A DNA stretch of 64,000 nucleotides from an uncultured Clostridium sp. GTDB taxonomy: Bacteria > Bacillota > Clostridia > TANB77 > CAG-508. A model generated the notes under the pieces. The model made no database searches, was not told the origin of the DNA, and saw only the letters and a program-made list of their open reading frames with translations. Positions 1 through 64,000 of this stretch are shown here, in pieces (the first letter of the stretch is position 1; each line of letters starts with the position of its first letter). The stretch spans positions 5,072-69,071 of the forward strand of contig CANBES010000005.1 in the NCBI GenBank assembly GCA_947367845.1, read 5' to 3'. The position numbers and the translations under genes are program-made.

Positions 1-619
1 AGAAGGAAAACTAAAAGTATTAAATCTAATTGTAAAAGCAGATGTTCAAGGTTCTGTTGAAGCTGTAAAACAATCATTAGAAAAACTACAAAATGAAGAA
101 GTTAGAGTTAAAGTTATACACGCAGCAGCAGGAGCTGTAAACCAATCAGATGTTACACTTGCAAAAGTTTCAAATGCAATAATCATAGCATTTAATGTAA
201 GACCTGACGCTATGGCAAAAGAAATGGCAGAAAAAGATGAAGTTGAAATTAAACAATATTCTATCATCTACCAAGCAATTGAAGATGTTGAAATGGCTAT
301 GAAAGGTATGTTAGAACCAAAATTTGAAGAAAAAGTTATTGGTAGTGTAGAAGTAAGACAAACATTTAGAATTTCAAATGTTGGAACAATAGCTGGTGCT
401 TATGTATTATCTGGAAAAGTTGAAAGAAATGCTGGAATAAGAGTAATTAGAGAAAATGTTGTTATACATGACGGACATTTATCAACATTAAAAAGATTTA
501 AAGATGAAGTTAAAGAAGTAGGTAAAGGATTTGAATGTGGTATTCAAATTGAAAACTACAATGACATAAAAGAAGGCGATATGCTTGAGATTTATGTTAT
601 GGAAGAAATTAAAAGATAA
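1..619 (+). CDS. infB: translation initiation factor IF-2, C-terminal part (5' end outside window)
   Basis: Frame open from window edge to TAA 617-619. Translation reads [26 protein letters not shown]...[16 protein letters not shown], typical of the IF-2 C-terminus. rbfA and truB follow, as in the conserved cluster. Confidence 0.9.
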
Positions 620-711
620 GCTTGTAAGATAATTGTATTTGGCGTTGTTGCGTTTTGCTTTCAATGCCAAATGCCAATTTTTTTCCAAGCGATAAAGGAA
701 AGGATAGAAAA

Positions 712-1077
712 ATGCCAGAAAATCAAAATAGATTAGGACGTATTGATGAGCAATACAGAAAAGAAATAAGTCAAATTTTAAATTATGAACTAAAAAATCC
801 GAATGTAACAGGCCTAATTAGTGTAACAAAAGTTAAAGTTACAAATGACCTAAAATTTGCAAAAGTATATGTAAGTATTTTAAATTCTAAAAATTTAAAA
901 GATACATTAGCAGGATTAAAAAAATCAGCTGGATTTATTAGAAGCGAATTGGCAAAAAGAGTAAATTTAAGAAATACACCAGAGATCATATTTGAATTAG
1001 ATGATTCATTAGAATATGGTGCTAGAATTGACAGTATCTTAAAAGAAATTATGCCAAAAAAAGAAGAGGAGAAATAA
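712..1077 (+). CDS. rbfA: ribosome-binding factor A
   Basis: ATG at 712 after an AAAGGA RBS. MPENQNRLGRIDEQYRKEISQIL...VTKVKVTNDLKFAKVYVS is typical RbfA. Sits immediately downstream of infB. Confidence 0.9.
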   Translation: MPENQNRLGRIDEQYRKEISQILNYELKNPNVTGLISVTKVKVTNDLKFAKVYVSILNSKNLKDTLAGLKKSAGFIRSELAKRVNLRNTPEIIFELDDSLEYGARIDSILKEIMPKKEEEK

Positions 1078-1078
1078 T

Positions 1079-2038
1079 ATGACGCTAGATGAAATTTTAA
1101 CACAAATAAGATCAAGTGAAAAAATAGTTGTATTAACACACGAATCTCCTGATGGAGATGCGATAGGAAGTAGTTTGGCTATGAAACTTATGCTAGAACA
1201 ATTAGGAAAACAAGCAGATGTAATAATTCCAGAATATTCTAGATTATTTGGATTTTTGCCATCAGCAGACCAAATAAAAGAAAGTTCAGAAATAGCAAAC
1301 TATGACCTAGCAATATCTGTTGACTGTGCAGACTTAAAAAGACTTGCTAAAAGCGAATACTTTGAAAATGCAAAAAGAACAATTGTAATAGATCACCATG
1401 GCAGTAACAAAATGTATGGAGACCTGAACTATGTAAATCCAGTGTCTCCAGCCTGCTGTGAGGTTTTAGTAGGAATGTTTGGATATTTTAATATAGACAT
1501 AACAAAAGAACTAGGAACTTGCCTTGTTACAGGAATTATAACAGATACAGGCGGATTTAGACATGATGGTGTAAACCCAGAAACATTTGAATTTACAGCA
1601 GAATTAATGAGAAAAGGTGTTAATATACCAGATATCTATAAAAGAACACTACGTACAAATACAAAATCAAACTTTTTATTGATGAAAAAAGCAATTGAAA
1701 GAATAGAAATACTAGCAGATGGACAAATAACATATACATATATAACAAAACAAGACGAAGAAGAAGTGAATGCAGAACCAGGTGACCACGAAGGATTAGT
1801 AGAAATTGGTAGAGATATAGAAGGTGTTCAAGTTTCTATATTTGTGAGACAAAAAGATGAAAATACTTATAAAATTTCACTACGCTCAAGTGAAAAAGTA
1901 AATGCTTCAGATGTATGTTTAATGTTCGGTGGTGGTGGACACCCAAGAGCAGCTGGTGCATCAATTCAAGGTGACTTAGAACAAGTAAAGGAAAAAATAG
2001 TAAAAGAAGTGGAAAAAGCATTAAATGCGGAGAAATAA
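1079..2038 (+). CDS. nrnA: DHH/DHHA1 family phosphoesterase (NrnA-like oligoribonuclease/pAp phosphatase)
   Basis: Motifs HESPDGDAIGS, DHHGSN and GGGGHPRAAGA. Position between rbfA and truB. Confidence 0.85.
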   Translation: MTLDEILTQIRSSEKIVVLTHESPDGDAIGSSLAMKLMLEQLGKQADVIIPEYSRLFGFLPSADQIKESSEIANYDLAISVDCADLKRLAKSEYFENAKRTIVIDHHGSNKMYGDLNYVNPVSPACCEVLVGMFGYFNIDITKELGTCLVTGIITDTGGFRHDGVNPETFEFTAELMRKGVNIPDIYKRTLRTNTKSNFLLMKKAIERIEILADGQITYTYITKQDEEEVNAEPGDHEGLVEIGRDIEGVQVSIFVRQKDENTYKISLRSSEKVNASDVCLMFGGGGHPRAAGASIQGDLEQVKEKIVKEVEKALNAEK

Positions 2039-2039
2039 T

Positions 2040-2900
2040 ATGGATGGAATAATAGTAGTAAATAAACCAAAAGGTTGTACTTCACACGACATTGTATATA
2101 AAGTAAAGAAAATAACAAATAGTAAGGTCGGTCACACCGGAACCTTAGACCCAATGGCAACAGGAGTGTTGCCATTACTAATTGGTAAAGGAACTTTATG
2201 TTCTAAATATTTGATAAACCACGATAAGATTTATCAAGCTAAAATTCAATTAGGACAAAAAACAGATACAGCAGATGCAGAAGGTAAAATTATAGAAGAG
2301 CAAGAAATTGGTAATCTAAACCAAGAAAATGTAAGAGAAGTACTAAACACTTTTCTTGGAAAGCAAGAACAAGTGCCACCAATGTATTCTGCTATAAAAG
2401 TAAATGGCAAAAAACTTTATGAATATGCGAGAAAAGGTCAAACAGTAGAAATACAGCCAAGACAAATTGAAATTTATGATATAAAACTAATAGAATTGGA
2501 TAGTGAAAATAAGCAATTACAATTTCAGGTTAGTTGCTCAAAAGGTACATATATTAGGAGCTTGTGTGAAGACATAGCTAAAAGATTAGGTACAGTAGGT
2601 TATATGTGCGAGCTAAATAGAGTTCAAGTTGGAGAGTTTAATATAAGCAATTCTGTAACAGTTGAAGAGTTGCAAGAAAATGTAGATGCGATGGACAAGC
2701 ATTTGATTTCATTAGAGAATTTATTTGAGAATAGACCTATTATAGATTTGAATAGTAGAAAGTTACAACTGTTTTTGAATGGCGTGCAACTTACAGTGCA
2801 AGAGAAGGACGGAGTTTATAGGGTTTACTCTGAGAATAGGTTTGTTGGAATTGCTACGGTAAATAAGGGACTTTTGAAAAGGGATATAGTTGTTTTTTAA
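2040..2900 (+). CDS. truB: tRNA pseudouridine(55) synthase
   Basis: MDGIIVVNKPKGCTSHDIV...GHTGTLDPMATGVLPL catalytic Asp motif. Confidence 0.92.
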   Translation: MDGIIVVNKPKGCTSHDIVYKVKKITNSKVGHTGTLDPMATGVLPLLIGKGTLCSKYLINHDKIYQAKIQLGQKTDTADAEGKIIEEQEIGNLNQENVREVLNTFLGKQEQVPPMYSAIKVNGKKLYEYARKGQTVEIQPRQIEIYDIKLIELDSENKQLQFQVSCSKGTYIRSLCEDIAKRLGTVGYMCELNRVQVGEFNISNSVTVEELQENVDAMDKHLISLENLFENRPIIDLNSRKLQLFLNGVQLTVQEKDGVYRVYSENRFVGIATVNKGLLKRDIVVF

Positions 2901-3045
2901 AAAGTGTATATTAAAATTCTTAAAATTTGTATATTAAATTAGTTAAAAAATGTATACTGACGTTAGTAAGCCAATAATTACTGGAAAAGGAAAAGAAGAA
3001 TTGGTAAATGACTATATTTTTAAGAAAATAAAGAATAAAAGAAAA

Positions 3046-3084
3046 TCACCCTCATATACTTAATTAAAAAGTATAGGAGAGTGA
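3046..3084 (+). promoter_or_regulatory. hairpin that can sequester the RBS of the 3090 gene
   Basis: TCACCCTCATATACTT (3046-3061) pairs with AAGTATAGGAGAGTGA (3069-3084), which contains the AGGAG RBS. Confidence 0.35.
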
Positions 3085-3089
3085 TTTAA

Positions 3090-3935
3090 TTGTATTATAT
3101 CCAAGAAACTGACAAGCCTAACCTAATAACAAAACTATTCAACATAGTACAAACAAAAGGGGACAAACTAATACTGCCAATAGGACAAGAAGAAATAAAA
3201 ACAAAAAAAGCAGAAAAACTAGCACAAAAAACAATAAAAATACTAGAAAAAACAAACAGCAAAAAAGTAGTACTAAGTAAAAAAATAAGCAAACAAGAAG
3301 AATACACAAATTTTTTACACAGTTATGGAGCAAAAATAATAGAAGGGAAATGGCTATTCAAAGCACTAACACTAAAAGTATTAGATTACATAGTAGAAAA
3401 AAAGAGACTAAAAAAAGAAGAATTGCAAGTATCAATACTAATAAACGAAATAGAGCCAAATATGTTAGAAAACATAAAAGAAATAGTAAAACAATATAAA
3501 AGAATAAACATAGTAACAAATCACTTTGAAAAATTTAAAAAAATAGAACAACAAATTTTCGATGAAGACGGAATTATGATTACAGTAACGAACAACAAGA
3601 AGAAAAGTCTTTCAAAAGCTAAACTTATTTTAAACGTTGACTTCCCAAAAGAACTAATTAATAAGTATAGAATTTTTGAAGAAGCAATTATTGTGAATTT
3701 ATGTGGAAATGTGGCAATATCAAGCAAAAGATTTAATGGTATTAATATAGTGGATTATGAAATAGATTATACAAGTGATGAAGAATTTGATTTTGATAAG
3801 GAAAATTTGTATGAAAAGAAAAAGATTTATGAGGCGCAGACTTATCAAAATAGGACATTTGATTATTTACAAAATAAGTTTTTGAAGGACAAGGTTAAAA
3901 TTAAGTATTTACAGGCAAATAATAGCATTTTATAA
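3090..3935 (+). CDS. hypothetical protein (K/E-rich, 281 aa)
   Basis: Long ORF with a TTG start 6 nt after a GGAGAG RBS. No family recognised. Confidence 0.6.
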   Translation: MYYIQETDKPNLITKLFNIVQTKGDKLILPIGQEEIKTKKAEKLAQKTIKILEKTNSKKVVLSKKISKQEEYTNFLHSYGAKIIEGKWLFKALTLKVLDYIVEKKRLKKEELQVSILINEIEPNMLENIKEIVKQYKRINIVTNHFEKFKKIEQQIFDEDGIMITVTNNKKKSLSKAKLILNVDFPKELINKYRIFEEAIIVNLCGNVAISSKRFNGINIVDYEIDYTSDEEFDFDKENLYEKKKIYEAQTYQNRTFDYLQNKFLKDKVKIKYLQANNSIL

Positions 3936-3956
3936 ATTAAAATTTATGGATAAAAA

Positions 3957-3985
3957 GGCAATGTCACCAAATGTCCCAAAAATGG
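3957..3985 (-). repeat. GGGGAC-core repeat, type B, partial
   Basis: GGCAATGTCACCAAATGTCCCAAAAATGG. Matches the distal half of type B. Confidence 0.6.
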
Positions 3986-4074
3986 AGTGAATTTTGTGAA
4001 AAAAGCTTTTCTTTTTTTCGAAAATGTAATATAATAAGTTTGCGAAAATTTTAAATTGGCAAGGAGGGAATAAA

Positions 4075-6741
4075 ATGCCAAGTAACAATAAAGGGAATAA
4101 AGCAAGACCAAATAAAATACACAAAAATAAAAAGAGACATACAAGAAATTCAGCAATGAAAAATGAAAATGAAAAAACAACTAGAAGACCACAAGTAAAG
4201 AAAACAAGAAGTGGAAATAAAAAGAAAAAATCACATCCAAAATTAATGATGGCAATAAAAATAGCAATAGTAATCTTTTTGTTATTAGCAGTAATAGGAG
4301 CAGGAATAATAGCAGGAATATTTTTTGGACTATTTGGTGACGATTTTGAAATAGGAAAAGATGAACTAAAAATAGCAGCATCAAATTCAGTAATAGTAGA
4401 TGCAAATGGCTCAGTAATAGCTAACTTAAGTGGAGACGAAAAAAGAAAAGTAATAACATTAGACGAAATGGCAGACTACTTACCAAAGGCGTATGTAGCA
4501 ATAGAAGATGAAAGATTTTATAAACATAGTGGAGTAGACTTTAAAAGAACAGCAGGAGCAATAGTAACAACATTAATAGGAAAAAATACATATGGTGGAA
4601 GTACAATTACGCAACAATTAGTAAAAAATATAACAAAAGATGATGAATCATCAGGAATGGCAGGAATATTCAGAAAAGTAAAAGAATGGGCAAAAGCATA
4701 TCAAGTAGAAAGAATGATATCAAAAGACCAAATACTAGAACTATACCTAAACATACTATTTGTTGGAGGAGAAGGAAACTTACATGGAGTAGAATTAGGT
4801 GCTGAATATTACTTTAATAAAAGTGCAAAAGATTTAAGCTTAGTAGAATGTGCGTATTTAGCGGGAATAAATAGCAGACCAACATATTATAACCCATACA
4901 AACTAGCATCTGATACAGACACAGAAGAAAAAAGAGCAGAAAGAATAAAATCAAAAATACTAACAGTATTAGCTAAAATGAAAGAATTAGGATATATAGA
5001 AAATGAAGAAGAATACAACCAAGCAGTAGAACAAGCAAATGCAGGGTTAAAGTTTGAAAAAGGATCAATAGCTAGTGGAAGTAATCATTCTTACCATACA
5101 GATGCAGTAATAGACCAAGTAATAAGACAGGTAATGGAAGATAAAGATATATCAAGAACATTAGCAGAGAACTATGTATATAGTAGTGGATTAACTATTT
5201 ACTCAACTGTAGATCCTGAAATACAAGCAAGAGTAGAAGAAGAAACTAAAAAAGCACAATACATAAAACCAGGGCACGAAAAAAACAAAGATGGAACATT
5301 GCTAAATGAACAAACTCAAGCTGCGATGGTAATAATAGACAACAAAACAGGATATGTACTAGGAGTTTCAGGAGGATTAGGAGAAAAAGCAATATCAGGA
5401 TTGAACAGAGGAACACAATCAGCAAGACAACCAGGTTCATCAATAAAGCCAATAGCAGATATAGCACCAGCATTACAAGAAAAAGTAATTACAACATCAA
5501 CAATGTATACAGACGAGCTTACAGACTTTGGTGGAGGATATAAGCCAAAAAATGAAGAAAATTACTTAGGAAATATAAATATCAGAACAATACTTGCAAA
5601 ATCACAAAACGTACCAGAAGTAAAAATAATGAGAGAATTAACACCAGGAAAATCAATTGATTATTTAAGAAACTTTGGAGTAACAACATTAACAAAATCA
5701 AGTGAAGTTGAAAGTAGCAAACCAAACGACGAACACTTATCACTTGCAATAGGTGGATTATCAGAAGGAATTAGTCCATTAGAAATGGCAGCAGCATATG
5801 CAGCAATTGCAAACAATGGAGAATATATAGAACCAACATTCTATACAAAAGTAGTAGACGCAAATGGAGATACAGTATTAACACCAACACAAGAAAAGAG
5901 AAGAGTTATATCAGAACAAAATGCATATATAACAAGTACTATAATGCAAGGAACAGTAAAAGCAGGTGGAACAGCACCATATTGTGCTATAACAGGAATG
6001 GATGTAGCAGCAAAAACAGGAACAACTGATGGACACAAAGATAGATGGCTATGTGGATTTACACCATACTATTCAGCAGCTTGTTGGTTTGGATATGACA
6101 GCCCAGAAGAAGTTGTACGAAGAGAATATTCAGCTAACCCAGCAGCATTAATTTGGAGTTCAGTAATGAAAGATATTCATAAAGGATTAGCATCTGCAAC
6201 ATTTACAAAACCAAATGGAATAGTAGAACAAAAAGTATGTTCATTAACAGGTGGATTGGCAACAGCAGGATGTCCATCATATACAGAAATATTTACAGCT
6301 GACAATTTGCCAGAAGAATGTCAAGGACATGGAAGTCAAGCTATATGTTCAGAAACAAATAAAATAGCAACAGAATATTGTTCACAATATGTAACAGTAA
6401 CAAACAAGCCATATGGTGGACTGTTACCAAAAGAACAATTAAACTTGTGGAAACCAGTAAGCGGAGCAACTACTGCAGGTAGCGGAAAAGTAGAAGATAC
6501 ATGTAATGTTCATACAAAACCAAAAGAAGTAGAAAAACCACAAGAACAGCCAAAACCAAATACGTCAACAAATACAAATGAAAATACAACAAGTGGAAAT
6601 ACAACAGGAGGCAACTCAACAGGTGGAGGAACAACAGGTGGAAATACAACAGGAGGAAACTCTACAAGTGGCGGAACAACAGGTGGAGACAACACAGGTG
6701 GAAGTGGAACTGATGAAAATCCAGAAGAAGGAAAAGAATAA
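4075..6741 (+). CDS. penicillin-binding protein 1A (bifunctional glycosyltransferase/transpeptidase)
   Basis: EDERFYKHSGVD and GGSTITQQLVKN (GT51 domain); SSIKP and KTGTT (transpeptidase). Basic N-terminal tail plus one TM segment; T/G/N-rich C-terminal tail. Confidence 0.92.
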   Translation: MPSNNKGNKARPNKIHKNKKRHTRNSAMKNENEKTTRRPQVKKTRSGNKKKKSHPKLMMAIKIAIVIFLLLAVIGAGIIAGIFFGLFGDDFEIGKDELKIAASNSVIVDANGSVIANLSGDEKRKVITLDEMADYLPKAYVAIEDERFYKHSGVDFKRTAGAIVTTLIGKNTYGGSTITQQLVKNITKDDESSGMAGIFRKVKEWAKAYQVERMISKDQILELYLNILFVGGEGNLHGVELGAEYYFNKSAKDLSLVECAYLAGINSRPTYYNPYKLASDTDTEEKRAERIKSKILTVLAKMKELGYIENEEEYNQAVEQANAGLKFEKGSIASGSNHSYHTDAVIDQVIRQVMEDKDISRTLAENYVYSSGLTIYSTVDPEIQARVEEETKKAQYIKPGHEKNKDGTLLNEQTQAAMVIIDNKTGYVLGVSGGLGEKAISGLNRGTQSARQPGSSIKPIADIAPALQEKVITTSTMYTDELTDFGGGYKPKNEENYLGNINIRTILAKSQNVPEVKIMRELTPGKSIDYLRNFGVTTLTKSSEVESSKPNDEHLSLAIGGLSEGISPLEMAAAYAAIANNGEYIEPTFYTKVVDANGDTVLTPTQEKRRVISEQNAYITSTIMQGTVKAGGTAPYCAITGMDVAAKTGTTDGHKDRWLCGFTPYYSAACWFGYDSPEEVVRREYSANPAALIWSSVMKDIHKGLASATFTKPNGIVEQKVCSLTGGLATAGCPSYTEIFTADNLPEECQGHGSQAICSETNKIATEYCSQYVTVTNKPYGGLLPKEQLNLWKPVSGATTAGSGKVEDTCNVHTKPKEVEKPQEQPKPNTSTNTNENTTSGNTTGGNSTGGGTTGGNTTGGNSTSGGTTGGDNTGGSGTDENPEEGKE

Positions 6742-6753
6742 ATAAAGGTTTGA

Positions 6754-6788
6754 AAATTGCCAAAAAGGACCGTCCCTTTTGGCAATTT
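6754..6788. repeat. GGGGAC-core palindromic repeat, type A, half unit
   Basis: AAAATTGCCAAAAAGGACCGTCCCTTTTGGCAATTT. Lies between the PBP1A stop and the cysS RBS. Confidence 0.85.
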
Positions 6789-6809
6789 CGAACAAGAAAA
6801 GGAGTAGAT

Positions 6810-8192
6810 ATGGATATATACTTATACAATACATTAACAAGAAGCAAAGATAAATTTATACCAATAGATGAGAAAGAAGTAAGAATGTATTCTTGTGGGC
6901 CAACAGTATATAAAGATGCAACAATTGGAAATATGAGAACAAATATATTTCAAGATGTTTTAAGAAGAGTATTACGCTATAACGGATATAAAATAAAACA
7001 TGCAATGAATATAACAGATGTTGGTCACTTAGTTTCAGATGCTGATGAAGGCGAAGATAAGATGTTAAAATCTGCAAGGGAAGAACATAAATCACCATAT
7101 GAAATTGCAGATTATTATACAAAATTATTTTTTAAAGACTTAGCAATGCTAAATATAGAAACACCAGAAATTGTATGTAAAGCAACAGACCATATCAAAG
7201 AAATGCTAGAATTTGTAAAAAAATTAGTAGAAAAAGATTTTGCGTATGAAACATCAACAGCAATATATTTTGATATATCAAAATTAGACAAATATCCAGT
7301 ATTATCAAACTTAAATGTAGAAGAACAAAAAGCAGGAGCAAGAGTAGAAGTTGACCCAGAAAAGAGAAATCCATATGATTTTGCATTATGGATAAAAGCA
7401 CCTGAAAACCATTTAATGAAATGGGATAGTCCTTGGGGACCAAGCTATCCAGGATGGCATATAGAATGTTCGGCAATGGGAAGAAAATATTTAGGAGAAC
7501 AATTTGATATACATACAGGTGGAATTGACTTAATACCAACACATCACGAAAATGAAATAGCACAAAGCAAAGGAATTTGCGGAAAAATCCCAGCGAATTA
7601 TTGGGTTCATGGAGAATATCTACTAATAGACAATGGAAAAATGTCAAAAAGTTTAGGAAATGTATACTTGATGAAGGATTTTGTCGAAAGAGGATACAAC
7701 CCAATAGTATATAAGTTATTCAGTTATTCTTGCCATTACAGAAACAAACTAAACTTTACTTGGGACGGAATTGAGGCGGCATCAAAATCATTAGAAAGAC
7801 TAAAAAATGGATATCAAATGCATATGCAAGGAAAAGATGAAATTGAAGACAAAACTGTTGAAGAATATGAAGAAAAATTCCATAAAGCAATAAATGACGA
7901 CCTAAATATGCCATTAGCGATGGGAACAGTCTGGGAAGTTGTAAGAAACGAAAAGAAAAATCCAAAACTTGCTGAATTATTGATAAAATTTGATACAGTA
8001 TTAGGACTAGAAATAGATAAAAAAGAAGAACAAGAAGAAATACCACAAGAAATTTTAGATTTAGTAGAACAAAGAAAACAAGCAAGAGAGAATAAAGATT
8101 GGACAAAATCAGATGAATTAAGAGACTTAATTCAAAACAAAGGATATGAGATAAAAGATAGCAAAGAAGGAACAGAAGTAAAAAGAAAATAG
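6810..8192 (+). CDS. cysS: cysteine--tRNA ligase
   Basis: ATG 6810 after an AAGGAG RBS. Motifs MYSCGPTVY, HLGN-like NITDVGH and KMSKSLGN. The ORF-track extension to 6750 merely reads through a repeat element. Confidence 0.92.
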   Translation: MDIYLYNTLTRSKDKFIPIDEKEVRMYSCGPTVYKDATIGNMRTNIFQDVLRRVLRYNGYKIKHAMNITDVGHLVSDADEGEDKMLKSAREEHKSPYEIADYYTKLFFKDLAMLNIETPEIVCKATDHIKEMLEFVKKLVEKDFAYETSTAIYFDISKLDKYPVLSNLNVEEQKAGARVEVDPEKRNPYDFALWIKAPENHLMKWDSPWGPSYPGWHIECSAMGRKYLGEQFDIHTGGIDLIPTHHENEIAQSKGICGKIPANYWVHGEYLLIDNGKMSKSLGNVYLMKDFVERGYNPIVYKLFSYSCHYRNKLNFTWDGIEAASKSLERLKNGYQMHMQGKDEIEDKTVEEYEEKFHKAINDDLNMPLAMGTVWEVVRNEKKNPKLAELLIKFDTVLGLEIDKKEEQEEIPQEILDLVEQRKQARENKDWTKSDELRDLIQNKGYEIKDSKEGTEVKRK

Positions 8193-8204
8193 GAGTGTGA
8201 GAAA

Positions 8205-9215
8205 ATGGCAGTATTATTACCAGGCGGATTAGGATATATAGGAAGCCATACAGCAGTAGAGTTGTTAAACGAAGGGAAAGAAGTTATCATTCTTGATAAT
8301 TTTTCTAATAGTAAACCAGATGTAATCGAAAAAATTGAAAAAATATCAGGAAAGAAAATCAAATTTTATGAAGCGGATTATTTAGAAAGAGAAAAAGTAG
8401 AAAAAATATTTGAAGAAAACAAAATAGAAGCAGTAATCAATTTTGCAGGATATAAAGCAGTTGGAGAATCTGTAAAAGAACCACTAAAATATTATCATAA
8501 TAATATAACAGGATGCCTAATATTACTAGAAACAATGAAAAAATATGGAGTTAAAAAATTCATATTTAGTTCATCAGCAACAGTATATGGAGATCCAGAA
8601 GTAGTGCCAATTACAGAAGAAACTAAAACTGGTGGAACAACAAATCCATATGGTACAACAAAATTGTTTATTGAACAAATATTAAAAGATGCATACAATG
8701 CAGACAATACATTAGATATATGTATTTTAAGATATTTTAATCCAATAGGGTCACATGAAAGTGGTTTAATAGGGGAAAATCCACAAGGAATTCCAAATAA
8801 TTTAATGCCATATGTAGTTAGAGTCGCAAGTGGAGAATTAAAAGAATTATCAGTATTCGGAAATGACTACAACACACCAGACGGAACAGGGGTAAGAGAC
8901 TACATACATGTAGTTGACTTAGCAAAAGGACATGTAAAAGCACTAAATAAATTAGATAAAGAACAAAAAGGACTATATATATATAATTTAGGAACAGGAA
9001 AAGGTACAAGTGTTTTAGATATAGTAAAAGCATTTGAAAAATCAACAGGAGAAAAAGTAGCATATAAAATAGTAGAAAGAAGATCTGGCGATATTGCTGA
9101 ATGTTATGCCGATGCTTCAAAGGCAAAAAAAGAATTAGGTTGGGAAGCTACAAAGACAATAGAAGATATGTGTAGAGATTCTTGGAATTATATTAAAAAC
9201 AAAAACGCAAAATAA
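8205..9215 (+). CDS. galE: UDP-glucose 4-epimerase
   Basis: GGLGYIGSH Rossmann motif, SSSATVYG, YGTTK and overall GalE-like sequence. Confidence 0.88.
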   Translation: MAVLLPGGLGYIGSHTAVELLNEGKEVIILDNFSNSKPDVIEKIEKISGKKIKFYEADYLEREKVEKIFEENKIEAVINFAGYKAVGESVKEPLKYYHNNITGCLILLETMKKYGVKKFIFSSSATVYGDPEVVPITEETKTGGTTNPYGTTKLFIEQILKDAYNADNTLDICILRYFNPIGSHESGLIGENPQGIPNNLMPYVVRVASGELKELSVFGNDYNTPDGTGVRDYIHVVDLAKGHVKALNKLDKEQKGLYIYNLGTGKGTSVLDIVKAFEKSTGEKVAYKIVERRSGDIAECYADASKAKKELGWEATKTIEDMCRDSWNYIKNKNAK

Positions 9216-9248
9216 TATATGAAAAATCAGAAAATAGGGGGAAAATAA

Positions 9249-10958
9249 ATGCTAGATTTAAAAGAAGAAATAGCTAAAACCATAGCAAAAGCAACAGACA
9301 TAAAACAAGAAGAACTAAAAAGTTATATAGAAATGCCAAAAGACACAAAAAATGGAGACTATGCATTTCCTTGTTTTAGACTTGCAAAAGAATTAAAAAA
9401 AGCACCACCAGTAATAGCAAATGAAATAAAAGAAAAAATAGAAATAGATCCTGAAATAATAGAAAAAGTAGAAATAGCAGGAGGATACTTAAATTTTTAT
9501 ATTAATAAGCAAGTGATAACAAAAGAAGTACTAGAAAAAGTTGAGCAAGGAATTGGCTATGGAAACTTAGAAATAGGAAAAGACAAAAACATTGTAATAG
9601 ACTATTCAGCACCAAATATTGCTAAGCCATTTCACATTGGGCATTTACGTTCAACTGTAATAGGTGGAGCATTATACAATATATACAAATATTTAGGATA
9701 TAATGTAACTGGAATTAACCATTTAGGAGATTATGGAACTCAATTTGGAAAATTAATTGAAGGTTATAAAAAATGGGGAGAAGAGTACGATATAGATGCA
9801 AGACCAATTGAAGAATTAACAAAAATTTATATTAGAATAAACAATCTATGTAAAGAAGACGAATCAGTACTAGAAGAATGCAGAAATAATTTTAAAAAAT
9901 TAGAAGATAAAGACCCATATTGTGTAGAATTATGGGAAAAATTCAGAAAAGTAAGCTTGCAAGAATTTCAAAAAGTGTATGACCTATTAGGAAGTAAATT
10001 TGATTCTTGGAATGGAGAAGCATTTTATGCAGATAAAATGCAAGAAGTAATCGACATACTAGAAAAGACAGGAAAAGTAGTAGAATCACAAGGAGCGAGA
10101 ATAGTCGACTTAGAAGATAAAGGAATAAATACACCTTGTATAATAGAAAAAACAAATGGGTCAACAACTTATGCAACAAGAGATTTAGCAGCTATCTTAT
10201 ATAGAGCAAGAACATATGATTTTGACAAAGCATTATATGTTACATCATATGAACAAGTATTACACTTTAAACAAATATTTGAAGTAGCAAAATTATTAGG
10301 GCTAGATGAAAAATACACAAATGGATTAAAACACGTATCATTTGGAATGGTATTATTACCAACAGGAAAAATGTCAACAAGAGAAGGAAATATAGTAAAA
10401 CTAGAAGATTTACTAAGCGAAGCGGTTCAAAGAGCTGAAAAAGTAATAGAAGAAAAAAATCCAGAACTTGAAGACAAAGAAGAAGTGGCAAAAAAAGTTG
10501 GAATTGGAGCAGTTATATTCAATGACTTAGCAAACAACAGGGTAAAAGACGAAATATTTGAATGGGATGCAATACTAAACTTCCAAGGGGAAACAGGACC
10601 ATATATTCAATATACATATGTACGTACTAAGAGTGTAATTAAAAAAGCTGGAAAAGTACCTGAATTAAAAGAAGTAAATTTAGAACGTCTACAAGACGAA
10701 TATTCACAAAATATTATAAAATTAATATACAACTTTGAAGATATTTTAGTACAAGTAACAAATAAAGAAGAGCCTTCAATACTTTCAAGATATTTAATTG
10801 ATTTAGCAAAAGCATTTAGTAGTTTTTATAATGAAAATAAAATTATATGTGAAGACAAAGAACTACAAGATGCTAGAATATACTTAACATACAGTGTCGG
10901 ACAAATTTTGAAAATGGGAGCTGAATTGCTTGGTATAGAAATGCCAAATAAAATGTAG
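9249..10958 (+). CDS. argS: arginine--tRNA ligase
   Basis: SAPNIAKPFHIGHLRS (HIGH) and KMSTREGN (KMSK-like). 569 aa. Confidence 0.92.
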   Translation: MLDLKEEIAKTIAKATDIKQEELKSYIEMPKDTKNGDYAFPCFRLAKELKKAPPVIANEIKEKIEIDPEIIEKVEIAGGYLNFYINKQVITKEVLEKVEQGIGYGNLEIGKDKNIVIDYSAPNIAKPFHIGHLRSTVIGGALYNIYKYLGYNVTGINHLGDYGTQFGKLIEGYKKWGEEYDIDARPIEELTKIYIRINNLCKEDESVLEECRNNFKKLEDKDPYCVELWEKFRKVSLQEFQKVYDLLGSKFDSWNGEAFYADKMQEVIDILEKTGKVVESQGARIVDLEDKGINTPCIIEKTNGSTTYATRDLAAILYRARTYDFDKALYVTSYEQVLHFKQIFEVAKLLGLDEKYTNGLKHVSFGMVLLPTGKMSTREGNIVKLEDLLSEAVQRAEKVIEEKNPELEDKEEVAKKVGIGAVIFNDLANNRVKDEIFEWDAILNFQGETGPYIQYTYVRTKSVIKKAGKVPELKEVNLERLQDEYSQNIIKLIYNFEDILVQVTNKEEPSILSRYLIDLAKAFSSFYNENKIICEDKELQDARIYLTYSVGQILKMGAELLGIEMPNKM

Positions 10959-11031
10959 AAAAAACTTGTAAAACAAATAATAAAGAAGTATAATAGAAAT
11001 GCCAAAAAATAAAAAGAAAAGGGGAATAAAA

Positions 11032-11835
11032 ATGGAAGAACAAAAAAATGAAAATGTAGAAAAAGTAAACAATGAAGTTAAGGCAGAAGTTAAAACAGAA
11101 AACAAGAAAAAAAGTAAAAAAGGATTAATAATTGCTATAATTGTAGTTGTTTTAGCAATAATAGTTGGAATATCACTATTTGTAGCATATCATGCTTCAC
11201 AAGTTGCATTATTAGTAAGCGAAACAAATAAAATAACATCAATGGAAATACTAAAAGCAGATGGAACAGTAAACGAAAATGCTAAAATCGATATGGAGAT
11301 AAAATCAAAAGGTTCATATGCAATAGTAGAACAAACACTAAAAGAATACTTAAATGAAACACTAGAAACAAGTAAAAAAGCACCAGAAATAATAAAAAGC
11401 GAAGATATAGAAAATTTAATGTCATTTGAAAATATCAAAAACGACGGACCAGAATTTACACAAACAAAAGCAAAAATTGCTGAAATGAGAAAAGCAGGAG
11501 AAGAATATATAGAACAATTATTATCATTATGTGATACAGAAAGATTTTTAACAGTGATTGAAGATAAAGGTGTAAGTGATTATTATAAAGAAGTATATAG
11601 AAAATTAGCAGTTGATGAAGAAACTGAAAAAGAATTAAATGAAACAAGAGAAAAAGGTGAAAAAGCCAAAAAACAAATAACAGCATCATTTGATTATATA
11701 GAAAGTTTGTTTAACTTCTTAAGTGAACACAAATCAGACTGGACAATAATGGGAAGCCAAATAATGTTCTATAATCAATCAGTATTAAACCAATATCAAG
11801 AATTAGTTTTAAACGTACCAGAAGAAATAGAATAA
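11032..11835 (+). CDS. hypothetical membrane-anchored protein
   Basis: ATG 11032 after an AAAGGGG RBS. Has an N-terminal basic stretch plus one TM helix (GLIIAIIVVVLAIIVGISLFV). Confidence 0.6.
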   Translation: MEEQKNENVEKVNNEVKAEVKTENKKKSKKGLIIAIIVVVLAIIVGISLFVAYHASQVALLVSETNKITSMEILKADGTVNENAKIDMEIKSKGSYAIVEQTLKEYLNETLETSKKAPEIIKSEDIENLMSFENIKNDGPEFTQTKAKIAEMRKAGEEYIEQLLSLCDTERFLTVIEDKGVSDYYKEVYRKLAVDEETEKELNETREKGEKAKKQITASFDYIESLFNFLSEHKSDWTIMGSQIMFYNQSVLNQYQELVLNVPEEIE

Positions 11836-11846
11836 GGAGCAAACAA

Positions 11847-12665
11847 ATGATAGACATACACACACATATACTACCAAACATAGATGATGGAGCAAGAAGC
11901 ATAGAAGAAACATTCAACCTAATAAAAGAAGCAAAAAACGCAGGATTTGAAGCAATAGTATTAACATCACACTACAAAGAAGGTTATTACGAAACAGACA
12001 CAAAAGAAAGAGAAGTGTGGGTAAATGCAATATATGAAAATTTAAAAGCAAAAAACATAGATGTAAAAATATATTTAGGAAACGAAATATATATGTCAGA
12101 CAACATAATAAAACTACTAGAAGAAGCAAAAGCATCAACAATAAATGATACAAGTTATGTATTATTTGAACTACCACAAGATGAGGAACCAGAAAATCTA
12201 TATGATAAAATATATGAAATGAAACAATGCAAAATAGTGCCAATATTAGCACATCCAGAAAGATATAAATTTGTACAAAAAGACCCAGACCTATTATATG
12301 AATTAATAGAAAACGGAGTTCTAATACAAGCAGACTACGGAAGCGTAATCGGAGAGTATGGCGAAAAACCACAAATAATAGTAGAAAAAATGCTACAAAA
12401 TAATATGGTACATATGCTAGGAACAAACGCACATAGACAAAATACAATCTATTCTAAAATACCAGAGATATTAACTGAATTAAATGAAATAGTTGGAGAA
12501 GAAACATTAAAAGAATTAACAACAATAAACCCTAAATTAGTATTAGGAAATAAAAGAATAGAAATAAAAGAACCACATAAGATAGAATTAGAGCTAATGG
12601 AAAAATTAAAAATGCTAAAAGGGGAATCAATTAAAACCATTGTAAAAGAATTCTTACAAAGATAG
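11847..12665 (+). CDS. PHP-family tyrosine-protein phosphatase (CpsB/YwqE-like)
   Basis: The N-terminus MIDIHTHILPNIDDGARSIEE matches the CpsB/YwqE signature; LAHPERY is also present. Confidence 0.8.
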   Translation: MIDIHTHILPNIDDGARSIEETFNLIKEAKNAGFEAIVLTSHYKEGYYETDTKEREVWVNAIYENLKAKNIDVKIYLGNEIYMSDNIIKLLEEAKASTINDTSYVLFELPQDEEPENLYDKIYEMKQCKIVPILAHPERYKFVQKDPDLLYELIENGVLIQADYGSVIGEYGEKPQIIVEKMLQNNMVHMLGTNAHRQNTIYSKIPEILTELNEIVGEETLKELTTINPKLVLGNKRIEIKEPHKIELELMEKLKMLKGESIKTIVKEFLQR

Positions 12666-12715
12666 GGACATTTGGGGGACGTTTCCTTTTGGACATTTTG
12701 TCCGTTTTGGGACAT
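12665..12715 (+). repeat. GGGGAC-core repeat, type B
   Basis: GGGACATTTGGGGGACGTTTCCTTTTGGACATTTTGTCCGTTTTGGGACAT. Confidence 0.88.
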
Positions 12716-12741
12716 ATCTAATATATATAAGGAGAAAAATT

Positions 12742-14106
12742 ATGAGAAAGTATTTTGGAACAGACGGAATTAGAAGAATTGCAAATACAGAGCTAACACC
12801 AGAGTTAGTTTATAAAGTGGCAAAAGCAGGGGCATATGTTTTATCAAAGCATACAGACCACACGCCTACAATACTAATAGGAAGAGATACTCGTATTTCA
12901 GGAACGCTAATAGAAAGTGCAATGGTAGCAGGTTTTCTAAGCTATGGAGCAAATGTGAAATTGCTAGGAGTTATGCCAACACCAGCAGTGGCATATTTGA
13001 CAAGAAAACTAAATGCTGATGCAAGTGTTGTTATATCAGCATCACACAACACATATGAATTTAATGGAATAAAATTCTTTAGTAATAAAGGAATGAAAAT
13101 TTCAGATGATTTAGAAGAAGAAATTGAAGAAATAATGGATAGTGGCAAATTAGACGAATTAACAGCTGTAAATGACAAAATAGGAGTTTCAGAATATGCA
13201 CTAGATTTATTAGATGAATATGTTTATTTTTTCAGAAAAAATTTTGATGATGACATAGAAAAATATAATACAGATGATTTTGTAGTAGGACTAGATACAG
13301 CAAATGGAGCAACATACAAAGTTGCAGAAAAAGTATTTAAAGCCTTAGGAATTAAATACAAAATTATAAACAATTCACCAGACGGTATAAATATAAATAA
13401 CAATTGTGGTTCAACACATATGGAAGGATTAAGAAAATTTGTATTAGACAATAAATTAAACTTAGGTGTTGCATATGACGGTGATGGAGATAGATGTTTA
13501 GCAATAGATGAAAAAGGGGAATTAATTGACGGAGACAAATTACTTGCCATAATTTCACAAAGTCTAAGAAAAAAAGGAAAACTAAATAAAGATACAATAG
13601 TTGCAACAGTAATGAGCAATTTAGGATTAAACAAATATTCAAGAGACAATGGCTTAGAGCTATTACAAACAAAAGTAGGAGATAGATATGTTCTAGAGCA
13701 AATGTTAAAAGAAGGATTTAACCTAGGTGGAGAGCAATCAGGACATGTAATTTTATTAGACTACAATCCAACAGGAGATGGAATATTAACATCATTAATG
13801 TTAATAAAAGCCATATTAGAAGAAAATAAAAAAGCATCAGAATTATCAAGTATAATAAAACTATATCCGCAAATATTAATAAACGCAAAAGTAAGCTCAG
13901 ACAAAAAATATGATTATGAAGAAGATAGCGAAATAAAAGAAGCAATAGACAAATTAGAAAGAGAATTTGCAGGAAATGGAAGAGTTCTAATAAGACCGTC
14001 AGGGACAGAACCATTAGTAAGAGTTATGATTGAGGGAGAAGACCAAGAATATATAACAAAGAAAGCCCAAGAAATTGCGAATTTAATCGAAGAAAAGCTA
14101 AAATAA
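12742..14106 (+). CDS. glmM: phosphoglucosamine mutase
   Basis: YFGTDGIRR, ISASHN (active-site Ser), GDGDR and GGEQSGH motifs. Confidence 0.93.
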   Translation: MRKYFGTDGIRRIANTELTPELVYKVAKAGAYVLSKHTDHTPTILIGRDTRISGTLIESAMVAGFLSYGANVKLLGVMPTPAVAYLTRKLNADASVVISASHNTYEFNGIKFFSNKGMKISDDLEEEIEEIMDSGKLDELTAVNDKIGVSEYALDLLDEYVYFFRKNFDDDIEKYNTDDFVVGLDTANGATYKVAEKVFKALGIKYKIINNSPDGININNNCGSTHMEGLRKFVLDNKLNLGVAYDGDGDRCLAIDEKGELIDGDKLLAIISQSLRKKGKLNKDTIVATVMSNLGLNKYSRDNGLELLQTKVGDRYVLEQMLKEGFNLGGEQSGHVILLDYNPTGDGILTSLMLIKAILEENKKASELSSIIKLYPQILINAKVSSDKKYDYEEDSEIKEAIDKLEREFAGNGRVLIRPSGTEPLVRVMIEGEDQEYITKKAQEIANLIEEKLK

Positions 14107-14227
14107 TTCCCAAGCTAAATAATGCTGTAACAAAAATGTAACATAAAAGTAATATAAGAAACATTGAAGTAAAAAAGTATTAGTGTTATGATAAAGTAGA
14201 AATACATAAGAAAATGGAGGGGAAAAT

Positions 14228-14566
14228 ATGTTTATTTTCGATATATCAAATCCACTAACACTAATATTGATGCTAGCCGCAACAGTACTAATGATATTTT
14301 TATCACAAGAAATTAAAAAAAGTATGATAGGGGCAGTTACATTATTTGCATATTTAATTATATTAATTGTACATGTAGTACAACTAGTAACATTACCAGC
14401 AGAATTTAGATATCTGGTATCAACATTATCAAGATGCTTAGTTATCGACTTTGTATTTATTCTAGTAACATTTTTCTCATATTTATGGGTAGATGATATA
14501 GAAGCAAAAGCTTTGGGTAAAAAAAGTGTAGATAATACATTAGACTGGTTTTGGAAGAAAATATAA
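14228..14566 (+). CDS. small integral membrane protein (3 TM predicted by eye)
   Basis: ATG after a GGAGGGG RBS; hydrophobic helices; a terminator hairpin follows. Confidence 0.6.
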   Translation: MFIFDISNPLTLILMLAATVLMIFLSQEIKKSMIGAVTLFAYLIILIVHVVQLVTLPAEFRYLVSTLSRCLVIDFVFILVTFFSYLWVDDIEAKALGKKSVDNTLDWFWKKI

Positions 14567-14684
14567 GGAATTGTATAATAAAGAGTTTGGTAGAAATATC
14601 AAACTTTTTTTATAATTTTATACATAAAAAGCCAAGCTTTGAATATATATAAATATAATAGACTAAAGATGCAAGGAGAAAAAT

Positions 14685-15851
14685 ATGTTCAAAGTTACAG
14701 TACTAAAAGCCAAAGATATTGCCAAGATTTTTGCAGGAATCAGCTTAACCATACTAATGATATTACTATTTAGCAAAAATTTTGGAAAAACATCAGAAAA
14801 AACTGAGTTGGAAAATTTAGAAATAAACTTAAACTCTATAACAAAGCACAGTATGGTAAACTGTATGGACCAAGTAATACCAACAATGTCAAAATTGAAC
14901 GAAGAATATAGGCAAATAGCAAAAGAAGATGAAGAAGAAGGAAACATTTTACAAGCAATGCTAAAAACTCAAATATCATCAATAAAAGGAATGGAACAAA
15001 TAGAATTAAAAGCTCAAAAAGCAGAACAAGAAAATACAGAAGATAATAAAAATGAAGAAAAACAAGAAAAAATAGAACTGGCAAAAACAGGAGTGCAAAC
15101 ACAAGTTATAACAAATAATCCGATAAGTGAAAATGCAAATGTACAGTATGAAAATGTAAAAATAAAAAATCAAACAAAGTATACATTAACAGAAGACATA
15201 TTAAATCCAGATATAACAATAGAAAATAAAAATATTTTATTATTTCATACACACAGCTGTGAAAGCTACACACCAAGCGAGAAATACCCATATACACAAA
15301 CTGGGAACTTCAGAACAACAGACTTAAACTTCACAGTAACAAGATTAGGTACAGAGTTGGAAAATCATTTAAAAGAATATAATTATAATGTAGTACATAG
15401 CACAGATTATCACGACTATCCAGCATATAATGGATCATATACACGTTCACTTGCAACAGTGGAAAATATGCTAAAAACAACTCCTTCAGATATAATAATA
15501 GATATACATAGAGACGCAATTGGTTCAAGACCTGATTATGCACCAACAGTAAGAATTGGAGAAACAGAAGTAGCTGCACAAATGATGTTTGTTATAGGTA
15601 CAAATGAAGGTGGACTTTGGCACCCAAATTGGCAACAAAATTTGAAATTTGCGGTTAAAATTCAACAAAAGGCAGAAGAGATGTACCCAGGTTTGTTTAA
15701 ACCGATAATGTTAACAACATCTAGATATAATCAGCATGCTGGCAAATTTGCTAGTATTATTGAAGTAGGTTCAACTGGGAATACGCTAGATCAGTGCTTG
15801 AATAGTATGAAATATTTGGCTAAAGTAATGGATGAAGTTTTGAAGAATTGA
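14685..15851 (+). CDS. spoIIP: stage II sporulation protein P
   Basis: N-terminal TM segment and an E/K-rich linker. The C-terminal domain carries LLFHTHSCESY...IDIHRDA...FVIG and resembles the SpoIIP amidase fold. Confidence 0.75.
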   Translation: MFKVTVLKAKDIAKIFAGISLTILMILLFSKNFGKTSEKTELENLEINLNSITKHSMVNCMDQVIPTMSKLNEEYRQIAKEDEEEGNILQAMLKTQISSIKGMEQIELKAQKAEQENTEDNKNEEKQEKIELAKTGVQTQVITNNPISENANVQYENVKIKNQTKYTLTEDILNPDITIENKNILLFHTHSCESYTPSEKYPYTQTGNFRTTDLNFTVTRLGTELENHLKEYNYNVVHSTDYHDYPAYNGSYTRSLATVENMLKTTPSDIIIDIHRDAIGSRPDYAPTVRIGETEVAAQMMFVIGTNEGGLWHPNWQQNLKFAVKIQQKAEEMYPGLFKPIMLTTSRYNQHAGKFASIIEVGSTGNTLDQCLNSMKYLAKVMDEVLKN

Positions 15852-15893
15852 ATTATACAAAGTTGAGGACTGTTTATTATAAAGCAGTTCTTT

Positions 15894-16330
15894 AAATTTG
15901 TTACTGGTTAATGATTTGGAAGAGTTTGGTGGGACAATAGGGCAAATTTTAGCTTTTATTTTGTTCATTCCATTTGATAAGAATTTGTATGTTTATAAAA
16001 AAAGGAGCTTTCACTCAGGCTCAAGTAATTATTTTATTTTTGAATAAATTATGGATGTGCCCTGAAATAAGTTTAGAAATTCTTCAATTATTTTATGGAA
16101 AGAGTTCGTGCTGTGACACGGAAGGGAGCCATAAAATAATTTTAGAATTTCTTTGCTTATGTAAGAAACCGAAGAATTTATGAAAAAATAAAATAATTAC
16201 TTGCCCGCGAACATTACTTTTTTTATAAACTTACATATTCTATATCTCATTACATTCAAACCATAAAAGCTAAAATTTGCCCTATTGTCCCACCAAACTC
16301 TTCTATACCATTAACTAGTAACTTTAATTT
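15894..16330. repeat. 437-bp imperfect palindrome with perfect 41-bp inverted repeats (15919-15959 / 16263-16303) and a 182-nt inner hairpin (16022-16203)
   Basis: GAAGAGTTTGGTGGGACAATAGGGCAAATTTTAGCTTTTAT is exactly reverse-complemented at 16263-16303. There are further 19-bp (16022-16040 / 16185-16203) and 13-bp (16086-16098 / 16129-16141) perfect stems. Confidence 0.85.
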
Positions 16331-16343
16331 TGCAAAAATAAGC

Positions 16344-16372
16344 TTGAAATCTTGAACTGAATTATATATAAT
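16344..16372 (+). promoter_or_regulatory. sigma-A-like promoter upstream of pgi
   Basis: TTGAAA - 17 nt - TATAAT, just outside the right end of the palindrome. Confidence 0.45.
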
Positions 16373-16410
16373 GTAACCAGAAAAAGAAAAGAAAGCGAGG
16401 CGTAAGAGAA

Positions 16411-17718
16411 ATGGCAGAAATAAAATTAAATTTAAAAAACACAGGGATAACACAAAAATCAATAATGGCATACAAAGAAAAAATAAAAAGCATACACGAA
16501 GACTTACACTCAAGAGCAGACGATGAAAAAGACTTCGTAGGATGGTTAGACTTACCAGTAAACTATGACAAAGAAGAATTTAAAAGAATAAAAAAAGCAG
16601 CAAAAAAAATAAAAAAAGAATCAGATATACTAGTAGTAATAGGAATAGGAGGTTCATACTTAGGAGCAAGAGCAGTAATAGAAGGGTTAACAAGCTCATT
16701 TAGCGATATGCTACCAGCAAAACAAAGAAAAAATCCACAAATTCTATATGTAGGAAACAACCTAAGTCCAAACTACATAAATGAACTAATAGAATACATA
16801 GGAGACAAAGACTTTTCAATAAATGTAATATCAAAATCAGGAACAACAACAGAACCAGCAATTGCATTCAGAATATTTAGAGAAATACTAGAAAACAAAT
16901 ATGGAATAGACGAAGCAAGAAGCAGAATATATGCAACAACAGACAAAGAAAAAGGAGCACTAAAAACACTAGCACAAAAAGAAGGATATGAGCAATTTGT
17001 AGTGCCAGACAATGTAGGTGGAAGATACTCAGTGCTAACAGCAGTAGGTTTATTGCCAATAGCAACAGCTGGAATAAACATAGACGAATTAATGGAAGGT
17101 GCAAGAATAGCAAGAGAAAGATACAATGACCCAGAGCTAAAATACAACGAATGCTATCAATATGCAGTAGCAAGAAATATCTTATACAAAAAGCGCAAAG
17201 ATATCGAAATACTAGTAAATTACGAACCAAAAATGCACTACTTTACAGAATGGTGGAAACAACTATATGGAGAAAGCGAAGGAAAAGAACACAAAGGAAT
17301 ATTCCCAGCAGGAGTAGACAACACAACAGACTTGCACTCAATGGGACAATACATACAAGAAGGAAGAAGAAATCTATTTGAAACAGTAATAGAAGTAAAA
17401 GAAACAAACACAGACATAAAAATCAACCCAGATGACGACAATTTAGACGGATTAAACTACCTAAGTGGAAAAACGCTAGATTACGTAAATAAAAAAGCGA
17501 TGGAAGGAACAATACAAGCACACGTAACAGGAGAAGTACCAAACATCAAAATAACCATGAACGAGCTAGATGAAAAAAATATAGGAGAACTAATATATTT
17601 CTTCGAAAAAGCATGTGCAGTATCAGGAAATATACTAGGAATAAACCCGTTTAACCAACCAGGAGTAGAAGAATACAAGAAAAACATGTTCAAACTACTA
17701 AAAAAACCAGGATATTAA
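16411..17718 (+). CDS. pgi: glucose-6-phosphate isomerase
   Basis: Bacillus-type 435-aa PGI with [20 protein letters not shown] and GGRYSV motifs. Confidence 0.93.
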
Positions 17719-17721
17719 TGA

Positions 17722-17767
17722 TTTTTGGTGTTTTTGGGGACAGACCTTAAAAACACCAAAAACACCC
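17722..17767 (+). repeat. GGGGAC-core hairpin repeat, type D
   Basis: TTTTTGGTGTTTTTGGGGACAGACCTTAAAAACACCAAAAACACCC. Lies between pgi and the thioesterase gene. Confidence 0.8.
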
Positions 17768-17781
17768 AAAAGGAGCAGAAA

Positions 17782-18505
17782 ATGATTTACAAAGAAACGT
17801 TTAAAACAGGACTAAAAGATATAGGAAAAGACAATACTATAAAAAACAGAGCAATATTAGAAATATTAGAAAATGTAGGAGCATATCACTCTGACAAAGT
17901 AAAATTTGGAGCAAACGAAACTCAAACAAACAGAAAAGGTTGGGTATTACTTGACTGGAACTTACAAGTAATAAAAAGACCAAAATACGGACAAAAGTTA
18001 GCAGTAAACACTTGGGGAAGAGATGTGAAAAAATTCTTTACCTTTCGTGATTTTGAAATATATGACGAAGACCAAAATTTATGTGCAATAGCAACATCGA
18101 AATGGGCTTTAATTGACATAGATGAAAGAAAAATGGTCAGACTAACAGAAGAGATTATGAATAGATATGAACCAGAAGAAAAAAGTGTATTTTCTGAAGA
18201 AAAATTGGGTAAACTAGAAGTACCAACTGACTTTTTAGCAAGTATAGAATATGAAGTAATCAGAAAAGATATTGATGTTAATAAACATATGCACAATTTA
18301 TATTATTTAGATTTAGCATATGAAGCCATGCCAGAAGAAGTATATGAGCAAAGACCATTTGATAATGTTAGAATTACTTACAAGAAAGAAATAAAATTGC
18401 GGAGATAAAATCAAATGTAAATACACTTATAAAGACAGCAAACATATTATAGTAATAATGAGCGAAGATGAAAAAAATATACATTCAATAATAGAAATAA
18501 GCTAA
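17782..18505 (+). CDS. acyl-ACP thioesterase; reading frame continues only after a +1 shift at CGG 18400-18402
   Basis: ATG 17782 after an AAGGAG RBS; hotdog-type thioesterase sequence. The zero frame ends AAA TTG CGG AGA TAA (18408). Skipping C18400 reads GGA GAT AAA ATC... (GDKIKCKYTYKD...) to TAA 18503-18505, giving a typical ~240 aa length. Confidence 0.75.
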
Positions 18506-18520
18506 AATTGCTAATGATAA

Positions 18521-18592
18521 CCTGCCAAGAGGGACGGATTTTAATGGCAGGCTTCTGCCAAAAAGGTCCGTCCCTCTTGGCAGGTTGGCAGG
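18521..18592. repeat. GGGGAC-core palindromic repeat, type A, full dimer
   Basis: CCTGCCAAGAGGGACGGATTTTAATGGCAGGCTTCTGCCAAAAAGGTCCGTCCCTCTTGGCAGG(TTGGCAGG). Confidence 0.85.
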
Positions 18593-18617
18593 AATTTTAA
18601 AAATTTTGAAAAAATTG

Positions 18618-18647
18618 TTGAATTTTGTTGTTAGAATGTGCTATAAT
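18618..18647 (+). promoter_or_regulatory. sigma-A-like promoter upstream of pyk
   Basis: TTGAAT - 18 nt - TATAAT with an extended TGc. Confidence 0.45.
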
Positions 18648-18680
18648 AAGGGCTGGTTTTAAAAAGGGAGGATATGTATA

Positions 18681-20126
18681 ATGAAAACTAAATTAAGAAA
18701 AACAAAAATAGTAGGAACAATAGGACCTGCAAGTCAAAGTGAAGAAATGTTGACAAAGCTAGTAAATGCTGGGTTAAACGTAACAAGAATTAACTTTTCT
18801 CATGGTGGATATGAAGAAAATGGAGAAAAAATTGAAACAATAAAAGCTGTAAGAGAAAAATTAAACAAACCAGTAGCATTACTATTAGATACTAAAGGAC
18901 CTGAAATTAGAACAGGTGTATTAGAGACAGGAAACGAAAAAGTAACAATAAACGAAGGTCAAGAATTTACATTTGTAAATGATGATATAATTGGAAACAA
19001 TGAAAGAACAAGTATAAGCTACAAAGAATTATACAAAGATGTTCAAGTTGGTTCAACATTATTAGTAGATGATGGAGCAATTGAATTTGAAATAACAAAA
19101 ATAGACGGAAAAGACATTGTATGTAAAGCTTTAAATACAGGAAGATTAGGAAGTAGAAAAACAATGAATGTTCCTGGTGTTAAGTTAGAATTACCAGCAT
19201 TAACACAAAAAGACGTTGATGATATAACAGAAGGAATTAAAAGAGGATTTGATTATATAGCAGCTTCATTTGTAAGAAAAGAAGCAGACGTTAAAGCTTT
19301 AAGAGATTTATTAGACTCAAACGGTGGAGAAAGAGTAAAAATAATTTCTAAAATAGAAAACCAAGAAGGAATAGACAATTTTGAAGAAATTTTGGCAGCA
19401 TCTGACGGAATAATGGTAGCACGTGGAGATATGGGTGTTGAAATACCAATGGAACAAGTTCCAATTGTACAAAAACACTTTATAAAAAGATGTAACGAAG
19501 TTGGAAAACCAGTAATAACAGCAACACAAATGTTAGAATCAATGACACAAAACCCAAGACCAACAAGAGCAGAAGTAAGTGACGTTGCAAACGCAGTATA
19601 TGACATAACAGGAGCTATAATGCTATCAGGAGAATGTGCAATGGGAAAATACCCAGTAGAATGTGTTGAAGCAATGAACAAAATATCAACAGCAATAGAA
19701 GGAAGTATAAACTACGGTAAAAGATTTGACAAAAAATCAACAGGAAAATATGTAGAAAAAGATTTAGAAAGCGCAATTGCATATTCAACATGCGTAACAG
19801 CAAAACACATTGATGCAGATGCAATAGTGGCATACACACACAAAGGTGATTCTATAAGAAAATTAGCAGGATTAGGAGCAGGATGCCCAATATTTGCTAT
19901 AACAGATGATGAAAAAACATATCATCAATTATCAGTATCATTCAATGTAACTCCAGTTCTATGCAAAGGAGAAACTACAATTGAAAATACAATAACAAAA
20001 GGAATTGAAAAATTAAAAGCAGAAGGAATTTTAGAAGCAGGAGATACAGTTGTTTTATCAGGTGGAGCAAAAATACTACCAACAGACGGAGAAAATAAAG
20101 TAATAGGTGGTTATGTAAGAATATAA
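18681..20126 (+). CDS. pyk: pyruvate kinase
   Basis: KIVGTIGPAS, RINFSHG, MVARGDMGVEIP and TQMLESM motifs. Confidence 0.94.
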   Translation: MKTKLRKTKIVGTIGPASQSEEMLTKLVNAGLNVTRINFSHGGYEENGEKIETIKAVREKLNKPVALLLDTKGPEIRTGVLETGNEKVTINEGQEFTFVNDDIIGNNERTSISYKELYKDVQVGSTLLVDDGAIEFEITKIDGKDIVCKALNTGRLGSRKTMNVPGVKLELPALTQKDVDDITEGIKRGFDYIAASFVRKEADVKALRDLLDSNGGERVKIISKIENQEGIDNFEEILAASDGIMVARGDMGVEIPMEQVPIVQKHFIKRCNEVGKPVITATQMLESMTQNPRPTRAEVSDVANAVYDITGAIMLSGECAMGKYPVECVEAMNKISTAIEGSINYGKRFDKKSTGKYVEKDLESAIAYSTCVTAKHIDADAIVAYTHKGDSIRKLAGLGAGCPIFAITDDEKTYHQLSVSFNVTPVLCKGETTIENTITKGIEKLKAEGILEAGDTVVLSGGAKILPTDGENKVIGGYVRI

Positions 20127-20136
20127 CCCTAAATAT

Positions 20137-20180
20137 AAGAAAGCAAGATTTTGAAAGAGCAAAATTTTGCTTTCTTTTTT
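20137..20180 (+). terminator. rho-independent terminator after pyk
   Basis: AAGAAAGCAA ... TTGCTTTCTT stem followed by a T-run. Confidence 0.75.
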
Positions 20181-20349
20181 ACAAACAAAAAGCATACATA
20201 AAAGTTTCCATAAAATTGAAGAAATTCATTAAAAATCCCTTACAAAGTTTAAATAATGTAATATAATGTTGTGTGTAAAAATGTAGCTTTGAGTACACCA
20301 CGAAAAAAAAGCATATGAAAATATAACAGACCAAAATACAAGTGTAATA

Positions 20350-21366
20350 TTGATGACAGATGGATTACCAAGTAGATACATCAAAGATAATGAACAATGT
20401 TCAGACCAAATGGGTGATGGTTCTTCATATACTAGAGACACAAAGATAGCAGCAGATAAAGCAATAGCAAGAGCAGAAAAAATAAAAACAGAAAAAGGTG
20501 CAAAAATATACTCAATAGGATTTGGACTAGATAAAATTAGAGGAACAGCATATGACAGAAAAACAAACTATCAACATGCAAAAGAAATAGTCCAAGCCAT
20601 TGCAAGTCCAACAGAACAATATTCAGACGGAACTGAAAAGAAATATTGGTTTGATACAGTCGATGCAGAAGCACTAACAAATGCATTCTCAACTATATAC
20701 AATTCAGTAGTATCAGAAGCAGACGGAGAACCAATAGAAATACAAACAACAGAAGGAAATATGCATATAGAAGATGGATTTGAAGCTGGTCAAAATGTAG
20801 AAATTTACACAGGAACATACACAAAAGGAACATCAACACCAAAAGCAACATATTCTTGGAACGAATTCATATCATTAGACTATGTACGAGAAAACGAAGA
20901 CGGAACAATAACATTCAACCTAACACAATATATGAAAGACAACAACATAGCAGCAAATGAAAAAATAACAATAAGATTTGTAGACCCACAAAAAGCAAAC
21001 GTAAAAATGAAATCAGCTAGATTAATGTCATTAGTAATGGATGCAACAGAAGAAGCAGAATCAGAAGAAGACATAGCAGAATATGAAGAAAAAATAGAAA
21101 CAGCTGAAAAAGCAAAAACAACACCAGTAAACGAAGACAGCAAACCAGCAACAACAGAAACAACAAACAACAACACAGGAGTAGGAACAGAAAACACAAA
21201 ACCAAGCACAGACAATAAAGAAAATGACAGCGAGGAAATCAAAGACAAAGAAAACACTACTACTACAGAAAAACCAGTAGAAACTACAAATACTACAACA
21301 GAAGAAACTATCAAAAACAATCAAAATAGCGAAACAGACAATACAACTTCTAGTGTAAATGAATAA
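20350..21366 (+). CDS. VWA-domain protein fragment lacking the N-terminal half of the domain (possible gene remnant), with a T/N/E-rich tail
   Basis: The frame is open only from 20293. It begins within VILMTDGLPS...IYSIGFG, the distal VWA strands. No MIDAS DxSxS motif, signal peptide or RBS is present upstream. Confidence 0.5.
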   Translation: MMTDGLPSRYIKDNEQCSDQMGDGSSYTRDTKIAADKAIARAEKIKTEKGAKIYSIGFGLDKIRGTAYDRKTNYQHAKEIVQAIASPTEQYSDGTEKKYWFDTVDAEALTNAFSTIYNSVVSEADGEPIEIQTTEGNMHIEDGFEAGQNVEIYTGTYTKGTSTPKATYSWNEFISLDYVRENEDGTITFNLTQYMKDNNIAANEKITIRFVDPQKANVKMKSARLMSLVMDATEEAESEEDIAEYEEKIETAEKAKTTPVNEDSKPATTETTNNNTGVGTENTKPSTDNKENDSEEIKDKENTTTTEKPVETTNTTTEETIKNNQNSETDNTTSSVNE

Positions 21367-21396
21367 TAATATTCACAAACATTAAGTAGTAGAAAG

Positions 21397-21431
21397 ATAG
21401 AAAGAGTACCAAACCTACTCTTTCTATTTTA
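21397..21431 (+). terminator. rho-independent terminator after the VWA fragment
   Basis: 12-bp stem ATAGAAAGAGTA / TACTCTTTCTAT, loop CCAAACC, then a T-run. Confidence 0.75.
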
Positions 21432-21455
21432 AATTATAAAGCAGGGGGAAGCAAA

Positions 21456-22112
21456 ATGGGAAAACATGCAGTAGAAAGGCATGAAGGAAGAAAAAGAACT
21501 ACAAAAAGAAAACAACAGCGTGGAACTAAATTAAAAAGTGTAACAATAAGTTTTATACTATTACTTTGTATCATAGTAGGAGTATCAATTAGTCTTTTAG
21601 CTTCAAGCGACAAAAGAAGAGTTGAAGAAACAGCAAATAACTTTTTTACATCAATCAAAGAAAACAATGAAGAAGAAGCAAATAAATATATAGACTATGG
21701 AGAATTACTTCGCAGTATAGACGATATTTTTACTAGTAGAGATAATGAAGAAGTAAAAAATGTGGAAAAAGAATTATTCAAAAACATAGAATGGAAAATC
21801 GAAAATATAGAAGTAGAAAAAGAAACAGCAACAGCAGTTGTAGAAGTAAAAAATAAAGACTTTAAATATGTAATAACAAGATGGATGAAAGAAATTGTAG
21901 TTTCAAAATCTGTACAAAAAGAAATCACTAATGAGCTATTACTACAAAAATTAGAAAAATCTCTTAAAGAAGAGACAGCAATGAAAACAGAAATAAAGAA
22001 AATAACACTAAATAAAATAGAAGAACAGTGGAAAATACAAGTTGACGAAGAATTAAGAGATTTAGTCTATCCAGGAATAGATAGTGTAATTACAGGTTTA
22101 AGTACAAAATAA
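21456..22112 (+). CDS. hypothetical membrane-anchored protein
   Basis: Basic N-terminus, one TM helix (SFILLLCIIVGVSISLLA) and a soluble K/E-rich domain; a terminator follows. Confidence 0.6.
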   Translation: MGKHAVERHEGRKRTTKRKQQRGTKLKSVTISFILLLCIIVGVSISLLASSDKRRVEETANNFFTSIKENNEEEANKYIDYGELLRSIDDIFTSRDNEEVKNVEKELFKNIEWKIENIEVEKETATAVVEVKNKDFKYVITRWMKEIVVSKSVQKEITNELLLQKLEKSLKEETAMKTEIKKITLNKIEEQWKIQVDEELRDLVYPGIDSVITGLSTK

Positions 22113-22120
22113 TATAACAA

Positions 22121-22150
22121 AAAAGAAAGATTTTAAAAAATCTTTCTTTT
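22121..22150. terminator. bidirectional terminator between convergent genes
   Basis: AAAAGAAAGATTTT AA AAAATCTTTCTTTT perfect palindrome with A- and T-runs on both sides. Confidence 0.65.
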
Positions 22151-22174
22151 ATCATATATATATTAAATTAAATT

Positions 22175-22339
22175 CTAAACAAATACATTTACAATGGTTA
22201 ATAAAGCTAAATATAATAAAGTTTTTACAGAGATACGAAATGTAGCTCTTGAAGCTTTCTTTATAACCATTAATTTATGATCTTTTCTTACTGTTAGTGC
22301 TAAACTATTTGGCACTGGTACATATTCCTTAGTATTCAT
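22175..22339 (-). CDS. small tail-anchored hypothetical protein (54 aa)
   Basis: ATG at 22339 preceded by AAGGAG on the minus strand. Sequence MNTKEYVPVPNSLALTVRKDH...TLLYLALLTIVNVFV. Confidence 0.5.
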   Translation of the reverse strand: MNTKEYVPVPNSLALTVRKDHKLMVIKKASRATFRISVKTLLYLALLTIVNVFV

Positions 22340-22615
22340 AATAATCAACTCCTTAGTCTTGTGTAAATTAAAAAAATTAAGCTTTTGTATTAAAAATTTC
22401 ATCTCTTATAAATTAAGTATAAAACAAAATATTACAAATGTCAACACTTTTTGTAATAAAAATGTAATAAAAATGTAATGTTTGTTATAAAAATGTAAAA
22501 AACAAGACAAAAATACAAAAACTTTATAATAATCATTTACATTGTAGTTAAAATAATATATAATAAAAAGGCCTTAGTAATTAGGTAAAACTAATGAGAG
22601 GAGGTATTTGTACAA

Positions 22616-22711
22616 ATGACTAGTTACAGTTTGATATGGTTGTTAATGCAAGAAATTGAAAAATTGAACGCAGAAATACAATCATTACAGAACAAACTAG
22701 ATAAAGAGTAA
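22616..22711 (+). CDS. putative 31-aa coiled-coil micropeptide
   Basis: GAGAGGAGG RBS 7 nt upstream. Sequence MTSYSLIWLLMQEIEKLNAEIQSLQNKLDKE. A GTGGGG/CCCCAC hairpin plus T-run follows. Absent from the ORF track because it is under 60 aa. Confidence 0.3.
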   Translation: MTSYSLIWLLMQEIEKLNAEIQSLQNKLDKE

Positions 22712-22975
22712 TCTTTATTGAGGTGGGGGAAAACGTTACATAACCCCACTTTATTTTTTGGCATAAAAAAAGTATGTGTCGTTACCCACATACTGGTATT
22801 CGCTTAATGACTAGTTACATCACTTATAAGCTACATTTATTATAGCATATGATCATATTTTATGCAAGTGTTTTTTTAGTAATTTATAAAAACTTGTTTC
22901 AATTAAGCAAAATGTAGACTTTTTTTGTTCAATATGATATACTGTACACATCAAAAAAGAAAGGAAAAGAGATAA

Positions 22976-24319
22976 ATGTCAAAACCAATAGTAGCAATCA
23001 TAGGAAAGCCAAATGTAGGAAAGTCAACCTTTTTCAATTACTTAGCAGGAACAAGAATATCAATAGTACAAGATACACCAGGAGTTACAAGAGACAGAAT
23101 ATATGCAGAAACAAATTGGAGAGGTAGAAACTTTACATTAATAGATACAGGCGGAATAGAGCCAGATTCAGAAGATATCATATTATCACAAATGAGAGAA
23201 CAAGCAAATTTAGCAATAGCAATGGCTGATGTAATAATATTTGTAACAGATATAAGACAAGGAGTAACAGCAGCAGACCAAGAAATTGCGCTTATGTTGA
23301 AGAAATCTGGTAAAAAGATAGTATTAGTGTGTAACAAAGCAGACAATTTTGAAAAAGATAGAGAAGAAATATATGAATTTTACAACTTAGGAATAGGAGA
23401 ACCGTTTCCAATTTCAGCAACAAATGCTCTAGGAATAGGCGATGTTTTAGATGAAATATATGAAGGCTTCCCACCAAAAACTGAAGGAGAAGATGATGAA
23501 ACAGAAATAAAAGTTGCAGTAATAGGAAAACCAAATGTAGGTAAATCATCATTAATAAATAAAATCCTAGGAGAGAACAGAACAATAGTAAGCGATATTG
23601 CTGGAACGACTAGAGACGCAATAGATACAAAATTTGAAAACGAAACAGGGAAATATGTATTAATAGATACTGCAGGAATAAGGAGAAAAAGCAAAGTAAA
23701 AGAATCAATAGAGAAATTCAGTATAATGAGAACTTTGTTAGCAGTTGAAAGAGCAGATGTATGCCTAATGATGATAGATGCAACGCAAGGTGTAACAGAC
23801 CAAGATGCAAAAATTGCAGGTGAAGCACACGAAGCTGGAAAAGGTGTAATAATTGTTGTAAATAAATGGGACGCAGTTGAAAAAGAGACTGGAACATTAG
23901 AACAATACAAGAAAGAAGTATATGAAAAATTAAAATATTTATCATATGCACCAATAATATTTATATCAGCAAAGACAGGTCAAAGAGTTAATAAATTGTT
24001 TGATTTAATAAACCATGTAGCAGAACAAAATTCATTAAGAATATCAACATCAGTATTAAATCAAGTAATAAATGAAGCAATTGCAATAGTTCAACCACCA
24101 ACAGATAAAGGAAAAAGACTAAAAATATTCTATGGAACACAAGCATCAACAAGACCACCAACATTCGTAATATTTGTAAATAGCAAAGAATTATTCCATT
24201 TTTCTTATGAAAGATATTTGGTTAATCAAATAAGAAAAGAATTTGGATTAGAAGGAACACCAGTAAGGATAATAGCGAGAGAAAAAACAGATAAAGAAGT
24301 TGAAAAAGGAGGATTTTAA
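22976..24319 (+). CDS. der: ribosome biogenesis GTPase Der (EngA)
   Basis: Two G domains (GKPNVGKST and GKPNVGKSS) plus a KH-like C-terminus. Confidence 0.94.
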   Translation: MSKPIVAIIGKPNVGKSTFFNYLAGTRISIVQDTPGVTRDRIYAETNWRGRNFTLIDTGGIEPDSEDIILSQMREQANLAIAMADVIIFVTDIRQGVTAADQEIALMLKKSGKKIVLVCNKADNFEKDREEIYEFYNLGIGEPFPISATNALGIGDVLDEIYEGFPPKTEGEDDETEIKVAVIGKPNVGKSSLINKILGENRTIVSDIAGTTRDAIDTKFENETGKYVLIDTAGIRRKSKVKESIEKFSIMRTLLAVERADVCLMMIDATQGVTDQDAKIAGEAHEAGKGVIIVVNKWDAVEKETGTLEQYKKEVYEKLKYLSYAPIIFISAKTGQRVNKLFDLINHVAEQNSLRISTSVLNQVINEAIAIVQPPTDKGKRLKIFYGTQASTRPPTFVIFVNSKELFHFSYERYLVNQIRKEFGLEGTPVRIIAREKTDKEVEKGGF

Positions 24320-24961
24320 ATGTTTGTATATATAGTAATGGCAATAATAGCCTATTTAATAGGAAGTATAAATTTTTCTGTAATTTTAAGCAAAAAAATG
24401 GCAGGATTTGATATAAGAGAAAAAGGAAGTGGAAATGCAGGTTCAACAAATATGTTAAGAAGTGTTGGAAAAAAAGCAGCAGCATTAACACTTGTATGTG
24501 ATATCCTAAAAGGAGTTGTTTCAATTTTAATTGCAATGATTTTAGGAAATATAATTCAAAATTTAGATAAAGAATTATTAGTACAAATTGCGGGAATAGC
24601 AGTAGTTGTAGGACATACATTCCCAATATTCTTTGGATTTAAAGGTGGAAAAGGAGTTGCAACATCACTTGGAGTATTAATTTTAAGTAACTGGCAAATA
24701 GGACTAATTTGCTTAGTATTTGCATTAGTATTAATGGCTTTAACAAGAATGGTATCTTTAGGTTCTTGTGCAGCAGCGGTACTATTCCCAGTATTAACAC
24801 TATTTATAAATGAAAATTACACAGTTTTATCAGAAGGAAAGAACGGAAATGTTTATTTTATTTATAGTGTAATATTAGCAATTATCGTGTTATATAATCA
24901 TAGAAGCAATATAAAAAGAATTTTAAATGGAACAGAAAACAAGTTAAGTTTCAAAAAATAG
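24320..24961 (+). CDS. plsY: glycerol-3-phosphate acyltransferase PlsY
   Basis: GSGNAGSTN and FKGGKGVAT motifs. Conserved der-plsY-gpsA order. Confidence 0.92.
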   Translation: MFVYIVMAIIAYLIGSINFSVILSKKMAGFDIREKGSGNAGSTNMLRSVGKKAAALTLVCDILKGVVSILIAMILGNIIQNLDKELLVQIAGIAVVVGHTFPIFFGFKGGKGVATSLGVLILSNWQIGLICLVFALVLMALTRMVSLGSCAAAVLFPVLTLFINENYTVLSEGKNGNVYFIYSVILAIIVLYNHRSNIKRILNGTENKLSFKK

Positions 24962-24980
24962 AGAATAGGAGAAAGTTCAA

Positions 24981-25964
24981 ATGAAAAATATAGCAATTAT
25001 TGGAAGTGGAAGCTGGGGAGTGGCTTTAGCAATACATTTAGCAAATAACCATAATAATGTAAAATTATGGTCGTTTAATGAAGAAGAAAAAAGATTAATA
25101 AACGAAGAAAGAAAATGTAAATTTTTACCTAATGCAGTAATACCAGGAAATGTAGAATGTTTTTGTGACTTTGAAGAAGTAATAAAAGATGCAGACTATA
25201 TATTACATGTAACACCATCAAAATTCACAAGAGAAACATTCAAAAAATACAAACAATATGTAGGAAACAAACCAGTTATAATATGCTCAAAAGGATTTGA
25301 AAAAGAAACACTAAAAACATTAGATGAAGTAATATTAGATGAATTACCAACAGCAAGGGTTGGAGCATTAAGCGGACCTAGTCATGCAGAAGAAGTATCA
25401 ATTGCAGTTCCAACAGTACTAGTAATGGCATCAAAAGAAGACGAAGTAATAGACTTAGTACAAGAAACATTTATGTCAGAAACAATGAGGATATATACAT
25501 CAAAAGATGTAAAAGGAGTTGAACTAGGTGGAGCACTAAAAAACATAATAGCTTTTTGTGCAGGAGTTGCAGCAGGAATAGGTCTAGGAGATAATAGCTT
25601 TGCAGGATTAATAACAAGAGGATTAGGAGAAATTGCAAGACTAGGAGTAGAATTAGGTGGACAAAAAGAAACATTCTATGGATTAAGTGGATTAGGAGAC
25701 TTAATAGTAACTTGTCTTAGTGAGCATAGCAGAAATAGAAAAGCAGGAAAATTAATTGGTCAAGGAAAAAGTTTAGAAGAAACAAGAAAAGAAGTTGGTA
25801 TGGTAATTGAAAGTATAGATAATATTGATGTGGCCTATGAATTAGGAAAACAAAAAAATGCATATATGCCAATAATTGAAACAGTATATAATGTTATTTA
25901 CAATGGTTTAGACCCACAAGAAGCTGTAAAGGATTTAATGACAAGAGACAAAAAAAGTGAATAA
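24981..25964 (+). CDS. gpsA: NAD(P)H-dependent glycerol-3-phosphate dehydrogenase
   Basis: IIGSGSWGVALA Rossmann motif, GALKNIIA and SRNRKAG motifs. Confidence 0.92.
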   Translation: MKNIAIIGSGSWGVALAIHLANNHNNVKLWSFNEEEKRLINEERKCKFLPNAVIPGNVECFCDFEEVIKDADYILHVTPSKFTRETFKKYKQYVGNKPVIICSKGFEKETLKTLDEVILDELPTARVGALSGPSHAEEVSIAVPTVLVMASKEDEVIDLVQETFMSETMRIYTSKDVKGVELGGALKNIIAFCAGVAAGIGLGDNSFAGLITRGLGEIARLGVELGGQKETFYGLSGLGDLIVTCLSEHSRNRKAGKLIGQGKSLEETRKEVGMVIESIDNIDVAYELGKQKNAYMPIIETVYNVIYNGLDPQEAVKDLMTRDKKSE

Positions 25965-26061
25965 TTTTGAGAATATTTAACAATAATAAGAACAATAAAA
26001 TGCATTTTTTTATAAAATATAGATAGTATATTTTATAAAACAGGAAAGAAGGAAAAGAAAT

Positions 26062-26700
26062 ATGGATTTTTTTGATAAAATAGGAAAAAAAGCTTCAGAA
26101 GCATATAAGATGACAGCTGATAAAACAGGGAGATTAGCAAAAGAAACAAAACTAAAATTAAAAATGGGCGAACTAAAAGCACAAATAAATGACGTGTATG
26201 AAGAAATAGGAAAAAGAGTATATGAAAATCATATAAGAGAAAATGATGAAAATGCAGAGCAAGAAATTGAAGAAAAATGTGTGAAAATTGATGTTCTTAG
26301 TGATGAAATAGAAAGTTTGTTAAAAGAGTGTATGGAATTAAATAATAAGAAACAATGTCAACAATGCCATACAGAAATAGAAAAAGAAGCAAAATTCTGT
26401 AAACATTGTGGGGCAAAACAAGAAGAACCAGAAAAAGAACCTGAAATAGTGGAGCTTCAAGTAGTAGAAACAGTCGAAGTTATAGAACAACCAGAGAGAG
26501 TTGAGCAAAAAAAAGATGAAAATACAGAAAAAGCTTTAGAAAATAAAGATGAAAGAAATATAGAAAATAACTTAGAAGAAACTGTGGCAGTGGAATCAGA
26601 CGTAGAAATCAACAGAAAAAACACAGAAAAAGAAAACGAAAATTTAGAAAAAACAGTAGAAATTGAATCAAATGTAGAACTAGAAGAAAAACAAGACTAA
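26062..26700 (+). CDS. zinc-ribbon domain protein with an E/K-rich tail
   Basis: CQQCHTEIEKEAKFCKHCG zinc ribbon; an RBS is present. Confidence 0.6.
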   Translation: MDFFDKIGKKASEAYKMTADKTGRLAKETKLKLKMGELKAQINDVYEEIGKRVYENHIRENDENAEQEIEEKCVKIDVLSDEIESLLKECMELNNKKQCQQCHTEIEKEAKFCKHCGAKQEEPEKEPEIVELQVVETVEVIEQPERVEQKKDENTEKALENKDERNIENNLEETVAVESDVEINRKNTEKENENLEKTVEIESNVELEEKQD

Positions 26701-26769
26701 GAACTAAAAAATAAAACAAAATAAGGCGGAGAAATCCGCCTTAAACTATATAAAAGGAGAAATAGTAAA

Positions 26770-27210
26770 GTGAAATTAGTAGTACAAAGAGTAAAAAATG
26801 CACAAGTAGAAGTAGAACAAAAAATAGTAGGAAAAATAGAACACGGATTTTTAGTTTTACTTGGAGTAACACATAACGACACAAAAGAAAAAGCAGACTA
26901 TTTAGTAAAAAAACTATGTAATTTAAGAGTATTTTCAGATGAAAACGATAAAATGAACTTAAGTATAAAAGATGTAAAAGGTGAACTGCTTATAGTTTCA
27001 CAATTTACTTTATATGCAAATTGTCAAGACGGAAACAGACCATCATTCACAAATGCTGCAAAACCTGAACAAGCAAATGAATTATACGAATACTTTTGTC
27101 AAAAATGTGAAGATAATGGAATAAAGGTAGAAGAAGGAATTTTTGGAGCAGATATGAAAGTTAGTCTACTAAATGATGGACCAGTAACAATAATATTGGA
27201 AAAAGAATAA
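26770..27210 (+). CDS. dtd: D-aminoacyl-tRNA deacylase
   Basis: GTG start. MKLVVQRVKNAQVEV...SQFTLYA...GNRPSF...NDGPVT match Dtd signatures. Confidence 0.9.
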   Translation: MKLVVQRVKNAQVEVEQKIVGKIEHGFLVLLGVTHNDTKEKADYLVKKLCNLRVFSDENDKMNLSIKDVKGELLIVSQFTLYANCQDGNRPSFTNAAKPEQANELYEYFCQKCEDNGIKVEEGIFGADMKVSLLNDGPVTIILEKE

Positions 27211-27247
27211 AAATTGCCATCAAGGACCGTCCCCTTTGGCAATTTTT
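27210..27247. repeat. GGGGAC-core palindromic repeat, type A, half unit
   Basis: AAAATTGCCATCAAGGACCGTCCCCTTTGGCAATTTTT. Fills exactly the gap between the convergent dtd gene and the 27246-27527 gene. Confidence 0.85.
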
Positions 27248-27527
27248 AATATGGAAATCGTTCAAATAAATATTTTATAACGTCATCAGTATTTTCAGAA
27301 GTGATTTGGATGAATATATCTTTATCTAAACAAATCCACATAGATAAATTGAAGTCGTCAGAGTTATCGCTATATGCTCCGATTAGATCGGCTAATTCTA
27401 CTGGGTTTTTATATTCTTTTTCCCACTTCAAGTGGTTTTCAATTTCTAAATTTGTGTTATAAAAACTGCTTAGAAATCTATTCAGTTCTCCTTTTTTCTT
27501 ACTATATAAGTTTATTTTGGCTACCAT
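27246..27527 (-). CDS. hypothetical protein (93 aa)
   Basis: Minus-strand ORF with a GGAG RBS, convergent with dtd. No family recognised. Confidence 0.55.
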   Translation of the reverse strand: MVAKINLYSKKKGELNRFLSSFYNTNLEIENHLKWEKEYKNPVELADLIGAYSDNSDDFNLSMWICLDKDIFIQITSENTDDVIKYLFERFPY

Positions 27528-27635
27528 TTTTATCTCCTTTTTCTTAGTATTTATAATAAATAAAATTTTATACTAAGAATAAAGTAAAATAAAAATGTAA
27601 ATACTAGAAAAAAGAGAAAATGGAGGTCAAAGAGA

Positions 27636-28607
27636 TTGAAAAAGTTCAAAAAAATATCATATCTAGTATTAATAATCATAATAGCGATATTACTAATAGT
27701 AATATACTCAACAATATCAGCAGGAAATAGCAAAAATGACAAAAGCAAAGTATTAGCAGAAGTTGAATTCCTAGAAATGAAACTCGAAACAATGCTAAAT
27801 CAAATGAACAACATAGAAACAAGAAATTATGACGTAAGTGTAAGTGAAATATCAAAACAAAAACAAAAACAATCAGAACAAAGCGGTGGAACATCAGAAG
27901 CAGAAAGTTCAGAAGAAGGAGCAAGTGGTGGAGGGAGTTCAAAGCAAGAGAGCTCAAAAGAAGGAGACTCAAGTAATGGAGAGCAAGGAAGCGACACAAA
28001 AAAACAAGAGAGCAGTAGCTCTGGAAATTCACAAAGCTCGGAAACAAGCAAAAAATTTGAGTTAGAGCCAATAGGAGTATTAAGCACAACACAAGAGGTA
28101 AAATGGGAAAACATAAAAAATGAAATTGAAATTCTATATTCTTCAATTCCAACAATTACATTAGACTTATACCAATTAAACGTTTCCCAAGAAGATGTTT
28201 TAGGATTTAACAAAGAATTTGACACACTAACAACAATAGTAAAAAGCGAAAATAAGGAAGAAGCACTAGCTTCATTATCTAAGCTTTATGAATATATTCC
28301 GAAATTTTTACAAAATGCAACAGATGATGAAGTAGATAAAGTTATAGCAGATACAAAAAATGATATATTCAAAGCATATTCAAAACTTGACTCAAAAAAT
28401 TGGGGAGAGATTGGAAAAGATACCAAACAAGCAGTTGACAAATTTTCTAAACTATTATCAAGCACAAATGTAGAGCAAAACAAACAATATAAAATAAGCA
28501 AAATTTTTGTTATGATAAACGAATTACAAAATGCAGTTGAAGTAGAAGATGAATCAGTTTTTTTAATAAAATATAAAAATATACTGGAAGAAATCAATAA
28601 TATATGA
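27636..28607 (+). CDS. hypothetical membrane-anchored protein with an S/E/G-rich linker
   Basis: TTG start 9 nt after GGAGG. One TM helix (LVLIIIIAILLIVIY). Confidence 0.6.
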   Translation: MKKFKKISYLVLIIIIAILLIVIYSTISAGNSKNDKSKVLAEVEFLEMKLETMLNQMNNIETRNYDVSVSEISKQKQKQSEQSGGTSEAESSEEGASGGGSSKQESSKEGDSSNGEQGSDTKKQESSSSGNSQSSETSKKFELEPIGVLSTTQEVKWENIKNEIEILYSSIPTITLDLYQLNVSQEDVLGFNKEFDTLTTIVKSENKEEALASLSKLYEYIPKFLQNATDDEVDKVIADTKNDIFKAYSKLDSKNWGEIGKDTKQAVDKFSKLLSSTNVEQNKQYKISKIFVMINELQNAVEVEDESVFLIKYKNILEEINNI

Positions 28608-28620
28608 TAAAATATAAAGT

Positions 28621-28963
28621 AGAGTAAATTAAATAGTCGCTGGTAAATTCCGAAAGGAACTACGAGAGGAAAGTCCGGGCTCCATAGAGCAAAGATGCTA
28701 GATAACGTCTAGTGAGGGTGACCTTAAGGAAAGTGCAACAGAAAATAACCGCCGAGAGGTAAGGGTGAAAAGGCGAGGTAAGAGCTCACCGCTGTTATAG
28801 TGATATAACAGGTCAGTGTAAACCCCATCTGGAGCAACACCTAAGAAAGAAGATTAAGCCTGCTCGGCAACTTCTTGAATTGCGTGGCTTGAAGTATATA
28901 GCAATATATACTCTAGATAAATGACTATTTTAAAAGACAGAACCCGGCTTACAGATTTACTCT
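28621..28963 (+). ncRNA. rnpB: RNase P RNA (bacterial, Firmicute type-B-like)
   Basis: Universal P4 strands GAGGAAAGTCCGGGCTCC (28666-) and ACAGAACCCGGCTTA (28937-). P1 pairing AGAGTAAAT / ATTTACTCT at the two ends. No ORF; a terminator hairpin follows. Confidence 0.9.
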
Positions 28964-28983
28964 ATATAAATTAAATACAATTC

Positions 28984-29015
28984 AAAATTGATATATTAGA
29001 TATATCAATTTTTTA
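28984..29015 (+). terminator. terminator after rnpB
   Basis: AAAATTGATATA / TATATCAATTTT 12-bp stem plus a T-run. Confidence 0.65.
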
Positions 29016-29112
29016 TGTTTTAATGTCAAATAATGTTGATAAAAAGCAAGATTTAGTATATAATGATAGCAATTAATGAAACAAAAGAAATAATAAACAA
29101 AGGAAGATAATA

Positions 29113-30393
29113 ATGAATGAAGAAATAACGAAAGCAAGAAAGCAGAACCTAAAGCTATACTCAATGTATAGAACTATATCTTTAGACTTAATTTTTTACT
29201 ATGCAATAGAGTATTTATTCTTAACAGAAGTAAAACGCCTAAATCCGTCTAGTGTAGTATTAGGAAGTGCATTCTATGCAACATTTATGGTAATATTACA
29301 AATCCCAGCAAGTGTAGTAGTAGACAGAGTAGGAACAAAAAGATGTACAATAATAGCAAATATATTTAATATGATATTTATACTTCTAGTACTAAACACA
29401 TCAAATTTACAAACACTCATATTAGCACAATTTGTAAGTGCATTATGTTTCTCGTTAAAAAACGTATCAGATAAAGCATTAATACAATATACGATTCCAG
29501 AAACGAGAAAAAAAGGAGAAATATTTTCAAAGCTAGAAGGAGAAGGAACAAAAAACTACTATATAATAAATGCAATAACATCATTACTATCAGGATTTTT
29601 ATACTTAGTAAATCCATATATGCCAATGATATGTTCTTTTCTATTTGCAGCATTAGCAACATTTATATCATTAGGATTTGTTGACATACAAAAACTAAAA
29701 CACGAAAAAATGGAGAAGAAAAAAACTACAGAATACTTCTTAGAACTAAAAGATGTTTTAAAATTTATTATAAATTCCCAAAGATTAAGAAGTTTATTCT
29801 TGTATAGTGGAATATGTTGGGGAATATACAACTTAGTAAATACATATAGAAGCAGTTTGTTAGTAGATATAAATGTGCCACCAGAACTTATTACAGCAAT
29901 AGCGGCAATAGCAGGAGTTGCATCAGCAATTGGGTCGAAACAACAACTAAAAATACATAAAAGATTTAGAAATCAATCGTTAAGTTTACTTTTAATAATG
30001 CTAACATCAGGGACTATAATTGCAGGAATTGTAGGAGTGTTAAACTTTTCATATACTATGTCAATTACAATAGTAACAATATGTTTTATAGCTATCAACT
30101 TCGCAAAAGGAGTATATGAAGTACTAACAAGCAGATATTTAAGCAACTTTACAACAGAAAAAGAATTGACACAAATATATGCAATAGATGAAACTTGTAG
30201 AAATGGATTAAGAGCTATATTAGGATTTTTAGGTTCATACTTACTAGAAATAACAAGTGCAGCAAACTCACTTATTTTAATAGGAATAATGTTAGTAATT
30301 ATAACTTGTAGTCTAATTAGCTACATGAAAACAAGATTAGGATTAAAACCAGACGAATATTCAGAAAGTGAAATAAGAATAAAAAGGATGTAA
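29113..30393 (+). CDS. MFS transporter
   Basis: About 12 hydrophobic helices; a DRVGTKR loop motif between TM2 and TM3. Confidence 0.8.
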   Translation: MNEEITKARKQNLKLYSMYRTISLDLIFYYAIEYLFLTEVKRLNPSSVVLGSAFYATFMVILQIPASVVVDRVGTKRCTIIANIFNMIFILLVLNTSNLQTLILAQFVSALCFSLKNVSDKALIQYTIPETRKKGEIFSKLEGEGTKNYYIINAITSLLSGFLYLVNPYMPMICSFLFAALATFISLGFVDIQKLKHEKMEKKKTTEYFLELKDVLKFIINSQRLRSLFLYSGICWGIYNLVNTYRSSLLVDINVPPELITAIAAIAGVASAIGSKQQLKIHKRFRNQSLSLLLIMLTSGTIIAGIVGVLNFSYTMSITIVTICFIAINFAKGVYEVLTSRYLSNFTTEKELTQIYAIDETCRNGLRAILGFLGSYLLEITSAANSLILIGIMLVIITCSLISYMKTRLGLKPDEYSESEIRIKRM

Positions 30394-30410
30394 AATAGGG
30401 GGACTATAAA

Positions 30411-32027
30411 ATGTATGAAAGAAGTGCAATTGTATTAGAAAGATGTTTTGAAAAACTTTTTAAATTCAATCAAGAAATAAACTTAAAAACAAATTACATA
30501 AACTTTAGTGAAATTGTAGAACAAATAAAAGAATATCAAAAAACATCAATCGAAGAAGAAAATGTGATTGGAAAATTTGATGAAATAGCAGAGAAAATAG
30601 AGGGAATTCAAAAACAACAAATAAAAATTTCAGAGGTAAACTTACAACTAGAAACAGAAAGGAATCAACTTTTTAATGATTTAGGAGAAAATCCAAACGC
30701 ATTAGATAGCAAATTAAACTCTATAGAGAGAACACTAAATGAAAACAATGAAACACTAAGAAAATTGAGAAGTGAATATGTAGAAGCATTAGTAATATTT
30801 ACAGAAAGACAAAAAGAAAGAAATAAATATTCGAGACTAAGAAGAAAAGTTGAAGCAGATCATATAAATAATATAAAAAATGCAAACAAAGAATTTGAAA
30901 AAATAGACATAAAAGATGTTCAAGCTTTAAAAAAATATATAAATGTTGAAAAAGAACAATACAAAGAAAAAATAGTTAACACAATGATTAAAAATGGAAA
31001 AAATGAGAAAGTACCATTTAATAATGATGTTATAGAAAAAGCAGTAGAAGCAAGAATAGATATTTCTGAAAAAGAAGCGGAAATATATGTTAGTGTATAT
31101 GAAAGAATGAAAAAACTACTGATAGAACTAGAAAGTGAAAATATAAAACTATCAAAATCAGAAAAACTTTTAAGAGATGCAACTGTTAAATTGAATTTTT
31201 TAAATAGTAAAAAAGAATACATAGTAGGTTTTCTAGACAATGAAAGACTTACAGCAATAAACGGAAGAAACACACATGAAGAATTAATGGAAGAAGCATG
31301 TCACAACTTTGAATTAGATATCCAACAAATAGATAATTTATATGAATTAGTATTAAGAGAAACAGTAGGAAAATCAACGAAAAAGGCTTACAATGAATTA
31401 TATAACAAAACATATTTACGTGATATACAACAAAAAGAAAGAAAATTTGAACAAGAGATTACAAACTTAAAAGTAAATATGGGAACAGTTATAAATTCAA
31501 ATTACTGGAGAATAGAAGGCATAAAAAACGTATATAACGTATTCCAAGAAGAAATAAGCGAGAAATTTGAAAAAGACTTATCTGAATATCAAATTGAAGA
31601 AATAGAAGAACCAATCATAAATATTGAAGAAGACGAAGAGGAAATTGAACAAGGATACAGCGAGAAATACGAAAACGAAAATGACGAATATGAAGAAATA
31701 GACGAAGAGTACTATGAGGATGATGACGAATACGAAGAATATGACGATGAAGATGATGACGAGTATGACGATGAAGATTACGAAGATGATGACGAGTATG
31801 ATGACGAGCATGATGATGAAGATTACGAAGACGAATATGACGATGATGATGAGTATTATGAAGAAGACGACGAGTATGAAGAAGATGGTGATAACGAAGA
31901 AGATAAAGACACATGGGAAGACAAAATGGACACGATAATTCAAAAAAACAAAAAGAAAAACAAAAAAGAACAAGAAGAAAAAAAGGAACAAGGGTTGTTG
32001 AATAAATGGTTTAAAAGAAAAGAATAG
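30411..32027 (+). CDS. hypothetical coiled-coil protein with an extreme D/E/Y-rich C-terminal region
   Basis: Starts 18 nt after the MFS gene. Heptad-like K/E-rich body, then ~110 aa of DEY repeats (31600-31920) and a basic KKNKK tail. Confidence 0.65.
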   Translation: MYERSAIVLERCFEKLFKFNQEINLKTNYINFSEIVEQIKEYQKTSIEEENVIGKFDEIAEKIEGIQKQQIKISEVNLQLETERNQLFNDLGENPNALDSKLNSIERTLNENNETLRKLRSEYVEALVIFTERQKERNKYSRLRRKVEADHINNIKNANKEFEKIDIKDVQALKKYINVEKEQYKEKIVNTMIKNGKNEKVPFNNDVIEKAVEARIDISEKEAEIYVSVYERMKKLLIELESENIKLSKSEKLLRDATVKLNFLNSKKEYIVGFLDNERLTAINGRNTHEELMEEACHNFELDIQQIDNLYELVLRETVGKSTKKAYNELYNKTYLRDIQQKERKFEQEITNLKVNMGTVINSNYWRIEGIKNVYNVFQEEISEKFEKDLSEYQIEEIEEPIINIEEDEEEIEQGYSEKYENENDEYEEIDEEYYEDDDEYEEYDDEDDDEYDDEDYEDDDEYDDEHDDEDYEDEYDDDDEYYEEDDEYEEDGDNEEDKDTWEDKMDTIIQKNKKKNKKEQEEKKEQGLLNKWFKRKE

Positions 32028-32045
32028 TTATGTAACTGGAAAACA

Positions 32046-32074
32046 TTGACAAACGCCTTTTTTAGTGTTATAAT
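32046..32074 (+). promoter_or_regulatory. consensus sigma-A-like promoter upstream of the 51-aa ORF
   Basis: TTGACA - 17 nt - TATAAT with a TGT extension. Confidence 0.5.
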
Positions 32075-32140
32075 TAAAATGCGCTAAGATGTATTTATGG
32101 ATTAGTGCTAGAAGTATTTTATTACAGGAGGGTAAAAGAC

Positions 32141-32296
32141 ATGGATGTAAAAGAAATACTTGGAGATGCAAAACTTGTAGAATTTTTTTGGAACAGGAAA
32201 ATAACATTATGTGATGGTAGCATTTTTACTACACTTCAAAAATACCTTGAAACTTTTCCCGAACAAAAAGCCTACTTGGCAAAAGCAATAAAATAA
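32141..32296 (+). CDS. small hypothetical protein (51 aa)
   Basis: ATG 32141 after a GGAGGG RBS. A consensus sigma-A-like promoter lies upstream and a strong terminator downstream. Confidence 0.55.
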   Translation: MDVKEILGDAKLVEFFWNRKITLCDGSIFTTLQKYLETFPEQKAYLAKAIK

Positions 32297-32300
32297 TCCA

Positions 32301-32333
32301 AAAAAGAAACCGAAAATTTCGGTTTCTTTTTTT
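32301..32333 (+). terminator. rho-independent terminator after the 51-aa ORF
   Basis: AGAAACCGAAA A TTTCGGTTTCT followed by TTTTTTT. Confidence 0.8.
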
Positions 32334-32335
32334 GT

Positions 32336-32394
32336 GCCAATGGGGACGGTCCTTAATGGCAGGAAACTGCCAAAAAGGTCCGTCCCCATTGGCA
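32336..32394. repeat. GGGGAC-core palindromic repeat, type A, full dimer
   Basis: TGCCAATGGGGACGGTCCTTAATGGCAGGAAACTGCCAAAAAGGTCCGTCCCCATTGGCA. Confidence 0.9.
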
Positions 32395-32398
32395 GGGT

Positions 32399-32914
32399 TC
32401 AATTATCTAAAAAAACTTTTTGAACATACAATTTATTAGCAAAAGATTGAACAACATTTCTCAAAAGATATTGCTCTTGAGAAAGTCGATTATTATTAAT
32501 ATAATTTTCTCCAGTAAAAGTCATTTTAATAGCTTTTTCCAATTCAGAGCAAAAGCGATTATATGATTGGTCAACAGGGGAAGTCTCAATTGCCAATTTT
32601 AGTAATTTTTTTATTTCATCAATACTATAAATTTGCTTCAAAATAAATATGACAAATAAATGAGCAATATGTGACCTACTGTATTTTTTTGCAACAGGTG
32701 GTTTAATTACACCATTTTTAACATAATTATTAATCATAGTTTTAGTAACTGCCTTTTCCTTCTTTTCGTCATCACTCTTTATAAAATTTGATAAATTGTT
32801 ATCTAATAAAGAAACAACCTGGTCAATGTATAAATCTATTTCAGGAATTTCTATCCATCTAGGAATATGAAATTTCTTAATTTCTTCCTCATTATAAACT
32901 TTTTTTCCTTCCAT
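32399..32914 (-). CDS. DUF1836 domain-containing protein (putative DNA-binding)
   Basis: IPRWIEIPEIDLYIDQV...TKTMINNYVKNGVIKPP..KKYSRSHIA resembles DUF1836. Confidence 0.7.
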   Translation of the reverse strand: MEGKKVYNEEEIKKFHIPRWIEIPEIDLYIDQVVSLLDNNLSNFIKSDDEKKEKAVTKTMINNYVKNGVIKPPVAKKYSRSHIAHLFVIFILKQIYSIDEIKKLLKLAIETSPVDQSYNRFCSELEKAIKMTFTGENYINNNRLSQEQYLLRNVVQSFANKLYVQKVFLDN

Positions 32915-32959
32915 AAAATCACCTCGATATACATAATAATAACATTTTTTGAAAGGTTA

Positions 32960-32973
32960 GTCAACTACTTGAC
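32960..32973. promoter_or_regulatory. candidate operator palindrome in the divergent DUF1836 / acyl-CoA ligase intergenic region
   Basis: GTCAA-CTAC-TTGAC perfect inverted repeat overlapping a TTGACA -35-like hexamer. Confidence 0.3.
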
Positions 32974-33028
32974 ATGTTATTTGATATATGATAATCTAGT
33001 ATTGAAAACTAGATATAGGAGAATAAAA

Positions 33029-34747
33029 ATGGAAAGAAAAAAATACTTTGATGCAACTGAACACGAAAACATAAGAGAAATCTTATATGCTTCAGCGGAA
33101 AAATATGGAGAAGGAACAGCTTTTATATTAAAACACAAAGAAAACAAGAATGTAAAATATGAAAATGTAAGTTATAAAAGATTATTAGAAGAAGTAAATG
33201 CACTTGGAACAAAATTCTATCAACTAGGATACAAAGACAAAAGAATAGCAATAGTAGGAAGAAATAGATATGAATGGGTATTAACACATTTAGCAAATTT
33301 ATCAGGAGGAATAGTAAGTGTTCCATTAGATAAAGAATTGCAAGTAGATGAACTAGAAAGCTGTATAAAAAGAAGTAAAGCAGATGTAGTTGTATTTGAC
33401 GAAAAATACATAGAAAACATAGAAGAAATAAAAAGAAGAAATGATACAAATGCTAAAGAATATATCTGTATGTCACAACAAGAAAATTATTTAGACATAC
33501 CAAGCTTGTTAAAAGAAGGAAAAAACTTAATAGCAACTGGGGATAAAGAATATATAAATGCAGAAATAGATTCATACAAAATGAATATATTACTATTTAC
33601 ATCAGGAACAACATCAAAATCAAAAGCAGTAATGTTATCACAAAACAATATAGCATCAAACGTATATGCAATGCAATTAGTAGAAGGAATATATCCAACA
33701 GATGTAAATTTAGCATTTTTACCAATGCACCATATATTTGGTTCAACAGAAATAATAGTTATGCTAGCATGTGGAGTTGCAACAGCATTTCCAGACGGAT
33801 TACGTTATGTAGCACAAAACTTAAAAGAATATAAAGTAACGATATTTGTTGGAGTACCACTATTATTAGAAGCAATTTATTCAAAAATAGAAAAAGGTGT
33901 AAAAAAACAAGGAAAAACAAAAACAGTAGAAATAGCAAAAAAAGTAAGCAACTTTTTAAGATTTTTCCACATAGACATCAGAAAAAAAATATTTAAACAA
34001 ATTCTAAACGAACTAGGAGGACATCTAAGATTTGTAATATCAGGTGGAGCACCATTGGATAAAAAAGTAGCACAAGGATTTAATGAGTTAGGAATAGACG
34101 TAGCACAAGGATATGGACTAACAGAAACATCACCAGTAATTGTAGCAGAAGATGTAAAAAGAACAAAATATGGCTCTATTGGATTTCCAATGTACAATGT
34201 AGAAGTTGAATTTGTAAATAAAGATGAAAATGGAATAGGAGAACTTAGAGCAAAAGGCCCAAATATAATGCTAGGATATTATGAAAATCCAGAAGCAACA
34301 AAAGAAGTTTTAAAGGATGGATGGTTCTATACAGGAGATTTAGGATATGCAGACAAAAAAGGATATCTATTTATAACTGGAAGAAAAAAAGATATGATAG
34401 TTCTTAAAAATGGTAAAAAAGTATTTCCAGAAGAATTAGAAATTTTAATAAACAGATTAGAAGAAGTAGAAGAATGTATGGTCTTTGGAATTCCAGATAA
34501 AAAAGACAAAAATGATGTGAAATTATCAGTTAAAATTGTGTATAATAAAGATGTTGTAAAAGAAAAATATGGAGATATTGAAAAAGAAAAATTAAATGAA
34601 ATCATATGGCAAAAAGTGAAAGAAATAAATAAAACATTTCCACCATATAAGTATATAAAAAATATGATTTTAACAGATAAAGAATTAATAAAAACAACAA
34701 CTAAAAAGATAAAAAGAAACGAAGAAATGAAATTAATACAAAAATAG
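33029..34747 (+). CDS. AMP-dependent synthetase/long-chain fatty acid--CoA ligase
   Basis: ATG 33029 after an AGGAG RBS. LFTSGTTSKSKAV (AMP-binding motif I), GYGLTETS, YTGDLG and GRKKD. Confidence 0.88.
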   Translation: MERKKYFDATEHENIREILYASAEKYGEGTAFILKHKENKNVKYENVSYKRLLEEVNALGTKFYQLGYKDKRIAIVGRNRYEWVLTHLANLSGGIVSVPLDKELQVDELESCIKRSKADVVVFDEKYIENIEEIKRRNDTNAKEYICMSQQENYLDIPSLLKEGKNLIATGDKEYINAEIDSYKMNILLFTSGTTSKSKAVMLSQNNIASNVYAMQLVEGIYPTDVNLAFLPMHHIFGSTEIIVMLACGVATAFPDGLRYVAQNLKEYKVTIFVGVPLLLEAIYSKIEKGVKKQGKTKTVEIAKKVSNFLRFFHIDIRKKIFKQILNELGGHLRFVISGGAPLDKKVAQGFNELGIDVAQGYGLTETSPVIVAEDVKRTKYGSIGFPMYNVEVEFVNKDENGIGELRAKGPNIMLGYYENPEATKEVLKDGWFYTGDLGYADKKGYLFITGRKKDMIVLKNGKKVFPEELEILINRLEEVEECMVFGIPDKKDKNDVKLSVKIVYNKDVVKEKYGDIEKEKLNEIIWQKVKEINKTFPPYKYIKNMILTDKELIKTTTKKIKRNEEMKLIQK

Positions 34748-34775
34748 AAACAATATATACAAAAAAGAAGAAGGA

Positions 34776-35066
34776 TTAAACTCCTTCTTCTAAAAGTTTT
34801 ACTGTTGGGTTATAAATTGTCAGCGTAAAATTCTTTTTTTCAGATTCAAAATCAATGACAAGGGGAGTAATACCTGTAAGCAAATCTGTAAGAACTCTTA
34901 CAGGAAATTTCACTTTCCCAGAAAACTCTTTCAAAGTGTTTCCGAGTTCAATATCATTGGTTTGAACAATCAAATTTTCTCCATCGGTGAAGAATAGAAA
35001 ACTCGCAAAGGTTACGCACGAATCTACCTCAAAAACTTTTTTCGGTGGTTGTGTCAAGTTAGACAT
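34776..35066 (-). CDS. hypothetical protein (96 aa)
   Basis: ATG 35066 after a GAGAGG RBS on the minus strand. No family recognised. Confidence 0.5.
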   Translation of the reverse strand: MSNLTQPPKKVFEVDSCVTFASFLFFTDGENLIVQTNDIELGNTLKEFSGKVKFPVRVLTDLLTGITPLVIDFESEKKNFTLTIYNPTVKLLEEGV

Positions 35067-35150
35067 AAAAACCTCTCTTTCTATAAAATAAGCTAATTGC
35101 TTATACACTAAGTATAACATAGAATATAACATAAAACAAGCAAGATGATA

Positions 35151-35501
35151 CTAAACTTCAATTATTTTTAAATTAAACTTATCTTCAAATACTTTTTTCT
35201 TAGCAATATACTCTTTTGTCTTAAACCCCTTAACATCAATAACCTCTGGAGATTTATTATTATAAAAAACAATAAAATCCGCTTTATACTTTAAACCAGG
35301 AGCTAAAATAAAAGTAGGTTGCAAACAGAAACCATCAATCTCTTTAGCTTGTAATTTTAATTTTAACTCACAATAATAATCAGCTTCTTTTTGACTATCA
35401 AAAGTATTACCATCAATAGACACTTTCTTTGCCCTATACTTACTTTTACGAATAGATTTATTCGTAAAATTCTTATAATCTTCAACACTCCAATGCTCCA
35501 T
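35151..35501 (-). CDS. DUF1064 domain-containing protein (phage-associated PD-(D/E)XK-like fold)
   Basis: MEHWSVEDYKNF...KYRAKKVSIDGNTFDSQKEADYYCELKL...DFIVF...EVIDVKG fits the DUF1064 pattern. Confidence 0.65.
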   Translation of the reverse strand: MEHWSVEDYKNFTNKSIRKSKYRAKKVSIDGNTFDSQKEADYYCELKLKLQAKEIDGFCLQPTFILAPGLKYKADFIVFYNNKSPEVIDVKGFKTKEYIAKKKVFEDKFNLKIIEV

Positions 35502-35606
35502 AAATAAAATCTCCCTATAAATAAAATCTTTACCAATTATATATAAAAAACAAAAAAAGTGCAACAAGAATTGAAATTTTAAAAATAAAGTTATATAATT
35601 GCAAGT

Positions 35607-35637
35607 GATGTTTTTAGGGACGGAGCAAAAAAACATC
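35607..35637 (+). repeat. GGGGAC-core hairpin repeat, type C
   Basis: GATGTTTTTAGGGACGGAGCAAAAAAACATC. Confidence 0.85.
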
Positions 35638-35655
35638 GATTTTCTGAAGAAGGAG

Positions 35656-35703
35656 TGTCCCCAATGGCAAAAAATTGCCAAAAAGGTCCGTCCCCAATGG
35701 CAA
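35656..35703. repeat. GGGGAC-core repeat, type A (one partial unit plus one full unit)
   Basis: GTGTCCCCAATGGCAAAAAATTGCCAAAAAGGTCCGTCCCCAATGGCAA. Adjacent to a type-C unit. Confidence 0.85.
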
Positions 35704-35718
35704 TAAGGAGAAAAATAG

Positions 35719-37398
35719 ATGAGATATATAAATAAAGAAAAATTGGATAAAATAAAATTAGAACCAAATAATATGTATGTTGTAATAGATTTTGACAGAA
35801 CGATAACAGCGAAAGACAGCCAAGATTCGTGGGATGCAGCAGCAATTATGCTTGGTGAAGAATTTGCAAAAAAATCATATGAGTTATATCAAAAATATAG
35901 GCCAATTGAACAAGACTATACAATAACATATAAAGAAAAAAATAAAGCAATGGAAATATGGTATAAATCATGTATGGATTTGTATTATGAATATGGTCTA
36001 ACGAAAGAAAAGTTAGAGAAATCAGTACAAAAAAGTGGATTAAAATTTAGAGATGGACTGGAAGACTTCTTAAAAGAAATGAATGAAAAAGATGTTCCAG
36101 TAATAATATGTTCAGCAGGGATAGGAAATGTGATTGAACTATATCTAAAAGCTAATAATTGTTATTACAAAAATATGTATATAATAAGTAATTTTTTGAC
36201 GTTTAATGCAGAAGGTCAGATAGAGGAATATAAAAACAAATTAATACACACAATGAATAAGACGATAAATGGGAATTTACCAGAAGAAATTCAGAAAAAG
36301 TTAGAAGGAAGGCAGTACAAATTGTTATTAGGAGATACAATAGAAGATAAGCAAATGCTAGGTGAAGGCGAAATGTCAAGCACAATAACAGTTGGATTTT
36401 TGAATGATAAAATAGAACAAAATTTAGAACTTTATAAAAAAGAATTTGATGTATGCATAGTAGAAGATGTGTCCCAAAATGGACAAAATGTCCAAAAGGA
36501 AACGTCTCCAAATGTCCATGACGTTATAATAGTAGGGGCAGGGCCTGCTGGAATATCGGCTTCGCTTTATGTAGGGAGAGCGAATTTAAAAACTTTGGTG
36601 TTATATGCAGGAAAGGGTAAAAATAATGAAGATGCGAGTGCTTTAGAAAAAACAGATAAAATAGAAAATTACTATGGATTTGCAAAAGGTGTAAATGGAA
36701 AGAAATTATATGAAGAAGGAATTGAGCAAGCTAAAAGTATCGGAATAGAAATAAAAAATGAAGAAGTGGTTAAAATAGAAAAAGAAGACAAATTTATTAT
36801 AACAACATCAAAAGCTCAATATAAAGCAAAATCTGTAATCTTAAGTACAGGAAACAAGAAAAACAAGCCGAAGATAGAAGGAATTAAGGATTTAGAAGGA
36901 AAAGGCGTAAGTTACTGTGCAATTTGTGATGGTTTTTTCTACAAAAACAAAAATGTAGCAGTCCTAGGAAACGGAGATTATGCTATTTCGGAAGCGAATG
37001 ACTTAATTAACATAGCAAATAACATAACAATTTTAACAAATGGTAAAACGGCACCTGAATTTAGAGCTGATAATGTAAAGATAGACACAAGAAAAATTAA
37101 AGCAATCAAAGGTAAAAATAGAGTTGAAAAAGTAGAATTTGAAGACGGAAACAACTTAGAGGTTGATGGGGTTTTTGTGGCTCAAGGAGTTGCTGGAAGC
37201 AGAGAATTCGCCAAAAAACTAGGATTAGCAACACAAAAAGAAAATATAATTGTAAATCAAAATATGGAAACTAACATCAAAGGATTATTTGCTTGCGGAG
37301 ATTGTACAGGTGGAGTTTTACAAATAGCAAAAGCTGTATATGAGGGAATGACAGCTGGAATGCAAGCTATTAAATATATAAAAATGGAGGAAATGTAA
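35719..37398 (+). CDS. trxB: single ORF fusing an HAD-superfamily (UMPH-1-type 5'-nucleotidase-like) domain to thioredoxin-disulfide reductase through a repeat-encoded linker
   Basis: N-terminal VVIDFDRTIT (HAD motif I). A type-B repeat at 36467-36517 is read in frame as VSQNGQNVQKETSPNV. This is followed by DVIIVGAGPAG, the CAICDG redox centre and GNGDYAISEA of TrxR. No stop codon and no obvious internal start. Confidence 0.75.
   Translation: MRYINKEKLDKIKLEPNNMYVVIDFDRTITAKDSQDSWDAAAIMLGEEFAKKSYELYQKYRPIEQDYTITYKEKNKAMEIWYKSCMDLYYEYGLTKEKLEKSVQKSGLKFRDGLEDFLKEMNEKDVPVIICSAGIGNVIELYLKANNCYYKNMYIISNFLTFNAEGQIEEYKNKLIHTMNKTINGNLPEEIQKKLEGRQYKLLLGDTIEDKQMLGEGEMSSTITVGFLNDKIEQNLELYKKEFDVCIVEDVSQNGQNVQKETSPNVHDVIIVGAGPAGISASLYVGRANLKTLVLYAGKGKNNEDASALEKTDKIENYYGFAKGVNGKKLYEEGIEQAKSIGIEIKNEEVVKIEKEDKFIITTSKAQYKAKSVILSTGNKKNKPKIEGIKDLEGKGVSYCAICDGFFYKNKNVAVLGNGDYAISEANDLINIANNITILTNGKTAPEFRADNVKIDTRKIKAIKGKNRVEKVEFEDGNNLEVDGVFVAQGVAGSREFAKKLGLATQKENIIVNQNMETNIKGLFACGDCTGGVLQIAKAVYEGMTAGMQAIKYIKMEEM
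36467..36517 (-). repeat. GGGGAC-core repeat, type B, embedded in frame inside the HAD-TrxR ORF
   Basis: ATGTGTCCCAAAATGGACAAAATGTCCAAAAGGAAACGTCTCCAAATGTCC. Near-identical to the copy at 45707. Confidence 0.88.
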
Positions 37399-37399
37399 A

Positions 37400-37714
37400 A
37401 TGAGTGTTTTAAAAATAACAAGTGAAAACTATGAAGAAGAAGTATTAAATTCAAAGAAAAAAGTATTAATTGACTTTTATGCAGATTGGTGCGGACCATG
37501 TAAAATGATGGCACCGATAGTAGAAGAAATTGCTGATGAATTAGAAGGGAAAATAAAAGTTGGAAAAGTAAATGTTGATGATAATCAAGATTTAGCAATG
37601 GAATACGGAATTATGAGTATTCCAACATTAGTAATAATAGAAAATGGAGAAGCAGTTAGAACTCTTGTAGGGTTTAGAAGCAAAGAAGAATTAATAGAAA
37701 TTTTATCAAAATGA
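37400..37714 (+). CDS. trxA: thioredoxin
   Basis: WCGPC active site; 104 aa; immediately downstream of trxB. Confidence 0.93.
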   Translation: MSVLKITSENYEEEVLNSKKKVLIDFYADWCGPCKMMAPIVEEIADELEGKIKVGKVNVDDNQDLAMEYGIMSIPTLVIIENGEAVRTLVGFRSKEELIEILSK

Positions 37715-37743
37715 TGTTTTTGGGGACGGAGCAAAAAAACATC
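37713..37743 (+). repeat. GGGGAC-core hairpin repeat, type C (overlaps the trxA stop codon)
   Basis: GATGTTTTTGGGGACGGAGCAAAAAAACATC. The TGA of trxA is at 37712-37714. Confidence 0.9.
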
Positions 37744-37764
37744 ACTAAAAAAGGTATTAAAACA

Positions 37765-38647
37765 TTAAATTATTAATGCTTTAATATCTTTTGGAAGCCC
37801 ACAACTAAAACTTAAAAACTTTTTAGAAACAGGATGAACACACTCAATTTGGTAACTATGTAAGGCCTGGCGCGAAATCAATGAAGAAGCACATCCATAT
37901 AAAGTATCGCCAACAATTGGATGACCAATAGCTTTCATGTGAACTCTAATTTGATGTGTTCTACCTGTTTTTAATTTACAATCAACAAGGCTATAATTAT
38001 TCAATTCTCTAATAACATCATAATCAGTAATAGCAATTTGCCCAGCAGTTCTATTAACTTCTCTTTCTATAATACTTCCAGCTTTTCTTGCGATAGGAAA
38101 AGAAATTGTGCCAAACTTATTTTCCAAAATGCCGAGAAACAATACACAGATATTCTTTTTTGAAAATACCATTTTGCATTTGTCTAATAAACTCTTCATG
38201 AATATATTCACATTTAGCCAAAATAACAAGTCCAGAAGTATTTAAATCAAGCCTATTTACAGGCCTTATTTTCTTTTTTAAACCAATACTATCAAAATAA
38301 AACCTAATACCATTAGATAAAGAACTATCATAATGAAGTTGAGAAGGATGAATTGCAATTCCAGCAGGTTTATTTACAACAATAAACCACTCATCTTCAT
38401 AAATAATATCTAAATTCATTTTAGTAGGCACAATATTAGAATTATCTTCATCATAATCAAAATCCGCAATAATAATATCACCAGGGACTGTATTATTACG
38501 AGTATCTGTAACGATGTTGTTTTTTAATATTCTTCTATTTTTAATTAGTTTTGTATTTAGACGTGTTGAAAAATGAAATTCATTTGATAAAATTTCGTTT
38601 ATATTTTTATAATTATCATTTTCTTTTACAATATAAGTAAGCTTCAT
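37765..38647 (-). CDS. RluA-family 23S rRNA/tRNA pseudouridine synthase (RluD-like); continuous only after a +1 shift at CGG 38134-38132
   Basis: S4-like N-terminus, IIYEDEWFIVVNKPAG, RLDLNTSG (catalytic Asp) and HQIRVH. The two ORF-track pieces (38117-38782 and 37765-38229) join as ...EYLCIVS-GILENKFGTISFPIAR when the C of TCT CGG CAT is skipped. Confidence 0.8.
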
Positions 38648-38812
38648 AAAATTATTTCCTTCTAAAAGTATAATTATTTTCAAAATTATACAATAAAATT
38701 TATAAAAAGTAAAATCTACATAAAAAAACTTAAGTATAATTGACATAATGGAAAAGAAGTAGTATAATATGTTACATAACACCCAAGAATGGGATGAAAG
38801 GACAATATTAGT

Positions 38813-39574
38813 ATGACGATAAAATGGTTCAACAATGACGAATTCTATAAACGGGAAAACATTAAGAATGTCAAAAAGAATGCCTTGTATGCATTAGTAG
38901 ATGACATGGGAAATCAAATAACTGAAGCAAAGTATGAGTTTATAAATGATTTCCAGCCCAATGGTCTGGCAGTAGCAGGATTTAAGGGAAGACAAGGAAT
39001 TATTGACAGTGAGGGAAAAGAAGTAGCAAAATTTAAGTATTACTGGATTGACCCATTTGAGGAAAATGGAATTGCGAGAGTTGGAATTGGTACTAAATAC
39101 GGTTTGATTAATGAAAAAGGAGAAGAATTAACAAAAATCAAATATGATTACATATGGAAATTCAGGTTAAATGGATTGGCAAAATTCGAACTGAATGGAA
39201 AATATGGACTTCTCAACAAAAACGGTAAAGAAGTTGTTAAAGCTAAGTATGACAGTATAGGAGTTTTTCAGAGAAATGGACTCGCTATAGTTAAACTTAA
39301 AGGCAAGTATGGACTTATCAATGAAGAAGGTAAAGAAGTTGTTTCGCTTAAGTATGAAAGCATAGCTAATTTCCAAAGAAATGGTTTGGCAATAGTTAGA
39401 TTTGCTGGCAAATATGGTCTTATTGACCAAGAAGGAAATGAAGTTGTCGAACCTAAGTATGCTCTCATGCGTGAGTTTGACAGAGGATTAGCAAAAGTAG
39501 TTATCATTTCTGGGAAGTGTGGCTCTATTGACGAAAAGGGAAATGAAGTAGTCAAACCTGGCAATCAGTATTAA
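38813..39574 (+). CDS. WG-repeat (KWG-type) protein
   Basis: About 7 tandem repeats of NGLA.V...GKYGLI...GKEVV..KY. Contains the only non-shifting in-frame CGG (38852-38854). Confidence 0.75.
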   Translation: MTIKWFNNDEFYKRENIKNVKKNALYALVDDMGNQITEAKYEFINDFQPNGLAVAGFKGRQGIIDSEGKEVAKFKYYWIDPFEENGIARVGIGTKYGLINEKGEELTKIKYDYIWKFRLNGLAKFELNGKYGLLNKNGKEVVKAKYDSIGVFQRNGLAIVKLKGKYGLINEEGKEVVSLKYESIANFQRNGLAIVRFAGKYGLIDQEGNEVVEPKYALMREFDRGLAKVVIISGKCGSIDEKGNEVVKPGNQY

Positions 39575-39736
39575 ACTGAGATTTACTAACATTAATACTA
39601 ATAAAATAGGTTTCAATAATTTGAAGCCTATTTTTGCATTATATTATCTTGAATAATTAAAAAAATTTTGATAAAATAATAATTGGAAATAGAGAAAATG
39701 AAGTATTAACAAATAATTTAAGTAAAGGATAAGAAA

Positions 39737-40399
39737 ATGAGAATAAGATATAAAAAATGGGCAAGACCAGAACTAGAAGCAAGTAAATTTTATGAAGATG
39801 AACCAGAAAAATGGAAAGGAAAATGGAAAGAACACTTTAAAAATCAAAATCAGCCATTTATGCTAGAATTAGGCTGTGGAAAAGGACAATTCATATCAAA
39901 ATTAGCATTAGAAAATCAAAATATAAACTATCTAGCAATAGATTTAGTTGATGCAATGTTAGGATTGGCAAAAAGAAATATAGAAGAAGAATATCGAAAT
40001 GCAAAAAAAGAGCCAGAAAATGTAATGCTAACAAGATTTGATATAGAAAGAATAGGCTTAATATTAGACAAAGAAGACAAAGTAAAAAGAATATACATAA
40101 ATTTTTGCAACCCATGGCCAAGAGGAAAACATAGAAAGAAAAGACTAACACATACAAGACAACTAGAAAAATACAAAGAATTTCTAGCTGAAAATGGAGA
40201 AGTTTACTTCAAAACAGATGATGATGAATTGTTTAATGCTAGTTTAGAATATTTTGAAGAAACAGGGTTTGAAATTATAGAAAAAACATATGACTTGCAT
40301 AATGAGCCAATATTTGAAAAAAACATAGAAACAGAACATGAGAAGATGTTCACAGAACAAGGGATAAAGATAAAAGCATTAATTGCAATGCTAAAATAA
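39737..40399 (+). CDS. trmB: tRNA (guanine46-N7)-methyltransferase
   Basis: LELGCGKGQF SAM motif, FCNPWP and typical TrmB length. Confidence 0.9.
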   Translation: MRIRYKKWARPELEASKFYEDEPEKWKGKWKEHFKNQNQPFMLELGCGKGQFISKLALENQNINYLAIDLVDAMLGLAKRNIEEEYRNAKKEPENVMLTRFDIERIGLILDKEDKVKRIYINFCNPWPRGKHRKKRLTHTRQLEKYKEFLAENGEVYFKTDDDELFNASLEYFEETGFEIIEKTYDLHNEPIFEKNIETEHEKMFTEQGIKIKALIAMLK

Positions 40400-40420
40400 A
40401 AACAACAAAAAGGAGATAAT

Positions 40421-40933
40421 ATGGACATAGAAGAAGTTATTAAAAATAAAGATAATAAAGAAATTGTGTTAAAAGCAGTAAAAGAGAATGGAAAACTTTT
40501 AGATTTAGTATCTCCAGAATTACAAGATGATAAAGAAGTTGTGATTACTGCGTTAACACAAGATGCTGAGAGCCTAGAGTTTGCAAGCAAAAGATTAAAA
40601 GATGATAAAGAAATTATAGAGCTTGGGGTAAAAGGTGCGCCTTGGACTATTTGTTATGCTTCTGATAGATTAAGGGCTGATAGGGATGTTGTTTTTGAGA
40701 GTTGTAAAAATTATGGACAAGCTTTGTACTTTGCAAGTGAAGAGTTAAGAGCTGATAGAGATGTTGTAAAGGCAGCAGTGGAGAATAAAGGAATTATTAT
40801 TAAATATGCAAGTTCAGGGCTTCGTAATGATAAAGAGTTGGCTTTAATAGCTGTAAAGCAAAACAAACAAGCTTATCATTTTATTTCTCATGAATTGCAA
40901 CAAGATGAAGATATAAAAGCAGTAATGGGCTAA
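40421..40933 (+). CDS. DUF4116 repeat protein
   Basis: Repeats of A(V/L)..NG..L.(F/Y)AS..L(K/R).D(K/R)(E/D)(V/I)V, characteristic of DUF4116. Confidence 0.7.
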   Translation: MDIEEVIKNKDNKEIVLKAVKENGKLLDLVSPELQDDKEVVITALTQDAESLEFASKRLKDDKEIIELGVKGAPWTICYASDRLRADRDVVFESCKNYGQALYFASEELRADRDVVKAAVENKGIIIKYASSGLRNDKELALIAVKQNKQAYHFISHELQQDEDIKAVMG

Positions 40934-41036
40934 TAAATGAATTCAAAATTCAATAAAGTGCAAGTATTTATAAAAAAATACTTGTGCTTTTTACATTTTA
41001 CTTATATAATGTAGACGAATAAAAAAGGAGGTAAAA

Positions 41037-42038
41037 ATGCAATTTATAGAAAATATCAAACAAAGAGCAAAACAAGATATAAAAACAATAGTACTTCCAG
41101 AAGCAGATGACATAAGAGTATTAAAAGCAACTGAACAAGTAACAGCGCAAGAATATGCAAATGTAATATTAATAGGAAATAAAGAAGAAATAGTAAAAAA
41201 AGCAATAGAAAATAAAATTGATATTTCTAAAGCAGAAATTGTTGATCCTAACAATTCTGAAAAATATGATGAGTATGCAAACTTGTTATATGAATTAAGA
41301 AAAAACAAGGGAATGACAATCGAAAAAGCTAAAGAATTAGTAAAAGACCCAGTATATTATGGAATGCTTATGCTAAAAGATGAAAGCAGTAATGCAGATG
41401 GGCTAGTATCAGGGGCAGCACATTCAACATCAGACACATTAAGACCTGCACTTCAAATTTTAAAAACAGCACCAGGAACAAAATTAGTTTCAGCATTTTT
41501 TGTAATGGAAGTTCCAAATTGTGAATATGGAGAAAATGGAATATTTATATTTGGAGATAGTGGTTTAAACGAAAATCCAGATGACGAGCAATTATCTGAA
41601 ATTGCAATATCTTCTAGTAAAAGTTTTAAAAATTTAGTTAGAAAAGAACCAAAAGTTGCAATGCTTTCATATTCTACATATGGAAGTGCAAAATCAGAAT
41701 TAACAGAAAAAGTAATAAAAGCAACAAAAAAGGTAAAAGAAAAAGAACCAGAATTATTAGTTGACGGTGAATTGCAACTAGATGCAGCAATAGTTCCAGA
41801 AATTGCAAATATGAAAGCACCTAATAGCGAAATAAAAGGGGAAGCAAATGTACTAATATTTCCAGACCTAAACGCAGGTAACATTGGTTATAAATTAGTA
41901 CAAAGGCTAGCTAAAGCAGAAGCTTATGGACCACTTTGTCAAGGAATAGCAAAACCAGTAAATGATTTATCAAGAGGTTGTAGCAGCGAAGACATTGCAG
42001 GAGTTGTTGCAATAACAGCTGTACAAGCGCAAAATTGA
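41037..42038 (+). CDS. pta: phosphate acetyltransferase
   Basis: IVLPEADDIRVL...GLVSGAAHSTSDTLRPALQI...SRG are Pta signatures. Followed by ackA. Confidence 0.93.
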   Translation: MQFIENIKQRAKQDIKTIVLPEADDIRVLKATEQVTAQEYANVILIGNKEEIVKKAIENKIDISKAEIVDPNNSEKYDEYANLLYELRKNKGMTIEKAKELVKDPVYYGMLMLKDESSNADGLVSGAAHSTSDTLRPALQILKTAPGTKLVSAFFVMEVPNCEYGENGIFIFGDSGLNENPDDEQLSEIAISSSKSFKNLVRKEPKVAMLSYSTYGSAKSELTEKVIKATKKVKEKEPELLVDGELQLDAAIVPEIANMKAPNSEIKGEANVLIFPDLNAGNIGYKLVQRLAKAEAYGPLCQGIAKPVNDLSRGCSSEDIAGVVAITAVQAQN

Positions 42039-42067
42039 TGTATTTGGGGACGGAGCAAAAAAACATC
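42037..42067 (+). repeat. GGGGAC-core hairpin repeat, type C (overlaps the pta stop codon)
   Basis: GATGTATTTGGGGACGGAGCAAAAAAACATC. The TGA of pta is at 42036-42038. Confidence 0.9.
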
Positions 42068-42121
42068 GAAAGCTATTAAGTAAAGTCTAAATTAAATAAA
42101 AAAGAAAGGACTGAAATTTGT

Positions 42122-43312
42122 ATGAAGATTTTAGTTTTAAACTCAGGAAGCTCATCATTAAAATATCAAGTTATTGATATGGAAACAGAAGAAATGCTTG
42201 CAAAAGGATATTTTGAAAGAATAGGTCAACCAAATTCTTTTTTAACACACAAAGTAGATGGCGAAAAACGTAAATTTGAACACCAAGCCAAAAACCATGA
42301 ACAAGCAATAAAATTTGTTTTAAGCAGAATTGTTCACAAACAATATGGAGTTATAAAAAGTTTAGAAGAACTAAGCGGAATTGGACATAGAGTTGTACAT
42401 GGAGGAGAAAAATTCTCGGAATCAGTTTTAATAACAGATGAAGTTATAGAAGAAATAAAAAGATGTATAGATTTAGCACCACTACACAATCCTGCAGCAA
42501 TACTAGGAATTGAAGCCTGCAAAAAAATCGCACCAAATATGAAAATGGTAGCTATATTTGATACAGCATTTCATCAAACTCTACCAAAAGAAAGATATAT
42601 TTATCCAATACCATATGAATATTACGAAAAATATGGAATAAGAAAATACGGTTTCCACGGAACATCACACCAATATGTGGGGCAAAGAGTGGCTGAATTA
42701 ATGGGAAAAGACGAAAAAGATTTAAAAATTATCAGCTGCCATTTAGGTCAAGGAGCAAGCATATGTGCAATTCAAAACGGAAAATCTGTTGAAACAAGTA
42801 TGGGGTTAACTCCACTTGGCGGAATAGTTATGGGAACAAGAAGCGGTGATTTAGATCCTTCTGTTGAAACATATATTATGCAAAAAGAAAAATTATCAGC
42901 AGAACAAATGGAAAATAAGCTAAATAAAGAATCTGGTGCATATGGAATATCAACAATATCTGTTGATTTTAGAGATATTGAAGATGAAGCAAATGCAGGA
43001 GATGAAAAATCAAAATTAGCATTAGAAGTTTTCCACGACAGGGCGGCAAGCTTTATTACTAAATGTATGGTTGCGATGAATGGTGTCGATGTAATAGCAT
43101 TTACAGCAGGAGTTGGAGAAAAAGGACAAGATTCAAGACAAGATATTTGCGATAAATTAGCTTTTTTTGGAATTGAGTTAGATAAAGACATAAACCAAGA
43201 ATATAAAGGTGTTGAAGGAAAAATATCTACTCCAAATTCAAAAATAGAAGTTTATGTAGTACCTACAAATGAAGAGTTAATGATTGCGAGAGAAACAATG
43301 AAACATTTGTAA
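42122..43312 (+). CDS. ackA: acetate kinase (copy 1)
   Basis: MKILVLNSGSSSLKYQ, GHRVVHGG, FHGTSHQYV and VPTNEELMIA. Confidence 0.94.
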   Translation: MKILVLNSGSSSLKYQVIDMETEEMLAKGYFERIGQPNSFLTHKVDGEKRKFEHQAKNHEQAIKFVLSRIVHKQYGVIKSLEELSGIGHRVVHGGEKFSESVLITDEVIEEIKRCIDLAPLHNPAAILGIEACKKIAPNMKMVAIFDTAFHQTLPKERYIYPIPYEYYEKYGIRKYGFHGTSHQYVGQRVAELMGKDEKDLKIISCHLGQGASICAIQNGKSVETSMGLTPLGGIVMGTRSGDLDPSVETYIMQKEKLSAEQMENKLNKESGAYGISTISVDFRDIEDEANAGDEKSKLALEVFHDRAASFITKCMVAMNGVDVIAFTAGVGEKGQDSRQDICDKLAFFGIELDKDINQEYKGVEGKISTPNSKIEVYVVPTNEELMIARETMKHL

Positions 43313-43315
43313 ACT

Positions 43316-43346
43316 GATGTATTTGGGGACGGAGCAAAAAAACATC
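43316..43346 (+). repeat. GGGGAC-core hairpin repeat, type C (3 nt after the ackA-1 stop codon)
   Basis: GATGTATTTGGGGACGGAGCAAAAAAACATC, identical to the copy at 42037. Confidence 0.9.
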
Positions 43347-43414
43347 AAAAAAATTTTTTAGGACCGTTTTACAAAATGCATCTTAAAATAATAAAATTAG
43401 GAAGGAAAATAAAA

Positions 43415-44608
43415 ATGAAAATATTAGTTTTAAATTGTGGTAGTTCATCACTAAAATATCAATTAATCAATATGGAGACAGAAGAAGTTTTAGCTTCTGG
43501 AAAATATGAAAGAATAGGAGAAGCGGAAGCATTTATTACACATAAAGCATGTGGAAAAAAAGTTGAAATACAAAAACCAGCTTATGACCACAAAGAAGCA
43601 ATAGAATTCACACTAACACAATTCACAAACCCAGAATACAAAGTAATAGAAAGTTTAGACGAGATAGAAGCAATTGGACACAGAGCAGTTCATGGAGGAG
43701 AAACATTTAAGAATTCAGCAATAATTACAGATGAAGTTGTTGCAAAAATGGATGAATGCAAAGAATTTGCACCATTACATAATCCAGCAGGTATCTTAGG
43801 AATTGAAGCTTGTAAAAAAGTTATGCCAGGAAAACCAATGGTAGCGGTATTTGATACAACATTCCACCAAACAATGCCAAAAGCAAAATATATTTATCCA
43901 ATACCATATGAATATTACGAAAAATATGGAATAAGAAAATATGGATTTCATGGGACATCACATCAATATGTAGCACAAAGACTAGCAGAAATAGAAAACA
44001 AAAATGTTGAAGATTTAAAAATAGTAACTTGTCATTTAGGTCAAGGGTCTAGCATATGTGCAGTAGAATTTGGAAAATCAATTGACACAAGTATGGGGTT
44101 AACTCCACTTGGTGGAATTCCAATGGTAACTAGAAGTGGTGATATGGACCCATCAGTTTTAACATATATAATGAAAAAAGATGGAATTTCAGCACAAGAA
44201 ATGGAAGATATACTTAATAAAAAATCAGGAGTTTCAGGAATTTCAGGTCTAGCACCAGATTTTAGAGTAATAGAATCAGCTGCAAATGAAGGCAACGAAA
44301 GAGCAGAAATTGCTATGGAAAACTTTAAATATTCAGTTGCAGGATATATAGCTAAATATGCAGCTGCAATGAATGGAGTAGATTATATTATATTCACAGG
44401 TGGAGTAGGAGAAAATCAAATTAATATCAGAAAAGGAATTTGTGAAAAATTACAATTTATGGGAGTTGACTTAGATGTAGAAGCAAATAATATGAGGGGC
44501 GAAGAAAAAATGATTTCTAAATCTGATTCAAAAGTAAAAGTATTTGTTGTTCCTACAAACGAAGAATTAATGATTGCTAAAGAAACTAAAAGATTAATAG
44601 AAAAATAG
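43415..44608 (+). CDS. ackA: acetate kinase (copy 2, tandem paralogue)
   Basis: ATG 43415 after an AGGAAGG RBS. Carries the same signatures as copy 1. About two-thirds identical by eye. Confidence 0.92.
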   Translation: MKILVLNCGSSSLKYQLINMETEEVLASGKYERIGEAEAFITHKACGKKVEIQKPAYDHKEAIEFTLTQFTNPEYKVIESLDEIEAIGHRAVHGGETFKNSAIITDEVVAKMDECKEFAPLHNPAGILGIEACKKVMPGKPMVAVFDTTFHQTMPKAKYIYPIPYEYYEKYGIRKYGFHGTSHQYVAQRLAEIENKNVEDLKIVTCHLGQGSSICAVEFGKSIDTSMGLTPLGGIPMVTRSGDMDPSVLTYIMKKDGISAQEMEDILNKKSGVSGISGLAPDFRVIESAANEGNERAEIAMENFKYSVAGYIAKYAAAMNGVDYIIFTGGVGENQINIRKGICEKLQFMGVDLDVEANNMRGEEKMISKSDSKVKVFVVPTNEELMIAKETKRLIEK

Positions 44609-44655
44609 AAATATGCCATAGAACGACAAAAAATGCGGGAAATGTGACATATTAC

Positions 44656-44684
44656 TTGAAAAATATGTAAACATATGTTACAAT
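44656..44684 (+). promoter_or_regulatory. sigma-A-like promoter upstream of the 38-aa ORF
   Basis: TTGAAA - 17 nt - TACAAT with a TGT extension. Confidence 0.4.
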
Positions 44685-44776
44685 ATAAGTATGCTAAGCT
44701 AAAAGCAAAGCATATATGCTTCTCGACATGGGAACGCGTGACATAAAGAAAGTGCAGAATGCACGGGAGGTAAAGT

Positions 44777-44893
44777 ATGTCAAACAATATTTTCAAGGAA
44801 CAAGACAACAAGGAAAGAAAAACGAATAAAGTCAAGTTTGAATGTCGAAACGGCAAAATTCGTATCCTTTTCGAAAAGCCAAAAGAAAAGTAA
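44777..44893 (+). CDS. putative 38-aa basic micropeptide
   Basis: GGGAGG RBS 7 nt upstream. Sequence MSNNIFKEQDNKERKTNKVKFECRNGKIRILFEKPKEK. Has its own promoter-like element (44656-44684) and terminator (44907-44935). Confidence 0.4.
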   Translation: MSNNIFKEQDNKERKTNKVKFECRNGKIRILFEKPKEK

Positions 44894-44906
44894 AGTTTGT
44901 CAAACA

Positions 44907-44935
44907 AAACAGTTGCAAATAGCAACTGTTTTTTT
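44907..44935 (+). terminator. rho-independent terminator after the 38-aa ORF
   Basis: AAACAGTTGC AAATA GCAACTGTTT followed by a T-run. Confidence 0.8.
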
Positions 44936-45009
44936 GTAAAAAACACATTGACAATTAGAAAGTAATAATATAAAATAAGTACGATTAAAAATTAAAGGAG
45001 GAAAACACA

Positions 45010-45549
45010 ATGGAATTAAAAGGAAGTAAAACAGAGAAAAACTTAATGGAAGCATTTGCTGGTGAATCACAAGCAAGAAATAAATACACATACTTTGCAA
45101 GCAAAGCAAAAAAAGAAGGATATGAGCAAATAGCAGCAATATTCCAAGAAACAGCAGATAACGAAAAAGAACATGCAAAACTATGGTTCAAACTATTACA
45201 AGGCGGAGAAGTAAAATCAACAGCAGAAAACTTAGCAGCTGCAGCAGAAGGAGAAAACTACGAATGGACAGATATGTATGACAGAATGGCAAAAGAAGCA
45301 AAAGAAGAAGGATTTGACCACATTGCATACTTATTCGAAGCTGTTGGAAAAATAGAAAAAGAACACGAAGAAAGATATAAAAAACTATTAGCAAACGTAG
45401 AAGATGGACTAGTATTCAGCAGAGATGGAGACAGAATTTGGAAATGTAGAAACTGCGGACACATAGTAATAGGAAAATCAGCACCAGAAGTATGCCCAGT
45501 ATGTGCACACCCAAAATCATTCTTTGAAATCAAAGCAGAAAACTATTAA
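45010..45549 (+). CDS. rbr: rubrerythrin
   Basis: Ferritin-like [13 protein letters not shown]...EKEH pairs plus a C-terminal rubredoxin CRNCG...CPVC. Confidence 0.93.
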
Positions 45550-45706
45550 TAACAAGCAATAAAAGTCATAAAGTTAATAGAAAAGCTTAATTTAAAAGAT
45601 AAATAGTAAAAAAGAAATTATATTTAAAATAAAAACTAATATAATTTCTTTTTTTTATAGAAAAACAGGAATTTATATGGTATAATTTTACAAGACGAAA
45701 AAAGAG

Positions 45707-45758
45707 ATGTGTCCCAAATTGGACAAAATGTCCAAAAGGAAACGTCCCCAAATGTCCC
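45707..45758 (-). repeat. GGGGAC-core repeat, type B
   Basis: ATGTGTCCCAAATTGGACAAAATGTCCAAAAGGAAACGTCCCCAAATGTCCC. Directly abuts the rsmE RBS. Confidence 0.88.
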
Positions 45759-45776
45759 AAAAGGAGAAAAATAGTT

Positions 45777-46530
45777 ATGCCAAAGTTTTTTGTAAAAGAA
45801 GAGCAAGTGGAAGATAGGAAAATAGAGATAATTGGACAAGATGTAAAACACATAAAAAATGTTTTAAGAAAATCAATAGGTGACGAAATAGTAATTTGTA
45901 ACGCAACAAATGGCAAAGATTATTTATGTGAGATAAGTGAATTTGAAGATAGCAAAATCAATTGTATTATAAAGGAAAAGCTAGAGACAAGTGTAGAAAC
46001 TAATATAAAAGTAACTATTATGCAAGGTTTGCCAAAGGCTGACAAAATGGAATTAATAATTCAAAAGTCAGTTGAGCTAGGTGTGTATGAAATAATACCG
46101 ATTGAGATGAAGAGATGTATAGTAAAGTTAAATGGTAAAGATGCAAATAAAAAAAATGAAAGGTGGCAAAAAATTTCTGAAGTAGCAGCCAAACAATGTG
46201 GAAGAAATATAATTCCACAAATAAAATCAGTAATAAATGTAAAAAATGTTTGTAATTTACTAAAAGAATATGATATAGTATTAGTAGCTTATGAAAATGA
46301 AAAAGAAACAACTATAAAGCAAGAGTTACAGAGAATAAAAACACAATACAAAGATGAAGAAATAAAAATTGCAATTATGATTGGTCCAGAAGGCGGAATT
46401 GCTGAAGAAGAAATAGAATTACTAACACGGAAATGGTGCCAAAACAATATCATTAGGAAAAAGAATTCTAAGAACAGAAACAGTAGCATTAAATGTTTTA
46501 AGTGTAATAATGTATGAACTAGAAAATTAG
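45777..46530 (+). CDS. rsmE: 16S rRNA (uracil1498-N3)-methyltransferase RsmE; C-terminus recovered only after a +1 shift at CGG 46428-46430
   Basis: MPKFFV... PUA-like N-terminus. After IGPEGGIAEEEIELLT the zero frame gives a nonsense tail. Skipping C46428 gives GNGAKTISLGKRILRTETVALNVLSVIMYELEN, the canonical RsmE C-terminus, to TAG 46528-46530. Confidence 0.82.
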
Positions 46531-46539
46531 GAGGAATAT

Positions 46540-64000: not shown

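Follow-up and report, generated by a model that had tools for sequence, protein, structure and literature searches.

Correia, ERIC and RUP are among the prokaryotic MITEs. REPINs, which are mobilized by RAYT, and the IS200/IS605-derived PATEs are hairpins that a single-strand-specific HUH enzyme recognizes by bulges and mismatches and not by the sequence of the stem; their length is ~100 nt or less, and they insert without duplicating the target. At integron attC sites (57–141 bp), structure rather than sequence is conserved, the stems co-vary, and specificity is given by unpaired or extrahelical bases of one folded strand; these sites are found in arrays of cassettes beside an integrase, and their recombination leaves no target duplication. 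For eukaryotic foldback elements, to our knowledge, no orientation-specific conserved tip has been described. The features listed for prokaryotic MITEs are a length below 500 bp, terminal inverted repeats, flanking direct repeats, AT-rich sequence, an AT-rich intergenic target and a stable stem-loop, and QMITE2 of Coxiella burnetii has direct repeats of 7–9 bp, terminal inverted repeats of 23–29 bp and a core of 113–145 bp (PMC10969869). A eukaryotic example of a foldback or hairpin-forming MITE is Made1/mir-548 (PMC1784062).

A 423-bp near-palindrome between spoIIP and pgi was analyzed in a 64-kb stretch of DNA (the window; all positions refer to it), and its features are collected in Table 1. 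Like prokaryotic MITEs, this element is shorter than 500 bp, non-coding and AT-rich, carries no transposase gene, has terminal inverted repeats and flanking direct repeats, lies in an AT-rich intergenic target near a terminator, forms a stable stem-loop, and is present in one lineage and absent from related ones. Unlike them, its inverted repeat spans the whole element (2 x ~200 bp) instead of 4–30 bp at the ends, and in the family to which it belongs conservation is lowest at the ends and highest in the centre and the unpaired blocks, the reverse of a textbook MITE, in which the transposase binds the ends; the lengths of the flanking duplications also differ, 9 bp in the window compared with 11–12 bp at the related locus L018, which counts against the MITE reading. 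The hairpins of the family resemble REPINs and PATEs in being imperfect, intergenic and non-coding, and differ from them in that two members have flanking duplications of 9–12 bp; no RAYT, TnpA or Y1 HUH transposase gene was found near any member or elsewhere in the sequence examined. As at attC sites, structure is kept in the family where sequence is not, and the stems co-vary. Unlike attC, the window element has neither an array nor an integrase, and it has a target duplication. As in the eukaryotic foldback elements and hairpin MITEs, a single long inverted repeat makes up almost all of the element, but the eukaryotic elements belong to another domain of life and are mobilized by transposases of known superfamilies.

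Table 1. Positions of the element, its parts and its neighbors in the window
Feature	Position	Strand	Description	Basis
spoIIP, upstream neighbor	14685–15851	+	Syntenic in all relatives	Pfam SpoIIP, E = 3.6e-61
spoIIP intrinsic terminator hairpin	15865–15892	+	L013 has the same hairpin, then undivided TTTATTTTT	Terminator scan
Left copy of duplicated target	15891–15899	.	TTTAAATTT	L013 comparison
Near-palindrome insert upstream of pgi	15900–16322		423 bp, imperfect palindrome	Repeat search and fold
Left outer arm (terminal inverted repeat)	15900–15959	.	15900–15918 imperfect (15/19); 15919–15959 perfect 41-mer
303-bp core	15960–16262	+	15963–16262 homologous to L018; inner part homologous to L017, L022–L024
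Conserved apical module	16053–16177	+	..ATGTG..TTAGAAATTCTT..TTTTATGG/AAAGAG/hairpin/AGGGAG/CCATAAAA..AGAATTTCTT..AACCGA	Covariance model R1, 7-member alignments, pair counts
Tip	16099–16128	+	6x6 purine-rich internal loop AAAGAG (16099–16104) / AGGGAG (16123–16128)	Fold
Tip hairpin	16105–16122	+	TTCGTG-CTGTGA-CACGGA, 6-bp stem; co-varies among members
Right outer arm (terminal inverted repeat)	16263–16322	.	16263–16303 is the perfect 41-mer
Right copy of duplicated target	16323–16331	.	TTTAATTTT	L013 comparison
pgi promoter-like site	16344–16372	+	TTGAAA-17-TATAAT, 11/12 matches; conserved in L013, L015
pgi, downstream neighbor	16411–17718	+		Pfam PGI

Insertion between spoIIP and pgi

The order pgm-hyp-spoIIP-pgi-thioesterase-pyk was kept in all five related lineages, and the PGI protein had many close relatives; those compared were L013 (98% PGI identity), L006–L009 and L015 (94%), L010 (93%) and L012 (88%). 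The spacer between spoIIP and pgi measured 95–140 bp in the five lineages and 559 bp in the window. In L013, which provided the nearest empty site, the DNA was 90–95% identical to the flanks of the element, with the alignment ending at 15900 and resuming at 16322, and by blastn the two window flanks overlapped by 11 nt on L013 (2912–2922). The empty site was GCAGTTC-TTTATTTTT-GCAAAAATAA, and the filled site in the window was GCAGTTC-TTTAAATTT-(GTTACTGG...CTAGTAAC)-TTTAATTTT-GCAAAAATAA, with the element in parentheses. The 9-mer that L013 carries once, between the terminator stem and GCAAAAATAA, borders the insert at each end in the window and was assigned as a target-site duplication, TTTAAWTTT, which is 9 bp long, identical at 8/9 positions and composed of A and T only. 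On a strict reading the duplication comprises no less than its first five bases (TTTAA), and taken alone the window repeat could represent a 5-bp duplication.

Since the element is missing from the relatives and an empty site is present, it arose by insertion and not as a chance inverted duplication. The original prediction had named absence from close relatives as the mark of such a chance duplication, but the absence reflects the insertion itself, and related elements were found in other genomes (see below).

The insertion target was the T-tract of the spoIIP terminator, in AT-rich intergenic sequence. The promoter-like element that had been pointed out upstream of pgi was recovered with its -35 and -10 boxes intact; the -35 box lies 21 nt beyond the end of the insert, and the region upstream of the boxes has been replaced. 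The spoIIP terminator would retain its T-run (TTTAAATTT), and the insert would add, between the two genes, a hairpin with a 200-bp stem followed by the T-run TTTAATTTT. This extra hairpin could serve as an added terminator or an insulator, in which case read-through from spoIIP would be blocked at least as well as before. With the pgi promoter intact, an effect of the insert on expression of spoIIP or pgi is likely to be a terminator or insulator by-product.

All genes within ~15 kb of the element (window ~1–32 kb) were on the + strand and were either housekeeping genes (for TruB, a class A PBP, CysRS, an epimerase, ArgRS, PGM, acyl-ACP thioesterase, pyruvate kinase, EngA, PlsY, GpsA and Dtd) or without a family match, and no recombinase or transposase was found among them. 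A gap of 863 bp free of ORFs (22113–22975) held neither an RNA family nor a tRNA nor any palindrome of this kind.

Inverted repeats and fold of the element

The exact reverse complement of the 41-mer at 15919–15959 (GAAGAGTTTGGTGGGACAATAGGGCAAATTTTAGCTTTTAT) was located at 16263–16303, in agreement with the original prediction (2 matches, compared with 0 in 100 shuffles). By repeat search, the arms formed nested pairs at 15900–15959/16263–16322 (outermost, 60 nt, 93%), 15980–16004/16217–16241 (92%), 16022–16050/16175–16203 (93%, holding the perfect 19-mer) and 16062–16098/16129–16165 (innermost, 81%). When the left and right arms were aligned over their full length, 157/201 columns (78%) were identical and the mismatches were mostly transversions, so a perfect run of 41 nt is not expected from the average. 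The arms had been described as pairing out to 15894/16330; the repeat in fact ends exactly at 15900/16322, and the 9 bases outside each end are the direct repeat.

The + strand of the element folds as a single hairpin (-185.7 kcal/mol, z = -17.1), while the - strand gives -176.9 kcal/mol; the range given for the element fold overall was -181 to -186 kcal/mol, z = -17. What had been drawn as an open apical loop of 30 nt is folded as a 6x6 purine internal loop around the 6-bp tip hairpin. The GC content is 29.3%, compared with 29.9% for the whole window. All six frames are interrupted by stops, from which the element was classified as non-coding; the 69-aa ORF reported at 15974–16183 does exist and has no family match.

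Perfect 41-bp inverted repeats placed 303 bp apart could also border an invertible switch, in which a site-specific recombinase flips the 303-bp interior to control pgi or spoIIP. In ERZ14241383, a separate SPAdes assembly in ENA that may derive from the same sample as the window, the element lies on two contigs that break inside it, which would speak for a switch. The two contigs overlap by 77 nt and break at 15948/16024, however, which is off the edges of the 41-bp repeat, and their element sequence is identical to that of the window and in the same orientation. Moreover, no recombinase is encoded within ~15 kb, the interior is so nearly palindromic that flipping would change little, neither a directional promoter in the interior nor a conserved outward promoter is present, and the element inserted recently as one unit, duplicating its target. 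An invertible segment, one of the earlier proposals for this locus, is on these grounds highly improbable.

Related hairpins at other loci

The 69-aa ORF was compared with 1.84 billion protein representatives in a profile-free search, which returned P0123, an ORF called over a 184-bp palindrome in L017. P0127–P0130 came from two additional profile searches and led to L018 (the same locus as L019 and L020), L022, L023 and L024, and a scan of viral contigs with the conserved family tip returned L021, a partial copy. With the window, these six long hairpins bring the related loci to seven. As genes, the 69-aa ORF, P0123 and P0127–P0130 were rejected: none has a family match, the frames are broken in L021 and L023, and open frames occur only in members that were found through ORFs. 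Elements of this type break short-read assemblies, and spurious ORFs are called across them.

In L018 the element (295–784) is flanked by a perfect direct repeat of 11–12 bp, ACAACCTTGCT(A), at 283–294 and 785–796, so that target duplication is seen a second time, independently and in complex sequence; flanking repeats were not evident in L017, L023 or L024. The neighbors were a tRNA and a MutY-like gene in L018, the C-terminus of SpoIIE in L024, and a DUF285 protein and a 2155-aa repeat protein in L021, with no transposase linked to any member. Relative to the neighboring genes, the element is in sense orientation in the window and antisense in L018, L021 and L024.

The homologous hairpins at six other loci come from other samples and contradict a local accident, that is, an inverted duplication in situ or an assembly artifact. 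A single copy in the window would fit such an accident, and assemblers are known to create palindromic chimeras, but the sequence is not derived from its flanks, its arms are just 78% identical, and the identical element was obtained in ERZ14241383 (perhaps from the same sample); this explanation is very unlikely.

Hairpin length is ~180–270 bp in L017 and L024, 423 bp in the window and ~490 bp in L018. The homology between window and L018 covers 15963–16262 and breaks off sharply at the inner end of the perfect 41-bp repeat, with unrelated outer arms, L017 and L024 correspond to the inner part only, and L022 departs abruptly from L018 partway down the stem. Borders of this kind would be left by a nested stack, in which an element of ~180 bp (as in L017) sits in a second palindrome and this in a third with the 60-bp arms, hairpin tips being the targets. 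Against stacking, the whole 423 bp is absent from the sampled relatives, such that all layers would have been acquired after the split from L013 or would have moved as one unit; in addition, target duplications are not seen inside the element where the layers would meet, and the outer layers alone were not found in genome, metagenome, phage, plasmid or viral scans. A nested origin was considered improbable.

A nearly invariant apical module of ~120 nt is present in the same orientation in all members. Common to 7/7, in one orientation, is ..ATGTG..TTAGAAATTCTT..ATTTTATGG-AAAGAG-UUC[variable hairpin]GGA-AGGGNN-CCATAAAA..AGAATTTCTT, and AACCGAG is common to most of the seven. The covariance model R1 gave 68–126 bits on the + strand of the seven members and 33–47 bits on the - strand where this was scored (6/7), the + strand exceeding the - strand by 54–89 bits wherever both were scored; the window copy had 125.9 bits on the + strand versus 43.5 on the - strand. 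R1 detected no further copy in 128 kb of sequence scanned. The seven loci, which are all that support it, make up a small, undescribed and unannotated family of elements from ~180 to 490 bp in low-GC Clostridia-like genomes.

Searches for further copies and proposed origin

Neither blastn nor R1 found a second copy in the 64-kb window. A 20-mer of the 41-bp repeat was searched against 185,579 species genomes and a metagenome collection, from which the source genome seems to be absent or masked, and no related copy was found there; the matches obtained, an intergenic site in a high-GC MAG (L003, the same as L004) and a coding sequence (L005), were attributed to chance. Phage and plasmid collections contained nothing relevant to the whole element, and viral contigs had no match to an 18-mer of the repeat core, a 21-mer of the window tip or the left-end block, and two chance coding matches only to the block GCTTTCACTCARGCTCAAG. 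No parent insertion sequence emerged when the 41-mer core or the whole element was used to scan genomes, metagenomes, viral contigs, phages and plasmids; these scans needed exact 18–20-mers and would miss diverged parents. In the literature, no description matching the family motifs, or of the family as a Firmicutes MITE, was found.

Of the three earlier proposals for this locus, a MITE was the best supported: terminal inverted repeats, a 9-bp duplication, an empty site, non-coding sequence and an AT-rich target are all present, while one copy was seen in 64 kb, the 41-mer was found nowhere else and no parent insertion sequence was detected. On balance, we lean toward reading 15900–16322 (423 bp) as a foldback transposable element of the MITE type that is non-coding and moved in trans. 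The element would have entered the T-tract of the spoIIP terminator after the split from the nearest sampled relative, by a staggered cut at the target, and fill-in would have duplicated 9 bp (TTTAAWTTT). Because it encodes nothing, it would have to be moved in trans, by an enzyme whose gene may lie at another place in the genome or on a visiting element. A mobile hairpin explains the odd 559-bp spacer, in which the spoIIP terminator and the pgi promoter are both unbroken. The element is of an ordinary kind, a small non-autonomous mobile element, in an unusual form.

Conservation, covariation and RNA families

Unpaired and asymmetric blocks were 91–100% identical between the window and L018, the stems between the blocks 53–66% and the outer arms 44–48%. 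The conserved blocks shared by these two elements were GATAAGAATTTGTA, GCTTTCACTCARGCTCAAG, ATGTG, TTAGAAATTCTT, AACCGA, CTTGCCCGYGAACATT and ATTCTAWATCTYATTACATTCAA; they are asymmetric, and in the 303-bp core the stems between them co-vary (window/L018 alignment and segment identities). Within each of the two elements, the arms were 59–89% identical to each other and the stems stayed complementary. In the apical module, 91.5% of cells were paired, compared with 37–56% when the partners were slid as a control, 8 pairs were changed on both sides, and the covariation score was reached by 0/500 shuffles. In the tip hairpin, 3/6 pairs were changed on both sides, with stems of GUG/CAC in the window, AUU/AAU in L017 and L024, AUUUUU/AAAAU in L018 and CAC/GUG in L021 and L022. 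Neutral drift, even with repair within the hairpin, diverges loops as fast as stems, and the loops were therefore taken to be under selection. Readings of the conserved motifs as sigma-54, sporulation-sigma or sigma-70 promoters were examined by eye and discarded, the spacing being a misfit or the motif not conserved.

A U.G pair was kept in 6/7 members and was C-G in the seventh, the + strand folded better than the - strand by 2–9 kcal/mol in 5/5 full members, and G.U-type mismatches outnumbered A.C-type mismatches 13 to 5 (~7 to 1 as independent events without L021). The fold advantage of the + strand and the excess of G.U hint, modestly, at a functional form in which one strand is folded. 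Conservation of the centre and loops, together with the variable length of the duplication, fits recognition of a folded strand better than an end-binding transposase, although the hairpin-reading systems RAYT/REPIN, IS200/IS605 and attC produce no target duplication. In the foldback element favored here, the conserved loops and tip would be cis-acting features read by the mobilizing machinery, probably on a folded single strand. A less likely possibility is that the family represents a new kind of mobile element, a structure-defined hairpin whose conserved asymmetric loops and ~120-nt tip are read on one folded strand (ssDNA or RNA) and which makes duplications of 9–12 bp; HUH/REPIN, attC and classical MITE systems are not known to combine these features. 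Alternatively, the family could be a mobile gene for a new rod-shaped structured RNA. Should the pattern recur in more genomes, it would point, in gut-type Clostridia, to a mobilizing enzyme specific for a folded strand or to mobile DNA that spreads a structured RNA not yet described.

Structured RNAs, too, are classically marked by unpaired blocks that are conserved and stems that co-vary, and the element might be, or carry, a gene for a rod-like non-coding RNA of ~120–300 nt with a function of its own, for example protein binding, in which case the hairpin would be an RNA structure riding on mobile DNA and not a feature of a transposon. The orientation-specific conservation measured with R1 (126 versus 44 bits), the retained U.G pair, the better fold of the + strand and the bias toward G.U-type mismatches would all follow from an RNA. 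Other observations are harder to reconcile with one: no Rfam family matches any of the elements searched (the window region and five related loci), the left arm of the window copy has no promoter-like site, co-transcription cannot explain expression of a unit found in either orientation relative to its neighbors, perfect 41-bp duplexes would be RNase III substrates, and repair of DNA hairpins can also keep the arms complementary. An RNA gene was judged rather unlikely as the account of the element; a function as structured RNA, one of the earlier ideas, or as folded ssDNA may nevertheless apply and gained some support from the conserved loops and co-varying stems across seven related elements.

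The resemblance to 6S RNA (RF00013) that had been noticed at this locus lies in a rod-like hairpin with a closing stem, a central bubble and a terminal stem-loop. The 6S model nevertheless gave no match in 15000–17500 even at E = 10, and none at the gathering score in the whole window, and 6S is a conserved housekeeping gene, whereas the element is absent from close relatives. With the TwoAYGGAY motif (RF01731) the element shares two AYGGA-type motifs near the tip, and a weak match was obtained at 16061–16166 (30.3 bits, E = 0.043), in which two AYGGAA motifs fall at the tip. This falls short of the gathering score of 43, the two inner hairpins of the model are left out of the alignment, and no match was obtained in L017, L018 or L022–L024. 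That the element is a 6S or TwoAYGGAY-type RNA gene is extremely unlikely. Elsewhere, Rfam identified RNase P RNA at 28621–28967, the sole match in the window at gathering thresholds, and the tRNA in L018.

Related hairpins at other loci

The family member in L018, one of the loci elsewhere with related long hairpins, is ~490 bp long and is bounded on both sides by a perfect direct repeat of 11–12 bp, ACAACCTTGCT(A); it lies on the 5′ side of a tRNA gene, at a distance of ~50 bp. A partial copy, consisting of only the left half and the tip (the conserved apical part of the family), was found in L021, an 88.7-kb contig that IMG/VR classifies as viral, where it is flanked by a 2155-aa repeat protein on one side and a DUF285 protein on the other and directly adjoins a hairpin on the opposite strand that resembles a terminator. 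In L023, beside an element copy, the final stretch of the called ORF P0129 looks by eye like the C-terminal part of a LAGLIDADG homing endonuclease, with no Pfam match; past P0129 lies GC-richer DNA of structured appearance, which had no Rfam match.

The tip of three members (L017, L018 and L024) contains a mini-ORF, ATG GAA AGA GTT CAT TTT stop, encoding MERVHF; the corresponding window copy reads MERVRAVTRKGAIK. Because no Shine-Dalgarno sequence is present upstream, the mini-ORF probably arises incidentally from the conserved tip motif.

Partial 41-mer match and assembly break

A stretch of 22–23 nt of the 41-bp inverted repeat (TTTGGTGGGACAATAGGGCAAA) recurs in a high-GC MAG, in an intergenic position past the end of an rpoN-like gene. 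Since ~1 20-mer match is expected by chance in a collection of this size, this match is probably coincidental.

The SPAdes assembly ERZ14241383 divides the same genome over two contigs that overlap by 77 nt within the palindrome. The break, which does not coincide with the edges of the 41-bp repeat, may reflect low coverage, variation among strains or the way in which the hairpin was handled.

Coordinates of features
Feature	Sequence	Position	Strand
MERVHF mini-ORF	L017	644-664	
MERVHF mini-ORF	L018	525-545	
MERVHF mini-ORF	L024	465-445	-
Corresponding copy	window	16096-16140	
Member with flanking repeats	L018	283-796	
tRNA gene	L018	156-244	-
Partial copy	L021	7720-7830	
Region with the end of P0129	L023	190-582	
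Partial 41-mer match	L003 (= L004)	5337-5359 (= 2218-2240)	
Contig overlap	L001 / L002	1-77 / 4264-4340 (= window 15948-16024)	
RNase P RNA	window	28621-28967	+
Largest ORF-free gap	window	22113-22975	
112-aa ORF	window	14228-14566	+

Other RNAs and unassigned stretches

The only Rfam family to reach its gathering score in the window was bacterial class A RNase P RNA (287 bits), and no tRNA genes were found in the 64 kb. In the window's largest gap lacking an ORF (863 bp), neither an Rfam match at E ≤ 0.1 nor a tRNA nor a long palindrome was found. Between pgm and spoIIP lies a 112-aa ORF with no Pfam family, the position of which is kept in every relative examined, at lengths of 112–117 aa.

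Follow-up and report, generated by a model that had tools for sequence, protein, structure and literature searches.

A REP-like repeat in the interdomain linker of a joined HAD–thioredoxin reductase reading frame from an uncultured Clostridium

The locus and its joined reading frame

The window analysed here (64,000 nt of contig CANBES010000005.1, assembly GCA_947367845.1, from an uncultured Clostridium sp.) contains a forward-strand ORF at 35719-37398 that encodes 559 aa with no internal stop, according to both the ORF list and our reading of the sequence (Table 1). Its N-terminal half matches the Pfam family UMPH-1 (PF05822) over aa 44-253 (E 7.7e-55; 186.5 bits against a curated cut-off of 23.7) and carries the family's HAD motifs in translation, i.e., DFDRT (motif I, DxDxT; aa 24-28), CSAGIG (motif II, S/T), and GDTIED (motif IV, GDxxxD), and the C-terminal half matches Pyr_redox_2 (PF07992; aa 267-543, E 1.3e-37). 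The original prediction of a complete HAD domain with a DFDRT motif, joined to a thioredoxin reductase (TrxR) in one open frame, was thus confirmed, and the HAD half is probably a nucleotidase of the UMPH-1 type. Both domains are folded in an AF2 model, in which the last strand of the HAD half is E245-248, and the linker (residues 250-264) is modelled at pLDDT below 50 with no helix or strand. The two modules (HAD and FAD/TrxR) would be expected to fold independently, with the TrxR half likely dimerising like low-Mr TrxRs. Between fused alleles, dN/dS was 0.06-0.12 for the HAD half and 0.05-0.12 across both halves (the value for the TrxR half against the outgroup L025 was discarded, as it came from an ungapped comparison over an indel with a low-coverage, frameshifted tail). 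A homologue search of the genome (estimated completeness 99.7%) detected no second TrxR or UMPH-1 homologue, the TrxR half of the fusion being the sole TrxR homologue, and both halves occurred together in one cluster at 50% identity among 1.84 billion (1.84e9) clusters. The thioredoxin gene that follows has orthologues in L021, L026, and L027 (three relatives carrying the fusion), each of which is matched by Pfam Thioredoxin.

Table 1. Features of the fusion locus and type-B repeat copies in the window
Feature	Position	Strand	Basis
Type-B copy, reverse orientation (genome copy C5:17738)	12672..12719	-	Repeat search
Type-C hairpin repeat (GATGTTTTT-GGGGACGGAGCA-AAAAACATC type), upstream side of the operon	35604..35642	unassigned	Repeat search
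Type-A repeat directly 5' of the fusion-gene RBS	35652..35703	+	Repeat search
Shine-Dalgarno (SD) AAGGAG of the fusion gene, 8 nt 5' of ATG 35719	35705..35710	+	Sequence reading
UMPH-1/HAD phosphatase domain, N-terminal, aa 1-250	35719..36468	+	Pfam PF05822; dN/dS; AF2 model
Conserved AGATGTG, flanking each type-B copy on the left or forming its left end; in the fusion gene E249-D250-V251, contains GTG 36469-36471	36465..36471	+	33-copy consensus
Type-B REP-like body; with the GTG to its left read as V251-V266, inter-domain linker	36472..36517	+	Exact repeat match; absent from L021, L024, L025
Thioredoxin reductase domain, C-terminal, H267 to stop	36517..37398	+	Pfam PF07992; PDB comparison
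Thioredoxin gene trx (WCGPC), start 1 nt past the fusion stop, own SD GGAGGA	37400..37714	+	ORF list; Pfam on orthologues
Type-C hairpin repeat overlapping the trx stop (TGA 37712-37714)	37713..37746	unassigned	Repeat search and sequence reading
Type-B copy, 2 mismatches over 45707-45757, non-coding, 5' leader of ORF 45777-46517	45705..45760	+	Repeat match
Type-B copy, reverse orientation (genome copy C5:56706)	51631..51687	-	Repeat search

The TrxR half has the two hallmarks of low-Mr TrxRs, i.e., a GxGxxG motif (GAGPAG, aa 273-278) and a CxxC redox pair (CAIC, aa 400-403), and 50 PDB TrxR chains match it at E <= 1e-20. The NADPH-binding motifs GGGDSA and HRRxxxR are absent from this half, where GNGDYA and LTNGKTAPEFRA stand in their places, which marks it as not a canonical NTR. 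In addition, 5nii, the best PDB match (E 3.6e-60), has TQGK where TNGK (aa 440-443) is found here, and T(Q/N)GK replacing HRRD is the motif defined for the NAD(P)H-independent TRi (PMC5627308). These motifs place the TrxR half among the NAD(P)H-independent TRi/FFTR enzymes, and electrons probably reach it via ferredoxin or another non-pyridine donor. The host gene has a rare architecture, in which a UMPH-1 nucleotidase-like domain is joined to an NAD(P)H-independent TrxR that is the organism's only TrxR, and the enzymology of this fusion could bear on the electron donor of TRi-type reductases.

Between the two halves lies an exact match to a 51-nt type-B repeat (36467-36517; chance expectation of 0 matches), which, as had been predicted, is translated in frame and reads VSQNGQNVQKETSPNV (V251-V266), followed by H267 and then DVIIVGAGPAG. 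The linker had been given as 17 aa, of which the in-frame peptide stands but the length does not, the repeat-derived residues numbering 16; the predicted linker-spanning peptides of the fusion frame are NGQNVQK and ETSPNVHDVIIVGAGPAGISASLYVGR. There is no stop codon, RBS, or in-frame ATG between the domains, as originally noted, and the only in-frame start-type codon is the GTG at 36469-36471 at the edge of the repeat (ATG 36518 is off frame). The left-hand AGATG beside the repeat reads as native HAD coding sequence and not as imported with the element, as fused alleles empty of the repeat (see below) retain GAAGATGTG and an unfused relative (G011) has TGT GAA GAT GCA there. In behaviour only, the linker copy resembles Rickettsia palindromic elements (RPEs), in that a stop-free in-frame insertion is tolerated at a linker.

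The repeat family and fused alleles with and without it

The type-B family comprises about 33 copies genome-wide, each of about 47-54 nt with a CGTC/GGGGACG core (...AACGTCCCC...) and TGTCC/GGACA boxes around GGGGACG, i.e., the many dispersed short palindromic copies with a conserved tag that define REPs. Its consensus is stop-free in all six frames, compared to 0.25% of random genomic 54-mers, and its DNA is predicted to form a hairpin of -6.7 kcal/mol. The extragenic location typical of REPs does not extend to the whole family, as the linker copy is joined by three or more further type-B copies (in polA, murT-gatD, and comEC) that lie in frame within ORFs; a type-A repeat dimer is also in frame in tilS. 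The copy at 45705-45760 sits between a -10-like box (TATGGTATAAT) and AAAGGAG-N10-ATG (45777), in line with the earlier observation that it is non-coding and followed by an RBS and a start codon. Two PF01797 homologues (RAYT-like Y1 transposases) were found in the genome, scoring 74.5 and 65.8 bits against an NF047646 cut-off of 80, and each is flanked by inverted repeats (type C for the one on contig C11, at about 9.6 kb, and type A for the one on contig C4, at about 62.3 kb); no type-B copies were seen flanking a RAYT-like gene at these two loci. One of the two transposases probably mobilises the repeat. A classical MITE derived from a DDE transposase was rejected, since the comparison of empty and filled alleles revealed no target-site duplication and 9-12 nt of native linker were replaced or shortened.

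Fused relatives were sought by a protein-cluster search, and the comparison of the HAD/trxB junction that had been suggested as a check recovered fused alleles both with and without the repeat, plus an unfused congener. The fusion was present, at 83-93% aa identity, in seven protein clusters drawn from separate NCBI, ENA, and Logan assemblies. Independent assemblies with 84-91% nucleotide identity over the gene likewise have it fused and set among the same neighbours, the gene order common to relatives being AMP-binding, DUF1064, fusion, trx, and pseudouridine synthase. Among GTDB species representatives, the searches gave unfused TrxR and HAD genes only. Two fused alleles in the clade are free of the repeat, with the short linkers VEDVISEYD(V) (L021/P0006) and VEDVNLEYD(V) (L024/P0005), and a more distant outgroup (L025/P0008; 75% nucleotide identity) is likewise fused without the repeat, its linker sharing AATTTAGAA with L024 and being otherwise unrelated. 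The empty allele L021 and the filled allele L027 are 99.2% identical over the gene, and most of their differences across 9.6 kb fall at repeat sites between genes. The congener G011 has the two genes unfused: HAD (ending ...TCEDATFESVENLVF*) is encoded on the same strand as trxB (MKVKYMYDIV...), and an interval of 2.2 kb containing two opposite-strand genes separates them.

The sequence common to the L024 and outgroup linkers indicates that the empty linker state is ancestral, and the repeat-free fused alleles, the outgroup, and the nearly identical empty/filled pair together indicate that the fusion is older than the repeat insertion. Empty alleles are unlikely to be excision products, since they keep native linker codons in common with the outgroup and since the frame-restoring indels of filled alleles would surface on precise excision. 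Right junctions differ among the filled alleles (the window allele is 9 nt shorter there), so they do not allow a single clean insertion event to be reconstructed. The natural linker variants (empty, +12 aa, and +15 aa) represent a ready series for tests of linker tolerance.

Proposed origin of the fusion and possible role of the repeat

Taken as a whole, the data are best explained by ORF 35719-37398 being a genuine, selected fusion gene in which the repeat is a later arrival, a reading that we hold with good confidence. The 35-nt core of the repeat, however, hardly varies among alleles that have diverged by 0.45-0.9 at synonymous sites. The four filled alleles show 0-1 differences in this core against 12-18 expected from flanking dS (P 1e-5 to 3e-11), and a single ancient neutral insertion was rejected, the core being far too conserved relative to dS. 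This deficit favours an element that is not neutral but kept or renewed for a role as a hairpin (DNA or RNA), a protein-binding site (for RAYT or another protein), or a flexible spacer, as do the recurrence of the same phase and peptide in polA and murT-gatD (close relatives included) and the stability of the DNA hairpin (z = -3.3). We nevertheless regard such a role as rather unlikely, as alleles lacking the repeat are just as intact and just as constrained, recent repeated hot-spot insertion or gene conversion from other copies also gives low divergence, right junctions vary by allele as independent events would give, and a permissive Rfam scan of 35000-38200 returned no family matches.

Just as tentatively, type-B might be an actively renewed "linker cassette" that is re-inserted or homogenised at AGATG(TG) in the HAD-TrxR and MurT-GatD linkers and in polA, staying nearly invariant as synonymous sites around it saturate. 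If true, this would imply either a site-specific, RAYT-driven hot spot in essential genes or selection for a role at the level of DNA, RNA, or peptide, and REP-type elements would shape, and perhaps stabilise, multi-domain proteins in this Clostridia lineage, beyond being merely tolerated. AGATGT as a pre-existing target in polA was unsupported, available congeners having other native sequence there (YYLKLQ...), and the idea of such a target comes from the HAD site only.

An unusual internal start for trxB had been offered as one account of the junction, in which the TrxR half is made, also or solely, as a separate protein from GTG 36469. This GTG is in frame, the murT-gatD junction shows the identical GAT GTG phase, and such starts are difficult to dismiss from sequence alone. 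However, just 2 nt separate the GTG from the sole purine-rich stretch (AGAAG, 36462-36466), whereas real starts in the operon have AAGGAG or GGAGGA 8-9 nt 5'; moreover, the GTG is replaced by GCG in the L027 allele (on 14 contigs), and empty alleles likewise have no start codon for the TrxR half. With no usable SD ahead of the GTG and GCG in its place in one allele, an internal start is quite improbable, and with no stop in the frame, ribosomes coming from HAD would read through and make the fusion protein anyway.

The other account originally proposed, in which the repeat insertion removed the HAD stop, the RBS, and the trxB start and thereby created the fusion, fared worse still and is very improbable. 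It draws on the window allele, where stop, RBS, and ATG are all gone and the linker is nearly all repeat, and on murT-gatD, where the nearest repeat-bearing relatives are fused and several repeat-free congeners have a stop, RBS, and ATG. Against it stand the repeat-free fused alleles in the same clade and in the outgroup (L021, L024, and L025, the first 99.2% identical to filled L027) and the sequence that empty and outgroup linkers have in common; furthermore, insertion alone would be insufficient to join genes that in G011 lie 2.2 kb apart with two genes between, and murT-gatD fusions with long repeat-free linkers are also widespread.

That the junction is an assembly artefact, two loci having been wrongly joined at a common repeat, has a practically negligible likelihood, even though the genome is a 52-contig metagenome-assembled genome and unitig-type contigs end at this repeat of about 33 copies, because independently assembled samples repeatedly show the HAD-linker-TrxR order with its flanking genes, among them repeat-free alleles that offer no repeat for a misjoin, and contigs of relatives cross both edges of the repeat, on the HAD side and on the TrxR side. 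Logan contigs end at the repeat; contig X1 covers only 36477-36800, with 0 mismatches, and no single record among Logan contigs spans the whole junction in the window's own strain. RNA-labelled runs contained relatives' alleles only, and their RNA status is uncertain.

We hypothesize the following history for a fusion gene that received the repeat later. Going by the gene order of one congener, a deletion of about 2 kb in the clade ancestor would have removed two opposite-strand genes and joined HAD near codon 250 to the second codon of trxB. As the empty and filled alleles show, a type-B unit of about 47 nt was later inserted right after the native GAAGATG(TG) in the short linker. Since all frames of the repeat are free of stops and small right-edge indels keep the gene in frame, it would simply be translated, adding about 12-15 disordered linker residues, and an in-frame deletion then shortened the right junction of the window allele by 9 nt. 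The open frame, its conservation, and the lack of an alternative start point to one polypeptide of about 62 kDa as the product. This fixes the causal direction: the repeat did not create the bifunctional gene; instead, a stop-free repeat colonised the one harmless spot for extra residues in an essential fusion gene.

Comparison with known fusions and repeat systems

Known fusions of TrxR modules include AhpF, in which an N-terminal redox domain precedes a TrxR-like module, and NTRC, in which TrxR is joined to Trx. As in these proteins, the extra domain here is carried on a flexible linker and the dimer-forming fold of the TrxR module is kept, but the partner is a phosphatase/nucleotidase domain with no redox motif instead of a thioredoxin-fold domain, and the HAD-TrxR architecture is limited to a single 50%-identity cluster. 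With regard to the reductase itself, DvTRi (PMC5627308) and the clostridial ferredoxin-dependent FFTR (PMC10880999) share with the TrxR half the low-Mr TrxR fold and CxxC pair, the loss of GGGDSA and HRRD with T(Q/N)GK instead of HRRD, an adjoining thioredoxin gene, and an anaerobic host. They differ in that the protein studied here has an N-terminal UMPH-1/HAD fusion and is the genome's only TrxR, its TRi/FFTR assignment being made from sequence.

As for the repeat, the REPIN-RAYT system (Bertels & Rainey 2011, PMC3116915; PMC5581495) likewise combines single-copy homologues of Y1 transposases, bordered by inverted repeats, with non-autonomous copies dispersed by the dozen and inverted dimers (type A here) forming long hairpins. 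Unlike in that system, both RAYT-like proteins here score just below the NCBIfam equivalog cut-off and neither was seen beside type-B, several stem types share one loop/core motif, and a notable share of copies is intragenic. Intragenic GTAG/CGTC REPs have been described as an exception to the extragenic rule (Di Nocera et al. 2013, PMC3733652), and intragenic REPs and RPEs have been reviewed (PMC10969869). Similar to our elements, these repeats are short, palindromic, and multi-copy, carry a CGTC tag, and occasionally lie within ORFs, where they are translated in frame as extra peptide segments, often in replication and repair genes (one copy here is in polA), and intragenic REPs also come with a Y1 (RAYT-type) transposase gene flanked by sister repeats. 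The type-B element is probably unrelated to RPEs in sequence and differs from them in length (about 50 nt compared to about 150 nt), and, unlike known intragenic REPs and RPEs, its copy here occupies precisely the linker between two fused domains and varies in presence between strains that are 99% identical. The host differs as well, being an uncultured low-GC gut member of the Clostridia, and the main text of PMC3733652 makes no mention of Firmicutes or Clostridia. With five or more intragenic cases across a genome of 1.5 Mb in which cognate RAYT-like genes are present, the in-frame intragenic behaviour of REPs and RPEs, known mainly from Proteobacteria and Rickettsia, is now seen in uncultured, small-genome gut Clostridia.

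An open reading frame across the repeat

The fusion ORF (35719-37398) is uninterrupted over 559 aa, and its reading together with the Pfam domains (see table) bore out the original prediction that a type-B repeat lies inside an HAD-trxB frame: the inter-domain stretch, read in frame, contains no stop codon, ATG or TTG, and its sole start-type codon is a GTG at the repeat's edge (36469-36471). In this frame the repeat reads V251-V266, followed by H267 and DVIIVGAGPAG, and the open frame supports its proposed translation as a linker. A thioredoxin gene, preceded by a GGAGGA Shine-Dalgarno sequence of its own, begins 1 nt past the fusion stop. The stop codon of this gene, TGA 37712-37714, runs into the beginning of a type-C hairpin repeat (37713-37746), and that copy and another at 35604-35642 bracket the HAD-TrxR-trx operon.

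A repeat search of the window recovered a second copy at 45707 with 2 mismatches (chance expectation, none) and two further copies on the opposite strand. As predicted, the 45707 copy is non-coding and followed by an RBS and ATG, with 45705-45760 in the 5' leader before AAAGGAG-N10-ATG. Because a TATGGTATAAT -10-like box lies on one side of it and the RBS/ATG of ORF 45777-46517 on the other (region 45640-45780), this copy may be transcribed within the mRNA leader.

That trxB uses an unusual internal start, as had alternatively been proposed, is unlikely from the sequence. An AGAAG ends 2 nt 5' of the GTG, a poor spacing compared with the real operon starts (AAGGAG or GGAGGA 8-9 nt upstream); the GTG is GCG in the L027 allele (seen on 14 contigs); and repeat-free alleles have no start codon there, reading GAA TAT GAC at the position of ATG TAT GAT in unfused relatives. 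Moreover, ribosome read-through from HAD would be unavoidable because there is no stop codon.

Features of the fusion gene, its relatives and other repeat-bearing genes
Feature	Position	Details
UMPH-1/HAD domain	aa 44-253	Pfam, E 7.7e-55; DFDRT at aa 24-28
Pyridine-nucleotide-disulphide oxidoreductase domain	aa 267-543	Pfam, E 1.3e-37
Type-B repeat, 51 nt	36467-36517	exact site of the originally predicted repeat
P0001, fused		93% aa identity; 562 aa
P0002-4, fused		87-88% aa identity; 559 aa
P0005, fused		87% aa identity; 547 aa
P0006, fused		86% aa identity; 547 aa
P0007, fused		83% aa identity; 562 aa
P0008, fused		66% aa identity; 498 aa
Window allele		linker VED-VSQNGQNVQKETSPNV-HDV; repeat present
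L026 allele		linker VED-VSPNGQNVQKETSQNVPML-YDV; repeat present
L027 allele		linker VED-ASPNGQNVQKETSPLG-YDV; repeat present
L029 allele		linker VED-VSQNGQNVQKETSPSVPSE-YDA; repeat present
L021 allele		linker VEDVISEYDV; repeat absent
L024 allele		linker VEDVNLEYDV; repeat absent
L025 outgroup, 75% nt identity		linker GEENFKTMPINLEKSKYDV; repeat absent
polA	G000:C9:19752-22190, outside window	type-B copy in frame, DVSPNGQNVQKETFPNV
murT-gatD	G000:C12:30300-32621, outside window	one frame through type-B repeat, ...EKKE-DVSQNGQNVQKEISPNVPNV-KILYLYPD
comEC, N-terminal part	G000:C7:28616-30289, outside window	type-B copy in another phase, RCVPKWTKCPKGNVSKLPKLP
tilS	G000:C4 around 62306 (locus L117 43-1869)	type-A repeat dimer in frame, ACQKGPFPMAGTCQEGPSPLAG
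RAYT-like Y1 transposase, 261 aa	G000:C11 around 9590 (locus L116 1330-2330)	flanked by two inverted type-C hairpin repeats

A fusion older than its repeat

A homologue search across 5.8e9 proteins returned fused matches from independent NCBI, ENA and Logan assemblies, and the window and the fused-homologue loci have a common gene order (AMP-binding enzyme, small ORF, DUF1064, fusion, thioredoxin, pseudouridine synthase). Mouse and rat gut metagenomes also contain the sequence, and contigs there cover HAD to repeat and repeat to TrxR; they end at the repeat, and no single record spans the junction for the window's strain.

The suggestion that repeat insertion created the fusion was not sustained when the junction was compared in relatives: the two halves are fused both with and without the repeat, the latter in L021, L024 and the outgroup L025, and the fusion is evidently older than the repeat. 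Because the AATTTAGAA (N-L-E) of the L024 linker also occurs in the outgroup, the empty state is ancestral. Empty L021 and filled L027 are 99.2% identical across the gene and over 9.6 kb differ mostly at intergenic repeat sites, and thus presence or absence of the repeat is a recent polymorphism. In L029, native S-E-Y codons (TCG GAA TAT) are recognisable 3' of the element, a junction that fits insertion of 47 nt behind GATGTG and a frame-restoring 2-nt loss. The window allele corresponds to the L026 type with 9 nt (CGATGCTAT) missing from its right junction.

As for the fusion itself, its halves match separate genes in all 40 related species representatives. In congener G011, HAD (262 aa, ending in TCEDATFESVENLVF and a stop) and trxB (MKVKYMYDIV...) share a strand and are separated by 2.2 kb with two opposite-strand genes, and deletion of such an interval would yield the observed join. 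Since the G011 HAD gene already reads TGT GAA GAT GCA at the site matching the element's left flank, the GAAGATG that precedes the element in the window belongs to HAD's own coding sequence. An exhaustive phmmer search of 1.84e9 cluster representatives found both halves together in just one 50%-identity cluster; the HAD-TrxR architecture is, by this measure, lineage-restricted.

The 35-nt element core shows 0-1 differences among the four filled alleles, against 12-18 expected from flanking dS (P 1e-5 to 3e-11). Repeated recent insertion at the linker spot is a possible cause and is favoured by the unlike right junctions and the near-identical empty/filled pair; homogenisation by other type-B copies and selection on the element are also possible. 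The same counts rule out one old neutral insertion as the cause. Between L024 and L029, dS is 0.93 in the HAD half and 0.32 in the TrxR half, a threefold difference which shows that lineages have recombined at a breakpoint close to the linker and which complicates any count of insertion events.

Constraint, structure and function

Between fused alleles, both halves are under purifying selection (dN/dS 0.05-0.12 at dS 0.3-0.9). The genome (estimated 99.7% complete) encodes no other TrxR or UMPH-1 homologue, its remaining self-matches being repeat-encoded peptides only. An AlphaFold2 model (54-sequence alignment, mean pLDDT 78.9) has both domains folded and residues 250-264 at pLDDT < 50 without secondary structure, a stretch that joins the final strand of HAD (245-248) to the opening FAD strand (265-272). 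The TrxR half has CAIC and GAGPAG, with GNGDYA and TNGK in place of NADPH motifs; its closest solved structure, 5nii (E 3.6e-60), has TQGK at the aligned position. A TQ/NGK motif defines the NAD(P)H-independent TRi enzymes (PMC5627308), and ferredoxin-dependent TrxBs are a clostridial speciality (PMC10880999). By its motifs this half is of the TRi type, hence an HAD-TRi fusion.

The repeat family and known REP systems

The genome (1.50 Mb, 29.6% GC) contains about 33 type-B copies with consensus AGATGTGTCCCAAAATGGACAAAATGTCCAAAAGGAAACGTCCCCAAATGTCCC, which lacks all six stop/anti-stop triplets, a property shared by only 0.25% of 54-mers drawn at random from the genome and by 0.10% of shuffled sequences; 20 of the 33 copies have no stop in any of the six frames. 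The type-B DNA hairpin is modest (-6.7 kcal/mol, z = -3.3), and types A, B and C have differing stems around a common GGGGACG / CGTCCCC core. No Rfam family matches the fusion-gene region.

Other genes of this genome also carry repeats (see table). In polA, the insert takes the place of a native segment of 13-14 aa where the 3'-5' exonuclease-like domain begins, and close relatives also have it; relative P0123 carries about 1.5 type-B copies. With 813 aa, the polA open frame falls short of the roughly 900-918 aa of congeners, and the 5'-nuclease part may therefore lie in another frame. The murT-gatD junction has a stop, RBS and ATG in several congeners; many 72-74% relatives are fused via long non-repeat linkers and 88-93% relatives via the repeat. 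A murT frame shift between ...NNDDPNVARL and GQANPNN seems to be a conserved feature and not an assembly error, because homologues of 88-93% identity (540 aa) begin at MLQDFGQANPNN. In congener G001 (C28, locus L115), a different long palindromic repeat with the GGGGACG core fills the murT-gatD spacer, which points to a genus-wide super-family and a recurrent landing site. The comEC copy is placed after the first predicted transmembrane helix, and the tilS dimer directly past the SGGPDS PP-loop; a RAYT-like Y1 transposase adjoins tilS, with a further type-A dimer on its other side.

Both Y1-transposase homologues of the genome pass PF01797, with 'REP-associated tyrosine transposase' as best NCBIfam match (74.5 and 65.8 bits; cut-off 80). 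Inverted type-C repeats flank one and type-A repeats the other, with type-B copies seen beside neither; the layout resembles the classical arrangement of a repeat-flanked Y1 gene in REP-RAYT systems (PMC3116915). The type-B CGTC tag is in keeping with the CGTC super-family of REPs (Di Nocera et al., PMC3733652). Intragenic REPs are known, with replication and repair genes prominent among their hosts; some have been equated with Rickettsia RPEs (PMC3733652; PMC10969869). Judged from sequence, the present case is a REP/RPE-type element inserted in frame within a gene, here a rare HAD-TRi fusion specific to its lineage.
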